Shown: positions 1 to 64,000 of the stretch, one piece after another
Layout of the letters: each line of letters starts with the position of its first letter
Numbering within the stretch: the first letter of the stretch is position 1
DNA from: Escherichia coli
GTDB taxonomy: Bacteria; Pseudomonadota; Gammaproteobacteria; Enterobacterales; Enterobacteriaceae
Length of the DNA: 64,000 nucleotides
Reading direction: 5' to 3' (one strand)
NCBI RefSeq assembly: GCF_013122565.1
Contig: NZ_CP053258.1
The notes under the pieces: model-generated
The model's input: the letters and a program-made list of their open reading frames with translations, nothing else
What the model was told of the DNA's origin: nothing
Database searches by the model: none
Position numbers and translations under genes: made by a program

Positions 1-1
1 G

Positions 2-1117
2 GCACTTTTAATTCCTGCCCTGCTCGCCGCAGGTGCTGCACATGCAGCCGAAGTTTATAATAAAGACGGCAATAAATTAGATCTGTATGGCAAAGTTGAT
101 GGCCTGCATTATTTTTCTGATAATTCAGCGAAAGATGGCGACCAGAGCTATGCGCGTCTGGGTTTTAAAGGCGAAACCCAAATTAACGATCAACTTACTG
201 GCTACGGTCAATGGGAATACAATATTCAGGCAAACAACACTGAATCTTCAAAAAACCAGTCATGGACCCGTCTGGCATTTGCCGGACTGAAATTTGCAGA
301 TTACGGTTCTTTCGATTACGGACGTAATTATGGCGTAATGTACGACATCGAAGGCTGGACCGATATGCTGCCTGAATTTGGCGGTGACTCTTATACCAAT
401 GCAGACAACTTTATGACTGGTCGTGCCAATGGCGTCGCGACTTATCGTAATACTGATTTCTTCGATCTGGTAAATGGTCTGAACTTCGCGGTGCAGTATC
501 AAGGTAACAACGAAGGTGCCAGTAATGGTCAGGAAGGCACCAACAACGGACGTGATGTTCGCCATGAAAACGGTGACGGCTGGGGTCTTTCCACAACATA
601 TGATTTAGGCATGGGCTTTAGCGCTGGTGCGGCATACACCTCATCTGACCGCACCAATGACCAGGTTAACCATACTGCGGCAGGTGGTGATAAAGCAGAC
701 GCGTGGACTGCTGGGCTAAAATACGATGCTAACAATATTTACCTGGCAACCATGTATTCAGAAACGCGTAATATGACCCCGTTTGGCGACAGCGATTATG
801 CAGTTGCGAACAAAACCCAGAACTTTGAAGTTACTGCACAATACCAGTTTGATTTTGGTCTGCGTCCGGCAGTCTCTTTCCTGATGTCTAAAGGCCGTGA
901 CCTTCACGCTGCCGGTGGTGCAGACAACCCGGCAGGTGTTGATGATAAAGATCTGGTTAAATACGCCGATGTTGGCGCAACTTACTATTTCAATAAAAAC
1001 ATGTCCACCTATGTTGACTATAAAATCAACCTGTTGGATGAAGATGACAGTTTCTACGCTGCCAACGGCATCTCTACCGATGATATTGTTGCTTTAGGTC
1101 TGGTTTATCAGTTCTAA
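2..1117 (+). CDS. ompN: Outer membrane porin OmpN, 5' end cut by the window edge. The frame is open from nt 2 and shows the signal-peptide tail ...[23 protein letters not shown].
   Basis: Frame 2 translates from nt 2 without a stop and continues into track ORF 338..1117. It has general-porin motifs ([12 protein letters not shown]-terminal LGLVYQF) and matches remembered OmpN. Confidence 0.9.
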
Positions 1118-1125
1118 ATCCTCCT

Positions 1126-1149
1126 GCCCGCTGTTTTGGCGGGCTTTTT
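1126..1149 (+). terminator. Rho-independent terminator of ompN
   Basis: GCCCGC-tgttttg-GCGGGC hairpin followed by a T5 run, 9 nt after the stop codon. Confidence 0.7.
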
Positions 1150-1176
1150 CTGCTTATTCTTCCTCCTTTGATCTAA

Positions 1177-1692
<516 letters not shown>

Positions 1693-1699
1693 CACTAAC

Positions 1700-1724
1700 G
1701 CCCGCACATTGCTGCGGGCTTTTT
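1700..1724 (+). terminator. Rho-independent terminator of uspF
   Basis: GCCCGCA-cattgc-TGCGGGC hairpin followed by TTTTT. Confidence 0.7.
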
Positions 1725-1867
1725 GATTCATTTCGCAAATGTGCTGACATTTTCCCCTCTAATCCGTACCATACACGCCACAGTTTTTATATCAGATTTC
1801 TTATGCTGGGCGTTCCGGCATGACGCATACTCTTCTGATGCCATATAACGAATTGAGTCGCTTTTAA

Positions 1868-2803
1868 ATGTCGCAAAATCAAGAAATTAGCAAGAAAGAA
1901 CAATACAATCTGAACAAATTACAAAAACGCCTGCGTCGTAACGTGGGCGAAGCCATAGCTGACTTCAATATGATTGAAGAAGGCGATCGCATCATGGTTT
2001 GCCTCTCCGGGGGTAAAGACAGCTATACCATGCTGGAGATTCTGCGCAATTTGCAGCAAAGCGCGCCAATCAATTTTTCACTGGTGGCTGTTAACCTCGA
2101 TCAAAAGCAACCGGGCTTCCCGGAACACGTTCTGCCCGAGTATCTTGAAAAGCTGGGCGTTGAGTACAAGATTGTTGAAGAGAACACTTACGGTATCGTG
2201 AAAGAGAAGATTCCAGAGGGCAAAACCACTTGCTCACTGTGTTCTCGGCTACGTCGCGGTATCCTTTATCGCACCGCAACGGAACTGGGGGCGACGAAGA
2301 TCGCGTTGGGCCACCATCGTGACGATATCCTGCAAACGTTGTTCTTAAATATGTTCTACGGCGGCAAGATGAAAGGTATGCCTCCGAAACTGATGAGCGA
2401 TGATGGCAAACATATCGTTATTCGTCCACTGGCCTACTGCCGCGAGAAAGATATTCAGCGATTTGCCGATGCAAAAGCGTTCCCGATTATTCCGTGCAAC
2501 CTGTGCGGTTCACAGCCTAACCTGCAACGACAAGTGATTGCTGACATGTTGCGTGACTGGGATAAACGTTATCCGGGGCGTATCGAGACGATGTTCAGCG
2601 CGATGCAGAATGTGGTGCCGTCGCATCTGTGCGATACCGACCTGTTCGATTTTAAAGGCATTACCCACGGTTCTGAAGTGGTTAACGGCGGTGATCTGGC
2701 GTTTGATCGCGAAGAGATCCCACTACAACCGGCGGGCTGGCAGCCTGAAGAAGATGAAAATCAGTTGGATGAGTTACGGCTGAATGTGGTTGAAGTGAAA
2801 TAA
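1868..2803 (+). CDS. ttcA: tRNA 2-thiocytidine(32) synthetase TtcA (311 aa)
   Basis: PP-loop SGGKDS motif and CxxC pairs. The full-length translation matches remembered TtcA/YdaO. Confidence 0.95.
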
Positions 2804-2810
2804 CCAGGAT

Positions 2811-2885
2811 AGCGCCCGATGCGCAAGCGTATCGGGCTACTCTAATGGAGGCCGGATAAGACGCGGCCAGCGTCGCATCCGGCAA
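2811..2885. repeat. REP/BIME element (two palindromic units)
   Basis: GCCGGATAAGACGCGGCCAGCGTCGCATCCGGCA is a classic REP. It sits beside a second imperfect palindrome, GCGCCCGATGCG..CGTATCGGGC. Confidence 0.8.
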
Positions 2886-2931
2886 TCCCGAATAAGATGT
2901 TTACTCTTGCACCCGGCAATTCAACATCTCA

Positions 2932-4305
2932 TTATTTTAATAACCGCACCCGGCACGTTTTTCCTTTAATCTTCCCGCCCTGTAACTGTTTCCATGCTTT
3001 ATGAGCAACAGCCTGACGGACCGCGACATAGACATGCGCCGGATGCACGGCGATTTTGCCAATATCTGCGCCATCAAGCCCGATATCTCCTGTCAGTGCA
3101 CCTAATATATCACCCGGGCGCATTTTGGCTTTTTTCCCGCCATCGATACACAACGTTGCCATTTCTGCTTCCAGCGTCACAATGGAACTATTAGCTGGCG
3201 GCGTTTGCCAGTTAAGTGTTATCTGCAACATGTCAGAAATGATATTGGCCCGCTGTGCTTCTTCCGGAGCACAGAAACTGATCGCCAGACCGCTATTTCC
3301 TGCACGAGCTGTACGACCGATGCGATGTACATGAACTTCAGGGTCCCACGCCAGCTCAAAGTTCACCACCAGCTCAAGCGATTTAATATCCAGACCACGC
3401 GCAGCAACATCAGTCGCGACCAGTACACGGGCGCTACCGTTAGCAAAACGTACCAGGGTCTGATCGCGATCGCGTTGCTCCAGATCGCCATGTAACGACA
3501 ATGCGCTTTGCCCTACTTCATTCAGCGCGTCACACACAGCCTGGCAATCTTTTTTGGTGTTACAAAACACCACACAAGACGATGGCTGATGCAAACTTAA
3601 TAACCGTTGCAACAGAGGAATTTTGCCCTTGCTGGAGGTCTCATAAAATTGTTGTTCAATAGGCGGCAGTGCATCTGTTGTGTCTATTTCAATCGCCAAA
3701 GCATCGCGTTGCACTCGTCCGCTGATTGCAGCGATGGCTTCCGGCCAGGTTGCCGAAAACAGAAGCGTCTGTCGAGATGCTGGCGCAAAACGGATGACAT
3801 CATCAATGGCATCGCTAAATCCCATATCCAGCATGCGGTCGGCCTCATCCATCACCAAAGTATTCAGCGCATCCAGTGATACCGTGCCTTTTTGCAAGTG
3901 ATCCAGCAAACGACCCGGCGTTGCCACGATAATATGCGGCGCATGTTGCAACGAATCACGCTGCATACCGAACGGTTGACCACCGCACAACGTCAAAATT
4001 TTGGTATTTGGCAGAAAACGCGCCAGCCGACGCAATTCACCTGCCACCTGATCCGCCAGTTCACGCGTAGGACACAGCACTAAAGCCTGGGTTTGAAATA
4101 GCGACGCATCAATTTGCTGTAACAAGCCGAGGCCAAAAGCCGCCGTTTTGCCGCTGCCGGTTTTCGCCTGCACGCGAACATCTTTTCCGGCAAGGATCGC
4201 CGGAAGCGCGGCGGCCTGCACCGGCGTCATAGTTAAATAACCCAACTCATTAAGGTTCGTGAGTTGGGCGGGAGGCAAAACATTCAGGGTAGAAAAAGCG
4301 GTCAC
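2932..4305 (-). CDS. dbpA: ATP-dependent 23S rRNA-specific DEAD-box RNA helicase DbpA (457 aa, GTG start)
   Basis: Motifs AKTGSGKT, DEAD, SAT and HRIGRTAR are present. The translation matches remembered DbpA. Confidence 0.95.
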   Translation of the reverse strand: MTAFSTLNVLPPAQLTNLNELGYLTMTPVQAAALPAILAGKDVRVQAKTGSGKTAAFGLGLLQQIDASLFQTQALVLCPTRELADQVAGELRRLARFLPNTKILTLCGGQPFGMQRDSLQHAPHIIVATPGRLLDHLQKGTVSLDALNTLVMDEADRMLDMGFSDAIDDVIRFAPASRQTLLFSATWPEAIAAISGRVQRDALAIEIDTTDALPPIEQQFYETSSKGKIPLLQRLLSLHQPSSCVVFCNTKKDCQAVCDALNEVGQSALSLHGDLEQRDRDQTLVRFANGSARVLVATDVAARGLDIKSLELVVNFELAWDPEVHVHRIGRTARAGNSGLAISFCAPEEAQRANIISDMLQITLNWQTPPANSSIVTLEAEMATLCIDGGKKAKMRPGDILGALTGDIGLDGADIGKIAVHPAHVYVAVRQAVAHKAWKQLQGGKIKGKTCRVRLLK

Positions 4306-4334
4306 AATCTATTCTCGTGGTCATCGACGCAAAG

Positions 4335-4508
4335 TTAGCAGGCGCGTATCCTCGCAGATCTACGCTCACGATGCGACAATTTAATCGGTTCTTCATCGGG
4401 TGGTGGGTCAGGCATGGGTTGCGGGCGAGGGATCGGATCGGGCACTGGAACAGGATCGCCAGGAATCGGTTCAGGGACAGGAATTTGCAAATAAATAAGT
4501 GTCGTCAT
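4335..4508 (-). CDS. Small 57-aa X-Pro-repeat protein: MTTLIYLQIPVPEPIPGDPVPVPDPIPRPQPMPDPPPDEEPIKLSHRERRSARIRAC
   Basis: I translated this by hand; it is below the track's length cutoff. The ATG is preceded by GGAGGG at 4-nt spacing. Its 16 prolines use all four synonymous codons. It lies 29 nt upstream of the dbpA GTG on the same strand. Confidence 0.55.
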   Translation of the reverse strand: MTTLIYLQIPVPEPIPGDPVPVPDPIPRPQPMPDPPPDEEPIKLSHRERRSARIRAC

Positions 4509-4565
4509 ATTTCCCTCCGGTCATTGGGTGGACTCTTAAAGGGTAGACGCTGATAAATAACAGGC

Positions 4566-4687
4566 AAAAAAAAGCCGACTCATCAAAGTCGGCGTCGTAC
4601 GAATCAATTGTGCTATGCAGTAATTCAAAAAAGGAAGTAAGACAATATGGAGCGCAACGCCCATCGCTTGACGTTGCATTCACCTGC
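4566..4687 (-). ncRNA. fnrS: FnrS, an FNR-activated Hfq-dependent sRNA (122 nt)
   Basis: The reverse complement reads GCAGGTGAATGCAACGTCAAGCGATGGGCGTTGCGC...GCCGACTTTGATGAGTCGGCTTTTTTTT. This matches remembered FnrS, including the terminator hairpin and U8 tail. Confidence 0.92.
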
Positions 4688-4722
4688 AAGGGAGATATTG
4701 CCCTGAATGGGTAGAGAGTTTA

Positions 4723-4736
4723 TTGACTTCGCTCAA
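4723..4736 (-). promoter_or_regulatory. FNR box of the fnrS promoter
   Basis: The minus strand reads TTGAGCGAAGTCAA (consensus TTGAT-N4-ATCAA). It is centred about 42 nt upstream of the FnrS 5' end, the class II position. Confidence 0.8.
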
Positions 4737-4782
4737 ACTTTGCGGCGTTTTTGTATACAGACAGCCGGAAAAATTGCTTTTG

Positions 4783-5787
<1,005 letters not shown>

Positions 5788-6020
5788 TTATTTTGTAGTC
5801 TAGCCTTCTGGCCCTGTTACGCAACATCTCATCACCCCATTACCCTGAAATGATTAATAAAATTCTGTCTAAATTGAATACAAAAAGCAAAATGCTTTTC
5901 CGTATACAAACCGTGTGAAGTGTTAAATAGCGTCTATCATTATCAGAATTATCTGATCATATGACGTGGCTTTTTTGCGATCGGATAACAACAAAAATTG
6001 ATAAAAATAACGGGATCTCA

Positions 6021-7253
6021 ATGATTACGCACAACTTCAATACCCTGGACTTACTCACCAGTCCTGTCTGGATCGTTTCGCCCTTTGAGGAACAGTTAAT
6101 TTATGCCAATAGCGCGGCGCGACTGTTGATGCAAGACCTCACGTTTAGTCAGCTACGAACCGGACCCTATTCCGTCTCCTCACAAAAAGAACTGCCGAAA
6201 TACCTCTCCGATCTGCAAAACCAACACGATATTATCGAAATCCTCACCGTTCAGCGTAAAGAAGAGGAAACAGCATTAAGCTGTCGGCTTGTTTTGCGAA
6301 AGCTGACAGAAGCAGAACCGGTAATTATTTTCGAAGGTATCGAAGCGCCGGCAACGCTGGGTTTAAAAGCCAGCCGCTCGGCAAATTATCAGCGCAAAAA
6401 ACAAGGTTTTTATGCGCGTTTTTTTCTGACTAACTCTGCACCAATGTTGTTGATTGACCCCTCACGAGATGGCCAAATCGTCGATGCTAACCTCGCCGCG
6501 CTCAATTTCTATGGTTATAACCATGAAACGATGTGCCAGAAACATACCTGGGAAATTAATATGCTCGGGCGTCGCGTCATGCCTATCATGCATGAAATTT
6601 CGCATTTACCCGGTGGTCATAAACCTTTGAATTTTGTTCATAAACTGGCGGATGGTTCTACTCGTCATGTGCAGACCTATGCCGGGCCGATTGAAATTTA
6701 TGGCGACAAGCTCATGTTATGTATTGTGCATGATATTACTGAGCAAAAACGGCTGGAGGAGCAGCTGGAACATGCTGCTCACCATGACGCGATGACCGGA
6801 TTACTGAATCGGCGACAGTTTTATCACATTACCGAGCCAGGCCAAATGCAGCACCTCGCCATCGCTCAGGATTACAGCTTGTTGCTCATCGACACCGATC
6901 GTTTTAAACACATTAACGATCTCTATGGGCATTCTAAAGGTGATGAGGTGTTATGCGCCCTCGCCCGCACCCTCGAAAGTTGCGCTCGTAAAGGCGATTT
7001 GGTGTTTCGTTGGGGAGGCGAAGAGTTTGTCTTATTGCTACCAAGGACCCCACTGGATACCGCGCTTTCGCTGGCTGAAACTATCCGTGTAAGCGTGGCA
7101 AAAGTGAGTATTTCGGGCTTACCACGCTTTACCGTCAGCATTGGTGTGGCGCATCACGAAGGAAATGAAAGCATCGATGAACTGTTTAAACGCGTTGATG
7201 ATGCTTTGTATCGGGCGAAAAATGATGGACGCAACCGCGTGCTGGCGGCATAA
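6021..7253 (+). CDS. dgcM: Diguanylate cyclase DgcM (PAS-PAS-GGDEF, 410 aa)
   Basis: GGEEF active site (RWGGEEFVLLL). MITHNFNTLDLLTSPVWIV... matches remembered YdaM. The track start at 5961 adds 20 aa that I do not expect. Confidence 0.9.
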   Translation: MITHNFNTLDLLTSPVWIVSPFEEQLIYANSAARLLMQDLTFSQLRTGPYSVSSQKELPKYLSDLQNQHDIIEILTVQRKEEETALSCRLVLRKLTEAEPVIIFEGIEAPATLGLKASRSANYQRKKQGFYARFFLTNSAPMLLIDPSRDGQIVDANLAALNFYGYNHETMCQKHTWEINMLGRRVMPIMHEISHLPGGHKPLNFVHKLADGSTRHVQTYAGPIEIYGDKLMLCIVHDITEQKRLEEQLEHAAHHDAMTGLLNRRQFYHITEPGQMQHLAIAQDYSLLLIDTDRFKHINDLYGHSKGDEVLCALARTLESCARKGDLVFRWGGEEFVLLLPRTPLDTALSLAETIRVSVAKVSISGLPRFTVSIGVAHHEGNESIDELFKRVDDALYRAKNDGRNRVLAA

Positions 7254-7273
7254 GCCGCGGATGCGTCTCGAGA

Positions 7274-7837
7274 TCAACGGCTGCGCTTAGCGTGGCGCTC
7301 CCAGTTTTCTTGCTTCGCCTGCGCCGTTTTACGTAGTGCGACGTAACACGCCCCGCTGCCGCCATGATGCGGTAGCGCGGTGCAATATGCCTGAACATCA
7401 TCAAATTCGGTCAGCCAGCGCGCCACATAGCTGCGGACAATATTGGCATGTGATTTATCATCCCGCCCTTTACCATGAATAATCAGCACGTTACGCAAAC
7501 CATCCGCCAGGGCTTGTTGAATGAAACTGAACACCATTTTGCGGCACTCTTCCACCGGCTGGCGCAAAAGATTCAGGCTCGCCTGTTGCGGATATTTACC
7601 ACTACGCAGCTTATCCAGCACCCCATGTTGCAACCCTTCCCGCCGAAACTCCAGCGGCTGACTTAGCGGGATAATGTCGAGAAATCCGGTAGTGAGGAAA
7701 TTATCAAGCTGCAGCGTGTCGATACGCTGTGGCGCACGTTGGTTACGCGTGGGATGCCAGTGGACATCGGTAGCACGTTTCAGCGGCTGGACATCTTCCA
7801 TGGCGTCAAGAAACAGCGATTTGTCGTCAAGGTTCAT
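7274..7837 (-). CDS. smrA: Smr-domain DNA endonuclease SmrA (187 aa)
   Basis: C-terminal Smr domain (LIIHGKG). SD is GGGAGGATG. Matches remembered YdaL. Confidence 0.9.
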   Translation of the reverse strand: MNLDDKSLFLDAMEDVQPLKRATDVHWHPTRNQRAPQRIDTLQLDNFLTTGFLDIIPLSQPLEFRREGLQHGVLDKLRSGKYPQQASLNLLRQPVEECRKMVFSFIQQALADGLRNVLIIHGKGRDDKSHANIVRSYVARWLTEFDDVQAYCTALPHHGGSGACYVALRKTAQAKQENWERHAKRSR

Positions 7838-8064
7838 GTTACATCCTCCCGCAATTAAGAGCGCGATATGATAACCAGACCGGGTCGGTCCAACAACGTA
7901 TTACCCAAATTTCCAGTAATAAGTTCCAAATATTGCCGATATTTTAAGCAAAATGCTTATGCATGATTATTCATTCATGATATTAATAATGTAACTTATA
8001 TTTTCGTGAAATCTGTCACTGAAGAAAATTGGCAACTAAAGGTTAAAACCGTTATAACACAGTC

Positions 8065-8159
8065 ACCGGCGCAGAGGAGACAATGCCGGATTTAAGACGC
8101 GGATGCACTGCTGTGTGTACTGTAGAGTCTGGCGGATGTCGACAGACTCTATTTTTTTA
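8065..8159 (+). ncRNA. mcaS: McaS (IsrA) sRNA, about 95 nt
   Basis: ACCGGCGCAGAGGAGACAATGCCGGATTTAAGACGCGGATGCACTGCTGTGTGTACTGTAGAGTCTGGCGGATGTCGACAGACTCTATTTTTTT matches remembered McaS. The terminator hairpin is AGAGTCTG..CAGACTCT followed by T7. Confidence 0.9.
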
Positions 8160-8166
8160 TGCAGTT

Positions 8167-9075
8167 TTAACTTTGCAGATAGCCGCATTCTCGCCGGAAT
8201 TGCGTGATTAATGACGCGGTCAGTGGTGTCTGGCGACTATCACGCCGCTGAATCAAATAATAGGCCGCTTTCGGTAAAATTTCGCTAACCGGCAACATCA
8301 CCAGCCCCTGTCCGTGCAAGGGATCGCAGCCCATTTCTTCAGGCAGTATGCTGAGAAAATCGCTTTTTGCCACCAGACTGATACAGGCTGAGAACGTCTC
8401 GCAGACTACACCGACCTGTGGCATTTGCGCCTGATCGTCAAGCAATTCACTCAACTGTTTGTAGTAGCTGCCGTGTGGCGTCGGCATTGTCCAGCTGTAA
8501 TCCAGTAACTGTTTGATCGAACGGGCACCAATGGCGGGATGTCCCGGGCGGCAAAAGATCGCGAATTGCTTTTCCAGTAATTTCTCAAAAGTAAATTCGT
8601 GGTCGTACGGTCCCTGATAATAGGTATTGATGGTGAAATCCAATTCTCCCTGACGCAATTCATTAATCATCGACACCAGTTGCCCTTCCATAATGCGTAC
8701 TTTTACCTGCGGATGCTGCTGATGAAAACGAGATATGACAGCTGGCATCAGACTGCGGGAAATACTGGCCCCCATGCCGATATTAATCTGCCCTGCCAGT
8801 TGCCCTTGTCGTTGGCGAATATCCTCGTGGGCTGCGCGCAGCTCTTCAAGAATAAGACTGGCGTGCTGATAAAAACTTTCACCGGCATCAGTTAACGTCA
8901 CGCCTTTACTACGGCGAAAAAAGAGTTGCGCCGCCAACCCTTCTTCCAGCTCCTGAATAGATTTACTCAGTGCCGGTTGCGACATATTCAACATTCGGCT
9001 CGCTCCGCGAATGCTGCCCTGACGAGCCACTTCAACAAAAGCCCGAATTTGATGAATTTTTACCTGTAAAGCCAT
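8167..9075 (-). CDS. abgR: LysR-family regulator AbgR (302 aa)
   Basis: N-terminal HTH, LysR substrate-binding domain, divergent from abgA. Matches remembered AbgR. Confidence 0.93.
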   Translation of the reverse strand: MALQVKIHQIRAFVEVARQGSIRGASRMLNMSQPALSKSIQELEEGLAAQLFFRRSKGVTLTDAGESFYQHASLILEELRAAHEDIRQRQGQLAGQINIGMGASISRSLMPAVISRFHQQHPQVKVRIMEGQLVSMINELRQGELDFTINTYYQGPYDHEFTFEKLLEKQFAIFCRPGHPAIGARSIKQLLDYSWTMPTPHGSYYKQLSELLDDQAQMPQVGVVCETFSACISLVAKSDFLSILPEEMGCDPLHGQGLVMLPVSEILPKAAYYLIQRRDSRQTPLTASLITQFRRECGYLQS

Positions 9076-9250
9076 GACGCCACCGATAACCGTTATTTAT
9101 CAGACCAAAGAAACTGGCATCTACTTTAATGCAGATGATTGTGTCAGGGTAATTTATGAACGGTTAAAACTGTGAAAAATCAGTTAGTGATAAGTAAAAA
9201 CTATCGCTACGTGAACCGGGTCACACTTTTTACTGATGACGGGAAAGGTT

Positions 9251-10561
9251 ATGGAGTCTTTGAATCAATTTGTTAATTCGCTTGCCCCAACATTATCGCA
9301 CTGGCGACGTGATTTTCATCACTATGCAGAGTCTGGCTGGGTGGAATTCCGCACTGCCACCCTTGTTGCGGAAGAATTGCACCAGCTCGGCTATTCACTG
9401 GCGCTGGGTCGCGAAGTAGTTAATGAAAGTAGCCGGATGGGATTACCTGATGAATTCACTCTACAACGCGAATTCGAACGCGCTCGTCAACAGGGTGCGC
9501 TAGCACAATGGATTGCGGCGTTTGAAGGTGGTTTCACTGGTATCGTCGCCACCCTGGATACCGGTCGCCCCGGTCCGGTGATGGCTTTCCGTGTCGATAT
9601 GGACGCGCTGGATCTCAGTGAAGAGCAGGATGTCAGCCATCGCCCCTACCGCGACGGTTTTGCGTCATGTAACGCCGGAATGATGCATGCCTGTGGTCAT
9701 GATGGACATACCGCCATTGGGCTTGGGCTGGCGCATACCCTTAAACAGTTCGAGTCCGGACTACATGGCGTCATCAAACTGATTTTTCAGCCTGCAGAGG
9801 AAGGTACGCGTGGCGCGCGGGCGATGGTCGATGCAGGTGTCGTAGATGATGTTGATTATTTTACTGCCGTGCACATTGGCACTGGCGTACCTGCGGGCAC
9901 CGTGGTGTGCGGCAGTGATAATTTTATGGCAACCACCAAATTTGACGCGCACTTCACCGGGACCGCCGCTCACGCAGGCGCAAAACCAGAAGACGGTCAC
10001 AATGCCTTGTTGGCGGCAGCACAAGCAACTCTTGCACTACATGCAATCGCCCCGCACAGCGAAGGAGCTTCCAGAGTAAACGTGGGCGTTATGCAGGCAG
10101 GAAGCGGTCGTAATGTTGTTCCTGCCTCGGCGTTGCTGAAAGTGGAAACACGCGGGGCCAGCGACGTCATTAATCAATATGTTTTTGACCGTGCACAACA
10201 AGCGATTCAGGGCGCAGCAACCATGTATGGTGTCGGCGTTGAAACTCGTCTGATGGGTGCAGCTACCGCCAGTTCTCCTTCGCCGCAATGGGTCGCATGG
10301 TTGCAAAGTCAGGCGGCTCAGGTCGCGGGGGTCAATCAGGCCATTGAACGTGTTGAAGCGCCTGCGGGTTCCGAAGATGCCACATTAATGATGGCCCGCG
10401 TGCAGCAACATCAAGGGCAAGCCTCCTACGTGGTGTTTGGCACGCAACTGGCGGCAGGTCATCACAACGAAAAATTCGATTTTGACGAGCAGGTTCTCGC
10501 TATTGCCGTCGAAACGCTGGCGCGCACCGCGCTCAATTTTCCCTGGACGCGAGGTATCTGA
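9251..10561 (+). CDS. abgA: p-Aminobenzoyl-glutamate hydrolase subunit A (M20 peptidase, 436 aa)
   Basis: MESLNQFVNSLAPTLSHWRRDFH... matches remembered AbgA. Its stop overlaps the abgB ATG (TGATG). Confidence 0.92.
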   Translation: MESLNQFVNSLAPTLSHWRRDFHHYAESGWVEFRTATLVAEELHQLGYSLALGREVVNESSRMGLPDEFTLQREFERARQQGALAQWIAAFEGGFTGIVATLDTGRPGPVMAFRVDMDALDLSEEQDVSHRPYRDGFASCNAGMMHACGHDGHTAIGLGLAHTLKQFESGLHGVIKLIFQPAEEGTRGARAMVDAGVVDDVDYFTAVHIGTGVPAGTVVCGSDNFMATTKFDAHFTGTAAHAGAKPEDGHNALLAAAQATLALHAIAPHSEGASRVNVGVMQAGSGRNVVPASALLKVETRGASDVINQYVFDRAQQAIQGAATMYGVGVETRLMGAATASSPSPQWVAWLQSQAAQVAGVNQAIERVEAPAGSEDATLMMARVQQHQGQASYVVFGTQLAAGHHNEKFDFDEQVLAIAVETLARTALNFPWTRGI

Positions 10562-12006
10562 TGCAGGAAATCTATCGTTTTATCGACGATGCGATTGAAG
10601 CCGATCGCCAACGTTATACCGATATTGCCGATCAAATCTGGGATCATCCAGAAACACGTTTTGAAGAGTTCTGGTCAGCGGAGCATCTGGCTTCGGCGCT
10701 GGAATCTGCAGGCTTCACCGTTACCCGCAACGTAGGCAATATCCCAAATGCCTTTATTGCTTCGTTTGGTCAAGGCAAACCGGTTATCGCCCTGCTGGGG
10801 GAATATGACGCCCTGGCAGGTTTAAGTCAGCGAGCAGGTTGCGCGCAACCTACATCCGTGACGCCCGGTGAAAATGGTCACGGTTGCGGACACAATTTGC
10901 TGGGAACCGCCGCCTTTGCCGCTGCAATAGCCGTCAAGAAATGGCTGGAACAATATGGGCAAGGCGGCACAGTGCGCTTTTATGGTTGTCCTGGCGAAGA
11001 AGGCGGCTCGGGTAAAACGTTCATGGTCCGCGAGGGGGTATTTGATGATGTGGATGCGGCACTCACCTGGCACCCGGAAGCCTTTGCCGGTATGTTCAAT
11101 ACCCGCACGCTGGCAAACATTCAGGCATCATGGCGCTTTAAAGGGATCGCAGCACATGCCGCAAATTCCCCTCATTTGGGACGCAGCGCCCTTGATGCCG
11201 TAACGTTGATGACCACTGGCACCAACTTCCTCAACGAACATATTATTGAAAAAGCGCGCGTACACTATGCCATCACAAATAGCGGCGGGATCTCGCCCAA
11301 CGTGGTCCAGGCGCAGGCAGAAGTGCTTTATCTTATCCGCGCCCCCGAAATGACCGACGTGCAGCATATTTATGATCGGGTCGCCAAAATCGCCGAAGGT
11401 GCGGCATTGATGACCGAAACCAAGGTTGAATGCCGCTTCGACAAAGCCTGTTCCAGTTATCTCCCGAATCGCACCTTAGAAAATGCCATGTACAGAGCCC
11501 TATCCCATTTTGGTACCCCGGAATGGAACTCCGAAGAACTGGCTTTTGCGAAACAAATTCAGGCTACGCTCACCCCCAACGATCGGCAAAACAGTCTGAA
11601 TAATATCGCCGCAACCGGTGGCGAAAACGGCAAGGCTTTTGCACTACGTCATCGTGAAACGGTACTGGCGAATGAAGTCGCGCCATATGCCGCCACCGAT
11701 AACGTGCTTGCGGCATCGACTGATGTCGGCGACGTCAGTTGGAAACTTCCAGTTGCCCAGTGTTTCAGCCCCTGTTTTGCCGTCGGTACACCACTACATA
11801 CGTGGCAACTGGTTAGCCAGGGGCGAACATCTATTGCTCATAAAGGAATGCTGCTGGCGGCGAAAACTATGGCAGCAACCACAGTCAATCTCTTCATTGA
11901 TTCAGGGCTATTGCAACAATGCCAACAAGAGCATCAGCAAGTAACGGACACGCAACCGTATCACTGCCCTATCCCGAAAAACGTGACACCGTCACCTTTA
12001 AAATAA
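10561..12006 (+). CDS. abgB: p-Aminobenzoyl-glutamate hydrolase subunit B (M20 peptidase, 481 aa)
   Basis: Full-length match to remembered AbgB. Translationally coupled to abgA. Confidence 0.93.
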   Translation: MQEIYRFIDDAIEADRQRYTDIADQIWDHPETRFEEFWSAEHLASALESAGFTVTRNVGNIPNAFIASFGQGKPVIALLGEYDALAGLSQRAGCAQPTSVTPGENGHGCGHNLLGTAAFAAAIAVKKWLEQYGQGGTVRFYGCPGEEGGSGKTFMVREGVFDDVDAALTWHPEAFAGMFNTRTLANIQASWRFKGIAAHAANSPHLGRSALDAVTLMTTGTNFLNEHIIEKARVHYAITNSGGISPNVVQAQAEVLYLIRAPEMTDVQHIYDRVAKIAEGAALMTETKVECRFDKACSSYLPNRTLENAMYRALSHFGTPEWNSEELAFAKQIQATLTPNDRQNSLNNIAATGGENGKAFALRHRETVLANEVAPYAATDNVLAASTDVGDVSWKLPVAQCFSPCFAVGTPLHTWQLVSQGRTSIAHKGMLLAAKTMAATTVNLFIDSGLLQQCQQEHQQVTDTQPYHCPIPKNVTPSPLK

Positions 12007-12042
12007 CAACAACAACGCAAACACAACAACCGAGGAATGCCC

Positions 12043-13569
12043 ATGAGTATGTCATCCATACCGTCATCCTCCCAATCCGGGAAGCTCTATGGCTGGGTCG
12101 AAAGAATTGGTAACAAGGTTCCCCATCCTTTTTTGCTCTTTATCTATTTGATTATCGTACTCATGGTGACGACGGCAATTTTGTCGGCCTTTGGCGTCAG
12201 TGCGAAAAACCCGACCGATGGTACGCCAGTGGTGGTGAAAAACCTGCTCAGTGTGGAAGGATTACACTGGTTTTTACCCAATGTTATTAAAAACTTTAGC
12301 GGTTTTGCTCCACTTGGTGCGATCCTGGCGCTGGTTTTAGGTGCCGGTCTGGCGGAGCGCGTCGGCTTACTGCCAGCGCTAATGGTTAAAATGGCATCGC
12401 ATGTTAATGCCCGCTACGCCAGTTATATGGTGCTGTTTATTGCTTTTTTCAGCCACATTTCTTCCGATGCGGCGTTAGTGATCATGCCACCGATGGGTGC
12501 GCTGATTTTTCTGGCGGTGGGCAGGCATCCAGTTGCAGGTTTACTGGCTGCCATTGCAGGCGTAGGTTGCGGCTTTACGGCTAATTTACTGATTGTCACA
12601 ACCGACGTGTTGCTGTCGGGGATCAGCACGGAAGCGGCAGCTGCGTTCAATCCGCAAATGCACGTCAGTGTAATTGATAACTGGTATTTTATGGCCAGCT
12701 CCGTAGTCGTACTGACGATTGTTGGCGGCCTGATAACCGACAAAATCATCGAGCCACGGTTAGGTCAATGGCAGGGAAACAGCGATGAGAAACTGCAGAC
12801 ATTGACCGAAAGTCAGCGTTTTGGTTTACGCATAGCAGGTGTCGTATCGCTACTTTTTATTGCTGCGATCGCGCTGATGGTGATCCCGGAAAACGGGATA
12901 TTGCGCGATCCGATTAATCACACCGTGATGCCATCACCCTTTATTAAAGGTATCGTGCCACTGATCATTCTTTTTTTCTTTGTGGTCTCGCTGGCTTATG
13001 GCATCGCTACCCGCACAATTCGACGTCAGGCGGATTTACCGCATTTAATGATTGAACCGATGAAAGAGATGGCGGGATTTATCGTGATGGTTTTTCCCCT
13101 CGCCCAGTTTGTCGCCATGTTTAACTGGAGCAACATGGGGAAATTCATCGCCGTGGGGCTGACCGATATACTGGAAAGTTCAGGGCTTAGCGGCATCCCG
13201 GCGTTTGTCGGTCTGGCGTTGCTTTCCTCTTTCTTATGCATGTTTATCGCCAGCGGTTCCGCAATCTGGTCGATTCTGGCCCCCATTTTCGTACCAATGT
13301 TTATGCTACTTGGCTTTCACCCGGCATTTGCGCAAATCCTCTTTCGTATTGCCGACTCATCCGTATTGCCTTTAGCGCCAGTATCTCCTTTTGTTCCACT
13401 GTTTCTTGGATTCCTGCAACGCTACAAACCAGACGCGAAACTGGGTACTTACTATTCGTTAGTCTTGCCCTATCCGCTTATCTTTTTGGTGGTATGGCTG
13501 CTGATGTTGCTGGCGTGGTATCTTGTGGGCCTGCCGATAGGTCCGGGGATTTACCCACGTTTGTCTTAA
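12043..13569 (+). CDS. abgT: p-Aminobenzoyl-glutamate transporter AbgT (508 aa)
   Basis: Polytopic membrane protein. [18 protein letters not shown]... matches remembered AbgT. GAGGA lies upstream. Confidence 0.92.
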
Positions 13570-13579
13570 GAGAGAACGG

Positions 13580-14095
13580 ATGCTGAGATTACTTGAAGAA
13601 AAAATTGCCACGCCACTGGGTCCACTGTGGGTGATTTGCGATGAGCAATTTCGCCTGCGGGCGGTTGAATGGGAAGAGTACAGCGAACGCATGGTGCAGC
13701 TGCTGGACATCCATTATCGCAAAGAAGGCTATGAGCGCATTTCTGCCACCAATCCAGGCGGTTTAAGCGACAAGCTTCGTGAATATTTTGCCGGTAATCT
13801 TAGCATTATTGATACGCTTCCCACTGCTACGGGGGGGACGCCATTTCAGCGCGAAGTCTGGAAAACACTACGCACTATCCCCTGCGGGCAGGTAATGCAT
13901 TACGGCGAACTGGCTGAGCAATTGGGCCGTCCTGGCGCGGCGCGTGCCGTTGGTGCGGCAAACGGATCGAATCCCATCAGCATCGTCGTACCTTGCCATC
14001 GGGTTATTGGCCGAAACGGCACCATGACCGGATATGCAGGCGGAGTTCAGCGAAAAGAGTGGTTATTGCGCCATGAAGGTTATCTTTTGCTGTAA
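13580..14095 (+). CDS. ogt: O6-alkylguanine-DNA methyltransferase Ogt (171 aa)
   Basis: PCHRV active-site motif. Matches remembered Ogt. Confidence 0.95.
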
Positions 14096-14256
14096 ACATT
14101 AAACAATTTGTGCCAGCTTGTTCACACTTTTATGTAAAGTTACCCTTAACAACTTAAGGGTTTTCAAATAGATAGACATATATTTACATCTAATATCGGA
14201 ATTCTCTGCTGTTAAGGTTTGCTTAGACTTACTTGCTCCCTAAAAAGATGTTAAAA

Positions 14257-14270
14257 TTGACAAATATCAA
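14257..14270 (+). promoter_or_regulatory. FNR box overlapping the fnr promoter (autoregulation)
   Basis: TTGACAAATATCAA is a near-perfect TTGAT-N4-ATCAA, 20 nt upstream of the fnr ATG. Confidence 0.8.
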
Positions 14271-14289
14271 TTACGGCTTGAGCAGACCT

Positions 14290-15042
14290 ATGATCCCGGA
14301 AAAGCGAATTATACGGCGCATTCAGTCTGGCGGTTGTGCTATCCATTGCCAGGATTGCAGCATCAGCCAGCTTTGCATCCCGTTCACACTCAACGAACAT
14401 GAGCTTGATCAGCTTGATAATATCATTGAGCGGAAGAAGCCTATTCAGAAAGGCCAGACGCTGTTTAAGGCTGGTGATGAACTTAAATCGCTTTATGCCA
14501 TCCGCTCCGGTACGATTAAAAGTTATACCATCACTGAGCAAGGCGACGAGCAAATCACTGGTTTCCATTTAGCAGGCGACCTGGTGGGATTTGACGCCAT
14601 CGGCAGCGGCCATCACCCGAGCTTCGCGCAGGCGCTGGAAACCTCGATGGTATGTGAAATCCCGTTCGAAACGCTGGACGATTTGTCCGGTAAAATGCCG
14701 AATCTGCGTCAGCAGATGATGCGTCTGATGAGCGGTGAAATCAAAGGCGATCAGGACATGATCCTGCTGTTGTCGAAGAAAAATGCCGAGGAACGTCTGG
14801 CTGCATTCATCTACAACTTGTCCCGTCGTTTTGCCCAACGCGGCTTCTCCCCTCGTGAATTCCGCCTGACGATGACTCGTGGCGATATCGGTAACTATCT
14901 GGGCCTGACGGTAGAAACCATCAGCCGTCTGCTGGGTCGCTTCCAGAAAAGCGGTATGCTGGCAGTCAAAGGTAAATACATCACCATCGAAAATAACGAT
15001 GCGCTGGCCCAGCTTGCTGGTCATACGCGTAACGTTGCCTGA
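14290..15042 (+). CDS. fnr: Anaerobic global regulator FNR (250 aa)
   Basis: N-terminal cysteine cluster (C16, C20, C23, C29; part of the [4Fe-4S] ligand set) and ETISRLL HTH. Full match to remembered FNR. The track start at 14233 is an upstream extension. Confidence 0.97.
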
Positions 15043-15193
15043 TTTTTCCGCATAACTCACTATCCTTCTGTCATATCATTAAATTTTTCTGATTTATTGA
15101 TCTGGCAGAAGGTTCATCACTGTTTCATTCACCAGATATGGGTTAATCTTTTAATTACAAACTGCGTTGACAGTTGTTGTAAGGAGACCCTGT

Positions 15194-16144
15194 ATGGCTA
15201 TGTATCAGAACATGCTCGTTGTTATCGATCCTAACCAGGACGACCAACCAGCATTGCGGCGAGCTGTTTATTTACATCAACGGATTGGTGGCAAAATTAA
15301 AGCCTTTTTGCCGATCTATGACTTCTCATACGAAATGACCACCCTGCTCTCCCCGGACGAACGTACCGCTATGCGTCAGGGCGTCATCAGCCAGCGTACA
15401 GCCTGGATCCACGAGCAGGCAAAATATTATCTCAATGCTGGCGTTCCCATTGAAATTAAAGTGGTCTGGCATAACCGTCCTTTCGAAGCCATCATTCAGG
15501 AAGTGATCAGCGGCGGGCACGATTTGGTGCTAAAAATGGCGCACCAACATGACCGTCTGGAAGCGGTGATTTTTACGCCAACGGACTGGCATCTGTTACG
15601 CAAATGCCCAAGCCCGGTATGGATGGTGAAAGACCAGCCGTGGCCGGAAGGGGGTAAGGCGCTGGTGGCGGTGAATCTCGCCAGTGAAGAGCCGTATCAT
15701 AATGCGCTCAATGAAAAACTGGTCAAAGAGACGATCGAACTGGCAGAACAAGTCAACCATACCGAAGTTCATCTGGTTGGCGCTTACCCAGTAACGCCAA
15801 TTAATATCGCGATTGAACTGCCGGAATTTGATCCGAGCGTTTATAACGATGCCATTCGTGGGCAACATTTGCTGGCAATGAAAGCTCTGCGGCAGAAATT
15901 CGGCATTAATGAAAACATGACGCACGTAGAAAAAGGTCTGCCAGAAGAGGTGATTCCTGATTTGGCGGAGCACTTACAGGCGGGGATTGTGGTTCTGGGC
16001 ACGGTCGGACGCACCGGTATTTCAGCAGCATTCCTCGGCAACACGGCGGAACAGGTGATTGATCATCTTCGCTGCGATCTGTTGGTCATTAAACCTGACC
16101 AGTATCAGACACCCGTTGAACTGGATGACGAAGAAGACGATTAA
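15194..16144 (+). CDS. uspE: Tandem-domain universal stress protein E (316 aa)
   Basis: [25 protein letters not shown]... matches remembered UspE/YdaA. AAGGAG SD lies upstream. Confidence 0.93.
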
Positions 16145-16165
16145 CGACTCTTCAATAACTGACAA

Positions 16166-16191
16166 GGCCCGAGTTATCGGGCCTATTTTTT
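16166..16191 (+). terminator. Terminator between convergent uspE and ynaJ
   Basis: GGCCCGA-gtta-TCGGGCC hairpin followed by a T-rich tract. Confidence 0.7.
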
Positions 16192-16193
16192 AC

Positions 16194-16451
16194 TTACTGC
16201 TCTTCGCCGCCAAGGAAATAAATTCCCAACGGGATTGCCAGCAACACAGTAAAGACCAGGCTATAAACAAAAATCATCGATGACTGAATCACATACATTG
16301 ATGTCGTCCACTCAGACAGCGGAATATTGTACTGTTCTATAACGCCGCCGATAGTCGCGCGAGTCACAACCGACGCCGCAATAATGAAAACCGCCAACAA
16401 ACCAAAGAGAAATTTCTTCCCTTTCGCTGACTTCAGTTTCGCCATAATCAT
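16194..16451 (-). CDS. ynaJ: Small inner-membrane protein YnaJ (85 aa)
   Basis: Two predicted TM helices. MIMAKLKSAKGKKFLFGLLAVF... matches remembered YnaJ. Confidence 0.85.
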   Translation of the reverse strand: MIMAKLKSAKGKKFLFGLLAVFIIAASVVTRATIGGVIEQYNIPLSEWTTSMYVIQSSMIFVYSLVFTVLLAIPLGIYFLGGEEQ

Positions 16452-16694
16452 GATGTAATCCTTGTGCAGACAAATTTCTTGTTACCTAAACGTAACAATA
16501 CCATGACATTTCACCGTTGTCTGCTCTGAAAAGCTCACCTCTTAGCTGGATTTACAATCAACGCATTGATTAGTTAGCTAATGTTGCTACTTCCTTCCCT
16601 GACTATTGATGATCTGAATGAATTGTCGCGGTAAAATAGCCCCGCCAGGGGTTTCCGGCATGACGACAATTATCTGGAGGAGCCTGATAAAACA

Positions 16695-17726
16695 ATGATC
16701 GCTGAACTGTTTACAAATAATGCGCTTAATCTGGTCATTATTTTCGGTAGCTGCGCAGCATTGATTCTGATGAGCTTTTGGTTTCGCCGCGGAAATCGTA
16801 AAAGAAAAGGCTTTTTATTCCATGCGGTGCAATTTTTAATCTACACCATAATTATCAGTGCTGTTGGTAGCATTATTAATTATGTTATAGAAAACTATAA
16901 ACTCAAATTTATCACCCCAGGCGTTATCGATTTTATCTGTACGTCCCTGATTGCGGTTATTCTGACGATTAAGCTATTTTTGCTGATTAATCAGTTTGAA
17001 AAACAGCAGATTAAAAAAGGTCGCGATATCACCAGTGCGCGGATTATGTCGCGCATTATCAAAATCACCATTATTGTGGTGCTTGTTCTGCTTTATGGCG
17101 AACATTTCGGCATGAGCCTTTCTGGCTTGTTGACCTTTGGTGGTATTGGTGGTCTGGCTGTCGGTATGGCCGGTAAAGATATTTTGAGTAACTTCTTTTC
17201 CGGGATCATGCTCTATTTCGACCGTCCTTTTAGTATTGGCGACTGGATCCGTTCACCGGACAGAAATATCGAAGGTACAGTAGCGGAAATTGGCTGGCGA
17301 ATTACCAAGATTACGACTTTTGATAATCGTCCATTGTACGTACCGAACTCGCTGTTTTCGTCGATCAGCGTAGAAAACCCAGGACGAATGACCAACCGGC
17401 GCATTACCACGACCATTGGTTTACGTTATGAGGATGCGGCAAAAGTGGGCGTTATTGTCGAAGCCGTACGTGAGATGCTGAAAAATCACCCGGCCATTGA
17501 CCAGCGACAAACCTTACTGGTTTATTTCAACCAGTTTGCTGACTCCTCATTGAATATTATGGTTTATTGCTTTACCAAAACCACGGTATGGGCTGAATGG
17601 CTTGCTGCACAGCAAGACGTTTATTTGAAGATTATCGATATTGTACAGTCACACGGCGCGGACTTTGCCTTCCCCAGCCAGACGCTGTATATGGATAACA
17701 TTACACCGCCGGACCAGGGTCGCTAA
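16695..17726 (+). CDS. ynaI: MscS-family mechanosensitive channel YnaI (343 aa)
   Basis: Multiple N-terminal TM helices plus an MscS beta-domain region. Matches remembered YnaI. Confidence 0.93.
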
Positions 17727-17776
17727 ATCAGACATCACTGGCGTTATCCACAAGGGTAACGCCAGTTCCCATCACA

Positions 17777-19390
17777 TCAATGCTTCACAATATACATAGT
17801 CCGACTGTACGCCACATCTTCCGGGTTATTAATGGGATAACCTTTCAGCCACGGCTTGATTAATCGTCCATTGGTATATTGATAAATTGGTGCAATCGGT
17901 GCTTGCTCCATGAGGATTTTTTCTGCCGCATTGTAATCGGCATTACGCGCTTTAACGGTATTTTCCGTTGATGCCTGGGCCAGTACTTTGTCGTATGCCG
18001 GATTGTTAAAGCGTGAAATATTTCCTGAATGCGTTGACGTTAATAATGTCAGGAAAGTGGAGGGTTCATTATAATCCCCTACCCACGAGGCTCGGATAAC
18101 ATCAAAATTGCCGGTGTTACGGCTATCGATATAGGTTTTCCATTCCTGATTTTGCAATTTAACATCTACGCCAAGGTTCTTTTTCCACATCGATGCTACA
18201 GCAATCGCAATTTTTTGATGGTTTTCTGAAGTGTTATACAAAAGCGTCAGCTTCAGCGGTTTTTGCGGACCATAACCAGCTGCGCTCAACAAAGTTTTTG
18301 CCTGCGCATTCAGTTCTTCCTGACTCATTTGTTCAAACGGCGAAGGCTCCGGCGTAAAACCGGCAGTAACATCTGGTGTAAAATGCCACGCTGGCTTTTC
18401 ACCCGTCCCCAACACTTTTTCGGTCATCAGGCGGCGATCTATCGTCATACTTAATGCCAGACGAACGCGCTGATCTGCCGTCGGCCCTTTTTGCGTGTTA
18501 AACGCATAATAATAGGTCCCGAGCTGCGGCGGCGTATAAACCTGCCCCGGAATATCCTTCAACAGCTTCTGATACATATTTTTCGGGAAGGATTCGGTGA
18601 TATCAATATCCCCCGCGAGATAACGCTTAGTGGCTGCGGATTCCTGATTAATTGGCAGGAAGGTCACTTTTTGCAGCACCGTTTTGGCGTTATCCCAATA
18701 ATGGGTATTCGGTACCACGACCAGTTTTTCATTGACTACGCGCTCTTTAAGAACATAAGCGCCATTACCGATCAGATTTCCGGGTTTCGTCCACTCTTTA
18801 CTGCTTTCTACGTTGGCTTTTTGCACCGGGAAGAAGGCAAAGTTAGCGGTTAAATTCACAAACCACGGCAACGGTTTATCAAGCTGGATTTTCAAAGTAT
18901 GGGCATCAACTGCGGTGACGCCAAGCTGGTCAGGCGCGGCTTTACCATCAATAATCGCCTGTGCGTTGTTGATTCCCGCCAGCGCGGCAAACCATGCAAA
19001 TGGCGACAATGTTTTTGGGTCCACCAGACGTTGCCAGCTGTAGACAAAATCTTGCGCCGTTACCGGTGTGCCATCCGCCCATTTTGCGTTATCGCGCAGG
19101 GTAAAAGTCCAGATACGGTTGTCATTACTTTTCCACTGAGTCGCAACGCCGGGGACAATCTCCCCTTTCTCGTTCTGATTCACCAGTCCTTCAAACAGAT
19201 CGCGAATGACCTGAATCTCTGGCAGGCCCACGGCTTTAGCGGGATCCAGCGACGCAGGCTCATCTTTAATGTGGCGCACCAGCTCCTGCTTCTCTGCCAG
19301 TACTGTGCCGCTCGGAACTTCTGCAGCATACGAAAGAGAAATGCTGCTGACCAACAGCGCACAACACGTGACTGAAACAGAGTGCTTCAT
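17777..19390 (-). CDS. mppA: Periplasmic murein tripeptide-binding protein MppA (537 aa)
   Basis: Signal peptide MKHSVSVTCCALLVSSISLSYA. OppA-like family 5 SBP. Matches remembered MppA. The track start at 19411 adds 7 aa. Confidence 0.93.
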   Translation of the reverse strand: MKHSVSVTCCALLVSSISLSYAAEVPSGTVLAEKQELVRHIKDEPASLDPAKAVGLPEIQVIRDLFEGLVNQNEKGEIVPGVATQWKSNDNRIWTFTLRDNAKWADGTPVTAQDFVYSWQRLVDPKTLSPFAWFAALAGINNAQAIIDGKAAPDQLGVTAVDAHTLKIQLDKPLPWFVNLTANFAFFPVQKANVESSKEWTKPGNLIGNGAYVLKERVVNEKLVVVPNTHYWDNAKTVLQKVTFLPINQESAATKRYLAGDIDITESFPKNMYQKLLKDIPGQVYTPPQLGTYYYAFNTQKGPTADQRVRLALSMTIDRRLMTEKVLGTGEKPAWHFTPDVTAGFTPEPSPFEQMSQEELNAQAKTLLSAAGYGPQKPLKLTLLYNTSENHQKIAIAVASMWKKNLGVDVKLQNQEWKTYIDSRNTGNFDVIRASWVGDYNEPSTFLTLLTSTHSGNISRFNNPAYDKVLAQASTENTVKARNADYNAAEKILMEQAPIAPIYQYTNGRLIKPWLKGYPINNPEDVAYSRTMYIVKH

Positions 19391-19572
19391 AAGTTTCCCT
19401 CTAACCGACATTAAAATTGATGCGTAATTATTTGTTTCGCCTTAAAGAAATGCAAACAACTTCCATCAAAAAAGTGATACAAGATCGATAACATAGCGTT
19501 GAAGAAAAGGATTTGATAATCCGCAAAATTTGCACAACACTGCCTGTAATACTTCCTGAACCAGAGACGATC

Positions 19573-20301
19573 ATGACCGTAACCCGCCCACGCGCCGAAC
19601 GCGGCGCATTTCCGCCCGGAACAGAACATTACGGACGTTCATTATTGGGCGCGCCGTTAATCTGGTTTCCGGCCCCTGCAGCCAGTCGCGAAAGTGGTTT
19701 GATACTGGCTGGCACTCACGGTGATGAAAACTCTTCGGTCGTCACGCTCTCCTGTGCTCTGCGGACTTTGACACCGTCTTTGCGCCGCCATCATGTGGTG
19801 CTGTGTGTGAATCCTGACGGCTGCCAGTTGGGGTTACGGGCCAATGCTAATGGTGTGGATTTAAACAGAAACTTTCCTGCGGCGAACTGGAAGGAAGGTG
19901 AAACGGTTTATCGCTGGAACAGCGCCGCTGAAGAACGTGATGTTGTATTACTGACAGGTGACAAACCTGGCTCCGAACCTGAAACCCAGGCGCTGTGCCA
20001 GCTTATACACCGCATTCAACCTGCCTGGGTGGTCTCATTCCACGATCCACTGGCTTGTATTGAAGATCCCAGACACAGCGAATTAGGCGAATGGCTGGCC
20101 CAGGCGTTTGAATTGCCTCTGGTAACCAGCGTCGGTTATGAAACGCCTGGCTCTTTCGGCAGTTGGTGTGCAGATCTCAACTTGCATTGCATCACCGCAG
20201 AGTTTCCGCCCATCTCCTCCGACGAAGCCAGCGAAAAATATCTCTTTGCGATGGCAAACTTGCTGCGCTGGCATCCTAAAGATGCAATTCGCCCGTCGTG
20301 A
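19573..20301 (+). CDS. mpaA: Murein tripeptide amidase MpaA (242 aa)
   Basis: M14-like zinc carboxypeptidase motif (GTHGDE). MTVTRPRAERGAFPPGTEHYG... matches remembered MpaA/YcjI. Confidence 0.92.
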   Translation: MTVTRPRAERGAFPPGTEHYGRSLLGAPLIWFPAPAASRESGLILAGTHGDENSSVVTLSCALRTLTPSLRRHHVVLCVNPDGCQLGLRANANGVDLNRNFPAANWKEGETVYRWNSAAEERDVVLLTGDKPGSEPETQALCQLIHRIQPAWVVSFHDPLACIEDPRHSELGEWLAQAFELPLVTSVGYETPGSFGSWCADLNLHCITAEFPPISSDEASEKYLFAMANLLRWHPKDAIRPS

Positions 20302-21241
20302 ACTGAAGCGCCGGTTCCACATCTACCGCCAGCCAGGTCGGTCCGTCAAGATCGGCGAAACTGACCTGCGGCACCAGCGGTAAAGCGGCGCTAATGGCAC
20401 GAGAGGTACACAACATGCAGCCCAGCATCAGACGAAAACCTTGTGCACGTGCTTCAGTCGCCAGCGCCAGCGCTTCCGTCAGACCGCCGGTTTTATCGAG
20501 CTTAATGTTAACCATCTCATAGCGCCCTTTCAGCGCCTTCAGATTGCTACGAGTATGACAACTTTCATCAGCACAAATCGGCAACGGATGAATAAAATTC
20601 TCCAGCGCCGCATCGTCCTGCGCAGGAAGCGGTTGTTCAAGCATCGCAACGCCTAAATCCGCCAATAGCTGGCAACGCGCCGCCAACCCTTCTGCACGCC
20701 AGGATTCATTTGCGTCAACGATCAGCGTGGCATCGGGCACAGCTGTGCGAATTGCCACCATCCGCTCACTGATAAGATGGTTATCCAGCTTCACTTTCAG
20801 TAATTTCGCGCCTGCCTGCCAGAGTGTTGATGCACTATTGGCCATCTGATCAGGCGTACCGATGACTACCGTCTGGGCAGTGGTGACTGTCTCGGGAAGC
20901 GTTATGCCGATCAAATCAGCCAGCGTTTGCTGCTGTTTTCGCGCCGCCAGATCCCACAATGCACAATCCAGCGCATTACGTGCTGCGCCGGCAGGGAGAA
21001 TTTTTTGCAACTCCTCCCGTGTCAGCCCTTTCTCTAATTGCGGCACGACGCTTATAATTTGCGCCATTACCGAGGCATCACTTTCTCCATAACGCGGATA
21101 CGGCGTGCATTCACCGGTGCCTTTAATACCCTCTTCTTCCAGTTCAACCACCACCACGCGCGCTTCACTGCGACTTCCCCGGGCAATCACAAACGGGGTA
21201 TGTAAGGGCCAGGCTTCCTCAAATACCTTAACGGTTCTCAT
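20276..21241 (-). CDS. ycjG: L-Ala-D/L-Glu epimerase YcjG (enolase superfamily, 321 aa)
   Basis: MRTVKVFEEAWPLHTPFVIARGSR... matches remembered YcjG. SD is GGAG. Its 3' end overlaps mpaA by 26 bp. Confidence 0.92.
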   Translation of the reverse strand: MRTVKVFEEAWPLHTPFVIARGSRSEARVVVVELEEEGIKGTGECTPYPRYGESDASVMAQIISVVPQLEKGLTREELQKILPAGAARNALDCALWDLAARKQQQTLADLIGITLPETVTTAQTVVIGTPDQMANSASTLWQAGAKLLKVKLDNHLISERMVAIRTAVPDATLIVDANESWRAEGLAARCQLLADLGVAMLEQPLPAQDDAALENFIHPLPICADESCHTRSNLKALKGRYEMVNIKLDKTGGLTEALALATEARAQGFRLMLGCMLCTSRAISAALPLVPQVSFADLDGPTWLAVDVEPALQFTTGELHL

Positions 21242-21359
21242 CTTTACTCCTTGTTGTCGCGGTGGTCTGCGGATTAAGCGCAAATAGCGTTTGCTGTGTT
21301 ATTGACAGTTAGCATAAACTAGGTGTGACGTTAACTATATGTAAACAGGAAAGATAATC

Positions 21360-21863
21360 ATGTCACAAACCGTTCATTTCCAGGGCAACCCGGTTACAGT
21401 CGCCAACTCCATCCCGCAGACGGGTAGCAAAGCGCAGACTTTTACTCTCGTGGCAAAAGATCTGTCTGACGTCACCCTCGGTCAGTTTGCGGGTAAACGC
21501 AAAGTGCTGAACATTTTCCCGAGTATTGATACCGGTGTTTGCGCCGCATCAGTACGTAAGTTTAACCAACTGGCAACCGAGATCGACAACACCGTTGTGC
21601 TGTGTATCTCTGCCGATCTGCCGTTCGCCCAGTCTCGTTTCTGCGGCGCAGAAGGTCTGAACAACGTTATCACCCTCTCCACTTTCCGTAACGCTGAATT
21701 TCTGCAAGCCTACGGTGTGGCAATTGCTGATGGCCCACTGAAAGGTCTGGCAGCGCGTGCCGTTGTGGTTATTGATGAAAATGACAACGTGATTTTCAGC
21801 CAGCTGGTGGATGAAATCACCACCGAGCCGGATTACGAAGCAGCTCTGGCTGTACTGCGCTAA
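21360..21863 (+). CDS. tpx: Thiol peroxidase Tpx (167 aa)
   Basis: Peroxidatic cysteine in the SIDTGVC context. Matches remembered Tpx, except that the C-terminus reads ...ALAVLR* here and I recall ...ALAVLKA* in K-12. Confidence 0.95.
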
Positions 21864-21870
21864 ACAACTG

Positions 21871-21910
21871 TGCCGTTCACTGAATCACCACCGGTGAACG
21901 GCAGTTTTTT
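21871..21910 (+). terminator. Rho-independent terminator of tpx
   Basis: TGCCGTTCAC-(13 nt)-GTGAACGGCA hairpin followed by T6. Confidence 0.75.
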
Positions 21911-22017
21911 GATCTACCAGTCCCACTATTTTCCAGAGTTCCTGCCACTATTCCCCCTAACCGTTGTGCATTAAGATTGCTCTTTGCCAATATTGGCCCA
22001 GCGGAGTGATGACTATT

Positions 22018-24060
22018 ATGGATGATAAACAAATTACGGTCTGGCTTAAACACAATTGCTGTTCAACGGACATTCCTGCCATTGCCGAGGCACTAACGAA
22101 CCATGCAGAATGGCTTTTAGAGCTAGCGCCAGATCCTATTGAACAAGGTAGTTCATGTTTACCGCCGACAGCTGCAGCCGGTATTTTTCTTGGCGCAGCG
22201 GCGATGGTTCACTGCGGCGAGGCTAGTGGTGCAGAAACCTGGCTCGAAGCAGCCATTACTGATTACCATTTCTTTAATCCAAATGGATATAGTTCATGGA
22301 GAGGCAGTACGCCTGTTTTTACAGCATTATCGCGTTACCCGGCATTAAGAATGGTGTTATTTAACGCCGCTTGCGCAATGGAAGACTGGAATAAAGCATC
22401 CGCTGTTCTTGAATCGCTTTTCCATGCCAGCGATGTCCCGGAAGATAACCCTGTCGCCCCAAATTTTACCCCTTATGCGCTGAAAGCGTTTATCGCGGAT
22501 TACCACCCGTTAGGACCAGCTCATTATGATGAAACCTGGTTGCTGGCAAAACAAGCGTGGTTAATTAATGCGAGCGTTCTGGATGAGCGAACCTGCAATA
22601 CCTGGAAGCAATATACCCGCCACTTGCGCCATTTGATCCACAATGCACAGTTTGCCGATGCGCTCTCTTTTGTACGCAGTAAAAAAGAACCGTTAAATCA
22701 TATCCATACCTACTCAGACTTTTATCTGTATGCGATTGGTTTATTTTCTTATACTGGTCAGCTAAATGAAGCGCTGACCTGGATAAAACAGTTAATCCAC
22801 AACAATGATGGTCATTTCTGTGATCTTTTCGTTTCAACTGGCAAAGAGCGCCGAATAAAGCCTGAACTTAGTACCTTGCTGAATAATCTCTTGCACAGCG
22901 CAGAGTTTCAGGCGTTGCAGGATAAATATCTCACCGTCGGACATGATGTTGTGCATTCTGGTCCCTTCATGTCAGTTTATGAAAAGGTTCTTGGCGGAAA
23001 GTCCCGAAAGCGCTGCGCGATTAGTCGAAAATTAATCTCGCCCGGCGAAGCGGTTTATGAATATCGTCAGCTGGATAGTGTGGCATATATTGCAGCGAAA
23101 GCGGCCTTTCAGGCATCTGCGCTAAATAATATCGCCCTCCGGCATACAAATGATAGTTATCAGTGGCAGGATTTTGCCGCCCAATGGCCTCGTCGGGGTG
23201 CGCTTTCTCACCCGGATATTGCCCGTTATATGTTTGAGCGCCAGAAAGGGAAATGTTTTGATGCCGCAGAGTTTATTCAACTGATTGCCGAACCGTTTGT
23301 CTTTCCGATGCGTTTCAGATGGGTTGCCGGGTTGTCCTTTGAATTACATCAGTACCCGGATGCCTATTTCGTAAATGACAATATGGCGGGTGAATTTGTT
23401 AATCTCTGCTGGATGGCTATAAAATGCGGACATGCTGGCGACATTTTTAAACAACTGGCGAAGGAGTCGCATGACGTTGCCGACCCTATTTACGCTATGC
23501 TCGCCACGTTTGACCGCGCTGATTGCCGCAGCGCTGCCGCCGCGCACTTTGGACGACCGGAGCTTGCGGAAATAATGGCGCTGGCTTTCAGTTCGAGGTT
23601 ATCGCTCGACAGCGTCCTTACCATCGCTGAGTTTGGTAAAAATCAGCCGCGCTTTTCACATGCGTTGGCAACGGCCCTCCTGCGTTACAACCTGCACATC
23701 TACTCAAACTATATGCCGCAGGTTAACTGGTTCCTTCAGGGGCTGGAACACTATGCTTTGGCAAAAGGCGGTCAACTTTTAAATTTCTTTGTGCATATTC
23801 CAGAACAAATTCCCGTTCTGGCGACCATGCTGGAACATGGCGTATTAGTGCGTGGGATCGGTGAAGGTGCCTATGATGGTTATGATAATTCAGCAAATTC
23901 ATTTCATCATGCCGCCGTGATGCACTGCCTCACGCACGCGCCGGAAAAAGTTCGCTACTGGATGGAAACACCCTGGATTCAGAACTATTTAGTGAATGCG
24001 CCGCTGCGTCAAACGGCGCGCCATGTGGAAGCCTGGCATAAAAAGTTTGGCATCAAATGA
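22018..24060 (+). CDS. Hypothetical protein of about 680 aa with no family I recognise; predicted soluble and alpha-helical. Alternative starts are 22009 (ATG) and 21964 (TTG, track).
   Basis: Uninterrupted 2.1 kb ORF. GGAG at 22003-22006 precedes the ATG codons at 22009 and 22018. I saw no signal peptide, TM segment, Walker A or nuclease motif. By eye it is slightly more AT-rich than its flanks (about 46-50% GC in hand-counted samples). It is absent from my memory of the K-12 tpx-tyrR interval. Confidence 0.8.
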   Translation: MDDKQITVWLKHNCCSTDIPAIAEALTNHAEWLLELAPDPIEQGSSCLPPTAAAGIFLGAAAMVHCGEASGAETWLEAAITDYHFFNPNGYSSWRGSTPVFTALSRYPALRMVLFNAACAMEDWNKASAVLESLFHASDVPEDNPVAPNFTPYALKAFIADYHPLGPAHYDETWLLAKQAWLINASVLDERTCNTWKQYTRHLRHLIHNAQFADALSFVRSKKEPLNHIHTYSDFYLYAIGLFSYTGQLNEALTWIKQLIHNNDGHFCDLFVSTGKERRIKPELSTLLNNLLHSAEFQALQDKYLTVGHDVVHSGPFMSVYEKVLGGKSRKRCAISRKLISPGEAVYEYRQLDSVAYIAAKAAFQASALNNIALRHTNDSYQWQDFAAQWPRRGALSHPDIARYMFERQKGKCFDAAEFIQLIAEPFVFPMRFRWVAGLSFELHQYPDAYFVNDNMAGEFVNLCWMAIKCGHAGDIFKQLAKESHDVADPIYAMLATFDRADCRSAAAAHFGRPELAEIMALAFSSRLSLDSVLTIAEFGKNQPRFSHALATALLRYNLHIYSNYMPQVNWFLQGLEHYALAKGGQLLNFFVHIPEQIPVLATMLEHGVLVRGIGEGAYDGYDNSANSFHHAAVMHCLTHAPEKVRYWMETPWIQNYLVNAPLRQTARHVEAWHKKFGIK

Positions 24061-24097
24061 ACGTTGCCGCTGCGCCTGAACGGCGCAGCCAGCACAA

Positions 24098-25639
24098 TCA
24101 CTCTTCGCTTTTCTTCTGGTTTAAGCCATATTCCCGCAACTTATTGGCAATCGCGGTATGTGAAACACCGAGACGTTTTGCCAGTTTGCGCGTGCTGGGA
24201 TAATTGCGATAAAGCTGAGTTAATACCGAGCGTTCAAAACGGCTGGTAATTTCGTCCAGCGAACCTTCCATCGCATCTTCGCCCACGGCTACCGTTGCGG
24301 CGTCATAATCAGGCAACAAAATATCCTGAGGACGCAGCTCATAACCGTCCAGTTGTGTCAGTGCGCGATAGATAGCGTTCTTTAACTGCCGCACATTTCC
24401 CGGCCACGCATAACGCGTAAGTACAGTATTCAGGTCAGCGGCCAGTTTCGGACGCGGCACGCCCTGCTCGTCGGCAAAGCGGGCGACGAACAGCTCAGTT
24501 AACGGCATGATGTCCTGCGGACAGTCACGTAGCGGTGGCAGATTGAGCGTCAACACGTTCAGACGATAATAGAGATCTTCACGGAACATGCCTTTTTGCA
24601 CCAGTTCGACCAGATTTTTCTGCGTAGCGCAAATCACCCGCACATCGACATGCACCTCATGGTCTTCGCCAACCCGACGGAAAGTGCCATCATTAAGGAA
24701 ACGCAGTAATTTCGCCTGCATCCGTGGTGACATTTCCCCTATTTCATCCAACAGCACCGAACCACCGTTCGCCTGCTCAAAGAATCCTTTCTTCCCTTCC
24801 GGAGCATGACCAAACAGTTCACTCTCGACCGCATCTTCCGGTATAGACGCACAGTTCAGCGCCAGGTAAGGTTTGCCCGCTCTGGGGCTTGCCTGATGGC
24901 AGGCGTAGGCAAAGAGATCTTTACCTGTACCTGTGTCACCCGTAATCAGCAGCGGCGCGCTTAGCATCGCCAGTTTCTGCGCCTGTTCGACAACGTGCTT
25001 CATTTTCGGGCTGACGGCGACAATTTGACTGAAGGCGCTGACGTCCTGGGCGGCGACATTTTGCAACTGGCGGCCCATACGAATCGTTGATCGCAACATC
25101 ACCACCGCACCGGTCAGGACGTGTTGAGCATTTTCATCCTGAAGATAAACAGGCGTAATCTCCATCAGGAAATTCTGCCCATTAATAACGACATGCTCGT
25201 TATGCGAATCTTGCGGTTCGCTTTCCAGCCAACGTAAAAAATTAAAGCCGTTAATCAATTGTGCGGCGGTATGGTTGCGCAGGCGATCCAATTTTTGCCC
25301 AAAAAGCTGACAGCTCGCCGGGTTCGCCATATCCACTTTGCTTTTCATATCGACAGAGAGCACAGGTTCGGGCAACGCCTCCAGTAACGCGCTCAACGCC
25401 AGATGCTCACGTTCGGAAGGCATCCACGGGACAGTACGCACATCGGTAACACCTGCAATACGGCGTATTTCGGCCATCAGACTGCTGAAACTCTCAAACT
25501 CCAGTTCAGCAAAATTGAGGTAGATTCGCCCAATGGGATCAATCTCAATACCGCGTAAATCAATGCCTCTTAGCACGAGTAGATCGAGTAATTCGCGGGT
25601 CAGACCGAGTCGGTCTTCACAAAAGACTTCCAGACGCAT
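24098..25639 (-). CDS. tyrR: Aromatic amino-acid regulator TyrR (513 aa)
   Basis: ACT/PAS domains, sigma54-type AAA+ core (GDTGTGKD, GAFTGA-less variant) and a C-terminal HTH. Matches remembered TyrR. Confidence 0.96.
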   Translation of the reverse strand: MRLEVFCEDRLGLTRELLDLLVLRGIDLRGIEIDPIGRIYLNFAELEFESFSSLMAEIRRIAGVTDVRTVPWMPSEREHLALSALLEALPEPVLSVDMKSKVDMANPASCQLFGQKLDRLRNHTAAQLINGFNFLRWLESEPQDSHNEHVVINGQNFLMEITPVYLQDENAQHVLTGAVVMLRSTIRMGRQLQNVAAQDVSAFSQIVAVSPKMKHVVEQAQKLAMLSAPLLITGDTGTGKDLFAYACHQASPRAGKPYLALNCASIPEDAVESELFGHAPEGKKGFFEQANGGSVLLDEIGEMSPRMQAKLLRFLNDGTFRRVGEDHEVHVDVRVICATQKNLVELVQKGMFREDLYYRLNVLTLNLPPLRDCPQDIMPLTELFVARFADEQGVPRPKLAADLNTVLTRYAWPGNVRQLKNAIYRALTQLDGYELRPQDILLPDYDAATVAVGEDAMEGSLDEITSRFERSVLTQLYRNYPSTRKLAKRLGVSHTAIANKLREYGLNQKKSEE

Positions 25640-25709
25640 GGGAACCTTCACCTGAAAAAAGAACAATTAATATGATGATATGACACTATTTGAATAGCAG
25701 GAAGGTTTC

Positions 25710-25727
25710 TGTCAACAATCATTGACA
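25710..25727 (-). promoter_or_regulatory. TyrR box in the tyrR promoter (autoregulation)
   Basis: TGTCAACAATCATTGACA is an 18-bp perfect palindrome of the TGTAAA-N6-TTTACA class, 71 nt upstream of the tyrR ATG. Confidence 0.8.
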
Positions 25728-25786
25728 CAAAGACGGAAAAACGGGCACTTCGGCGTAAAGATATCCGGTCAGCACCCGATATTGCA

Positions 25787-26848
25787 TTATTTTTCGCTGG
25801 GCGTTTTGCCTTTTTGCAGCGTTTCTTTCACCTGACCGATAAGCTGACGACGGAAATCCCCAAGGCGAGGTTTGTCATCGTCAATCCACGGCAGCGGGCG
25901 GCAAAGCTCCATAGCTTTAATCCCGAGTCGTGCCGTCAGAAGTCCAGCACCAATTCCCTGAGCTGCGCGGGTAGACAAACGAGCAGCGAGATCTTGCGAC
26001 ATCCAGTCCATCCCCACTTCGCGCACCAGTTCGCTGGCTCCGGCGAAAGCGATATTCAGCAATACCAGCTTGAACAGGCGCAAACGGCTGTAATACCCCA
26101 GTTCAATGCCATACAGCGTGGCGATGCGATTAATCAAACGCAGATTGCGCCAGGCGATAAATGCCATATCCACTAGCGCCAGCGGGCTGACCGCAATCAT
26201 CAACGTTGATTCCGCTGCCGAACGGCTGATTTCGCGCCGCGCCTGGGCATCTAAAACTGGCTGGACCAAATGCGCATACAAACTGACCACTTCACGGTCG
26301 TTTTGCGTTTCATGGATTGAGGCATACCAGCGTTGCAGCGCCGGATGTGACTGATCGATGCCCGCCTTCTGCGCCAGTTTTTCGCAAAATGCGCGGCCTT
26401 TGCCGGTTCCGTGGCTATGCAATAAATCACGCGCTTCGTCGCGTTCATGGGCGCGCTGTCGCAAGCGCCATAAGCGCCGCCACTCTGTTACCACGGAACC
26501 TACGCCAGCGCCGATAATCAATGCCCCAGCGGCACATCCACCCAGCGCTACCCAGTCCTGGGTTTGCCAGGCATTCATTGTCCACTGTATACCCTGCCCG
26601 ACAACGCTTGCGCCAAACAGAGCCAGCCCGCCCATCACCATTTTGCGCCACAGGCTGCGTTTCGGACGTAACGCTGCGTCCATTACCGCTTCGACTTGCC
26701 CCTCTTCTTCCTGCGCTTCATCGAGCGTGGCCGGGGCAAAATTTTGCGCCTGATTTTCGTCAAAGGTCTGCTGCGCCCTGAATTTTGGATTCTGATCGAC
26801 CTCCAGCGGACCGTCGAAATCAATACGTGGTTTTAACGGTTCGGTCAT
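25787..26848 (-). CDS. ycjF: Inner-membrane protein YcjF (UPF0283/DUF697, 353 aa)
   Basis: Central TM helices. The ATGA overlap indicates coupling to ycjX. Matches remembered YcjF. Confidence 0.9.
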
Positions 26849-28242
26849 CGCAATTTATCTCCTATTAAAAATTCCAGCGCAGCATCAAGACGAATATGCG
26901 GTAGTGGTTTGTCGACATCCATCACCTGCGGACGAAATGCCTCAAACTGGAAGCCTTGCTTATCCCAGAACGCCTGACCAGGCAAACGTGCGGGAACTTC
27001 GCCAGGATAAACAGTGAGCGGTGCGCCATCGCTGAGTCGATTACCGCGCAGCGCCGGGATTTTCTCACCGTTAACATCAATAATGCCGCTGGTGGTCGCC
27101 TGAACTGACGCCAGCCCCAGGCAGTCCATGCTGATCCCTTCGAACGCCGCATTTTGCCAGGCATCCTGAATCAGTTGTTGCAGTAATGAAACCATATTAG
27201 CGTGCTGATCGATGGTCACATGGTCCGCTTTAGTAGCAGCAAACAATAGCTTATCGATAACCGGCGAAAACAAACGCCGGAACAGGGTACGCTGCCCGTA
27301 GTGAAAACTTTGCATCAGCTGCGTCAGCGCCAGACGCATATCATTAAATGCCTGTGGCCCACTGTTGAGAGGTTGCAGGCAGTCCACCAGCACAATCTGG
27401 CGGTCAAAGCGCAGAAAATGATTCTTATAGAACCCCTTCACCACCTTCTCGCAATAATAATTAAAGCGCTCGCGCAGCATTCCGGCATTGGTATGCTTGT
27501 CGGCCTGCGCCAGTTTGGACTCACCCCAGACATCGACATCCGGCCACGGGAAGAATTGCAGCGCGGGCGCACCTGCCATATCTCCCGGCAAGACAAAGCG
27601 CCCAGGCTGAATAAAGTGCAGCCCCTGCTGTTTACAGTGGTGGAGATAATCAGTCCAGGCGGTGGCAATGTCTGCCAGCCGGTTTTCGTCGGCAGGCGCT
27701 AGCGGGTCCAGCCCTTCGCACATCATTCGCCATTTCGCCGACCACACGCCGCGCTGACCATTGAGTAAGCCCGTCATCTGGCGCGACCAGCTTAAATAGT
27801 CCTGCGCCAGCATCGGCAGGTCGAGCAACCATTCGCCGGGATAATCCACAATCTCCAGATACAGCGTGGAGGTGTCCTTAAAGTGGCGTAGCAGCGAATC
27901 GTTCGATTTAAAACGTAACGCCAGGCGAATTTCGCTGACGCCGCGCGTTGGCGTTGGCCAGGCGGGTGGATTGCCGTACAGCTGCGCCAGCCCTTCATCA
28001 TAGGTGAAGCGCGGAATGCCAAAGTCACGCTGGGGAATGCGTTTTACGCCCAGCAGGCGCTCTTCACGCACCGCGCTTAACAGCGGCAAACGTGCTCCGG
28101 CGTGAATATTGAGCAACTGATTGACCATCGCAGTGATAAACGCCGTTTTGCCGCTGCGGCTAAGTCCGGTTACGGCGAGGCGCAGATGTCTGTCGACACC
28201 CCGATTCACCAGCGCATTAAGTTCATTTTTAAGTCGCTTCAT
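26845..28242 (-). CDS. ycjX: P-loop NTPase YcjX (DUF463, 465 aa)
   Basis: Walker A is [34 protein letters not shown]... matches remembered YcjX. The track start at 28368 adds 42 aa. Confidence 0.9.
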
Positions 28243-28292
28243 TGCTGTCCTGTGCTGCTCTGAAGACCAGAAAAACATGTGTAAGGATACAA

Positions 28293-28320
28293 ATGTGGGG
28301 GCCATGCCATTGATTATCAA
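28293..28320 (-). promoter_or_regulatory. Putative sigma32 heat-shock promoter of ycjX-ycjF
   Basis: The minus strand reads TTGATAA-13 nt-CCCCACAT (consensus CTTGAAA-N13-17-CCCCATNT). ycjX is a known RpoH regulon member. Confidence 0.5.
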
Positions 28321-28394
28321 CTGGCCCGTGTTGTCATCCACGGACGAACTCCATAAGATGTGCACCATTCACGTTCGGACGGAGTTCCTTATCT

Positions 28395-29393
28395 ATGTCC
28401 CCTACTATTTATGATATCGCCAGGGTTGCGGGCGTATCAAAATCTACCGTATCACGCGTGCTGAATAAGCAAACTAATATCTCCCCGGAAGCGCGCGAAA
28501 AAGTGTTACGGGCCATTGAAGAATTAGAGTATCAACCAAACAAGCTGGCCCGTGCGCTCACCTCTTCCGGTTTTGATGCGATTATGGTTATTTCTACCCG
28601 TTCCACGAAAACCACGGCGGGTAATCCTTTTTTCTCTGAAGTTCTACATGCCATCACCGCCAAAGCTGAAGAAGAAGGTTTCGACGTGATATTGCAAACG
28701 TCGCACAATCCTGCGGAAGACTTACAAAAATGTGAAAGCAAAATTAAGCAGAAAATGATTAAAGGCATTATTATGCTAAGTTCGCCAGCGGATGAGTCAT
28801 TTTTTGCCCAACTCGATAAATACGATATTCCGGTGGTGGTAATTGGCAAAGTTGAAGGTCAATATGCCCATGTTTATTCTGTCGATACCGATAATTTTGG
28901 CGACAGCATTGCGCTAACCGATGCGTTAATTGAAAGTGGGCATCAAAATATTGCCTGCCTTCATGCACCGCTTGATGTCCATGTTTCGGTTGATCGGGTT
29001 AATGGTTATAAGCAGAGTCTGGAAGATCATAATATTGCAGTGCGTGATGAATGGATCGTTGATGGCGGTTATACCCATGAAACAGCACTGCAAGCAGCAC
29101 GGCAATTATTAAGTCAGTCACCGTTGCCAGAAGCCGTATTTGCCACTGACAGTCTGAAATTAATGAGTATTTATCGTGCGGCGGCAGAGAAAAATATTGC
29201 TATTCCGCAGCAGTTAGCGGTGGTGGGTTATAGTAATGAAACGCTGTCGTTTATTTTAACGCCTGCACCAGGCGGCATCGATGTCCCGACGCAGGAGTTA
29301 GGGCAACAAAGCTGTGAGTTATTATTCCGCTTAATTGCCGGAAAACCGTCACCACAAAATATTACCGTTGCCACGCATATGACGCTGAAATAA
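28395..29393 (+). CDS. ycjW: LacI-family repressor YcjW (332 aa)
   Basis: N-terminal HTH ([20 protein letters not shown]) plus a periplasmic-binding-protein-like fold. Matches remembered YcjW. Confidence 0.93.
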
Positions 29394-29413
29394 ATACCAG
29401 CTACCTTGCCTGA

Positions 29414-29491
29414 ATGCCGGATGCGATGCTGGCGCATCTTATCCGGCCTACATTTATAGACCGGATAAAGTACTCGCGCCGCATCCGGCAA
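29414..29491. repeat. BIME (two inverted REP units) between convergent ycjW and ompG
   Basis: TGCCGGATGCGATGCTGGCGCATCTTATCCGGCCTAC and ACCGGATAAAGTACTCGCGCCGCATCCGGCA. Confidence 0.85.
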
Positions 29492-29503
29492 TTTAACCCA
29501 TTA

Positions 29504-30409
29504 TCAGAACGAGTAATTTACGCCGACACCTGCATAATGGAATTTATCGCTGTCGCCTTCGTCGTGATTCTGCCACTCAAACGCGTATTCCAGCGAAACG
29601 GAAAGTCCGTTCTGGAAATCATAACCGTAAAATAAACCCACACGGTTAAAATCATGGCCTTCACGTTCAATATCATCCTGCCAGTCCCAGTTACTCCAGC
29701 GATCCAGCCCAATGCGTGTATACGGCGTCACCGAGTGGTTGCCGAGCGTCAGCGGCAAATAGGCGCGAATTTCTTGCGTGGAAAACTCACCGTTATTGCG
29801 GCTGTCGTCCATATTGAAGCCGCGCTCGAGATAATAGTTCACTCGCAAAGCAACCGTTTCGTTGAAGGTATATTGCAGACCTGTTTCCGTTTCTACACGG
29901 GTATCAGCGTAACCGGTCGTGTCCAGATCGTTGGCAAATTTATACATCGACAACCAACCGTTGAAACGTAAATCGTCAGTCAGTTTCACATCCCAGTCTG
30001 GCGCGATTTTCCAGCGCTGCATATTCGCCGTGTCTTTACCCGGTTCATCAACGTAGTGATAACCATAATTACGGAAACCGCCGGTCAGGCCGAAACTGAA
30101 ATCATCGCTTTCGAGGAACTGATAATGCACCTCCAGCTCCGGGCGATCAAACCACGTTCCACGTTTACCCGCGCTATAATCTACCGGCCCTTCCTGATAA
30201 TAGGCCAAAGAAATTCTCCACGGCCCGTTGGCAGCATTAAAATAGACAGAAGGCTCCGCCAGCCCATCCATATCTTCGCCATAACCCTCGACGTTTTCTA
30301 TTTCGTACATCGCGCCGATATTAAAGTGCCAGTCATTCTTTTCCTCTGCCTGTGCGCAGGCCATTCCCGCACACATCACCAGTGCGGTACAGGGTAATAA
30401 CTTTTTCAT
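29504..30409 (-). CDS. ompG: Monomeric 14-strand porin OmpG (301 aa)
   Basis: Signal peptide MKKLLPCTALVMCAGMACA and C-terminal ...GVGVNYSF. Matches remembered OmpG. Confidence 0.95.
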   Translation of the reverse strand: MKKLLPCTALVMCAGMACAQAEEKNDWHFNIGAMYEIENVEGYGEDMDGLAEPSVYFNAANGPWRISLAYYQEGPVDYSAGKRGTWFDRPELEVHYQFLESDDFSFGLTGGFRNYGYHYVDEPGKDTANMQRWKIAPDWDVKLTDDLRFNGWLSMYKFANDLDTTGYADTRVETETGLQYTFNETVALRVNYYLERGFNMDDSRNNGEFSTQEIRAYLPLTLGNHSVTPYTRIGLDRWSNWDWQDDIEREGHDFNRVGLFYGYDFQNGLSVSLEYAFEWQNHDEGDSDKFHYAGVGVNYSF

Positions 30410-30453
30410 TATTGTTCCTTGTATTATCCTGGGGGAATGCCTTCCCCCTGTAT

Positions 30454-31536
30454 TTAGCGAATTGCTATTTCCGTTTCTGCATCAAAGAAATGACATTTAG
30501 TCATATCAAAATGAATAGTGATATTTTCTCCTGCATGATAATCATTCAACGCACCAGCACGGACCACTAACTCGTGCCCCCCAACCGTGGTGTAGAGCAT
30601 AAATTCCGCACCGGTTAATTCTGCCACGCTAATTTTGGCGGAAATCTTATTTTCCTCTTGCGCGTCCGGATGAATATCTTCCGGGCGTATTCCCATCACG
30701 ATGGGCTTATGCAAACTTTCCTGTGTTTTCAGAACCGCTAATTTCTCTTCGGGAATGGTTAATTTAAGCGTTTCCGTAACGAATTTATCGCCATCGATCG
30801 TGCCACGAATAAAATTCATCGCCGGTGATCCAATAAATCCGGCAACAAACATATTCGCTGGTTGGTTATAAACCGTTTTCGGCGCACCAACTTGCTGAAC
30901 AATCCCATCCTTCATAATCACAATCCGCGTCGCCATGGTCATCGCTTCGGTCTGATCGTGGGTCACGTAGATCATGGTGGTATTCAGCTTCTGGTGCAGC
31001 TTGCTGATCTCTGCGCGCATTTGCACGCGCAGCTTGGCATCAAGGTTAGAGAGCGGTTCATCCATTAAAAACACGCCCGCTTCGCGCACAATCGCCCGCC
31101 CGAGCGCCACACGCTGGCGTTGCCCGCCGGAAAGCGCGCCCGGCTTGCGTTTCAGGTACTCTCGCAGGCCGAGAATTTGCGCCGCCCAGTTCACCCGCTC
31201 ATCAATCACCTCTTTGGCGATTTTTTGCATCTTCAGGCCAAACGCCATGTTGTCGTAGACCGTCATATGCGGATACAGCGCATAGTTCTGGAACACCATC
31301 GCGATATTGCGCTCTTTAGCCGGAACGTCATTCATTCGTTTGCCGTCGATCAACAGATCGCCGCCGCTGATCTCCTCAAGCCCGGCAATCATGCGAAGGG
31401 TGGTCGACTTACCGCAGCCTGACGGGCCGACAAACACGATGAACTCTTTATCGGCAATTTCCAGGTTGAAGTCCTTCACCACATGCACCTGGTTATCGTA
31501 GATTTTTTGAATATGTTGTAACGAAAGCTGTGCCAT
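30454..31536 (-). CDS. ycjV: MalK-like ABC transporter ATPase YcjV, intact at 360 aa
   Basis: Walker A (GPSGCGKST), signature (LSGGQRQR), Walker B (FLMDEPLS) and a C-terminal MalK-type regulatory domain, all in one uninterrupted frame. Confidence 0.93.
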   Translation of the reverse strand: MAQLSLQHIQKIYDNQVHVVKDFNLEIADKEFIVFVGPSGCGKSTTLRMIAGLEEISGGDLLIDGKRMNDVPAKERNIAMVFQNYALYPHMTVYDNMAFGLKMQKIAKEVIDERVNWAAQILGLREYLKRKPGALSGGQRQRVALGRAIVREAGVFLMDEPLSNLDAKLRVQMRAEISKLHQKLNTTMIYVTHDQTEAMTMATRIVIMKDGIVQQVGAPKTVYNQPANMFVAGFIGSPAMNFIRGTIDGDKFVTETLKLTIPEEKLAVLKTQESLHKPIVMGIRPEDIHPDAQEENKISAKISVAELTGAEFMLYTTVGGHELVVRAGALNDYHAGENITIHFDMTKCHFFDAETEIAIR

Positions 31537-31549
31537 GTTGATTCCTTTG

Positions 31550-32209
31550 CTATACGTTTTGCCAGAAGGCCGATAACCGCGGCCAGGTCAGGGAGTCCGT
31601 TGAGGGCAACAGTAATTGCGCCCCGGTTAAGCCCGCGCCGATCCCCACCGAGCGCATACCGCTGGCGTTAATGGCGTCAATGCCCGCCTGCGCATCTTCA
31701 ATGCCGATACATGCCTGCGGCGGCACGCCCAGCCCGGCACAGGCAGCGAGAAAGATTTCCGGATCCGGTTTCGAGTTTTTAAGTTGGGAAGCATCCGCGC
31801 AGAAGGTGAAAAACTCGCGCAGCTCCAGCGCCGCTAAAATCGTCGGCGCATTCAGGGAGACGGAAGCCAGCCCTACCGGAATCTGCTGTGCACGGAGCTC
31901 TGCCAGCAAATTGCGAATACCGGGCAGCACAGCATTAACCGTCAGCTCGCGCAGTGAGTGGACGTAAAGCAGATTTTTGCGATACGCCAGTTGCGCCCGC
32001 TCCTGCGGGTTAAAGTCGCCCTCTTTGCCCCCGTGTTGCAGAATGCGCCGCAGAGACTCATCGCGGCTGATCCCTTTTAGGGATTCGTTAAACTGCGCAT
32101 CAATGCTGATGCCAATTTCAGCGGCAATCTGCTGCCACGCCTGGAAATGCAGATGCGCGGTATCGGTGATTACACCATCCAGATCGAAAATTACCCCTTG
32201 CAGTTTCAT
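31550..32209 (-). CDS. ycjU: Beta-phosphoglucomutase (219 aa)
   Basis: HAD motif DLDGVITDT. Matches remembered YcjU/PgmB. Confidence 0.93.
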
Positions 32210-34473
32210 TCATCCTCCTGATGCGTGGTAGCGGTCCCATTGAAGGGCAAAATAAAATCACCCAAACAGAAAACAGATTCTTCAGCCACGGATATAAGCT
32301 GACCGTTCAAACGCAGTGAAACGGGCGCAGAAGTTCGAATCGCAATACGCTGCGCGTCGAGAGTGACCTGTAATTCGCAGCCCTGCCAGAACAGAGGGAA
32401 AGACAACTGTTGCCACTGCTCAGGTAACGCCGGATTGAGATGCAATTCACCGTCATGCACGCTCACCCCGGCAAAACCCTGAATCGCCCCCAGCCAGATA
32501 GCGCCAGTTGCGGCAGCGTGGATACCATCATCACAACTATGCGGATCAGCACCAAGATCGATTTCAGTCCCCTCGCGCCAGAACTGATAACTTTGGGTCA
32601 GCAGGCCACAGCGTGCGGCAACAATGCCGTGGATTGCTTTACTTAATGACGAGTCGTGAATGGTGCGCGGTTCATAAAATTGCAGATTGGCAAGACACGA
32701 TACCGCTGAGAACTGCTCCGGCAGCATGTAATTGAGCATCACCACATCAGCTTGTTTGAGGATCTGCATCTCGTTCACTTCTGCGCGTGAATAATCCAGC
32801 AGAATGGTTTGCTTCCCCGCCGCCGCTTTGTATTTCGCCAGGTTAATCGCCGGCTTAGCCATAAACGAATCATCCTGCGGCAAAACGCCGTCGGGCTGAG
32901 TCTCTGGCATCCACAACTCTTTGAGGAATATTTCGGCACGATGAATAAACGCATCGTCGCTACAGCCGAACTGGCGGGCAATATTCAGCGCCTGTTGGAC
33001 GTTGTAGCAGGCCATATAGCTGGTGTATGCGTTATTATTGACATGTTCGGTATATTCGTCTGGCCCAATAACATCATGAATTTCCAGACGATCGTTAACT
33101 CTCACCGCGCGGCTAATCCAGAATTTCGCAGTTTCCAGCAGTAGCGCCATGCCTTCGTGAGCGATGAAGCTTTCATCTCCCGTTGCCTGCCAGTATTGAA
33201 TGACAGCCCAGGCGATATCGGCGACCAGATGATGTTCAGCCTGCGCCGAGGCCACTTTTTGCCGCAGTCCGGTGCGGATGTTAATGGCGGCAAATTCCGG
33301 CGTCTCTTCTTCGCCGCTGCGCGCGCTCTCCCACGGAAACAGCGCGCCCTGCCAACCATTGCGTCGCGCTTTCTCCTGCGCGCCAGGCAAGTTGTGCCAG
33401 CGATAACGCAGTAAACTTCGGGCAACCGTCGGATCGCTAAACAGATGAAACGGTAGCAAAAATACTTCTGTATCCCAGAAAACGTGGCCTTTGTAGCCTT
33501 CGCCGGTTAAGCCTTTTGCCGCAATACTGCTGCGCTCGTCGTGAGCCGGCGTCATGATGCGCAGATGATAAAGCGCATAATCTAACGCTTGCTGATCGTG
33601 CGCATCGCCGCCATTTACTGTGATACGACGTTTCTGCCACCATTGACGCCAGTTTTCTGTTGATGCTGCAAGAAGTTGGTCGTAACTCTGCTGCGCGCAC
33701 ATTTCAAGCTGGCGAAGCGACGCGCTGCCCCACTCGTCTAAAACGGCTTGCCTGTCATCCCGCCAGTCGATCCACACCAGTTTTTGCAACGTCACTGTCT
33801 CGCCTGCATGAAGCTGCGCACTGGTATGTTGCAGCAAACGGCGCTCTTTGGCGGTATAGCATTGCTGCACATCACCACTCACCTGGCAGCAACAGCTGAT
33901 GGCCACATCACTGCGTCCATCCTGGGTGGTGTAGATCCCCTGCATCAGATGCTGACCAAACACCCGCACCTGGGTTTCGTCGAGATGTTGGCGACCGTGG
34001 TTGGTTTGCGTGGCGTCGATACCTGTTGAAATCAGCACTGACGCGTCAGCGTCCAGTGGCGTAATAGTGATTTCCAGCGCAATGAGCGGCAGTTGGTCTG
34101 CCGAAACAAAGCGACGGCTGGCGATGGTGTAACCTGCGCCGTTGCTGGTACGCCAGACAACGTTGCGGCGTAATTCGCCACTGGCAAAGTCAAGCTCACG
34201 CTGCCAGGCTTCGTGGGATAACGAGAAAACCTCACCATTTATGGCAATCTCCATCCCCAAGATATCAGGCAGGTTCACCAGTTCGTTGATTTCACCTTTT
34301 CCCGCCCGATGATACAGCCCCGCCAGATACATCCCTCGCGTCTGGCGCGTGTAATCTTCTTCATGGCTGGCGCGAAGCCCAAGATAGCCGTTCCCCTGCG
34401 CCATCAGCGATGCATACTTGTTCAGGGTATGCTGGCTGAAATGGGGTTCTGATAACGTTACTGGCCTGGTCAT
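32206..34473 (-). CDS. ycjT: GH65 kojibiose phosphorylase YcjT (755 aa)
   Basis: Length and sequence match remembered YcjT. The start of ycjU and the ycjT stop overlap by 4 nt, as do the ycjT start and the ycjS stop. Confidence 0.92.
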
Positions 34474-35525
34474 AATTCCACACGCGTCCCTGTTTCTGCG
34501 GATTGATACAACGCCGCCACCAGTTGCTGGATGATGTACCCCTGCTCGGCGTCGGCTATCATCACGGGCTTGCCCTGTACGTGATTGATAAAGGCTTCCA
34601 TGCTGCGCAAATGGCGGTTGTCGTCTGCCATTTCCCGTTGCATCAGCGTCATTAATTCACCGTTGTTATCGGTGTAGATATGTGCTGGAAACAGCGTCGC
34701 ACCGGCTTTATCACCACAAAAGCTGACGTTCATAATCGACTGTTCGCGGATGTTGAGCGCAAATGACGTTTCCAGCCACAGAATGCCGCCGTTATGAAAT
34801 TCAATGGTGCCAAACAGCGAATCTTCGACGCTGTAAGTTGCCGGATCCCACTCGCCAAACTGACCGCAGCTCTTTTGCGGGCCGATCTTTTGAAAGCTAT
34901 GCGCATTCACGCTTTTCACCGCCGGAAAGCCCAGCACATACATCGCCGCATCCAGCATATGAATACCGATGTCGATCAGCGGGCCACCGCCCTGCAGTTC
35001 TTTATTGGTAAAGACACCCCAGCCGGGAACGCCGCAGCGACGCAGGGCGCGGGCGGTGGTAACGTAAATCTCTCCCAAAACGCCGTTGGTCACCTGTTCA
35101 CGCAGCTGTTGCGTATCGAGCGCAAAACGATGGTGAAAGTCGTAGGCCAGCACCTTGCCCTGTTTGCGCGCGGTATCGCACATTTCCCGCGCCTGTTCTG
35201 GCGTCATGGCGGGCGGTTTTTCGCACATCACATGGCAGCCCGCTTCCAGCGCCATCAGGGTATGTTCGTAATGAAAACGGTTAGGTGAGCAGACGCTAAC
35301 CACATCAGGTTTCACCGCCAGCAGCATGGCCTGCGGATCGTCCCACACGGATGCATTCCCGTATTTTTCTGCCAGCGCCTGCGCCTGGGAAAGGCGGCTG
35401 TCACAGACAGCCACCAGTTCCAGATCGTTGCGGGTGCAGTAGTACGAAGCATGAACCTTATCCGCCACCTGGCCTGCGCCTATTATCGCGACCCGCAGTG
35501 GAGAGCTTGTCATTGCACTTTTCAC
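34470..35525 (-). CDS. ycjS: Gfo/Idh/MocA-family D-glucoside 3-dehydrogenase YcjS (351 aa)
   Basis: N-terminal Rossmann motif (VAIIGAGQV). Matches remembered YcjS. Confidence 0.9.
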   Translation of the reverse strand: MKSAMTSSPLRVAIIGAGQVADKVHASYYCTRNDLELVAVCDSRLSQAQALAEKYGNASVWDDPQAMLLAVKPDVVSVCSPNRFHYEHTLMALEAGCHVMCEKPPAMTPEQAREMCDTARKQGKVLAYDFHHRFALDTQQLREQVTNGVLGEIYVTTARALRRCGVPGWGVFTNKELQGGGPLIDIGIHMLDAAMYVLGFPAVKSVNAHSFQKIGPQKSCGQFGEWDPATYSVEDSLFGTIEFHNGGILWLETSFALNIREQSIMNVSFCGDKAGATLFPAHIYTDNNGELMTLMQREMADDNRHLRSMEAFINHVQGKPVMIADAEQGYIIQQLVAALYQSAETGTRVEL

Positions 35526-35534
35526 AAAGACCTC

Positions 35535-36323
35535 TTAGCAGGTACGCAACCAGGTCAACGAATCACGGTACGCCTGGGCAGGATCTTCTGCCCGGATACG
35601 CCCTTCATACACCACATAACCCTGATAGTTATCGGCGCGCAGCTGTTCAAACAGCGCGTGGAAATCGAGGGTGCCGCTGCCCGGCTGGTAACGATGGTTA
35701 TCGGCAATATGCACATGACCGAGCAAGTCGCGGTTGTCATGCAGCGCCTGCGCCAGGTTATCTTCTTCGATGTTCATGTGATAGAAATCGCCGATAATCT
35801 GCACATGTTTAAGATTGTTTTCGACGATGTAACGACGAGCATCGGCGAGGGTGTTGATCATATGATCCTGATAGCGGTTTAACGGTTCGAGATACACCAC
35901 GGTTCCGGTACGCGCGGCGACCTGTTCCAGTACGCGCAGGGAATCACTCACCATTTTGCGGTCGCCGTCCAGGCTACGCGGCGAGGTCATCGGCGGTAAG
36001 CGGAAGGTAAACATGCCCCACGCTGCCGGAACGACGATACCTTTACCCCCCACTTCTGCCAGCGCTTCGAGAATGCGTTCGATCTGCTTTAAGCCATTAA
36101 GACGACGCTCTTCGATAAAGTCACCAATCCAGCCGTCATAGCCGCCGCAGGCGGTGGTCACCGGTAAACCGGTTTCTTTGATCGCCGCTTTGACTTCTTC
36201 GATGTTGTTGACCAGCAGTTTGCCGTCAATCTCAAAACCATCGAAGCCCATCTCTTTGATATAACGAAATTTCTCCAGAATATTTTCCGGGAAGAACGCC
36301 TGATTCTGTGTGCCTATTTTCAT
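35535..36323 (-). CDS. ycjR: Xylose-isomerase-like TIM-barrel 3-keto-glycoside epimerase YcjR (262 aa)
   Basis: MKIGTQNQAFFPENILEKFRYIKEMGFDGFEIDG... matches remembered YcjR. The track start at 36452 runs into ycjQ. Confidence 0.9.
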   Translation of the reverse strand: MKIGTQNQAFFPENILEKFRYIKEMGFDGFEIDGKLLVNNIEEVKAAIKETGLPVTTACGGYDGWIGDFIEERRLNGLKQIERILEALAEVGGKGIVVPAAWGMFTFRLPPMTSPRSLDGDRKMVSDSLRVLEQVAARTGTVVYLEPLNRYQDHMINTLADARRYIVENNLKHVQIIGDFYHMNIEEDNLAQALHDNRDLLGHVHIADNHRYQPGSGTLDFHALFEQLRADNYQGYVVYEGRIRAEDPAQAYRDSLTWLRTC

Positions 36324-36340
36324 TTTTTCATTCCTTTGAA

Positions 36341-37393
36341 TTAAAACGTGACGCCCATTTTGATGCTCTGTTCCGGATGCTGATCGACATACTGCATGTA
36401 GCTTTCCGGGCTGTTGGCAAAGGTCACTACCGGGTCGATTAAATCTTCGCAATTGAGATAACCGTTCATCAGCAGTTTCCAGCAGGTTTCTTCAATACGC
36501 TTACGGCTCCAGCGCGGATAATCCGGGTTCGGTTCACTGCACGCGCGAGAGAAGACAATTTTGGCGTTATTGAAATGCGCTTCGCGTCCGAGGTTAAAAC
36601 CTTCAGCAAACGGTTTAGCAAACGCGACATAGGAGATGGTGCCACCGTAAGCCAGGCCGCGCAGCGCCGACTGCAGCGCGTCGGCGTAACCGCTGGTTTC
36701 GATAATCACATCGGCACCCTGCTTGCCGGTCAGCGTTTTGATCTCTTTGCCTACGTCAGTGCCAATGGGATTAAGGCAGAAATCCGCACCGTGACGACGA
36801 GCAATATCACAACGATGGGCAATAGGATCGACGCCAATTACCACCGACGCGCCAGCGCGTTTAGCCAATTGGATGGCAATTTGACCGATCGCGCCAAGCC
36901 CTACCACCACTACAAAATCCCCTACGCGTACGTTGGCATCGCGAACGCCACTCATGGCGAACTGCGCCGGGTCGTAGCAGACGGCGTTTTTCCAGGAGCT
37001 GCCTTCCGGCATTTTGCGCAGCTTGTAGTTATTCACTGCGTTAATGATGACCGTCTCGGAGAGCGGGCCGTAGCCGCATACGCTGTCGCCCACCGCGTAG
37101 TCGGTAACGTCGCTGCCGCACTCGATAATGTCGCCAACCACCATGTTGCCAAGCTGGAATTTGCCAAACTCAATGCCGCGCGGCGCATCTGCCGGACGCG
37201 GGGTGAACATCTGCCACTCGCCGTTAAAGTCTTCATCGATAAACGGGCTGGCGGCGCGGAAGTCGACCACTTCCGTTCCGTGTTTCGGTGCGCCGAAACG
37301 CACGCGGATCTTCACTTCATTGGCTAAAATCGCCCGATCTTCATACTCAACCAGCGCAGCAACGCGCGGTGCTGTGGCTACTAACTTTTTCAT
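36341..37393 (-). CDS. ycjQ: Zinc-type alcohol dehydrogenase-like D-guloside 3-dehydrogenase YcjQ (350 aa)
   Basis: MDR-family fold with GLGAIG NAD motif. Matches remembered YcjQ. Confidence 0.9.
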   Translation of the reverse strand: MKKLVATAPRVAALVEYEDRAILANEVKIRVRFGAPKHGTEVVDFRAASPFIDEDFNGEWQMFTPRPADAPRGIEFGKFQLGNMVVGDIIECGSDVTDYAVGDSVCGYGPLSETVIINAVNNYKLRKMPEGSSWKNAVCYDPAQFAMSGVRDANVRVGDFVVVVGLGAIGQIAIQLAKRAGASVVIGVDPIAHRCDIARRHGADFCLNPIGTDVGKEIKTLTGKQGADVIIETSGYADALQSALRGLAYGGTISYVAFAKPFAEGFNLGREAHFNNAKIVFSRACSEPNPDYPRWSRKRIEETCWKLLMNGYLNCEDLIDPVVTFANSPESYMQYVDQHPEQSIKMGVTF

Positions 37394-37423
37394 GTAAAAC
37401 TCCTTGTTAAGAAACTGGCCGCT

Positions 37424-38266
37424 TTAGCCCTTCACGCCACCGGCGGTCAAACCACTCTTAATAAAACGTTCCGAAAGCGCATACATAATCACCACCGGCA
37501 ATGCGGTCACCAGCGAGGCCGCCATCATGCGTCCCCAGATGTAATCAGGCGTACTGAACAGCGCGTTCAGGCCCACTGGTAAGGTGAAATTGCTGGCGCT
37601 GGAGAGGAAAATCGACGCAAACAGATAGTCGTTCCACGCCACCATAAAGCAGTAGACGAACACCGATATCAGCCCGGACATCGCCAACGGCACGGTGATA
37701 CGGAAGATAATTTGCAGACGGTTGAGGCCATCCATCATCGCCGCTTCTTCGATCTCATCAGGGATGGTGTCGAAGTAACTTTTCAGCATAAACACGGCGG
37801 TGGGCAGAGTTTGCGTCACCATGGTAATGATCAGCGCCATCTCGGTGTCGTAAATGCCAAGCGCGGTGATGATTTTGAACAGCGGCACCACCAGCAAAAT
37901 GCCAGAGAACATATACACCGTGTAAAAGCTGGCGTTGATGGTCATCCGGCCTTTAAAGCGCAGGCGAGAAAGCGCGTAAGCTCCGAGAATGCCGAGAAAT
38001 ACCGCCACCACGGATGAAACCACCGACACCACCATGCTGTTACGGAAGTAGTCGACAAACGGGAAAATCACCGGGTTAAAAATGTCGACATAATGCTCCA
38101 GCGTCCACTGTTGCGGCAGCAGCGTAGGATGCAGCGAGATCGCCTCTTTTGCGCTCTTGAACGAGGTCATCAGCATCACAAAAAACGGAAACAGCGTGAT
38201 GATGAGAAACAGCGCCAGCCCGCAGTAAAATCCGATACGACTGAGTGTGCGTTTATTTGTTGCCAT
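37424..38266 (-). CDS. ycjP: ABC sugar transporter permease YcjP (280 aa)
   Basis: MalG-like protein with 6 TM helices and an EAA loop (EEAAMMDG). Confidence 0.9.
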   Translation of the reverse strand: MATNKRTLSRIGFYCGLALFLIITLFPFFVMLMTSFKSAKEAISLHPTLLPQQWTLEHYVDIFNPVIFPFVDYFRNSMVVSVVSSVVAVFLGILGAYALSRLRFKGRMTINASFYTVYMFSGILLVVPLFKIITALGIYDTEMALIITMVTQTLPTAVFMLKSYFDTIPDEIEEAAMMDGLNRLQIIFRITVPLAMSGLISVFVYCFMVAWNDYLFASIFLSSASNFTLPVGLNALFSTPDYIWGRMMAASLVTALPVVIMYALSERFIKSGLTAGGVKG

Positions 38267-39134
38267 TGAGGTTCACCCGTTTCCTGGTCAGAAGAATGAC
38301 AGCGAAAATAATGATGAAGAGCACCACCGAGATCGCCGCCGCTTTCCCTAAGTCATTAAAGGCAAAGGCAGTTTTGTAGAGATAGACACCGAGAATATCG
38401 ACCTTGGTCGTCAGCAGATAAACGTCAGCGAACATGTAGAACATCCAGATGGTGCGCAGGGTCACCACCGTCGCCAGGACCGGCATAATTGCGGGCAGCG
38501 TGACGATGCGAAACCGCTGCCAGGCATTAGCGCCATCCATCTCTGCCGCTTCGTACAGCGATTTGTCGATGGTCTGCAAAATCGCCAGAAACGAGATAAA
38601 GGCATACGGGAAGTAGCGCCAGATGGCGAACAGCACCACCAGCACAAAGCTACTGCCCGGATTATCGAACCACAGCGGTGCCTGCTCGTAGAGATGCAGA
38701 AGATCGACGCCGAGGTAGTTCACAATGCCGTAGCCGTTGTTGAACATGTATTTCCAGGCGAACACCAGCGAAATGGACGGCGTTACGTAGGAGAGGATCA
38801 CCAGCGAACGCGCGGTTTTGCGCAGGCGGAACTCGCGGTTGAAAAACATCGCCACCGCCAGCCCGAGCACGGTGCTGCCCGCCACCACCAGCGCGGTATA
38901 CCAGACCGTCATCCACAGCGAATGCCAGAAGCCGGGATCGGAGAGGATACGCACATAGTTGCTCACCCCAACAAACGTTGACTCGATGTTGGGATTGAGC
39001 GGCAGACGTAAAAAACTGATTTCGATATTCGACACCATCGGCCACGCCACCAGACCGCCCAGCAGTAATAAGCTGGGCGCGAGAAGCAGCAGCGCAAAGA
39101 GCATATCGGAACGACCTGAAAAAAGCCTGTTCAT
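38253..39134 (-). CDS. ycjO: ABC sugar transporter permease YcjO (293 aa)
   Basis: MalF-like permease with an EAA loop (YEAAEMDGA). Confidence 0.9.
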   Translation of the reverse strand: MNRLFSGRSDMLFALLLLAPSLLLLGGLVAWPMVSNIEISFLRLPLNPNIESTFVGVSNYVRILSDPGFWHSLWMTVWYTALVVAGSTVLGLAVAMFFNREFRLRKTARSLVILSYVTPSISLVFAWKYMFNNGYGIVNYLGVDLLHLYEQAPLWFDNPGSSFVLVVLFAIWRYFPYAFISFLAILQTIDKSLYEAAEMDGANAWQRFRIVTLPAIMPVLATVVTLRTIWMFYMFADVYLLTTKVDILGVYLYKTAFAFNDLGKAAAISVVLFIIIFAVILLTRKRVNLNGNK

Positions 39135-39154
39135 TGCGGATTCCTGTCCTGGGT

Positions 39155-40447
39155 TTAGTGCTGTTCGATCAGTTCATCCAGTTTTTTCTGGCTCGCTTGC
39201 AGCGTAGTAGAGAGATCGGCTTTACCCACGGTGACGTTATGCACCATTGAACTCACCACGCCAGAACCCGTCACATCACCCATGCGGGTAAAGTTTTTAT
39301 CCCCTACTGCGCCAAAGACCTGAATATTTGGCAGTTCACCGATTAGCTGATTCGGTAGTTCACCCAGCGCCTTAATAACGTCGTTGTCTTTCCAGGTGGC
39401 GGTAGTGACAACCGCTTTGTTCACCGGCAGTGCCGCGCCTGGCGACATCATCACCCAGTCGGCAATGTTGTCCGCCTGCTCCATAAAGGTGACGAATTTT
39501 TCTGCTGCTTCCGTTTCTTCGGTCTTTTGTCCGGCGGTAATGGTCAGCGAGGTCAACATGCCGTAGACGGCAGAGTTTTTCTCGGTTGGCACCACGAAAC
39601 CGACGTTTTTCGGGTCGCCTTCTTTAATCACAGCCGGAAGGATATAGGTGGAGTAAATCGCCATCGGCGCGGTGCCGTTCATAAAGGCGTCTTTCACTTC
39701 CATGATGTCGTTAGAACCCGGCATGGTGTTGGCAGCAAGGTCGCGGTAATAGGTCAGCGCCTGCATCATCTCTGGTGTATCAAGGGTGATTTTGCCTTCG
39801 GCGTTAAAGACGTTGGCCTGGTTGGATAACGCAAACTGGGAGAAGGATTGTTCCGTCAGCACGCTTTCTGCCGTAGGCAGCGCAATACCGTATTTTTTAT
39901 TCGCCGGGTCATTCAGTTTCTGTGCAACGTCCAGCAGCTGCTGCCAGTTTTTCGGCTCCTCCAGCCCGACTTTTGCCAGCACATCTTTGCGATACCAGAT
40001 GCCGCCAATCCAGGCGCTGACGGGAACACCGGTCCAGGCACTCCCATCTTCGGTGCGCACAATACGCAGTACGCCATCGTAAAACGCGCCTTCACCAACG
40101 TTGCTGATGACCGTGGCAACCGCCTTGCGATCGATAAGCTGCTCTTTGTCCATAACTTTGGCGTAGTCATGGCTGGTTTCGATCACTTCCGGCAGCGAAC
40201 CGCTACGTGAAAGGGTAATGACTTTAGTGTTATAGGCATCTTCTTCCACGGGCACTTGCTTAACGGTGATGCCCGGGTTTTCTTTTTCAAAACGGGCAAT
40301 CAATTTACTGATAACTGCCTGACGCTCCTGCTCCACCGAAGAATGCATAAATTCGATGGATACATTCGTTTTATTTTCTTCTTTACAGCCAGAAATCAGG
40401 GCGCAGGAAACCAGTGCTGATAACAGCACGATTTTTGATTTAATCAT
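39155..40447 (-). CDS. ycjN: Periplasmic sugar-binding lipoprotein YcjN (430 aa)
   Basis: Lipobox LISGC after the signal peptide. Family 1 SBP. Matches remembered YcjN. Confidence 0.9.
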   Translation of the reverse strand: MIKSKIVLLSALVSCALISGCKEENKTNVSIEFMHSSVEQERQAVISKLIARFEKENPGITVKQVPVEEDAYNTKVITLSRSGSLPEVIETSHDYAKVMDKEQLIDRKAVATVISNVGEGAFYDGVLRIVRTEDGSAWTGVPVSAWIGGIWYRKDVLAKVGLEEPKNWQQLLDVAQKLNDPANKKYGIALPTAESVLTEQSFSQFALSNQANVFNAEGKITLDTPEMMQALTYYRDLAANTMPGSNDIMEVKDAFMNGTAPMAIYSTYILPAVIKEGDPKNVGFVVPTEKNSAVYGMLTSLTITAGQKTEETEAAEKFVTFMEQADNIADWVMMSPGAALPVNKAVVTTATWKDNDVIKALGELPNQLIGELPNIQVFGAVGDKNFTRMGDVTGSGVVSSMVHNVTVGKADLSTTLQASQKKLDELIEQH

Positions 40448-40460
40448 GAGATGTTCCTTT

Positions 40461-42140
40461 TTATTTAATCCACATAACCTGCCAGGGGCGCAGCGTTATT
40501 TCATTACCCAATATATCAACTTCACTAATCAGATCGCGACCATGCAGATTAGTAATATTTACATGCTGAATATTTTTACTGACATTAAACAATCCAGTCA
40601 GACAATTACCCTCTGCGTTACTTCTTTGAATACGCATTACGGATGAATTAACCGTATCGATGGTAAAATTATTATCCGGATGAAACTCGTTATGGCTGCG
40701 ACGAAGTGTAATTAAACGCGACAACTCATGATATACCGCATGCCTTAATGTAGCTTCATCGTTCAGTTCTCGGGTTATCTCTTCACTGTGATATTTTTTA
40801 CGGTTAATCGCACGGTTATATCCGAGTTTTTCGACACCTGCGTAATCATTACGCGAGCCCAGAATACTTTGAATATATATCGCTGGCACACCGGGGAAAC
40901 TTAACAAAATCGCATGGGCAAGGATAAACCTGGCGCAACGTTCTTCATCGCTACTCTCGCGGCGGCTTAACGCATCCATATAGGTGACATTTATTTCATA
41001 GGGACTGCGCGTACCGTCGGGATTATTTTTCCAGTTTACTAATGCACCTTCCTGCTGTAATGCCTCGACCAGCGCTAATATTTCGCTTTCTGGTAACAAG
41101 CCCCGCAGTGGGTTCAGCCCGATGCCATCGTGAGAGGCGAGGAAGTTAAACCAGGTCGTTTTACCGGAGGGCAAGCTCAGACTTTGCGCCCACTGGCACA
41201 GCGCCTCGACGTTCTGTTTTTGCACCGCATGTAACACCAGCGGCGGCAGCGAGAACTGGTACACCATATGCGCTTCGTCATCGCCTTCGCCAAAGTAAGC
41301 AATGTTATCTTTATGCGGAACATTCGTCTCAGTAATAATCACCGTACCTGGCGCGATGTCATCAATAATCGACCGTAACAGTTTGATAATCAGATGTGTT
41401 TTTTCCAGATGGATGCAGCTTGTTCCCGGCTCTTTCCACATAAAGCCAACGGCATCCAGACGGACATATTCTGCGCCCTTTTCCAGGTAACAAAGCAAAA
41501 CATCCACCATCGCCAGCAACACGTCAGGGCTACGGTAATTCAGGTCAATTTGATCGTCGCTAAAGGTGGTCCATAAATGGCGCGTGGAATTATCATCCAT
41601 TTGAAACGGCGTTAATAGCGGTAATGCACGCGGACGGGTGACAGCGCTGAGATCGGTTTGCGGATCAACCGCAATAAAAAAATCTTCAAAACCTGGCTGC
41701 TGTTGTAAATAGTTTTTAAACCATTCACTTTTTGCCGACATATGGTTGCAGACAAAATCAAACATTAAATGACTGCATTCACCGAGCTGCTGAATATCCT
41801 GCCACTCCCCCGCTTCACTGGCGACCTGATGATAATCAATTACCGAAAATCCATCATCAGATGACCATGGATAAAAAGGTAATAAATGAACATGTGAAAA
41901 AATGCTTTGCAGCCATTGATGGTAAAACTGATTAAATGTGGGTAGTGGTTTTAAATCATTACTGTGAAATTGATCGGCATAGGTAATTAACACGACATCA
42001 CTTTCATCCCAGTGTTTTTTACGTCGCTGTGTAATTAATCGTTTCGCACTCTCAAGACGCGTTACAAGTTTCTGTAAATGAGTTGCGGTAAATGTTCCAC
42101 CGTAGATTTCGTCCAGGTAATCCGTAATTTTCTGTTTCAT
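40461..42140 (-). CDS. ycjM: GH13_18 glucosylglycerate phosphorylase YcjM (559 aa)
   Basis: MKQKITDYLDEIYGGTFTATHLQKL... matches remembered YcjM, with scattered substitutions. Confidence 0.9.
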   Translation of the reverse strand: MKQKITDYLDEIYGGTFTATHLQKLVTRLESAKRLITQRRKKHWDESDVVLITYADQFHSNDLKPLPTFNQFYHQWLQSIFSHVHLLPFYPWSSDDGFSVIDYHQVASEAGEWQDIQQLGECSHLMFDFVCNHMSAKSEWFKNYLQQQPGFEDFFIAVDPQTDLSAVTRPRALPLLTPFQMDDNSTRHLWTTFSDDQIDLNYRSPDVLLAMVDVLLCYLEKGAEYVRLDAVGFMWKEPGTSCIHLEKTHLIIKLLRSIIDDIAPGTVIITETNVPHKDNIAYFGEGDDEAHMVYQFSLPPLVLHAVQKQNVEALCQWAQSLSLPSGKTTWFNFLASHDGIGLNPLRGLLPESEILALVEALQQEGALVNWKNNPDGTRSPYEINVTYMDALSRRESSDEERCARFILAHAILLSFPGVPAIYIQSILGSRNDYAGVEKLGYNRAINRKKYHSEEITRELNDEATLRHAVYHELSRLITLRRSHNEFHPDNNFTIDTVNSSVMRIQRSNAEGNCLTGLFNVSKNIQHVNITNLHGRDLISEVDILGNEITLRPWQVMWIK

Positions 42141-42311
42141 GTTGCCTTTCCGTGGTAGCGGTCCCATGAAATGAGAGACTACTCCGCAGAAAATAAACTG
42201 TCAATTGAGCACAAGGGTTTTAGTCACGCAGGAAATCATTTTTTACCAGGGAAAAAGCGTATTTGTGAGCTGACGCAAATAATCTATAGGGATGTAAATA
42301 AGGTGTGACAG

Positions 42312-42334
42312 AAAAAAACGGCGCATAAGCGCCG
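42312..42334 (-). terminator. Rho-independent terminator of the psp operon
   Basis: The minus strand reads GGCGC-ttat-GCGCC followed by T7, 17 nt after the pspE stop. Confidence 0.7.
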
Positions 42335-42350
42335 CTCATGGTGAATTCTT

Positions 42351-42665
42351 TTAACCTTTGACCTTCGGCATTGCGATGTCTTTCAGGCCACCGGCGTTCT
42401 CAACGTGGGTATATCCCATCTCGCTAAGGATCTCTTTTGCCTGCCCTGACTGGCGTCCGGCATTGCAATACACTTTCACGGTGTCGTTTTTATCGGGAAC
42501 GGCGGTGGCAATGCGCTCTTTCACTTCCTTCAGGGGAATATTGATGGCCCCCTGAACGTGCTCTTGCTTATACTGCTCTGGAACACGAACATCGATCCAG
42601 TGTTCAGCGGCAAAAACGGGCAGTGAAAACACCAGTGCCAGAGCAAGTAAGCCTTTTTTAAACAT
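42351..42665 (-). CDS. pspE: Periplasmic rhodanese PspE (104 aa)
   Basis: Signal peptide and active-site CNAGRQS loop. Matches remembered PspE. Confidence 0.95.
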   Translation of the reverse strand: MFKKGLLALALVFSLPVFAAEHWIDVRVPEQYKQEHVQGAINIPLKEVKERIATAVPDKNDTVKVYCNAGRQSGQAKEILSEMGYTHVENAGGLKDIAMPKVKG

Positions 42666-42739
42666 GTAAGCGTCCTTCTATGGATGAAAATTGCTATCCA
42701 TTATACGCCTGAGATTTAACAATTTTTGCGAAACTCCCC

Positions 42740-42961
42740 TCACCTTTTATAACGCTGTGCCAGTTTATTAGCAGCCCGACTTAACAGCGGTTCCAGCGCC
42801 ACAGCCAGCAACATTTTCAGCGGTCGGCGAGCAACTGATTTTATCGCCCAGCCCGCCACACCCGCCGGGCCATAGCGCAGTGCGGTAAGAAGTACCAGCT
42901 TGCCTGCTAATTTGAAACCAGGCTTTACCTTTTGCCCGGCCTGTTGCCAGCGAGTATTCAT
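42740..42961 (-). CDS. pspD: Phage shock protein D (73 aa)
   Basis: [25 protein letters not shown]... matches remembered PspD. Confidence 0.88.
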
Positions 42962-42969
42962 AACTTTCC

Positions 42970-43329
42970 TCACAGTTGACGGAAACGGCTACGTAACGTG
43001 AAAGTATCGGAAGTGACATAACGTTCCATCTCGCGTAAACGCGTTTCACTTGCCGCCAGTTCACGGTCGACTTCATCCAGCAATTCACTGCTGGAAGGTA
43101 GCTGCTCACCAAAGGCCATGTTGTCCGGCATTGGATCAAGCGCAAATGACAAAATGATGTAAGCAACCAGGGTAAACAGCGCCAGACCGAAGAAAATCGA
43201 CAGCACCACCAGGATACGCACCAGTTTTACCGGTACATCAAAATAGTTGGCAATCCCGGCGCAGACGCCACGGACCATGCCCTGCTGTGGAATACGCCAT
43301 AATTTTTTATTGAGATTAATGCCCGCCAT
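42970..43329 (-). CDS. pspC: Phage shock protein C (119 aa)
   Basis: PspC domain, single TM helix, leucine zipper. Matches remembered PspC. Confidence 0.93.
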
Positions 43330-43553
43330 TAGCGATCCCTCCAGTTCGGATGTTCTGCATCAAGAATAGATTCCAGCGCCTGAATACGTTCGCGCATCCG
43401 TTTTGCTTCATCAGCCAGTTGCGCTAATCGCTGCTGCTCACTTTGCGACAATTCACTGCGACCAGAACGATTGCTGTAATGCAGCCATAACCAGATCGGT
43501 AAAACAAACAGCACAAAAATGGTTAACGGAATAGCCAGAAATAGCGCGCTCAT
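43329..43553 (-). CDS. pspB: Phage shock protein B (74 aa)
   Basis: N-terminal TM helix. Matches remembered PspB. Confidence 0.93.
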   Translation of the reverse strand: MSALFLAIPLTIFVLFVLPIWLWLHYSNRSGRSELSQSEQQRLAQLADEAKRMRERIQALESILDAEHPNWRDR

Positions 43554-43606
43554 AAGTACTCCTTAGACGATGAGCGGCGGCGCGTTCGGACGCCGCCTGG
43601 ATGTTA

Positions 43607-44347
<741 letters not shown>

Positions 44348-44441
44348 TTATCTTTTTGATTTATAAAGATCTGATTGAAGAATCAACAGCAACATGCCAG
44401 GATGAGTTAGCGAATTACACTAACAAGTGGCGAATTTCATC

Positions 44442-45419
44442 ATGGCAGAATACAAAGATAATTTACTTGGTGAGGCGAACAGCTTTCTCGAAGTGCTGGA
44501 ACAGGTTTCGCATCTCGCACCGCTGGACAAACCGGTGCTCATCATCGGCGAACGCGGCACCGGTAAAGAGCTGATTGCCAGCCGCCTGCATTATCTCTCC
44601 TCCCGTTGGCAAGGGCCGTTTATTTCCCTTAACTGCGCGGCGTTAAATGAAAATCTGCTGGATTCCGAACTGTTTGGTCACGAAGCGGGGGCGTTTACCG
44701 GTGCGCAAAAACGTCATCCTGGGAGATTTGAACGTGCCGACGGCGGTACGCTATTTCTTGATGAACTCGCTACGGCACCGATGATGGTGCAGGAGAAATT
44801 ATTGCGCGTGATTGAGTACGGTGAACTGGAGCGCGTTGGCGGCAGCCAGCCATTGCAGGTGAATGTGCGGTTGGTATGCGCGACGAATGCCGATCTCCCG
44901 GCGATGGTCAATGAAGGTACTTTTCGCGCTGACCTGCTCGACCGGCTGGCTTTCGATGTAGTGCAACTGCCGCCCCTGCGCGAGCGCGAAAGCGACATTA
45001 TGCTGATGGCAGAACACTTTGCCATTCAGATGTGTCGGGAAATCAAGCTGCCTCTGTTCCCGGGGTTTACGGAGCGCGCCAGAGAAACATTGCTGAATTA
45101 TCGCTGGCCGGGAAATATTCGTGAATTGAAAAACGTGGTGGAACGTTCGGTGTATCGCCACGGCACCAGCGATTATCCGCTTGATGACATCATTATTGAT
45201 CCCTTTAAACGGCGTCCACCTGAAGAAGCCATCGCCGTTTCAGAAAACACCTCGCTTCCGACGCTGCCGCTGGATTTACGCGAGTTTCAGATGCAGCAGG
45301 AAAAAGAGTTGCTGCAACTCAGTTTGCAACAAGGGAAATATAACCAGAAGCGCGCAGCTGAATTGCTGGGGTTAACCTACCATCAGTTCCGCGCGTTGCT
45401 GAAAAAACACCAGATTTAG
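44442..45419 (+). CDS. pspF: sigma54 enhancer-binding activator PspF (325 aa)
   Basis: AAA+ core with GERGTGKE and GAFTGA motifs, no receiver domain, C-terminal HTH. Matches remembered PspF. Confidence 0.96.
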   Translation: MAEYKDNLLGEANSFLEVLEQVSHLAPLDKPVLIIGERGTGKELIASRLHYLSSRWQGPFISLNCAALNENLLDSELFGHEAGAFTGAQKRHPGRFERADGGTLFLDELATAPMMVQEKLLRVIEYGELERVGGSQPLQVNVRLVCATNADLPAMVNEGTFRADLLDRLAFDVVQLPPLRERESDIMLMAEHFAIQMCREIKLPLFPGFTERARETLLNYRWPGNIRELKNVVERSVYRHGTSDYPLDDIIIDPFKRRPPEEAIAVSENTSLPTLPLDLREFQMQQEKELLQLSLQQGKYNQKRAAELLGLTYHQFRALLKKHQI

Positions 45420-45440
45420 CAAAGTTGGGCAATGCGATTC

Positions 45441-45522
45441 GCCGGATGCGGCGTGAATGCCTTATCCGGCATACATAATCAATACGTCGTTTGCAGGCCT
45501 GATAAGCGCAGCGTATCAGGCA
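45441..45522. repeat. BIME (two REP units) between convergent pspF and puuE
   Basis: GCCGGATGCGGCGTGAATGCCTTATCCGGCATAC and GCAGGCCTGATAAGCGCAGCGTATCAGGCA. Confidence 0.85.
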
Positions 45523-45549
45523 TTATTGCGTTGCCCCTGCTTCTGCGTA

Positions 45550-46815
45550 TTAGTCTCTCAGCGCATCCTGCAAAATTTTCATGGCCGCATCGAACTGCGC
45601 ATCCGGGATGGTTAGCGGATACAGAAAACGAATCACGTTGCCGTATGCGCCACAGGTCAGCAGAAGCAGCCCCTGCGCCAGCGCGCGTTGCTGGATTTTC
45701 TGCGCAATCGCCGCTGACGGTTCGCCCGTTTGCGGATCGTTAAACTCAGCCGCGATCATAGACCCCAGACCGCGTACCGCCGCGATGGCCGGAACGCTTT
45801 CTTTGGCATCAATCAGCGTGTTTGTCAGACGCTGGCCCAGTTGATTCGCGCGTTCGCAGAGTGATTCTTTGTCGATAATGTTGAGCACCGCGTGCGCGGC
45901 AGCCACCGCCAGCGGGTTCCCGGCGTAGGTGCCACCCAACCCGCCCGGCGCGGGCGCGTCCATAATATTCGCGTTACCGACCACGCCCGAAAGCGGCATC
46001 CCGCCCGCGAGGCTTTTCGCCATCGTCATTAAGTCCGGCTTATCGGCGTAATGATCCATGGCAAACAGTTTACCGGTACGCGCAAAGCCGCTTTGCACTT
46101 CATCGGCAATCATCACAATACCGTGCTCGTCGCACAGGCGGCGAATGGCGGCAACCAGCTCTTTTGGCGCAACGTTGAAACCGCCCTCGCCCTGCACCGG
46201 TTCGAAAATAATGGCCGCGACCTGCTTCGCTTCGATGTCTGATTTAAACAAGCGTTCGATGGCGTCGAGGGAGTCCTGTGTTGAAATGCCGTGTAAATCT
46301 GACGGATAAGGTACGTGATACACCGAACCAGGGAACGGGCCGAAGCCGATTTTGTACGGCGCAACTTTTCCGGTCAGCGCCATGGTCATATATGTACGAC
46401 CGTGGAAGCCACCGCTAAACGCAATCACGCCAGGTCGTCCGGTATGGGCGCGAGCAATTTTCACCGCGTTTTCCACCGCTTCCGCACCGGTAGTGAAGAA
46501 TGCGGTTTTAGCCTGCCCGCTCACTGGGGCAAGGGCGTTAATTTTCTCCGCCAGCGTGACGTAGCTTTCGTACGGCACAATCTGATACGCCGTGTGGGTA
46601 AACTGTTGCAATTGCTGCTCCACCGCCGCGACCAGATCAGGGTGGCGATGCCCGGTATTCAGCACCGCAATGCCTGCGGCGAAATCGATGTATTCGTTGC
46701 CCTCTACGTCCTTCAGCGTAGCGTTTTCTGCCGACTGGGCGAAGAAGTTACACATCACGCCAACCCCGCGTGGGGTAGCAGAAAGACGACGCTGATGGAA
46801 TTCATTGTTGCTCAT
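45550..46815 (-). CDS. puuE: 4-aminobutyrate aminotransferase PuuE (421 aa)
   Basis: Class III PLP aminotransferase. Matches remembered PuuE/GoaG. Confidence 0.95.
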   Translation of the reverse strand: MSNNEFHQRRLSATPRGVGVMCNFFAQSAENATLKDVEGNEYIDFAAGIAVLNTGHRHPDLVAAVEQQLQQFTHTAYQIVPYESYVTLAEKINALAPVSGQAKTAFFTTGAEAVENAVKIARAHTGRPGVIAFSGGFHGRTYMTMALTGKVAPYKIGFGPFPGSVYHVPYPSDLHGISTQDSLDAIERLFKSDIEAKQVAAIIFEPVQGEGGFNVAPKELVAAIRRLCDEHGIVMIADEVQSGFARTGKLFAMDHYADKPDLMTMAKSLAGGMPLSGVVGNANIMDAPAPGGLGGTYAGNPLAVAAAHAVLNIIDKESLCERANQLGQRLTNTLIDAKESVPAIAAVRGLGSMIAAEFNDPQTGEPSAAIAQKIQQRALAQGLLLLTCGAYGNVIRFLYPLTIPDAQFDAAMKILQDALRD

Positions 46816-46852
46816 GTTTCACACCTTTTGACTCTTCACTGTTAATCGGAAA

Positions 46853-48133
46853 TTAAACGCCCAGACGATCGCGCAGGCTGTAATAAGCCGCGCCCATCGC
46901 GGTAAATGGCACGCGCAGCGTGCGCCCGCCGGGAAACGGGTAATGCGGCAGATTGGCGAAGGCATCGAAACGTTCGGCGTCGCCGCGCAGCAGTTCGGCA
47001 ATCAGACGCCCGGCAAGATGGGTACAGGTGACGCCGTGGCCGCTGTAGCCCTGCATGTAATAGATGTTGGTATCAAGGCGACCGAACTGCGGCATGCGCG
47101 ACAAGGTCAGCAGGAAGTTGCCCGTCCAGCGGTAATCAATTTTCACGCCCTTCAGCTGCGGGAAGGTTTTCAGCAGTTTCGGCACCACAAGGCGCTCAAC
47201 GTCATCCGGGTCGCGCGCGCCGTAGACCACGCCGCCGCCGTACAGCAGGCGGTTGTCGGCGGTAAGACGGTAGTAATCAAGCAGATAGTTACAGTCTTCC
47301 ACACAGTAGTTTTTCGGGATCAGCGAACGGGCTAAATCTTCCGACAGCCGTTCGGTGGTGATCACCTGCGTGCCGCACGGCATGCTGCGTTTCGCCAGTT
47401 CCGGCTCTACTTTATCGCCCAGATACGCATTCCCGGCGACAATCACATACTTCGCCGTCACCTGACCTTTGGCAGTTCGCACAACGGCTGGCGTGGTGTG
47501 CTGGATCTGCGTCACGGCAGAAAGTTCATACACGCGCCCGCCGTTGAGGCGGATGGCGTCGGCTTCACCAATGGCGAGGTTCAACGGGTGAATATGCCCG
47601 CCGCTGTGATCAAGCAGCGCGCCGGTATAGCGATCGCTGGCGACCTCGCGGCGAATGGCGTTGGCGTCCAGCAGTTCCAGCTGTTTATTGCCGTAGCGTT
47701 CCCAGTTCTCTTTCTGCTCTTCAAGTGTGGCGAGTTGTTTATCATTCATCGCCACAAACAGGCCGCCGGGGCGGTAGTCGCAGTCAATCTGATAACGTTT
47801 GATACGTTCGCGGATGATCTCGCCGCCTTCAAACATCATGCTGCCGAGCATACGGGCGGTATCCATGCCGTAGCTTTTTTCGATAACGTCGATGTCGCGG
47901 CTGTAGGAGTTCACAAGCTGCCCGCCGTTGCGCCCGCTGGCACCAAAGCCGATGCGTGAGGCTTCGAGAACCACTACGTCAAAGCCCGCTTCCGCCAGAT
48001 GCAACGCGGAGGAAAGCCCGGTATAGCCGCCGCCGACCACGCAAACGTCGCAGGAAATCGACTCATTCAGCGTGTCGAAAGGCGCATATTTATTCGCACT
48101 GGCGGCGTAGTAACTGCTGGTATGTTCGGTCAT
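46853..48133 (-). CDS. puuB: gamma-Glutamylputrescine oxidase PuuB (426 aa)
   Basis: FAD motif VVGGGYTG. Matches remembered PuuB. Confidence 0.95.
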   Translation of the reverse strand: MTEHTSSYYAASANKYAPFDTLNESISCDVCVVGGGYTGLSSALHLAEAGFDVVVLEASRIGFGASGRNGGQLVNSYSRDIDVIEKSYGMDTARMLGSMMFEGGEIIRERIKRYQIDCDYRPGGLFVAMNDKQLATLEEQKENWERYGNKQLELLDANAIRREVASDRYTGALLDHSGGHIHPLNLAIGEADAIRLNGGRVYELSAVTQIQHTTPAVVRTAKGQVTAKYVIVAGNAYLGDKVEPELAKRSMPCGTQVITTERLSEDLARSLIPKNYCVEDCNYLLDYYRLTADNRLLYGGGVVYGARDPDDVERLVVPKLLKTFPQLKGVKIDYRWTGNFLLTLSRMPQFGRLDTNIYYMQGYSGHGVTCTHLAGRLIAELLRGDAERFDAFANLPHYPFPGGRTLRVPFTAMGAAYYSLRDRLGV

Positions 48134-48134
48134 T

Positions 48135-49622
48135 TCAGGCCTCCAGGCTTATCCAGATGGTTTTCAGTTCAGTGAATTTTTCAAGGGCATGCAGGGATTT
48201 GTCTCGACCGTTGCCGCTCTGCTTATAGCCGCCAAACGGCACGGTCATATCGCCATCGTTATAGTTATTGACGAAGACGGAACCGGCTTTCAGGCGACGG
48301 CTCATACGGTGGGCGCGGGAGAGATCGCGCGTCCACACCGCCGCGCCGAGGCCATACTGGCTGTCATTGGCAAGCTGTAGCGCCTGATCTTCTGATGTGA
48401 AACGGGTGACCACCAGCACCGGGCCGAAAATCTCTTCGCGGCTTAAGGACGCATTCGGGTCCACATCCACAAAGATGGTCGGGCCAATGGCCGCCGCCAG
48501 CCCGGCGTTACGACCATCCAGCAGCAGTTGCCCTTTGCCTTCGCCTTCACGAATAAAGCCATGCACCGAGTCAGCATGAGCGCTGTCGATTAAGGTGCCC
48601 ATGGTGGTTGCGGGGTCGAGCGGATGCCCCGGCTGCCAGTTTTGCGCCTGCTGTTTTAACAGGGCTAAGAATTCATCGGCGATGCTCTCTTCCAGCAACA
48701 GGCGCGTTCCGGCGATACACACCTGCCCCTGGTTGTAGAAAATGCCCGCTGCGGTGGCGCTCGCCGCTTTTTGAAGATCCGGGCAGTCGGCAAAAACGAT
48801 GTTGGCGCTTTTGCCACCGGCTTCCAGCCAGACGCGTTTCATGTTGCTGTCGCCTGCGTCTTTCAGCAGCTGTTTCCCGGTACGGGTCGAGCCGGTGAAG
48901 GCGATAACATCGATATCGCCATGGCATGACAGCGCCTGTCCCGCTTCATGACCAAAACCCGTCACCACGTTCAACACACCATCCGGCAAGCCTGCTTCTT
49001 TCGCCAGCCCAGCGAGACGTATCGCACTGAGCGGTGATTTTTCAGACGGTTTCAGGACAACGCTGTTCCCTGCCGCCAGCGCCGGGCCAAGCTTCCAGCA
49101 GGTCAGCAGCAGCGGGAAGTTCCACGGTACTATGGCGGCAATCACGCCGACCGGTTCACGCACGATCATCGCCAGCTCATGGCTACTGGTGGTCGCCACT
49201 TCGCCATACACTTTGTCGATTGCTTCGGCGTACCAGCGAATGGCGCGCGCCGCGCCGGGTATATCATCACGAAGGCTGTGACGAATCGGTTTGCCGGTGT
49301 CGAGGGTTTCCAGCAGCGCCAGTTCTTCGGCGTGGGCTTCCATTAAATCGGCGAGTTTATTCAGCACCGCTTTACGTTTTGCCGGGGCAGCCTGCGACCA
49401 GTCGCCGCGTTCAAATACGCCGTGTGCTGCGCTCACCGCACGGTCGATATCGACGCTCTTGCCGCGCGCAATATTCGCCAGCGGTGCCTGGGTGACCGGA
49501 TCAACGGTTTCAAAGGTTTCATTTTCCGCCGCAGCAGTATATTCACCGTTAATAAATAAGCGGGTTTCAATGGCGAGACTTAACGCTTTATCCTGCCAGT
49601 AAGCCAGATGATGAAAATTCAT
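48135..49622 (-). CDS. puuC: gamma-Glutamyl-gamma-aminobutyraldehyde dehydrogenase PuuC (495 aa)
   Basis: Aldehyde dehydrogenase motifs (EAGGKS, catalytic Cys in GQVCIAG). MNFHHLAYWQDKALSL... matches remembered PuuC/AldH. The track start adds 32 aa. Confidence 0.93.
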   Translation of the reverse strand: MNFHHLAYWQDKALSLAIETRLFINGEYTAAAENETFETVDPVTQAPLANIARGKSVDIDRAVSAAHGVFERGDWSQAAPAKRKAVLNKLADLMEAHAEELALLETLDTGKPIRHSLRDDIPGAARAIRWYAEAIDKVYGEVATTSSHELAMIVREPVGVIAAIVPWNFPLLLTCWKLGPALAAGNSVVLKPSEKSPLSAIRLAGLAKEAGLPDGVLNVVTGFGHEAGQALSCHGDIDVIAFTGSTRTGKQLLKDAGDSNMKRVWLEAGGKSANIVFADCPDLQKAASATAAGIFYNQGQVCIAGTRLLLEESIADEFLALLKQQAQNWQPGHPLDPATTMGTLIDSAHADSVHGFIREGEGKGQLLLDGRNAGLAAAIGPTIFVDVDPNASLSREEIFGPVLVVTRFTSEDQALQLANDSQYGLGAAVWTRDLSRAHRMSRRLKAGSVFVNNYNDGDMTVPFGGYKQSGNGRDKSLHALEKFTELKTIWISLEA

Positions 49623-49771
49623 TATGACTCCTGTTTCACGTCTATCAGATATATGCAGTTTGTGAACGTCAGGGCGCAGAGATCCCCGGGCCGTATGCCC
49701 GTTTATTTCTGGCGACATTCTTTATGGATTGCCGGGCGCATTGCGCTTACCCGGCTTACAGAACAAAAAGA

Positions 49772-50329
49772 TTAAAACGTGGTGGGCGTATGGGCGCTGA
49801 TAATTCGGCAAATACCTGCCGACGTATTACTGAAACTGTGCGGGATGCCGGTATTAATGGCATAACTTTGCCCCGCGACGAGATGATAATCCTGACCATT
49901 AATCGTCAGAACAATTTCACCTTCCAGTACAGTGCCTATTTCCTCACCCTGATGCTTAATTCTTTCCCCGGTGGTTGTGCCAGGCTGGTAAGTTTCAAAG
50001 ATCATCGCCAGCGTGCGATTCGGGTTACCGTTATGAACCAGCTTCATTGACACACCCTGACTGCCCATCTCAATTAAATCGTCCTGATTAATGACGACCT
50101 GCGGCTCATCAGGTTTTTCCGGCTCGGAAAAGAATTCCGAGAGTGACAGACCATACACCTTCAGCAGCTTTTGCAGCGTACTGATGGCAGGGCTGACTTT
50201 ATCTTGTTCTATCGTACTGATAGCACTGTGAGTCAGCCCGGAGAGTTCGGCGGCACGACGTTGTGAAAGCCCCTGCTGCTGGCGGATTTCCGACAAGCGT
50301 TTTCCTGGCGCCAGTCCCTCATCACTCAT
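49772..50329 (-). CDS. puuR: Putrescine-utilisation repressor PuuR (HTH_XRE plus cupin, 185 aa)
   Basis: Matches remembered PuuR. Confidence 0.95.
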   Translation of the reverse strand: MSDEGLAPGKRLSEIRQQQGLSQRRAAELSGLTHSAISTIEQDKVSPAISTLQKLLKVYGLSLSEFFSEPEKPDEPQVVINQDDLIEMGSQGVSMKLVHNGNPNRTLAMIFETYQPGTTTGERIKHQGEEIGTVLEGEIVLTINGQDYHLVAGQSYAINTGIPHSFSNTSAGICRIISAHTPTTF

Positions 50330-50355
50330 ATTTGCATTTCCTTAAACTGTAGTGG

Positions 50356-51120
50356 TCAGAGTCGCTGTTTTTCAGCGATATGGTGCTGACAAGCGGTGAT
50401 AAAGCCCTCGAACAATATACGCGAAAGCGCGTACTCGCTACTGTTCCATTCCGGGTGCCACTGTACGCCCAGCGCAAAAGGATGATTGATGACGCTCACC
50501 GCCTCAACTAAGCCATCCGGCGAGCGAGCTTCAACACGCAACCGTGGGCTAACGACCTTCGCCCCTTGTCCATGCAGAGAGTTTACCCAAAAGTTGCTAC
50601 ATTCAGGTAACAACGCAGACAGCAATCCCCCCTCTTCAACCTGAACTTCATGCGACGGTGCATATTGCTGTTCCACCGGCAGTTCGGGATCTTCCCGATG
50701 TTCCAGCAATTCAGGCTGTTCGCACAGCTTGCGATGCAACGAACCACCGGTTGCCACCACCAGTTCCTGTAAACCCCGGCAGATGGCGAAAATGGGGATG
50801 CGCCTTTCGAGTGCGGCATTAATTAACGCCATGCTCAGAAGATCACGCCCGGGATCGGCGTCAGGCTCATCGCCGTTTTCACCATATAGGTGCGGCTGCA
50901 CATTGCTGGGACTACCAGGAAGATAAATACCATCGAGTTTCGGCAAAAGTTGTTCAAGTAATGACGGTTCCGCCAGCGCATGTGGCAGCGCAATCGGCAA
51001 ACCGCCCGCGTGGATGATGGCATTCAGGTACTTTTCTTGCAGAGTCTGGGTCGTATGACCCTTAAGCCTGTTCCTGCACATTACGACACCGATAACCGGA
51101 TTGTTCATTATATTTTCCAT
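50356..51120 (-). CDS. puuD: gamma-Glutamyl-GABA hydrolase PuuD (254 aa)
   Basis: Class I glutamine-amidotransferase-like protein with catalytic Cys in the AICRG context. MENIMNNPVIGVVMCRN... matches remembered PuuD. Confidence 0.93.
   Translation of the reverse strand: MENIMNNPVIGVVMCRNRLKGHTTQTLQEKYLNAIIHAGGLPIALPHALAEPSLLEQLLPKLDGIYLPGSPSNVQPHLYGENGDEPDADPGRDLLSMALINAALERRIPIFAICRGLQELVVATGGSLHRKLCEQPELLEHREDPELPVEQQYAPSHEVQVEEGGLLSALLPECSNFWVNSLHGQGAKVVSPRLRVEARSPDGLVEAVSVINHPFALGVQWHPEWNSSEYALSRILFEGFITACQHHIAEKQRL
51102..51116 (-). promoter_or_regulatory. PuuR operator next to the puuD start codon
   Basis: The minus strand reads AAAATATAATGAACA, identical to the 15-bp PuuR consensus as I remember it. 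Confidence 0.7.
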
Positions 51121-51273
51121 GCTCAATCTCACAAAGTGGACTAAATTATCGCCATTACTGCGCTTTAAATGACCTTTATGTTCAATATTTTTTCAATCTA
51201 GCAGTGGGTTTTCATTTTTGCAAACTCAATTTAACATTTGACAAACATTTAGTTTGCATACAGATTCGAATGG

Positions 51274-51288
51274 TGGTCATTATATTTT
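51274..51288 (-). promoter_or_regulatory. Second PuuR operator, upstream of puuA
   Basis: The minus strand reads AAAATATAATGACCA (14/15 to the first box), same orientation, 172 bp away. Confidence 0.65.
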
Positions 51289-51331
51289 ACGCTTTGATAA
51301 CGAGCGGAAAACAAACCAAAGGCGAAGAATC

Positions 51332-52750
51332 ATGGAAACCAATATCGTTGAAGTAGAGAACTTTGTTCAGCAGTCAGAAGAGAGGCGGGGTAGCGCCTTT
51401 ACGCAGGAAGTGAAACGCTACCTGGAGCGCTACCCGAATACGCAATATGTTGATGTTTTACTTACCGATTTGAATGGTTGTTTTCGTGGAAAACGTATCC
51501 CTGTTTCAAGCCTGAAGAAGTTGGAGAAAGGGTGTTATTTCCCGGCCTCGGTGTTTGCAATGGATATTCTGGGCAACGTAGTAGAAGAAGCTGGCCTGGG
51601 TCAGGAAATGGGTGAGCCGGATCGTACCTGTGTCCCTGTTCTTGGTTCCTTAACCCCTTCTGCCGCCGATCCAGAGTTTATCGGTCAGATGCTCCTGACC
51701 ATGGTCGATGAAGATGGCGCTCCCTTTGACGTTGAGCCGCGGAACGTTCTTAACCGCCTGTGGCAGCAGCTGCGCCAGCGCGGATTGTTCCCGGTCGTAG
51801 CGGTAGAGCTGGAGTTCTATTTACTGGATCGTCAGCGCGACGCTGAAGGGTATCTGCAGCCGCCCTGCGCGCCCGGCACCGATGACCGCAATACACAAAG
51901 CCAGGTTTACTCGGTTGATAACCTCAACCACTTCGCCGATGTGCTCAATGATATTGATGAACTGGCGCAGTTACAGTTAATTCCCGCCGACGGTGCGGTC
52001 GCCGAAGCCTCGCCGGGTCAGTTTGAAATCAATCTTTACCATACCGATAACGTGCTGGAAGCCTGCGATGATGCGCTGGCACTAAAACGCCTGGTGCGTC
52101 TGATGGCAGAAAAGCATAAGATGCACGCCACTTTTATGGCGAAGCCGTATGAAGAGCACGCGGGCAGCGGGATGCATATCCATATCAGTATGCAAAATAA
52201 TCGTGGCGAGAACGTGCTTTCTGACGCGGAAGGCGAAGATTCGCCGCTGCTGAAAAAAATGCTCGCCGGAATGATCGATCTGATGCCGTCATCAATGGCG
52301 TTGCTGGCACCAAACGTGAACTCGTATCGCCGCTTCCAGCCGGGGATGTATGTACCGACGCAGGCGTCGTGGGGCCATAACAACCGCACCGTCGCCCTGC
52401 GTATTCCATGCGGCGATCGCCATAATCACCGCGTGGAATATCGCGTGGCGGGTGCCGATGCCAACCCATATCTGGTGATGGCAGCGATTTTTGCCGGTAT
52501 TTTGCACGGTCTTGATAACGAGCTGCCGTTGCAGGAAGAAGTCGAAGGCAACGGGCTGGAACAGGATGGCTTACCCTTCCCGATTCGCCAGAGCGATGCC
52601 CTGGGTGAGTTTATCGAGAATGATCACCTGCGCCGCTATTTAGGCGAACGGTTTTGCCATGTCTATCACGCCTGTAAAAATGATGAGCTGTTGCAGTTTG
52701 AGCGCCTCATCACAGAAACAGAAATTGAGTGGATGTTGAAAAACGCATAG
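51332..52750 (+). CDS. puuA: Glutamate-putrescine ligase PuuA (472 aa)
   Basis: Glutamine-synthetase fold. METNIVEVENFVQQSEERRG... matches remembered PuuA. Confidence 0.95.
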   Translation: METNIVEVENFVQQSEERRGSAFTQEVKRYLERYPNTQYVDVLLTDLNGCFRGKRIPVSSLKKLEKGCYFPASVFAMDILGNVVEEAGLGQEMGEPDRTCVPVLGSLTPSAADPEFIGQMLLTMVDEDGAPFDVEPRNVLNRLWQQLRQRGLFPVVAVELEFYLLDRQRDAEGYLQPPCAPGTDDRNTQSQVYSVDNLNHFADVLNDIDELAQLQLIPADGAVAEASPGQFEINLYHTDNVLEACDDALALKRLVRLMAEKHKMHATFMAKPYEEHAGSGMHIHISMQNNRGENVLSDAEGEDSPLLKKMLAGMIDLMPSSMALLAPNVNSYRRFQPGMYVPTQASWGHNNRTVALRIPCGDRHNHRVEYRVAGADANPYLVMAAIFAGILHGLDNELPLQEEVEGNGLEQDGLPFPIRQSDALGEFIENDHLRRYLGERFCHVYHACKNDELLQFERLITETEIEWMLKNA

Positions 52751-52751
52751 T

Positions 52752-52770
52752 ACCCCTTGCGGGGTTGTTT
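52752..52770 (+). terminator. Weak terminator after puuA
   Basis: ACCCC-ttgc-GGGGT hairpin followed by TGTTT. Confidence 0.45.
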
Positions 52771-53052
52771 CATCGGCCTGAGCGGAGCCAGGCCTGACAT
52801 TTGCTGGTAATCCAGACATTTCCCGGATGTCGCGTTATGGAGCGCAGGCGGCAACGGGCTTCCGTTAACGATTAAGACTGTGACGAGGAAATGAGATGAT
52901 GCCGATGATTAAATCCCCGCATGGCGCGGGAGGCTGCGTATGCGCCCCTCCTGCGACTGACTGGACTCCGCCCCCTTTGCTTCCCTTGCTAAACAGGTTT
53001 GATTTCAGGTCGACACGACCGCAAACCTTATTACGCAGGGGAGGCAGCAATT

Positions 53053-54438
53053 ATGGCTATTAATTCACCACTGAATATTGCTGCGCAACCCGGCAAAACC
53101 CGTCTGCGAAAATCACTGAAATTGTGGCAGGTTGTGATGATGGGTCTGGCCTATCTCACGCCGATGACTGTGTTCGATACCTTTGGCATTGTATCTGGCA
53201 TTAGCGACGGTCACGTCCCGGCGTCCTATTTGCTGGCGCTGGCGGGCGTGCTGTTTACCGCTATCAGCTACGGCAAACTGGTTCGCCAGTTTCCGGAGGC
53301 CGGTTCGGCCTATACCTACGCGCAAAAGTCGATTAACCCGCACGTCGGATTTATGGTCGGCTGGTCATCGCTGCTGGATTATCTCTTTTTGCCGATGATC
53401 AACGTCTTGTTGGCGAAAATCTATCTCTCCGCCCTCTTCCCGGAAGTGCCGCCGTGGGTGTGGGTGGTAACCTTCGTCGCCATTTTAACCGCCGCGAATC
53501 TGAAGAGCGTCAACCTGGTCGCTAACTTCAATACCCTGTTTGTACTGGTGCAAATCTCCATCATGGTGGTGTTTATCTTCCTGGTGGTTCAGGGACTGCA
53601 TAAAGGAGAAGGCGTTGGCACCGTCTGGTCACTTCAGCCGTTTATCAGCGAGAACGCGCACCTGATCCCGATTATTACCGGGGCGACGATTGTCTGTTTC
53701 TCGTTCCTCGGTTTCGATGCGGTGACCACGCTTTCGGAAGAGACGCCGGACGCCGCACGCGTGATCCCAAAAGCCATCTTCCTGACGGCGGTATACGGCG
53801 GCGTTATCTTTATTGCTGCGTCGTTCTTTATGCAGCTGTTCTTTCCCGATATCAGCCGCTTTAAAGATCCGGATGCCGCACTGCCTGAAATTGCGCTGTA
53901 CGTCGGCGGCAAGCTCTTCCAGTCGATTTTCCTCTGCACCACGTTTGTGAACACGCTAGCGTCTGGCCTGGCTTCACATGCCAGCGTGTCGCGTCTGCTG
54001 TATGTGATGGGGCGTGACAATGTGTTTCCGGAGCGCGTGTTTGGCTATGTGCACCCAAAATGGCGGACTCCGGCACTCAACGTCATTATGGTCGGAATTG
54101 TCGCGATGTCGGCGCTGTTCTTCGATTTAGTTACCGCCACAGCGTTAATTAACTTCGGTGCTCTGGTGGCGTTTACCTTCGTGAATCTGTCGGTGTTTAA
54201 TCATTTCTGGCGGCGTAAAGGAATGAATAAAAGCTGGAAGGATCACTTCCACTATTTGCTGATGCCGCTGGTTGGCGCGCTAACGGTGGGTGTGCTGTGG
54301 GTTAACCTCGAGTCAACGTCACTGACACTCGGTCTGGTATGGGCTTCGTTAGGCGGCGCATATTTGTGGTATCTGATCCGCCGCTATCGCAAAGTGCCGT
54401 TGTATGATGGTGACAGAACGCCGGTGAGCGAAACGTAA
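53053..54438 (+). CDS. puuP: Putrescine importer PuuP (APC family, 461 aa)
   Basis: Twelve-TM amino-acid permease. [28 protein letters not shown]... matches remembered PuuP. Confidence 0.94.
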
Positions 54439-54571
54439 TAGTCGGATGCGCGGCGCATTATCCTGCCTGAGGGTAATGCACCGCGCCATTAACTATAAAA
54501 AGATGTATGACCCGGATCACGAGTGCTATCATCCGCCCTTATGCTTAGCGCATTAACCCCAGGGGCAAATA

Positions 54572-54817
54572 ATGAACCACGATATCCCGCTAAAATATTT
54601 TGATATTGCCGATGAGTACGCGACCGAATGCGCAGAGCCTGTCGCAGACGCTGAACGCACACCGCTGGCCCACTACTTCCAGTTACTGCTCACCCGTTTG
54701 ATGAACAATGAAGAGATCAGCGAAGAAGCCCAACATGAAATGGCTGCTGAAGCGGGGATTAATCCCGTACGCATTGATGAGATCGCAGAGTTTTTGAATC
54801 AATGGGGTAATGAGTAA
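54572..54817 (+). CDS. ymjA: DUF2543 protein YmjA (81 aa)
   Basis: [24 protein letters not shown]... matches remembered YmjA. Confidence 0.85.
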
Positions 54818-54850
54818 TTATTTAATTGCAGACGATCGGTCAGTATCGTT

Positions 54851-54880
54851 GCCCGGATAAAGCGTTCACGCTGCATCCGG
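54851..54880. repeat. Single REP unit
   Basis: GCCCGGATAAAGCGTTCACGCTGCATCCGG. Confidence 0.7.
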
Positions 54881-55128
54881 TTAAAATGACACGCATTGCA
54901 GCGTGCTTTAATGGGTTTCTCACGATCGTACCGCTCTGCTCCTCGCTAAGTTGTTCTGTGAGTTATAGTTATAGAGAAATCACGGGTACGAATGTTGAAC
55001 AGATGGCGACGCCATCTGTTCAACGACCAACCACACGGCCCTCATTACGACCCCTGAACACAAACGGTAATGGCAAATGTCATTAAATATTAGTAAGATA
55101 GCCTCTTTACATAAAATCCCTTAATATT

Positions 55129-56772
55129 ATGCGCCAGGTATTATCGTCTCTTTTGGTGATTGCTGGACTTGTGAGTGGTCAGGCAATCGCCGCGCCTGAA
55201 TCCCCCCCGCATGCTGATATCCGCGACAGCGGTTTTGTCTATTGCGTCAGCGGGCAAGTCAACACCTTTAACCCATCCAAAGCGAGCAGTGGGTTAATTG
55301 TCGATACCCTTGCCGCCCAGTTTTATGATCGACTGCTGGATGTCGATCCCTATACCTATCGCCTGATGCCGGAACTTGCCGAAAGCTGGGAAGTACTCGA
55401 CAACGGCGCGACCTATCGCTTCCACCTGCGTCGCGATGTTCCGTTTCAAAAAACCGACTGGTTTACTCCCACTCGTAAAATGAATGCCGACGATGTGGTG
55501 TTTTCCTTCCAGCGAATTTTTGACCGCAACAACCCGTGGCATAACGTCAACGGCAGCAACTTCCCCTACTTCGACAGCCTGCAATTTGCCGATAACGTGA
55601 AAAGCGTCCGTAAACTGGATAATCATACCGTTGAGTTCCGTCTGGCTCAGCCGGATGCTTCTTTTTTGTGGCACCTCGCAACCCATTATGCTTCGGTCAT
55701 GTCGGCAGAATATGCCCGGAAGTTAGAGAAAGAAGATCGCCAGGAGCAACTCGACCGTCAACCGGTCGGCACTGGACCGTATCAGTTGTCGGAATACCGC
55801 GCCGGGCAATTTATTCGCCTACAACGTCATGATGACTTCTGGCGCGGTAAACCGTTAATGCCGCAGGTGGTGGTGGATTTAGGCTCCGGCGGCACCGGAC
55901 GTCTGTCGAAACTCCTGACCGGGGAATGCGACGTTCTGGCCTGGCCTGCTGCCAGCCAGCTATCCATTTTGCGTGACGACCCGCGCTTGCGTTTAACGCT
56001 GCGTCCTGGGATGAACGTCGCCTATCTGGCATTTAACACCGCCAAACCGCCGCTAAATAATCCCGCTGTCCGCCATGCGCTGGCACTGGCGATTAATAAC
56101 CAGCGCCTGATGCAATCCATCTATTATGGTACGGCTGAAACGGCGGCCTCTATTTTACCGCGCGCCTCGTGGGCCTATGACAACGAGGCTAAAATTACTG
56201 AATACAATCCGGCGAAATCGCGCGAACAGTTGAAGGCGTTGGGGCTGGAAAACTTAACGCTGAAACTGTGGGTGCCAACACGTTCGCAGGCGTGGAACCC
56301 CAGTCCACTGAAAACCGCCGAACTGATTCAGGCGGATATGGCGCAGGTTGGCGTAAAAGTGGTGATTGTGCCGGTAGAAGGTCGCTTTCAGGAGGCGCGG
56401 TTGATGGATATGAGCCATGATCTGACGTTATCCGGTTGGGCGACGGACAGTAACGACCCGGACAGTTTCTTCCGTCCGTTACTGAGCTGCGCAGCAATTC
56501 ATTCACAGACCAACCTCGCCCACTGGTGCGATCCGAAATTCGACAGCGTATTGCGTAAGGCGCTCTCCTCGCAGCAACTGGCGGCGCGCATTGAAGCCTA
56601 TGACGAAGCGCAGAGTATTCTGGCGCAGGAATTGCCCATTTTGCCGCTGGCGTCGTCATTGCGTTTGCAGGCCTATCGGTACGATATCAAAGGTCTGGTA
56701 CTTAGCCCGTTTGGTAACGCCTCCTTTGCTGGGGTGTATCGCGAGAAACAGGATGAGGTGAAAAAACCATGA
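55129..56772 (+). CDS. sapA: Periplasmic peptide-binding protein SapA (547 aa)
   Basis: Signal peptide and family 5 SBP. Matches remembered SapA. Confidence 0.95.
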
Positions 56773-57734
56773 TTATCTTCACCTTACGCCGCATTTTGTT
56801 ATTGATTGTCACCTTGTTCCTGCTGACCTTCGTTGGCTTCAGCTTGAGCTATTTCACTCCACACGCGCCGTTACAAGGCGCGTCACTGTGGAATGCCTGG
56901 GTGTTCTGGTTTAACGGTCTGATCCACTGGGATTTTGGTGTTTCCAGTATTAACGGTCAACCGATTGCCGAACAGTTAAAAGAGGTCTTCCCGGCGACGA
57001 TGGAACTGTGCATACTCGCCTTCGGTTTTGCGCTGATTGTTGGCATCCCCGTAGGGATGATTGCCGGGATTACGCGCCATAAGTGGCAGGATAACTTGAT
57101 CAACGCCATCGCCTTACTGGGTTTTTCCATCCCGGTGTTCTGGCTGGCGCTTCTGTTGACGCTGTTTTGTTCACTCACGCTAGGTTGGTTGCCCGTTTCA
57201 GGGCGTTTCGATCTGCTCTACGAAGTGAAACCGATTACCGGTTTTGCGTTGATTGATGCCTGGCTTTCGGACTCACCATGGCGGGATGAAATGGTCATGA
57301 GCGCAATCCGCCATATGATATTGCCCGTGATCACCCTGTCGGTTGCGCCAACAACTGAAGTGATCCGCCTGATGCGTATCAGCACTATCGAAGTGTATGA
57401 CCAGAACTATGTTAAAGCGGCGGCGACCCGCGGTTTGTCACGCTTTACTATTTTGCGTCGCCATGTTCTGCATAACGCGTTACCTCCGGTTATTCCTCGC
57501 CTGGGCTTACAGTTTTCTACCATGCTGACGCTGGCGATGATCACCGAAATGGTTTTTAGCTGGCCGGGTTTAGGGCGCTGGTTAATTAACGCCATCCGCC
57601 AGCAGGATTACGCAGCCATTTCCGCCGGAGTGATGGTGTGTGGCTCACTGGTTATTATTGTTAACGTGATTTCTGATATTTTGGGTGCCATGGCTAACCC
57701 TCTGAAACATAAGGAATGGTATGCCTTACGATAG
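56769..57734 (+). CDS. sapB: ABC permease SapB (321 aa)
   Basis: DppB-like permease. Overlaps the sapA stop. Confidence 0.95.
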
Positions 57735-58611
57735 CGTATACAGCGAAAAGCGCCCGCCGGGCACGCTGCGTACCGCCTGGCGCAAATTTTATAGTGACGC
57801 CTCTGCGATGGTCGGTCTGTACGGCTGCGCGGGGCTGGCTGTACTGTGTATTTTTGGCGGCTGGTTTGCGCCTTACGGCATCGACCAGCAATTTCTCGGT
57901 TACCAATTATTGCCGCCGTCATGGTCGCGCTATGGCGAAGTTTCTTTCTTTCTGGGGACTGACGACCTCGGACGCGATGTTTTAAGCCGTTTACTGAGCG
58001 GAGCTGCGCCAACCGTGGGTGGCGCATTTGTGGTGACGCTTGCCGCGACGATCTGTGGCCTGGTACTGGGCACCTTCGCCGGGGCAACGCACGGCCTACG
58101 ATCAGCAGTGCTTAACCATATTCTGGATACCTTACTGGCGCTCCCTTCCCTGCTGTTGGCAATTATCGTTGTAGCGTTTGCCGGACCGAGTTTGTCCCAC
58201 GCCATGTTTGCTGTCTGGCTGGCATTGCTGCCGCGTATGGTACGTTCGATTTACAGCATGGTGCATGACGAACTGGAAAAAGAGTACGTTATCGCCGCCC
58301 GTCTGGATGGCGCATCAACGCTGAATATTCTCTGGTTTGCTGTGATGCCAAACATCACCGCCGGGCTGGTCACCGAGATCACCCGCGCACTGTCGATGGC
58401 AATTCTCGATATCGCCGCGCTGGGCTTTCTCGATCTCGGCGCACAACTCCCCTCGCCTGAATGGGGAGCGATGCTCGGTGATGCGCTGGAACTGATTTAT
58501 GTCGCCCCGTGGACTGTCATGCTGCCAGGTGCGGCAATTATGATTAGCGTGCTGTTGGTTAACCTCCTTGGCGACGGTGTCCGTCGTGCAATTATTGCGG
58601 GGGTGGAATAA
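57721..58611 (+). CDS. sapC: ABC permease SapC (296 aa)
   Basis: DppC-like permease. Confidence 0.95.
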
Positions 58612-59603
58612 TGCCATTACTCGATATTCGTAACCTGACCATTGAATTTAAAACCGGGGATGAGTGGGTTAAGGCAGTTGACCGCGTAAGCATGACCTTA
58701 ACCGAAGGTGAAATCCGCGGTCTTGTTGGCGAATCCGGCTCCGGCAAAAGTTTGATTGCGAAAGCGATTTGTGGGGTGAATAAAGATAACTGGCGTGTTA
58801 CTGCTGACCGTATGCGTTTTGATGATATCGATTTGCTGCGTCTCTCCGCACGCGAACGACGCAAGCTGGTTGGTCACAACGTGTCGATGATTTTCCAGGA
58901 ACCGCAGTCGTGTCTTGATCCTTCAGAACGAGTGGGTCGCCAGTTGATGCAAAACATCCCAGCCTGGACCTATAAAGGCCGTTGGTGGCAGCGTTTTGGC
59001 TGGCGCAAACGCCGTGCCATTGAACTGCTGCACCGCGTGGGGATTAAAGATCACAAAGATGCGATGCGCAGTTTTCCCTATGAGTTGACCGAAGGTGAAT
59101 GTCAGAAAGTGATGATAGCCATTGCACTGGCGAATCAACCGCGTCTGCTGATTGCTGACGAACCGACCAACTCAATGGAGCCAACAACCCAGGCGCAAAT
59201 CTTTCGCCTGCTGACGCGTCTCAACCAAAACAGCAATACCACTATTTTGCTTATCAGCCATGACTTACAAATGCTTAGCCAATGGGCGGATAAAATTAAC
59301 GTGCTTTACTGCGGTCAAACGGTGGAAACCGCGCCGAGTAAGGAGTTGGTGACGATGCCACATCATCCTTATACCCAGGCGCTGATCCGCGCGATACCAG
59401 ACTTCGGCAGCGCGATGCCGCATAAAAGTCGCCTCAATACGTTGCCCGGCGCTATCCCACTGCTGGAACAGTTACCGATTGGTTGTCGTCTGGGGCCACG
59501 TTGCCCGTATGCACAACGAGAATGCATTGTGACGCCACGTTTGACGGGGGCGAAAAATCATCTCTATGCCTGTCATTTCCCGCTGAACATGGAGAAAGAG
59601 TGA
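58611..59603 (+). CDS. sapD: ABC ATPase SapD (330 aa)
   Basis: Walker A is GESGSGKS; degenerate signature motif. Matches remembered SapD. Confidence 0.95.
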
Positions 59604-59604
59604 G

Positions 59605-60411
59605 ATGATCGAAACGTTGCTTGAAGTGCGTAATTTAAGTAAAACGTTCCGCTACCGGACCGGCTGGTTTCGTCGTCAAACCGTAGAAGCGGTAAAACCC
59701 TTGAGCTTTACGCTACGTGAAGGCCAGACACTGGCGATTATCGGCGAGAATGGTTCGGGTAAATCGACGCTGGCAAAAATGCTGGCGGGAATGATAGAAC
59801 CTACCAGCGGCGAGTTATTGATTGACGATCATCCGCTGCATTTTGGCGATTATTCCTTCCGTAGTCAGCGTATTCGCATGATTTTTCAGGATCCTTCGAC
59901 CTCGTTGAATCCCCGTCAACGTATCTCGCAAATCCTGGATTTTCCACTGCGTCTGAACACCGACCTGGAACCGGAACAGCGTCGTAAACAGATTATTGAA
60001 ACGATGCGTATGGTTGGGCTGCTACCGGATCACGTCAGTTACTATCCGCATATGTTGGCCCCCGGGCAAAAACAGCGTCTGGGTCTGGCGCGCGCGCTGA
60101 TATTGCGCCCAAAAGTCATTATTGCCGATGAAGCCCTCGCCTCACTGGATATGTCGATGCGTTCGCAGTTGATTAATCTGATGCTGGAGTTACAGGAAAA
60201 ACAGGGCATTTCGTATATTTATGTTACCCAGCATATCGGAATGATGAAGCACATTAGCGACCAGGTGCTGGTGATGCATCAGGGCGAGGTTGTCGAGCGA
60301 GGCAGCACCGCGGATGTGCTGGCATCACCGCTGCATGAACTCACCAAACGGCTGATTGCCGGGCATTTTGGCGAAGCATTAACAGCGGATGCGTGGCGTA
60401 AAGATCGCTAA
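59605..60411 (+). CDS. sapF: ABC ATPase SapF (268 aa)
   Basis: Walker A is GENGSGKST. Matches remembered SapF. Confidence 0.95.
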   Translation: MIETLLEVRNLSKTFRYRTGWFRRQTVEAVKPLSFTLREGQTLAIIGENGSGKSTLAKMLAGMIEPTSGELLIDDHPLHFGDYSFRSQRIRMIFQDPSTSLNPRQRISQILDFPLRLNTDLEPEQRRKQIIETMRMVGLLPDHVSYYPHMLAPGQKQRLGLARALILRPKVIIADEALASLDMSMRSQLINLMLELQEKQGISYIYVTQHIGMMKHISDQVLVMHQGEVVERGSTADVLASPLHELTKRLIAGHFGEALTADAWRKDR

Positions 60412-60438
60412 TTTTCTGAATCCTCCTTCCAGATTATC

Positions 60439-60481
60439 CACCTCATTCTGACAAGAGATTAAATCTTGTCAGAATGAGGTG
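60439..60481 (+). promoter_or_regulatory. Perfect 18-bp stem / 7-nt loop hairpin spanning the ycjD SD and GTG start
   Basis: CACCTCATTCTGACAAGA-gattaaa-TCTTGTCAGAATGAGGTG. The right arm contains GAGGTG, which is the SD plus the start codon at 60479. Confidence 0.75.
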
Positions 60482-60832
60482 ATGGATAAAATAAAATCAA
60501 ATGCGCGTGATTTAAGACGCAATCTCACTTTACAGGAACGAAAGCTCTGGCGATATCTTCGCAGCCGACGTTTTGGTGATTTCAAATTTCGCCGTCAACA
60601 TCCGGTGGGGAGCTACATTCTCGATTTTGCTTGCTGCTCGGCGCGTGTAGTCGTTGAGCTGGATGGTGGGCAGCATGATTTGGCAGTTGCCTATGATTCC
60701 AGGCGCACTAGCTGGCTTGAGTCGCAGGGCTGGACCGTGCTGCGTTTCTGGAATAACGAGATTGATTGTAATGAGGAGACGGTGCTGGAGATTATTCTGC
60801 AGGAACTGAACCGCCGGTCACCCTCACCCTGA
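60479..60832 (+). CDS. ycjD: DUF559 (Vsr-like endonuclease fold) protein YcjD (117 aa, GTG start, or ATG at 60482)
   Basis: MMDKIKSNARDLRRNLTLQERKLWRYLR... matches remembered YcjD. Confidence 0.88.
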   Translation: MMDKIKSNARDLRRNLTLQERKLWRYLRSRRFGDFKFRRQHPVGSYILDFACCSARVVVELDGGQHDLAVAYDSRRTSWLESQGWTVLRFWNNEIDCNEETVLEIILQELNRRSPSP

Positions 60833-60880
60833 AAGGGCGAGGGGGCCGACCGAGCCGAATAGCTGTTGTGGTGAAAACAT

Positions 60881-60950
60881 GGAGACAGTGCTGGAGAATA
60901 TTCGGCAAGGTCTGAACCATCCCAGCCATCGCCATAAAAGGGTTAGGGGC
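60881..60950 (+). repeat. Degenerate tandem copy of the ycjD 3' end (DUF559 C-terminal remnant)
   Basis: By hand alignment, 60881-60918 matches 60775-60812 at 32 of 38 nt (ETVLENIRQGLNH versus ETVLEIILQELNR). Each copy is followed by AAAGGG(C/T)(G/T)AGGGG. Confidence 0.65.
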
Positions 60951-60995
60951 TGTATGAGCCTGTTTGTTGCTGGGGTAACAATATTTGCACAATAC

Positions 60996-61035
60996 GGTCC
61001 CCTCGCCCCTCTGGGGAGAGGGTTAGGGTGAGGGG
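60996..61035. repeat. GC-rich imperfect palindromic intergenic repeat (possibly BoxC family)
   Basis: GGTCCCCTCGCCCCTCTGGGGAGAGGGTTAGGGTGAGGGG. It is related to CCCTCACCCTGAAAGGGCGAGGGGG at 60820-60847, which overlaps the ycjD stop. The family name is from memory and uncertain. Confidence 0.5.
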
Positions 61036-61199
61036 AAAAGCGCCCACCCTGCCGCAGCCTGCTCCGGTCGGACCTGGCAACTATAGCTACTCACAGCCAG
61101 GTTGATTATAATAACCGTTTATCTGTTCGTACTGTTTACTAAAACGACGAATCGCCTGATTTTCAGGCACAACAAGCATCAACAATAAGGATTAAAGCT

Positions 61200-61988
61200 A
61201 TGGGTTTTCTTTCCGGTAAGCGCATTCTGGTAACCGGTGTTGCCAGCAAACTGTCCATCGCCTACGGTATCGCTCAGGCGATGCACCGCGAAGGAGCTGA
61301 ACTGGCATTCACCTACCAGAACGACAAACTGAAAGGCCGCGTAGAAGAATTTGCCGCTCAATTGGGTTCTGACATCGTTCTGCAGTGCGATGTTGCCGAA
61401 GATGCCAGCATCGACACCATGTTCGCTGAACTGGGGAAAGTTTGGCCGAAGTTTGACGGTTTCGTACACTCTATTGGTTTTGCACCTGGCGATCAGCTGG
61501 ATGGTGACTATGTTAACGCCGTTACTCGTGAAGGCTTCAAAATTGCCCACGACATCAGCTCCTACAGCTTCGTTGCAATGGCAAAAGCTTGCCGCTCCAT
61601 GCTGAATCCGGGTTCTGCCCTGCTGACCCTTTCCTACCTTGGCGCTGAGCGCGCTATCCCGAACTACAACGTTATGGGTCTGGCAAAAGCGTCTCTGGAA
61701 GCGAACGTGCGCTATATGGCGAACGCGATGGGTCCGGAAGGTGTGCGTGTTAACGCCATCTCTGCTGGTCCGATCCGTACTCTGGCGGCCTCCGGTATCA
61801 AAGACTTCCGCAAAATGCTGGCTCATTGCGAAGCCGTTACCCCGATTCGCCGTACCGTTACTATTGAAGATGTGGGTAACTCTGCGGCATTCCTGTGCTC
61901 CGATCTATCTGCCGGTATCTCCGGTGAAGTGGTCCACGTGGACGGCGGTTTCAGCATTGCTGCAATGAACGAACTCGAGCTGAAATAA
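61200..61988 (+). CDS. fabI: Enoyl-ACP reductase FabI (262 aa)
   Basis: [40 protein letters not shown]... matches remembered FabI. Confidence 0.98.
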
Positions 61989-62007
61989 TCGTTCTGTTGG
62001 TAAAGAT

Positions 62008-62034
62008 GGGCGGCGTTCTGCCGCCCGTTATCTC
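62008..62034 (+). terminator. Terminator after fabI
   Basis: GGGCGGC-gttct-GCCGCCC hairpin followed by a T-rich tract. Confidence 0.55.
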
Positions 62035-62131
62035 TGTTATACCTTTCTGATATTTGTTATCGCCGATCCGTCTTTCTCCCCTTCCCGCCTTGCGTCAGGA
62101 TAACGATTTCCTTTACGACCAAGGAGCGCCC

Positions 62132-63259
62132 ATGGAACAACGCCACATCACCGGCAAAAGCCACTGGTATCATGAAACGCAATCCAGTACTACGGAGTAT
62201 GACGTTCTGCCTCTGGTCCCGGAAGCCGCAAAGGTCAGCGATCCCTTTCTACTCGACGTGATCCTTGAAAAAGAAACGCTGGCCCCCTTCCTTTCATGGC
62301 TGGACCCTGCGCGTGTTCTTGCAGTGGATTTGTTCCCTGACCAGCTTACCGTGACCCGTTCACAGACCTTCACCGCTTATGAACGCTTGTCGACGGCCCT
62401 GACGGTTGCTCAGGTTTGCGGCGTCCAGCGGTTATGTAACTACTATTCGGCGCGACTTACGCCGCTCCCCGGGCCTGATTCCACCAGGGAAAGTAATCAT
62501 CGGTTGGCACAAATCACGCAATATGCCCGCCAACTGGCTAGCTCGCCTTCTATTATCGACAACCGATCGCGCCAGCATCTGAATGACGTCGGTCTTACTG
62601 CCTGGGACTGTGTGATCATTAACCAAATCATTGGTTTTATTGGCTTTCAGGCGCGGACAATTGCGACATTTCAGGCTTATCTCGGGCATCCGGTACGCTG
62701 GTTACCCGGGCTGGAGATACAAAACTACGCCGACGCGTCACTGTTTGCTGATGAATCATTACGCTGGCGAAGCAGCTATGAGGTGGAAAAACTACCTGAA
62801 GAGCACACAAAAAGTTCAACTGCAGAACTTTGCCAACTGGCCGAAATACTCTCTCTCCACCCTATTTCACTTTCCCTTCTCGAAAAGTTATTAAACAGCA
62901 CACGGGTCAATACACAGCCGGATAATCAGCTTGCGGCGTTGTTATGCGCGCGTATAAATGGCAGTCCTGCTTGTTTTGCCGCCTGTATGGATTCATCAAA
63001 TGAATATAAAAAAATCAGCCCCCTTCTGCGCAAGGGCGAAAATGAAATTAACCGATGGGCTGACCGTCATTCTGTTGAGCGCGCTACCGTTCAGGCGATA
63101 CAATGGCTGACCCGAGCACCCGATCGCTTTAGCGCCGCCCAGTTCAGCCCTTTACTCGAACACGAAAAATCATCAACGCAGATTATTAATCTGCTGGTAT
63201 GGAGCGGGCTGTGTGGCTGGATAAATCGCTTAAAAATCGCGTTGGGTGAGACATATTAA
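62132..63259 (+). CDS. yciW: AhpD-like/CMD-family protein YciW (375 aa)
   Basis: [19 protein letters not shown]... matches remembered YciW. AAGGAG SD lies upstream. The track start at 62054 adds 26 aa. Confidence 0.88.
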
Positions 63260-63326
63260 CCTTGCCGCGTCAGACAGATTCGCGTAAAACTGTCAGCCGC
63301 TCTAATGGCCACCAAAATAGACAATT

Positions 63327-64000
63327 ATGTTTCAGGACAACCCGCTGCTAGCGCAGCTTAAACAGCAACTGCATTCCCAGACGCCACGCGCTGAAGGGGT
63401 GGTAAAAGCCACAGAAAAAGGCTTTGGCTTCCTGGAAGTCGACGCGCAAAAAAGTTATTTCATTCCGCCGCCGCAGATGAAAAAAGTCATGCATGGCGAC
63501 CGAATTATCGCGGTGATCCACAGTGAAAAAGAACGTGAATCCGCAGAGCCAGAAGAACTGGTTGAACCGTTCCTGACTCGTTTCGTGGGTAAAGTTCAGG
63601 GCAAAAATGACCGTCTGGCCATCGTTCCTGATCATCCACTCTTAAAAGACGCCATTCCTTGCCGCGCAGCCCGTGGCCTGAACCACGAGTTTAAAGAAGG
63701 GGACTGGGCGGTTGCCGAAATGCGCCGTCATCCGCTGAAAGGCGATCGTTCTTTCTATGCTGAACTGACACAATACATCACTTTTGGTGACGACCACTTT
63801 GTACCGTGGTGGGTTACACTTGCGCGCCATAATCTGGAAAAAGAAGCACCAGACGGTGTCGCTACCGAAATGCTCGATGAAGGTCTGGTTCGTGAAGATC
63901 TGACCGCGCTGGATTTTGTCACCATCGACAGTGCCAGCACGGAAGATATGGATGACGCCCTTTTCGCTAAGGCGTTGCCGGATGACAAACTTCAGCTGAT
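63327..64000 (+). CDS. rnb: Exoribonuclease II (RNase II), N-terminal 224 aa; the 3' end runs off the window
   Basis: Hand translation from the ATG at 63327 gives [60 protein letters not shown]... It stays open to the window edge and matches remembered Rnb. It is absent from the ORF track because no stop codon is reached. Confidence 0.93.

Follow-up and report, generated by a model that had tools for sequence, protein, structure and literature searches.

In the stretch of Escherichia coli DNA analysed here (64,000 nt of contig NZ_CP053258.1, hereafter the window) an intact open reading frame on the plus strand (21964..24060) fills the gap between the core genes tpx and tyrR. What does the encoded protein do, and how did its gene come to lie between them? 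The protein belongs to a previously undescribed family. Its best reading, to which we give a probability of about 45%, is that of an orphan cytoplasmic immunity protein of a new family directed against an interbacterial toxin, a function that we infer from the company kept by its relatives.

The occupied tpx–tyrR junction

The features of the locus are collected in Table 1. The coding sequence starts with the ATG at 22018 (MDDKQ...) and extends to the stop at 24060, giving a protein of 680 aa. The choice of start follows PGAP, which annotates the homologous ATG in related genomes, and all homologues align from this position.

Table 1. Positions of the features of the occupied junction, in window coordinates
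Feature	Position	Strand	Basis
tpx (thiol peroxidase), flanking core gene	21360..21863	+	occupied allele ends ..AVLR*, not ..AVLKA*
Allele-specific block, 2,242 bp	21858..24099	.	junction alignment; occupied versus empty genomes
tpx intrinsic terminator: 12-bp stem, 9-nt loop, UUUUUU tail	21871..21911	+	folding
GGAG, Shine–Dalgarno-like motif, 11 nt before ATG 22018	22003..22006	+	sequence read directly
CDS of the 680-aa orphan protein, putative orphan immunity protein	22018..24060	+	PGAP start, family, model, dN/dS
Residues 1-190, N-terminal TPR-like helical array	22018..22587	+	
Residues 191-305, TPR/PPR-like helical repeats, present in every family member	22588..22932	+	profile matches, model
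Residues 317-360, small β module	22966..23097	+	model, family signature
Residues 361-680, conserved C-terminal α-domain	23098..24057	+	motifs, fold searches, profile versus PDB
GC hairpin GCTGCGCC-tgaac-GGCGCAGC between ORF stop and tyrR stop	24069..24088	.	folding
tyrR, flanking core gene	24098..25639	-	3′ end diverged from empty allele

The junction was aligned with the empty allele of E. coli B. Identity within tpx stops after codon 166 (gene position 498, window 21857), where ..AVL is followed by R* in place of KA*, and the last two codons of the gene are replaced together with its stop. At the other side tyrR diverges from the empty allele over its last 26 bp (24100-24125), with only 77% identity there compared with ~99% over the rest of both flanks. 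The block stands in place of 53 bp of the K-12/B-type allele, comprising the tpx tail, the spacer and the tyrR stop codon. The breakpoints are clean and lie at the gene ends, where the original prediction had put them on noticing the perturbed 3′ ends of tpx and tyrR.

The Shine–Dalgarno-like motif, the preceding tpx terminator and the GC hairpin before the tyrR stop, all noted previously, are present. The hairpin of the tpx terminator (21871-21903) with its U-tract folds at -19.9 kcal/mol (z = -3.55), and is specific to the occupied allele. The GCTGCGCC/GGCGCAGC hairpin folds at -19.7 kcal/mol on the plus strand and at -24.5 kcal/mol on the minus strand, with a U-tract on neither. The stretch that separates the strong tpx terminator from the start codon of the 680-aa gene contains no consensus sigma-70 promoter.

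The site exists in two states among 5,426 complete E. coli genomes: 5,382 are empty, with the 43-bp spacer of the K-12 type, while 32 (0.6%) are occupied. All 32 copies are chromosomal and all are located at tpx–tyrR. The gene is therefore rare rather than ubiquitous, and the description of the locus as a strain-variable insertion of a single gene is supported by this low carriage, by the clean breakpoints and by the lack of mobility genes. At least 8 of the 32 copies are inactivated by frameshift or by IS600. Among the intact E. coli alleles dN/dS is 0.28-0.46, not near 1, indicating purifying selection. Sporadic carriage, purifying selection and frequent decay fit a conditionally useful accessory gene. 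A literature search for a gene at tpx–tyrR returned nothing relevant.

A mobile element (IS, transposon or integrative island) was considered and rejected, given a block with a single ORF and the absence of tRNA, direct repeat, integrase and transposase, as had been remarked from the outset. There is no tRNA within the 64-kb window and no direct repeat around the block; the only repeat at its ends is an imperfect inverted one of 12 nt, made up of the two terminal hairpins. In relatives, annotation of the occupied locus shows neither transposase nor integrase, barring the IS600 copies of some strains, which are secondary insertions inside the 680-aa gene. A diverged enterobacterial donor may have supplied the block, with homologous recombination taking place through tpx and tyrR. 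The short contigs that carry the homologue P0002 have neither tpx nor tyrR flanks, and consequently do not identify this donor. A search for carriage of the family on plasmids gave a single rhizobial match.

An undescribed family with a predicted helical-repeat fold

The protein has a mass of 76.8 kDa and a pI of 6.4. It is enriched in H, W, Y and C, in agreement with the original prediction, and in F as well. Its sequence contains no Walker A motif, CxxC motif or TM segment (maximum KD19 = 1.52), the first and last of these having been reported absent before. It has no match in Pfam, NCBIfam, PADLOC, PHROGs or the PDB sequences; the best Pfam TPR match, to TPR_19 (E = 0.069, 13.9 bits compared with a cut-off of 25), is not significant. 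Structure searches with the model described below returned generic TPR similarity only. With no match in the sequence libraries and no homology to a characterised family, the earlier failure to assign the protein to any family stands. An exhaustive HMMER search gave only ~120 cluster representatives, with a narrow and patchy distribution over Enterobacteriaceae, Alphaproteobacteria, Bacteroidota and Chloroflexota. A homologue search with an alignment of 44 sequences returned close relatives only, and ten distant members compared with Pfam have no domain save ankyrin repeats on two of them.

The AlphaFold model derived from the 44-sequence alignment has a pLDDT of 88.9 and a pTM of 0.90; a model from nine close sequences only was poor (pLDDT 59) and was set aside. 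Starting at the N terminus, the chain is predicted to form a TPR-like solenoid of antiparallel helical hairpins, to continue as a small β module and to end in the conserved C-terminal α-domain. The earlier description of the protein as all-alpha does not hold, since besides some short strands the model has the β module of residues 317-360.

The region of residues 1-190 is missing in short forms of 480-540 aa, and ankyrin repeats are found in its place in two members (P0065 and P0068). Compared with PDB sequences, the family profile matches designer PPR proteins (E = 9e-12, profile positions 109-179) and nothing beyond designer PPR/TPR repeats. The β module has the family signature LGGKxRKRCxxSxKxIxPGExVxRxR, and C333, P342 and G343 are invariant in the long forms. 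The C-terminal domain is marked by the motifs DPIYAMLATFDR, RYNLHLYSNYxPxxNW, GQLLYFFIH and YDxYxN; no fold search brought up a solved or viral structure related to it. The positions that the whole family conserves are occupied mostly by G, P, W, Y and C.

Two class assignments were rejected. The long forms conserve R504-x5-H510, which recalls the Rx4-6H motif of HEPN-type RNases with their four-helix fold; this was dismissed because the histidine is not kept in the short forms, and no HEPN structure is present among the listed fold-search matches. Homology to TsiV/DUF3396 was dismissed on the basis of the missing Pfam match and an hhalign probability of 0.13% against a 6-sequence TsiV alignment.

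Neighbourhoods of the relatives and the candidate function

Members of the family occur in polyimmunity and orphan-immunity arrays together with TsiV, Tli4_C, Ank, SUKH_6/SMI1_KNR4 and DUF1963. Of the recognisable neighbours TsiV recurs most often, at four independent loci. TsiV/DUF3396 adjoins family members at two Salmonella loci (L003-7 and L017) and lies in the same region as the family gene on a Sinorhizobium plasmid, and in an alphaproteobacterial MAG (L026) three Tox-PAAR-like plus TsiV cassettes, in a frameshifted array, stop 2 nt short of the family gene. In Klebsiella-type loci the gene is followed by Tli4_C and ankyrin genes, at L046 directly by SUKH_6/SMI1_KNR4, and the plasmid copy is surrounded by two SMI1/KNR4 and two DUF1963 genes. 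When the 128 neighbour ORFs of 11 loci are compared with Pfam, DUF1963 (4) and TsiV (3) come up most often; NCBIfam gave no match for ten neighbour ORFs. A Salmonella homologue (P0006) that is 55% identical to the E. coli protein sits between yegQ (Peptidase_U32) and a ~700-aa DUF4034 gene, accompanied by a TsiV gene and remnants of IS1. Three loci (L017, L010-12 and L047-49) contain tandem paralogues that are diverged or split.

An intact recognisable toxin domain was not found directly upstream of any family gene. There are only remnants, namely the array of L026 and a pretoxin-HINT (PT-HINT) fragment (E = 4.8e-17) immediately upstream of the gene at L038; in the window the upstream gene is tpx, not a toxin. 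Over half of the examined contexts are uninformative solitary insertions amid housekeeping genes, the genes without an adjacent partner including those of E. coli, of L013 (between malM and ubiC) and of several alphaproteobacteria. The Rapidithrix context is likewise uninformative.

These neighbourhoods give comparative support to the idea, raised in the original prediction, of a role in defence, competition or immunity, since relatives lie in T6SS/polymorphic-toxin immunity arrays. None of them matches a model of known anti-phage defence. According to the immunity reading the 77-kDa helical-repeat protein would bind and neutralise a toxin acting in the cytoplasm, delivered by the T6SS or another polymorphic-toxin system of a competitor; the E. 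coli host itself would not encode that toxin beside the 680-aa gene. The toxin-binding surface would probably be provided by the TPR-like array and the conserved C-terminal domain. In favour of this reading, the family is associated recurrently, in unrelated lineages, with validated or predicted immunity families, and its Salmonella member P0006 lies at the yegQ locus of putative immunity islets. It has the tandem diverged or split paralogues typical of immunity arrays, and shows patchy strain distribution, paralogue expansion and frequent decay. In E. coli, at L013 and in several alphaproteobacteria the gene stands alone without a partner, which is tolerable for an immunity gene and not for a toxin. 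The lack of catalytic or NTPase motifs, together with a predicted solenoid of a binding type, would be in keeping with such a role.

There are also points against the immunity reading. No cognate effector was found among the examined contexts, over half of which are uninformative, 680 aa is large for an immunity protein, and genes of variable islands may appear associated owing to shared integration hotspots rather than shared function. In addition, conservation of the C-terminal domain across phyla is high, a rarity among immunity proteins with their fast evolution, and the gene lacks a consensus promoter. These last two points also favour an accessory gene of some other cellular function (a scaffold, chaperone or regulator) that co-accumulates in immunity islands and drifts to loss in E. 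coli, as do the many members alone amid housekeeping genes, the generic nature of the TPR-like fold and the quarter of E. coli copies that are broken. We consider such a function unlikely, though it deserves serious attention: hotspots alone hardly explain the repeated adjacency to TsiV, Tli4_C, SUKH, DUF1963 and pretoxin remnants at eight or more independent loci from different classes, tandem paralogue arrays are unusual for scaffolds or regulators, and purifying selection persists. It is improbable, to a greater degree, that the family founds a new single-protein module of competition or defence that is not passive immunity, and that disarms or senses incoming foreign proteins. These might be T6SS effectors or phage proteins, and the mechanism would be novel. 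The family would combine the conserved C-terminal domain that has no structural relative with a swappable N-terminal recognition array (TPR-like, ankyrin or absent).

Sporadic carriage, rapid turnover and a site between convergent core genes would also suit a small hotspot holding a single-gene defence protein against phages or mobile elements, and at L040 the family gene adjoins a PIN toxin-antitoxin pair. This is nevertheless very improbable, in that none of the 5,027 defence models of PADLOC-DB v2 is matched at E <= 10, PHROGs gives nothing and there is no homologue in 50,697 phage records; the protein has no nuclease, NTPase, Sir2, TIR or other effector domain and no conserved catalytic motif, and the neighbours of its relatives are immunity families for interbacterial toxins, not defence systems. 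The least probable of the readings considered is a secreted effector or toxin, or a T6SS adaptor or chaperone for one. The large size and the occurrence in T6SS-related islands would agree with this, TPR-containing adaptors exist, and an ankyrin-fused member that adjoins an RCC1-repeat protein hints at a role other than immunity, perhaps directed at a eukaryotic host. However, the 680-aa protein has no signal peptide and none of the PAAR, VgrG, Rhs, MIX, FIX or LXG trafficking domains, as well as no catalytic motif. A small downstream immunity gene is absent in E. coli and at other solitary sites, vgrG, hcp and paar genes are not adjacent, unlike the case for usual adaptors, and full-length tandem paralogues without interleaved immunity genes would be self-toxic.

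If the protein does confer immunity, its family would be new and structurally distinct among immunity proteins for interbacterial toxins, and tpx–tyrR would be a small, clean presence/absence polymorphism (0.6%) that could affect survival in the gut against T6SS-armed Enterobacteriaceae. The family could be used as bait for its cognate toxin, and would aid the annotation of ~120 clusters of 'hypothetical protein' in Salmonella (including the yegQ islet locus), Klebsiella, rhizobia and Bacteroidota. Should the immunity reading be wrong, the protein would still contain a conserved domain for which no structural relative was detected, a reasonable structural or functional target and not a major surprise.

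Comparison with known immunity systems

Zhang, Iyer, Aravind and co-workers reportedly described α-solenoid immunity proteins (HEAT, TPR and ankyrin 'Imm' families) and polyimmunity loci in 2011-2012. The present family resembles these in its helical-repeat binding architecture, its sporadic distribution and its occurrence in same-strand arrays with SUKH/SMI1_KNR4, DUF1963 and ankyrin genes. It differs in matching no Pfam Imm, HEAT or Ank model, and in adding a conserved β module and a C-terminal domain that has no known structural relative.

TsiV is an experimentally validated immunity family that partners the TseV VRR-Nuc T6SS effectors (Hespanhol et al. 2022, PMC9635880). Like TsiV/DUF3396, the present family is cytoplasmic and is found both as tandem paralogues and as orphans. 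It is, however, twice as large and mostly α-helical, lacks sequence or profile homology to TsiV, and was not found with an adjacent intact TseV-like effector specifically paired with it.

In Vibrio cholerae, arrays of orphan immunity genes are left by effector displacement, as reported by Kirchberger et al. (2017, PMC5361080). The E. coli site differs in having one gene between two core genes without an adjacent T6SS cluster or array, while L026 resembles them in that immunity genes without effectors are kept at the 3′ end of an effector-immunity cluster.

The yegQ locus of Salmonella contains putative T6SS/CDI orphan-immunity islets, SAIDI-1 and the 'Paratyphi C islet' (Barretto & Fowler 2020, PMC7400221), in a report that gives no function to any ~690-aa protein; the genes it lists include the TPR-annotated SPC1576, a possible member of the present family. 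At tpx–tyrR the E. coli gene forms a block by itself, outside any islet, whereas its homologue P0006 lies at this same yegQ locus, and the two settings share the logic of orphan immunity genes kept without their effectors.

The tpx–tyrR junction

The interval between tpx and tyrR contains a single long ORF. The mechanical call begins at a TTG codon, while PGAP places the start in every related genome at the equivalent of the ATG at 22018, and all homologues align from that methionine, so the product is 680 aa (76.8 kDa, pI 6.4). GGAG lies 11 nt 5′ of this start. A hairpin with a 12-bp stem and U-tract follows the tpx stop (−19.9 kcal/mol, z = −3.6), and no sigma-70 consensus promoter was detected from this terminator to the start codon. 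A second hairpin (GCTGCGCC/GGCGCAGC), lacking a U-tract, is located 3′ of the ORF stop. The GC content of the gene is 0.43–0.51, against ∼0.53 in the flanks.

Coordinates of features in the window and in the loci of relatives
Feature	Location	Strand	Remark
dbpA, zntB, GGDEF/PAS diguanylate cyclase, abgR-abgA-abgB-abgT, fnr, uspE, MscS-like channel, mppA, mpaA	window 1-20300		ordinary K-12-like core; nothing unusual seen
tpx	window 21360-21863	+	upstream flank of orphan gene
Last identical position in tpx	window 21857		codon 166
Inverted repeat, left arm	window 21868-21879		CTGTGCCGTTCA
TTG start, mechanical call	window 21964
Orphan gene	window 22018-24060	+	680 aa
Inverted repeat, right arm	window 24077-24088		TGAACGGCGCAG
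tyrR	window 24098-25639	-	downstream flank of orphan gene
Divergent tyrR tail	window 24100-24125		last 26 bp of tyrR
Salmonella yegQ-locus islet	L003 2271-14983
Tandem paralogues, Salmonella	L017 1932-6073
Three cassettes, alphaproteobacterial MAG	L026 3314-9531
Family and MFS genes, Rhizobiales	L028 3908-7187
Family and MFS genes, pBSY16_2	L050 8698-11907
Split and intact copies	L010-L012 3305-7484
Rikenella-type copies	L047-L049 6391-11029
Ankyrin-fused P0065	L042 5845-10142

Megablast with 21864–24097 as query against 5,426 complete E. coli genomes found 32 (0.6%) with the gene, which always lies on the chromosome between tpx and tyrR. A 231-bp query across the K-12/B-type junction (≥80% coverage) found the empty junction in 5,382. 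Together these are the 5,414 genomes holding the locus, and the site therefore has two states. In the empty allele 43 bp separate tpx and tyrR, with one hairpin inside. On alignment, identity ends within the last codons of tpx, and the tyrR tail (encoding a C-terminus ..LNQKKSEE) is only 77% identical to the empty E. coli B allele; beyond these perturbed ends the flanks are ∼99% identical. Judged from the sequences, homologous recombination through tpx and tyrR probably brought the block in from a diverged donor. The tyrR tail seems to be foreign and to have come with it, which implies a donor in which the gene already adjoined tyrR.

No flanking direct repeat, integrase or transposase was found at the block, and there is no tRNA in the window. 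The sole symmetric feature of the block is a 12-nt imperfect inverted repeat made by its two terminal hairpins, which could be a coincidence of two terminators or leftover terminal repeats. The arms are 11/12 complementary, each 10–20 bp from a block end and part of one hairpin. Chance alone would give about nine such pairs in the 2.8-kb region; the placement at both ends is striking. The original prediction, made from the window alone, described a strain-variable single-gene insertion between a tpx terminator and a GC hairpin before tyrR, with both neighbours perturbed at their 3′ ends and no sign of mobility, and the junction is as it anticipated.

Intact E. coli alleles form two groups, with 96–97.6% and ∼94% nucleotide identity to the window. 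Pairwise dN/dS is 0.28–0.46 (dS ≤0.15), rather than near 1, the value that in the original prediction would mean no purifying selection. At the sequence level this indicates purifying but relaxed selection, and alleles that diverged more deeply than their flanks. At least 8 of the 32 carriers have inactivated copies. Four (H23–H26: two from bovine faeces in Okinawa, a CDC isolate from a human and an isolate from cattle) have a 1-bp insertion near codon 88 (L002, equivalent to window 22280), and in four CDC isolates (three from humans, one without a recorded host; L052, L053) IS600 lies mid-gene. One of the latter has an additional transposase fragment. Few carriers, relaxed purifying selection and many inactivated copies are consistent with an accessory gene that pays only under some conditions.

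The protein and its family

Searched against Pfam, NCBIfam, PADLOC, PHROGs and PDB sequences, the protein is unmatched; its best Pfam hit, TPR_19 (E = 0.069), is below threshold. PGAP labels it 'hypothetical protein', and a literature search found no paper on the gene. It is a real, rare and uncharacterised accessory gene. A word-indexed search of 5.8 billion proteins returned only eight clusters, one from E. coli (90% identity) and seven at 49–59% from Salmonella enterica and other assemblies. Searched exhaustively against 1.84 billion cluster representatives, a HMMER profile built from these found 120, of which 48 had E ≤ 1e-30. The full-length forms (∼680–720 aa) come from Enterobacteriaceae and from Alphaproteobacteria (Aliirhizobium, Roseomonas, Azorhizobium, Reyranella, Rhizobium, Methylobacterium and a Sinorhizobium plasmid). 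Short forms (480–540 aa), without the first ∼190 residues, were found in Bacteroidota (Rapidithrix, Dyadobacter, Candidatus Rikenella), a Chloroflexota MAG and metagenomes. In two representatives (P0065 and P0068) ankyrin repeats take the place of the N-terminal TPR-like region; no other Pfam domain was found on ten distant members.

AlphaFold2 gave a poor model from nine close sequences (pLDDT 59) and a much better one from a 44-sequence alignment (pLDDT 88.9, pTM 0.90). In the latter, residues 1–305 form helical hairpins, 317–360 a small β module with the family signature LGGKxRKRCxxSxKxIxPGExVxRxR, and 361–680 a mostly helical C-terminal domain that contains the best-conserved motifs (DPIYAMLATFDR, RYNLHLYSNYxPxxNW, GQLLYFFIH and YDxYxN). 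The family-wide conserved residues are mostly G, P, W and Y with one C, and the R504-x5-H510 pair is kept in long forms only. No catalytic constellation is seen in this conservation, which favours a binding role without proving it. The sequence contains no Walker A motif, CxxC or hydrophobic segment of TM-helix length, and is enriched in H (5.0%), W, Y, F and C. The protein had been predicted to lack Walker A and TM helices and to be unassignable to a family, and both points hold. The expected long, all-alpha, possibly TPR-like protein rich in W, H, Y and C is correct in composition and in its N-terminal part, the only TPR-like part, and fails at the β module.

Genomic contexts of relatives

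The contexts of relatives are the main functional evidence. Salmonella P0006 lies between yegQ (Peptidase_U32) and a ∼700-aa DUF4034 gene, in an AT-rich islet that also contains a TsiV gene (PF11876) and remnants of IS elements. The yegQ locus is a site of putative T6SS/CDI orphan-immunity islets (Barretto & Fowler, PMC7400221). The content of the islet in L003 (a TsiV gene, IS4/ISAs1/IS1 fragments, several AT-rich ORFs without Pfam match and a 688-aa family member) is unlike both variants described there, and it may be a third. On another Salmonella contig two intact tandem paralogues, each 49% identical to the other's type, precede a TsiV gene. In Klebsiella sp. MISC125 and related contigs the gene follows hrpA, with Tli4_C, an ankyrin protein and several small paralogous ORFs on its 3′ side.

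In an alphaproteobacterial MAG (L026) three cassettes, each of apparently frameshifted Tox-PAAR-like ORFs then TsiV/DUF3396, precede the family gene, which starts 2 nt past the third TsiV stop; this looks like a decaying TseV/TsiV-type effector–immunity array in an uncultured alphaproteobacterium. Experiments have validated TsiV/DUF3396 as an immunity family against TseV VRR-Nuc T6SS effectors (PMC9635880). On Sinorhizobium sp. RAC02 plasmid pBSY16_2 the gene lies amid two SMI1/KNR4, two DUF1963 and one DUF3396 genes, and on a Rhizobiales contig (L028) DUF1963 is upstream. In both, an MFS transporter gene is directly 3′, and L028 also contains a MobA/MobL relaxase; the two genes may travel jointly on conjugative elements. 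A 900-aa member (L046) is in a same-strand array with DKNYY and DUF1203 genes, with SUKH_6/SMI1_KNR4 directly 3′. In L038 a pretoxin-HINT ORF (PF07591, E = 4.8e-17) with a truncated toxin tip lies 179 bp upstream of a short-form member.

Two further loci have tandem or split copies. One has a split copy (358- and 344-aa ORFs), then an intact 676-aa copy; the Rikenella-type locus has copies of 493 aa and of 717 aa (a 'copy and a half') and a C-terminal half of 306 aa. P0065 directly follows a 675-aa RCC1/WD40-like repeat protein on contig 271045 of a whole-genome shotgun assembly, a pairing of eukaryote-like repeat proteins that hints at a host-associated bacterium and possibly another use of the domain. 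In a blind Pfam scan of 128 neighbour ORFs at 11 loci the commonest families were DUF1963 (4), TsiV (3) and Tox-PAAR-like (2), among housekeeping singletons.

Function and comparison with known systems

Our preferred reading, held tentatively at a probability of about 0.45, is that the protein is an orphan cytoplasmic immunity protein of a new family, which would protect against an interbacterial toxin without a partner encoded alongside. In unrelated lineages its neighbours are bona fide immunity genes and toxin remnants, the family forms tandem paralogue arrays, the gene tolerates a solitude that a toxin would not, and the architecture suggests binding over catalysis. The original prediction's cautious suggestion of defence, competition or immunity gains support from the adjoining TsiV, Tli4_C, SUKH, DUF1963 and pretoxin-HINT genes.

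Against immunity stand the want of a cognate toxin (no intact toxin lies directly upstream in the contexts examined), the unusually large size, the cross-phylum conservation and the many uninformative contexts. Many members are solitary among housekeeping genes: at E. coli tpx–tyrR, at malM–ubiC (L013), after minCDE in Rhizobium oryziradicis, and in Azorhizobium, Reyranella and Rapidithrix. The next reading, a rather unlikely one, is that the gene has an unrelated accessory function and shares integration hotspots with immunity genes. Anti-phage defence is improbable, with no PADLOC, PHROGs or phage matches for the protein, and a role as effector or adaptor is less probable still.

Membership of TsiV is ruled out (hhalign probability 0.13%), as is that of Pfam Imm, HEAT, TPR or Ank families by sequence (no Pfam match) and of PADLOC defence families (no PADLOC match). 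Most probably the family is new and belongs to a known kind, the orphan interbacterial immunity genes; its importance would grow if the C-terminal domain has a new mechanism or a cognate toxin is found. By analogy, the gene would function like orphan immunity genes in T6SS and polymorphic-toxin systems; among described settings, the Salmonella yegQ islets and the TsiV arrays come closest.

Follow-up and report, generated by a model that had tools for sequence, protein, structure and literature searches.

Genes of the DUF559 family, to which Escherichia coli ycjD belongs, are coupled to short GC-rich repeats of the BoxC/PIT/TMECO kind, and this coupling is a family-wide, DNA-level feature that extends across phyla and is not an accident of E. 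coli. At 67 of 78 diverse DUF559 loci a hairpin starts between −15 and +130 nt from the end of the domain (background 0.025 per interval of this kind), and at 57 of the 78 the same interval holds a full element in the C-C-G orientation (background 0.008). Within 250 nt of the gene, each locus has on average 1.18 hairpins on the upstream side and 1.32 on the downstream side, compared with 0.026 per 250 nt far away, and none was found inside the DUF559 genes at the 78 loci. A link between the protein and the structured repeats beside it had been flagged as speculation in the initial annotation of the E. coli sequence; since 67 of the 78 loci have the element directly where the gene ends, it has become the strongest result of the analysis. 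In the literature DUF559 is on record as enriched, with an odds ratio of 14, among genes overlapping inverted repeats, and searches of the open-access literature found neither a paper linking the DUF559/ycjD family to BoxC/TMECO/PIT repeats nor a reported nuclease activity of YcjD.

The E. coli locus was analysed in a stretch of 64,000 nucleotides (64 kb), referred to here as the window, and its features are compiled in the table below. YcjD is a DUF559 protein with a predicted Vsr-like PD-(D/E)XK nuclease domain, as judged from its matches to Pfam PF04480 (DUF559; E = 8.5e-49, 164 bits, cut-off 20.6), to the NCBIfam equivalog PRK09767 (266 bits, cut-off 218) and to PDB 3HRL, an 'endonuclease-like protein' (E = 2.3e-27). 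Residues D48, E59, D61, R38, R75, R88, W90 and N91 are invariant across 43 diverse DUF559 sequences, in which Q64 and H65 are near-invariant. DUF559 and MTES_1575 are the only Pfam domains matched, a transposase domain not being among them, and an AlphaFold model built from the single sequence was too poor for use (pLDDT 48). PADLOC matched 0 families at the ycjD locus, which leaves a role in a defence system without support, and a cytosine methyltransferase partner gene was not found adjoining ycjD in the loci examined.

The palindromes at the end of ycjD and downstream of it are BoxC/PIT/TMECO repeats, composed of a C-block, a loop, a G-block, 3 nt and a further G-block. Repeats of this family were first described in the early 1990s; they adopt triplex structures in vitro and are found at genomic sites prone to instability. 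According to Holder et al. (2015), the first descriptions include the report by Bergler et al. (1992) on the sequencing of envM (= fabI), which concerns the same locus, and the family was also treated by Hoyne/Maher in 2000 (PMC4666352). The initial annotation had not recognised the palindromes as members of this known family. The pattern tested, CCCTCNCCC-N3-6-GGGNGAGGG-N3-GGGNGAGGG, matches positions 61000-61035, where CCCTCGCCCCTCTGGGGAGAGGGTTAGGGTGAGGGG agrees letter for letter with TMECO no. 9 from the K-12 strain MG1655 (entry 9 in Table 1, PMC4666352); the larger palindrome that had been placed at 60996-61035 is thus real, with corrected boundaries. As for the ycjD end, its stop codon had been located inside the first palindrome, and this holds: TGA 60830-60832 falls within the loop TGAAA (60830-60834), between the C-block CCCTCACCC (60821-60829) and the G-block GGGCGAGGG (60835-60843), so that two of the three blocks are present in the window (60821-60843). 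This TM(−) hairpin folds as single-stranded DNA with −10.7 kcal/mol (z = −3.3), and the intact TM(+), ~170 nt downstream and in inverse orientation, with −12.4 kcal/mol (z = −3.1). A role as intrinsic terminators finds no support, as no T-tract follows either hairpin and a terminator scan gave no site at 60818-60844 or 61000-61035; an Rfam scan of 60300-61300 returned chance-level matches only, so there is no RNA family in this region. Holder et al. described TMECO as always intergenic (PMC4666352); the C-C-G copy at ycjD departs from this rule, covering the last codons and the stop of the gene.

Features of the ycjD 3' region, in coordinates of the window
Feature	Position	Strand	Description
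ycjD CDS	60482..60832	+	ORF, 116 aa from ATG 60482; in-frame GTG at 60479
Unit 1	60775..60880	+	ycjD last ~45 nt to 19 codons, truncated BoxC-type element, ~35-36 nt spacer
TM(−), C-C-G orientation, minus 12 nt	60818..60844	+	pattern match, 0 expected by chance
Unit 2, decayed	60881..60986	+	38-nt block 60881-60918; TM(−) relic ~60921-60950 (CCCAGCCATCGCCATAAAAGGGTTAGGGG)
TM(+), complete, C-G-G orientation	61000..61035	+	CCCTCGCCCCTCTGGGGAGAGGGTTAGGGTGAGGGG, type 'A mm'

The 38-nt block at 60775-60812 (GGAGACGGTGCTGGAGATTATTCTGCAGGAACTGAACC) recurs at 60881-60918 (GGAGACAGTGCTGGAGAATATTCGGCAAGGTCTGAACC) with 32 of 38 positions identical and a spacing of 106 nt, exactly as first noted. The runner-up on both strands of the window reaches 23/38, a degenerate pattern spanning both copies gave 0 matches in 100 shuffles, and the probability that any of 128,000 positions reaches 32/38 or better is ~3e-9 by a binomial estimate. 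The block is the best-preserved portion of an old 106-nt tandem duplication, whose unit 1 (from 60775-80 to 60880) and unit 2 are 72.5% identical over 106 nt; the original proposal that the 3' end of ycjD has been partially duplicated in tandem, within GC-rich structured repeats, is thereby confirmed and the extent of the duplication defined. Both 38-nt copies lead into AAAGGG(C/T)(G/T)AGGGG, in the form of tgAAAGGGCGAGGGGg and taAAAGGGTTAGGGGc, respectively. Unit 2 is a decaying, non-functional copy. Its translation, METVLENIRQGLN..., is similar to the YcjD end EETVLEIILQELN, and to this extent the notion that the second copy still encodes a DUF559-like C-terminus stands; Pfam, however, finds no match in the 50-aa ORF of unit 2 (60879-61031), and the TM(−) relic no longer folds (z = 0.07). 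Tandem Repeats Finder detected nothing at the duplication, because the units are too diverged.

Among other E. coli lineages the duplication unit measures 118-119 nt, and the TM(−) at the ycjD end carries 12 more nucleotides (CCCCAACCCTCT), which complete the three-block element; in two of the loci, L002 and L003, it reads CCCTCACCC-CAA-CCCTCTCCC-TGAAA-GGGCGAGGG, and in L003 the relic in unit 2 is also fuller (TCACTCTCACCCCAGCCATCGCCCTGAAAGGGTTAGGGGG). A copy with all three blocks, in the orientation opposite to that of TM(+), is likewise present in other genera. Recombination between the two units continues. In strain HS precisely one unit has been removed by a deletion of exactly 106 nt, whose crossover falls within the 38-nt block, so that its ycjD is a hybrid; in L002 the units resemble each other more closely (84%) than do orthologous units of different lineages (76-78%). 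Slippage at an unstable BoxC element may well have been the origin of the local duplication. An empty sapF-fabI site was not found in E. coli; genomes lacking ycjD have the 8-kb eefRABCD efflux operon at this place, and no BoxC elements were found at its borders.

A search of 5,426 E. coli genomes for the ycjD 3' block (38-nt or 71-nt) gave at most two copies per genome, at this locus only, and the other ~20 BoxC/TMECO copies per genome are without it. Because this locus is the only place in E. coli where the 38-nt block is found, BoxC copies in general lack a DUF559 end. A six-frame profile search for DUF559 fragments beside other copies, which missed the window's own second copy, yielded two convincing cases in 92 loci (L023 and L061). 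Both origins first envisaged for the duplication are left without support on these grounds: recombination between DUF559 gene ends would have to take place in a species with a single ycjD per genome, and a repeat element carrying the DUF559 C-terminus should have left it beside the other copies. The block is indeed confined to the ycjD locus, which the initial annotation had coupled with a lack of any association between DUF559 genes and the repeat elsewhere, yet such an association was found.

The number of repeat places per E. coli genome, determined by blastn with the locus as query, has a median of 18 and a maximum of 31, with 15-29 places in ycjD-positive and 1-20 in ycjD-negative genomes, many of the latter with 1-4. 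The per-strain counts of Holder et al. agree (18-30 and 1-13, respectively), and in K-12 these authors listed 23 TMECO copies (PMC4666352). The correlation between ycjD and repeat number comes down to one or two contrasts in the phylogeny (A/B1/C vs the rest), the split following phylogroups, and repeats persist in lineages devoid of ycjD (11 in O157, 13 in strain 042, 1-2 in B2 strains), which we count against a partnership of gene and repeat. By the coordinates of Holder et al., four of the five gene-less doublets in K-12 are of the order (+)(−), with spacers of 16-27 nt (PMC4666352).

In Enterobacter, Klebsiella, Kluyvera, Leclercia and others, YcjD has homologues with 57-68% identity, and almost every one of them terminates in ...PSPRPSP*, the peptide encoded by the repeat's C-rich blocks. 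A module of gene, TM(−) and TM(+) is found at hemW|yggN, cysP|yfeX, rsmJ|uspA and SBP|metG; the homologue at bcsZ|GGDEF-EAL is without the element at its 3' end, and in an Enterobacter homologue (L013) the stop codon immediately precedes it. An upstream inverted copy is absent in Enterobacteriaceae, a further point against the partnership, and E. coli ycjD has repeats downstream only and no terminal inverted repeats around the gene. Outside this family the usual order is an upstream C-G-G copy, the gene and a downstream C-C-G copy, forming a unit of ~440-500 bp, and at most non-enterobacterial DUF559 loci inverted repeats of 36-60 nt with 85-100% identity are present (for example 42/42 in Lysobacter, 53/55, 47/49 and 57/61). 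The unit constitutes a single-gene insert at differing chromosomal places; that of Lysobacter (440 bp, L019 9921-10360) begins 1 nt past one stop codon and ends 7 nt ahead of the next start. Gene-less copies, often arranged as inverted doublets, are dispersed in the same genomes, and 14 of 61 distant copies have their best match in the gene-adjacent copy of their own locus (1/59 expected). On inspection of the DUF559 loci no target-site duplications were evident outside the inverted repeats.

The DUF559 ORF enters or crosses the element at 46 of 59 other loci. The 80 loci had been ranked by a query including the SPSP tail, which could favour in-frame elements. Translation stops short of the element in 13 loci, within it in 10 and past it in 36, and the first block is read in all three frames (22/21/16); as both stop position and reading frame vary, what is conserved is the DNA and not a peptide. 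The bias of the tail-containing query is countered by this spread over three frames and by the agreement of a tail-less search, in which repeat-like tails were seen in 61 of 107 representatives, as opposed to 2% of 1455 control ORFs. DUF559 as a whole is very large: at E ≤ 1e-3, 24,513 representative clusters were matched.

The family-wide bracketing by BoxC-like repeats suggests that nuclease and repeat work as a pair. By analogy with RAYT/REPIN (Nunvar 2010; Bertels and Rainey 2011; Ton-Hoang 2012), it is rather probable that the DUF559 nuclease and the BoxC-type repeat form a partnership of this type. Both systems comprise a small gene, single-copy in E. coli, for a DNA-cutting enzyme (here predicted), flanked by its own short palindromic repeat, which is dispersed as singlets and inverted doublets; in both, the repeat sequence depends on the lineage, and repeat numbers are lower in E. 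coli lineages without the gene, a split that in the case of ycjD follows phylogroups. The RAYT enzyme, on the other hand, is an HUH/Y1 transposase (IS200/IS605-like) and YcjD a predicted Vsr-like PD-(D/E)XK protein, and the REP hairpin is GTAG-tagged, whereas the BoxC-type repeat is a three-block, C/G-rich, triplex-capable sequence. The elements at ycjD belong to the BoxC/PIT/TMECO family as described, TMECO no. 9 and the ycjD-stop element being members in opposite orientations, and the features in common are multiple copies, GC-rich composition, hairpins or triplexes, unstable loci and frequent inverted doublets of type A plus type B. The literature, however, assigns no nuclease or mobility gene to these repeats, and Holder et al. 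noted that TMECO loci are unusually unstable with no mobility gene found near them (PMC4666352); at ycjD, the final codons and the stop of a putative nuclease gene are part of one such copy.

In the process that we propose, the DUF559 nuclease would recognise the repeat, either folded as a hairpin or triplex or as a duplex, and nick or cut it; repair or replication restart at the breaks would then copy, duplicate, delete and homogenise repeats and occasionally move the gene-bearing unit, in analogy to the RAYT/REPIN partnership or to a free-standing homing-endonuclease gene. The ycjD tandem duplication would be a by-product of such instability and not a functional device. Strict transposition is unlikely, since to our knowledge no strand-transfer activity is known for a lone PD-(D/E)XK nuclease. 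Further points against the proposal are that no target-site duplications were found, that the other E. coli copies bear no DUF559 remnant and that, in earlier work summarised by Holder et al., PIT elements had no in vivo effect on replication, transcription or conjugation (PMC4666352). Insertion sequences and MITEs resemble the DUF559 unit in size (~450 bp), in their 36-60-nt terminal inverted repeats, in the single gene and in the gene-less two-end copies; the unit nevertheless lacks a DDE, HUH, serine or tyrosine transposase and a target-site duplication, and its 'ends' are themselves internally palindromic. A bolder version, put forward tentatively, with the chances somewhat against it, is that the BoxC/PIT/TM repeats have their missing enzyme partner in the YcjD-type DUF559 nucleases. 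The two would then make up a second symbiosis of nuclease and repeat, separate from RAYT and present in many phyla: a Vsr-like nuclease, probably reading structures or mismatches, would cut the folded repeat and so drive its copying, tandem amplification and homogenisation and the instability of these loci, TM(+)-gene-TM(−) being the autonomous form and the doublets its gene-less derivatives. Many repeat copies contain one hairpin mismatch (the 'mm' types, PMC4666352), and it is tempting to speculate that this would formally be the kind of lesion read by a Vsr-type enzyme. The Vsr very-short-patch repair endonuclease itself has a nuclease domain homologous to that of YcjD, which belongs to Pfam DUF559 and not to the Vsr family proper.

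A different reading of the same units, which we regard as unlikely, takes the DUF559 gene for a selfish homing-endonuclease gene that entered pre-existing inverted doublets, the repeats being a mere landing site that spread by other means. There is a precedent, which also counts in favour of the partnership, in I-Bth0305I, in which a Vsr-like domain is reported to act as homing endonuclease (PMC3239194) and whose catalytic fold class has been grouped with Vsr and DUF559 (PMC3424549). I-Bth0305I thus shares its fold class with YcjD and has a selfish role in site-specific DNA cutting, but its coding sequence resides in a group I intron that interrupts a phage gene, whereas YcjD-type genes are free-standing, between repeats. 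The position of the gene between TM(+) and TM(−), the order of most gene-less E. coli doublets, the near-perfect inverted repeats that flank it and its differing loci in related genera would all fit homing. Yet E. coli, with ~5 doublets and ~20 copies, has only one ycjD, so that homing would have to be inactive there, the gene of Enterobacteriaceae resides beside a (−)(+) pair and not within one, and the spread of the repeats themselves is left unaccounted for.

The nuclease-repeat partnership has also to be weighed against a purely regulatory function, in which the elements would be terminators, mRNA-stabilising hairpins or operators of the DUF559 gene and the dispersed copies unrelated, convergent GC-rich hairpins. 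That E. coli ycjD has its ribosome-binding site and start in a perfect 18-bp hairpin, separate from the BoxC elements, could be cited in favour, but the missing T-tracts and the blank terminator scan at both elements oppose it, as do earlier experiments that, as cited by Holder et al., showed no promoter or terminator activity (PMC4666352). Furthermore, dispersed and gene-flanking copies belong to one sequence family, and neither the third block nor the upstream/downstream inverted pairing would have a role, which makes cis-regulation very improbable. Little credence, too, can be given to a chance landing of an unstable BoxC element at ycjD followed by replication slippage, with the nuclease irrelevant. 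TMECO loci are variable and polymerases stall there in vitro (Holder et al., PMC4666352), tandem arrays of the hairpin exist without a DUF559 gene (L017 15598-15728, L041 3004-3136), and the 38-nt block is restricted to the ycjD locus; chance, however, does not make the element 35 to 90 times more frequent where DUF559 genes end, as seen at 78 loci of many different phyla, nor does it explain the conserved PSPRPSP tails. That YcjD simply needs a Pro/Ser-rich C-terminal tail, with the DNA palindrome as a side effect, is barely conceivable despite the near invariance of PSPRPSP in Enterobacteriaceae next to ~60% identity in the remaining protein, as a peptide-level cause is contradicted by the variation in reading frame and stop position, by the L013 homologue that stops just before the element and by the mirror copy upstream of the gene, outside coding sequence.

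If the nuclease-repeat partnership is correct, the BoxC repeats would gain a candidate enzyme and the DUF559 nuclease a candidate substrate, and a second arrangement of the RAYT/REPIN type, built on an unrelated enzyme, would bear on the persistence of short repeats in bacterial genomes. The proposal is testable in E. coli K-12, for which a deletion mutant and purified protein are readily obtained. In practical terms, the repeats generate hybrid or pseudogene alleles, such as the ycjD of strain HS. On the side of annotation, many DUF559 protein entries are spuriously extended at the N- or C-terminus by stretches translated from the repeat.

The gene ycjD and the GC-rich repeats beside it represent one instance of a physical coupling, extending across phyla, of a nuclease gene with a dispersed palindromic repeat; often the two make up a compact unit that has inverted repeats at its ends and lies at varying chromosomal sites. 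YcjD is assigned to the Vsr-like PD-(D/E)XK nuclease family DUF559 by Pfam (PF04480, E = 8.5e-49), corresponds to the NCBIfam equivalog PRK09767, and is a homologue of the solved structure 3HRL (E = 2.3e-27). The repeats themselves are already known: Holder et al. 2015, who survey them as TMECOs, trace the family to "BoxC" and to the "PIT elements" of Maher's group, count the sequencing of envM (= fabI) by Bergler et al. 1992 among its first descriptions, and state that TMECOs are always intergenic, with mobility functions never found nearby (PMC4666352). The orientation C-G-G is termed TM(+) here, and C-C-G TM(-). The TM(+) element downstream of ycjD obeys the published pattern CCCTCNCCC-N3-6-GGGNGAGGG-N3-GGGNGAGGG. 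The element at the ycjD stop is longer by 12 nt in two comparison loci, L002 (E. coli MFDS1019527, a divergent allele) and L003, where it reads CCCTCACCC-CAA-CCCTCTCCC-TGAAA-GGGCGAGGG, the exact mirror architecture of the TM(+) type; a paper on the eefRABCD operon reports the same difference but does not interpret it (PMC12817139).

Features of the ycjD region (window positions unless a comparison locus is named) and sites of related gene-repeat modules
Feature	Position or flanking genes	Description
sapF stop	60411	left border of ycjD region
ycjD	60482-60832	116-aa DUF559 protein, between sapF and fabI
TM(-) element	60821-60843	at ycjD stop; same repeat family, opposite orientation to 61000-61035; one block missing in window strain
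TM(+) element	61000-61035	CCCTCGCCCCTCTGGGGAGAGGGTTAGGGTGAGGGG; identical in every letter to E. coli K-12 TMECO no. 9 (Holder et al. 2015, PMC4666352)
fabI start	61200	right border of ycjD region
eefRABCD efflux operon	L010 9162-17180; also L001 (E. coli FDAARGOS_144, O157:H7)	MFS, outer-membrane factor, RND, adaptor, TetR
Module site	sapF/fabI	E. coli
Module site	hemW/yggN	Enterobacter, Leclercia
Module site	cysP/yfeX	Klebsiella, Kluyvera, another Enterobacteriaceae genome
Module site	rsmJ/uspA	another Enterobacter
Module site	ABC-transporter binding-protein gene/metG	Serratia
Homologue site	bcsZ/GGDEF-EAL	Buttiauxella; element upstream of gene, absent at 3' end

The 38-nt repeat described in the initial annotation (60775-60812 and 60881-60918, 32/38 identical, 106 nt apart) is real, the runner-up match in the whole window reaching 23/38, and the homology exceeds this block: in an extended alignment the units 60775-60880 and 60881-60986 are 72.5% identical, each comprising the final ~45 nt of ycjD, one GC-rich element and a spacer of ~35 nt. 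Coding potential in unit 2 was not detectable by Pfam, and the GC-rich element of this unit has lost the ability to fold (z = 0.07). The tandem duplication is itself dynamic: an exact 106-nt deletion, with the crossover inside the 38-nt block, has occurred in strain HS (L092, aligned to 60750-60880), and the product, a hybrid ycjD with the C-terminus of copy 2, is annotated in RefSeq as a pseudogene with its C-terminus missing; the same type of C-terminus occurs in the database proteins P0012, P0015, P0022 and P0097. The several database proteins that end in this way are 129-158 aa long. In the divergent allele (L002 1823-2048) the tandem period is 119 and the units agree at 84%, their 3' halves being almost the same, with the 12-nt deletion lying in unit 2, whereas orthologous units of different lineages share only 76-78% identity. 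This sequence pattern indicates gene conversion (concerted evolution) or, alternatively, independent duplication at the same spot.

Across 5,426 complete E. coli genomes, ycjD with this spacer is present in ~3,376; the others (~38%) hold the 8-kb eefRABCD operon in the sapF-fabI slot and no ycjD. The operon's presence in this slot is already published, and the published phylogroup split, A/B1/C versus B2/D/E/F/G, agrees (PMC12817139). The hairpin detector found no BoxC-type elements at the operon borders. It had been proposed that a repeat element carries the DUF559 C-terminus; this did not hold, because the ycjD 3' block occurs in at most two copies per genome, all at the ycjD locus, so that the remaining ~20 BoxC copies of an E. 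coli genome are without it. Repeat places number 15-29 in genomes with ycjD versus 1-20, often 1-4, in those without, a contrast that is phylogenetically confounded. The per-strain TMECO counts of Holder et al. 2015 (PMC4666352) show the same pattern, confounded in the same way: with the strains grouped here by phylogroup, they are 18-30 for A/B1/C (with one exception, 13), 13 for D, 10-11 for E, 6-7 for F and 1-2 for B2.

Beyond E. coli, among the 120 best homologues, almost all proteins at only 57-68% identity to YcjD end in PSPRPSP*; they stem from Enterobacter, Klebsiella, Kluyvera, Lelliottia, Leclercia, Phytobacter, Scandinavium and Franconibacter. Translating CCCTCNCCC-CGN-CCCTCNCCC gives this tail, the stop codon falling within the loop. 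At the DNA level the gene enters a full TM(-) in Enterobacter, Klebsiella variicola and Kluyvera, and a TM(+) follows 7-80 nt on. The housekeeping genes next to this module differ by lineage. Two Leclercia species share the hemW/yggN site (L016 and L012); their DUF559 proteins are markedly different, with 56% and 65% identity to YcjD, and their repeat types are swapped, one having a TM(-) with loop TAA and a CCG-type TM(+), the other the reverse. The comparison of these sequences suggests module replacement and not simple vertical descent.

An exhaustive search of 1.84 billion representatives with the tail-less YcjD core returned 24,513 family matches at E <= 1e-3. Among the 107 top-ranking representatives whose sequence continues for 10 residues or more beyond the domain, 61 have translated-repeat-like tails, such as PSPRPSPIEGEGE, PHPNPLPQGERG and PLPNPSPARGEGL, compared with only 29 (2%) of the 1,455 control ORFs drawn from the same genomes. 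Eighty loci, 78 of them usable, were taken from species-representative genomes of Gamma-, Beta-, Alpha- and Deltaproteobacteria, Melainabacteria, Chloroflexi, Elusimicrobiota and Spirochaetes; the query that ranked them included the SPSP tail, which is offset by the tail-less search, the control ORFs and the frame analysis. The hairpin detector (9-nt C-block, 3-9-nt loop, complementary G-block, optional third block) responds within the 64-kb window to the ycjD-locus elements only. Other DUF559 genes carry such an element at their ends: a hairpin starts between -15 and +130 nt from the domain end at 67 of the 78 loci, and a full TM(-) at 57, against a background of 0.025 and 0.008 per such interval. 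On average a locus has 1.18 hairpins within 250 nt upstream of the gene and 1.32 within 250 nt downstream, with none inside the gene and 0.026 per 250 nt farther off. In most cases the element closest to the gene is TM(+) on the upstream side and TM(-) on the downstream side, the pair forming inverted repeats of 36-60 nt with 85-100% identity around the gene. In Lysobacter a 440-bp unit with perfect 42-nt inverted repeats begins 1 nt past the stop of one gene and ends 7 nt ahead of the start of the following one. Read in frame, the first stop codon precedes the element at 13 loci, falls inside it at 10 and lies beyond it at 36, and the first block starts in all three frames (22/21/16); the conserved entity is thus the DNA element, not the peptide.

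Far-flank copies at these loci are gene-less and are found singly, as doublets of either order or in tandem arrays; 14 of 61 are most like the gene-adjacent copy of their own locus, versus 1/59 expected. Four of the five published K-12 doublets have the arrangement TM(+)-16 to 27 nt-TM(-) (coordinates from Holder et al. 2015, PMC4666352), which is the gene bracket without the gene. In Buttiauxella (L017 15598-15728) and Rhodocyclaceae (L041 3004-3136), far from any DUF559 gene, three to four BoxC-like hairpins follow one another in tandem with equal short spacers, an arrangement that resembles the BIME-type arrays of REP elements.

Most likely, the DUF559 nuclease would act on the repeat, which repair of the breaks or restart of replication would then copy, duplicate, delete and homogenise. 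The ycjD tandem duplication, its collapse in HS and the homogenisation in L002 would be by-products, as may be the tandem arrays elsewhere. Consistent hints come from the copy counts, from an independent screen in which DUF559 was enriched among genes overlapping inverted repeats, and from the precedent of a Vsr-like domain as homing endonuclease, I-Bth0305I (PMC3239194).

The nearest functional analogue is RAYT/REPIN, from which both the enzyme class and the repeat differ, placing ycjD-BoxC outside that family. A further resemblance is to an insertion sequence and its MITEs, from which the unit differs in having neither transposase nor target-site duplications. No published link between DUF559 or ycjD and these repeats was found in the open-access literature searched; as far as that literature shows, the tie between the gene family and BoxC is new.

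Several further observations concern individual loci. In Legionella anisa (L045 9837-9983 and 10353-10499), 147-nt inverted repeats (140/148 identical) surround the DUF559 gene, both copies having a common AT-rich segment of ~36 nt in the hairpin loop and ~75 nt of common outer flank; in L018, L026, L042, L076, L079, L086 and L087 the element is likewise interrupted by nested insertions of this sort. Extra DUF559 fragments, which may be remnants of further units, lie ~220 nt 3' of the main gene in Elusimicrobiota (L061 10528-10647, profile positions 8-47) and on the opposite strand in Melainabacteria (L023 17868-17930, positions 77-97). Many database DUF559 proteins, e.g. P0128, P0135, P0149, P0184 and P0195 (protein alignment A2), bear N-terminal extensions of translated repeat (...LHLQGEGKG, ...LSPQGRGAKF), which are probably annotation artefacts, since the start codon has been called on the far, upstream side of the 5' repeat. 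Between sapF and ycjD, a perfect 18-bp inverted repeat with a 7-nt loop (60439-60481; -19.7 kcal/mol as single-stranded DNA, z = -9.1) holds the GAGGTG ribosome-binding site in its 3' arm and abuts the start codon; perhaps it occludes translation or replaces the missing upstream repeat. Its left arm, CATTCTGACAA, is partly conserved 5' of the Kluyvera homologue at another locus, and the palindrome may therefore belong to the ycjD module. In E. coli HH194M (L011 9231-10402), the IS5-family element ISKpn26 is inserted near this palindrome, between sapF and ycjD.
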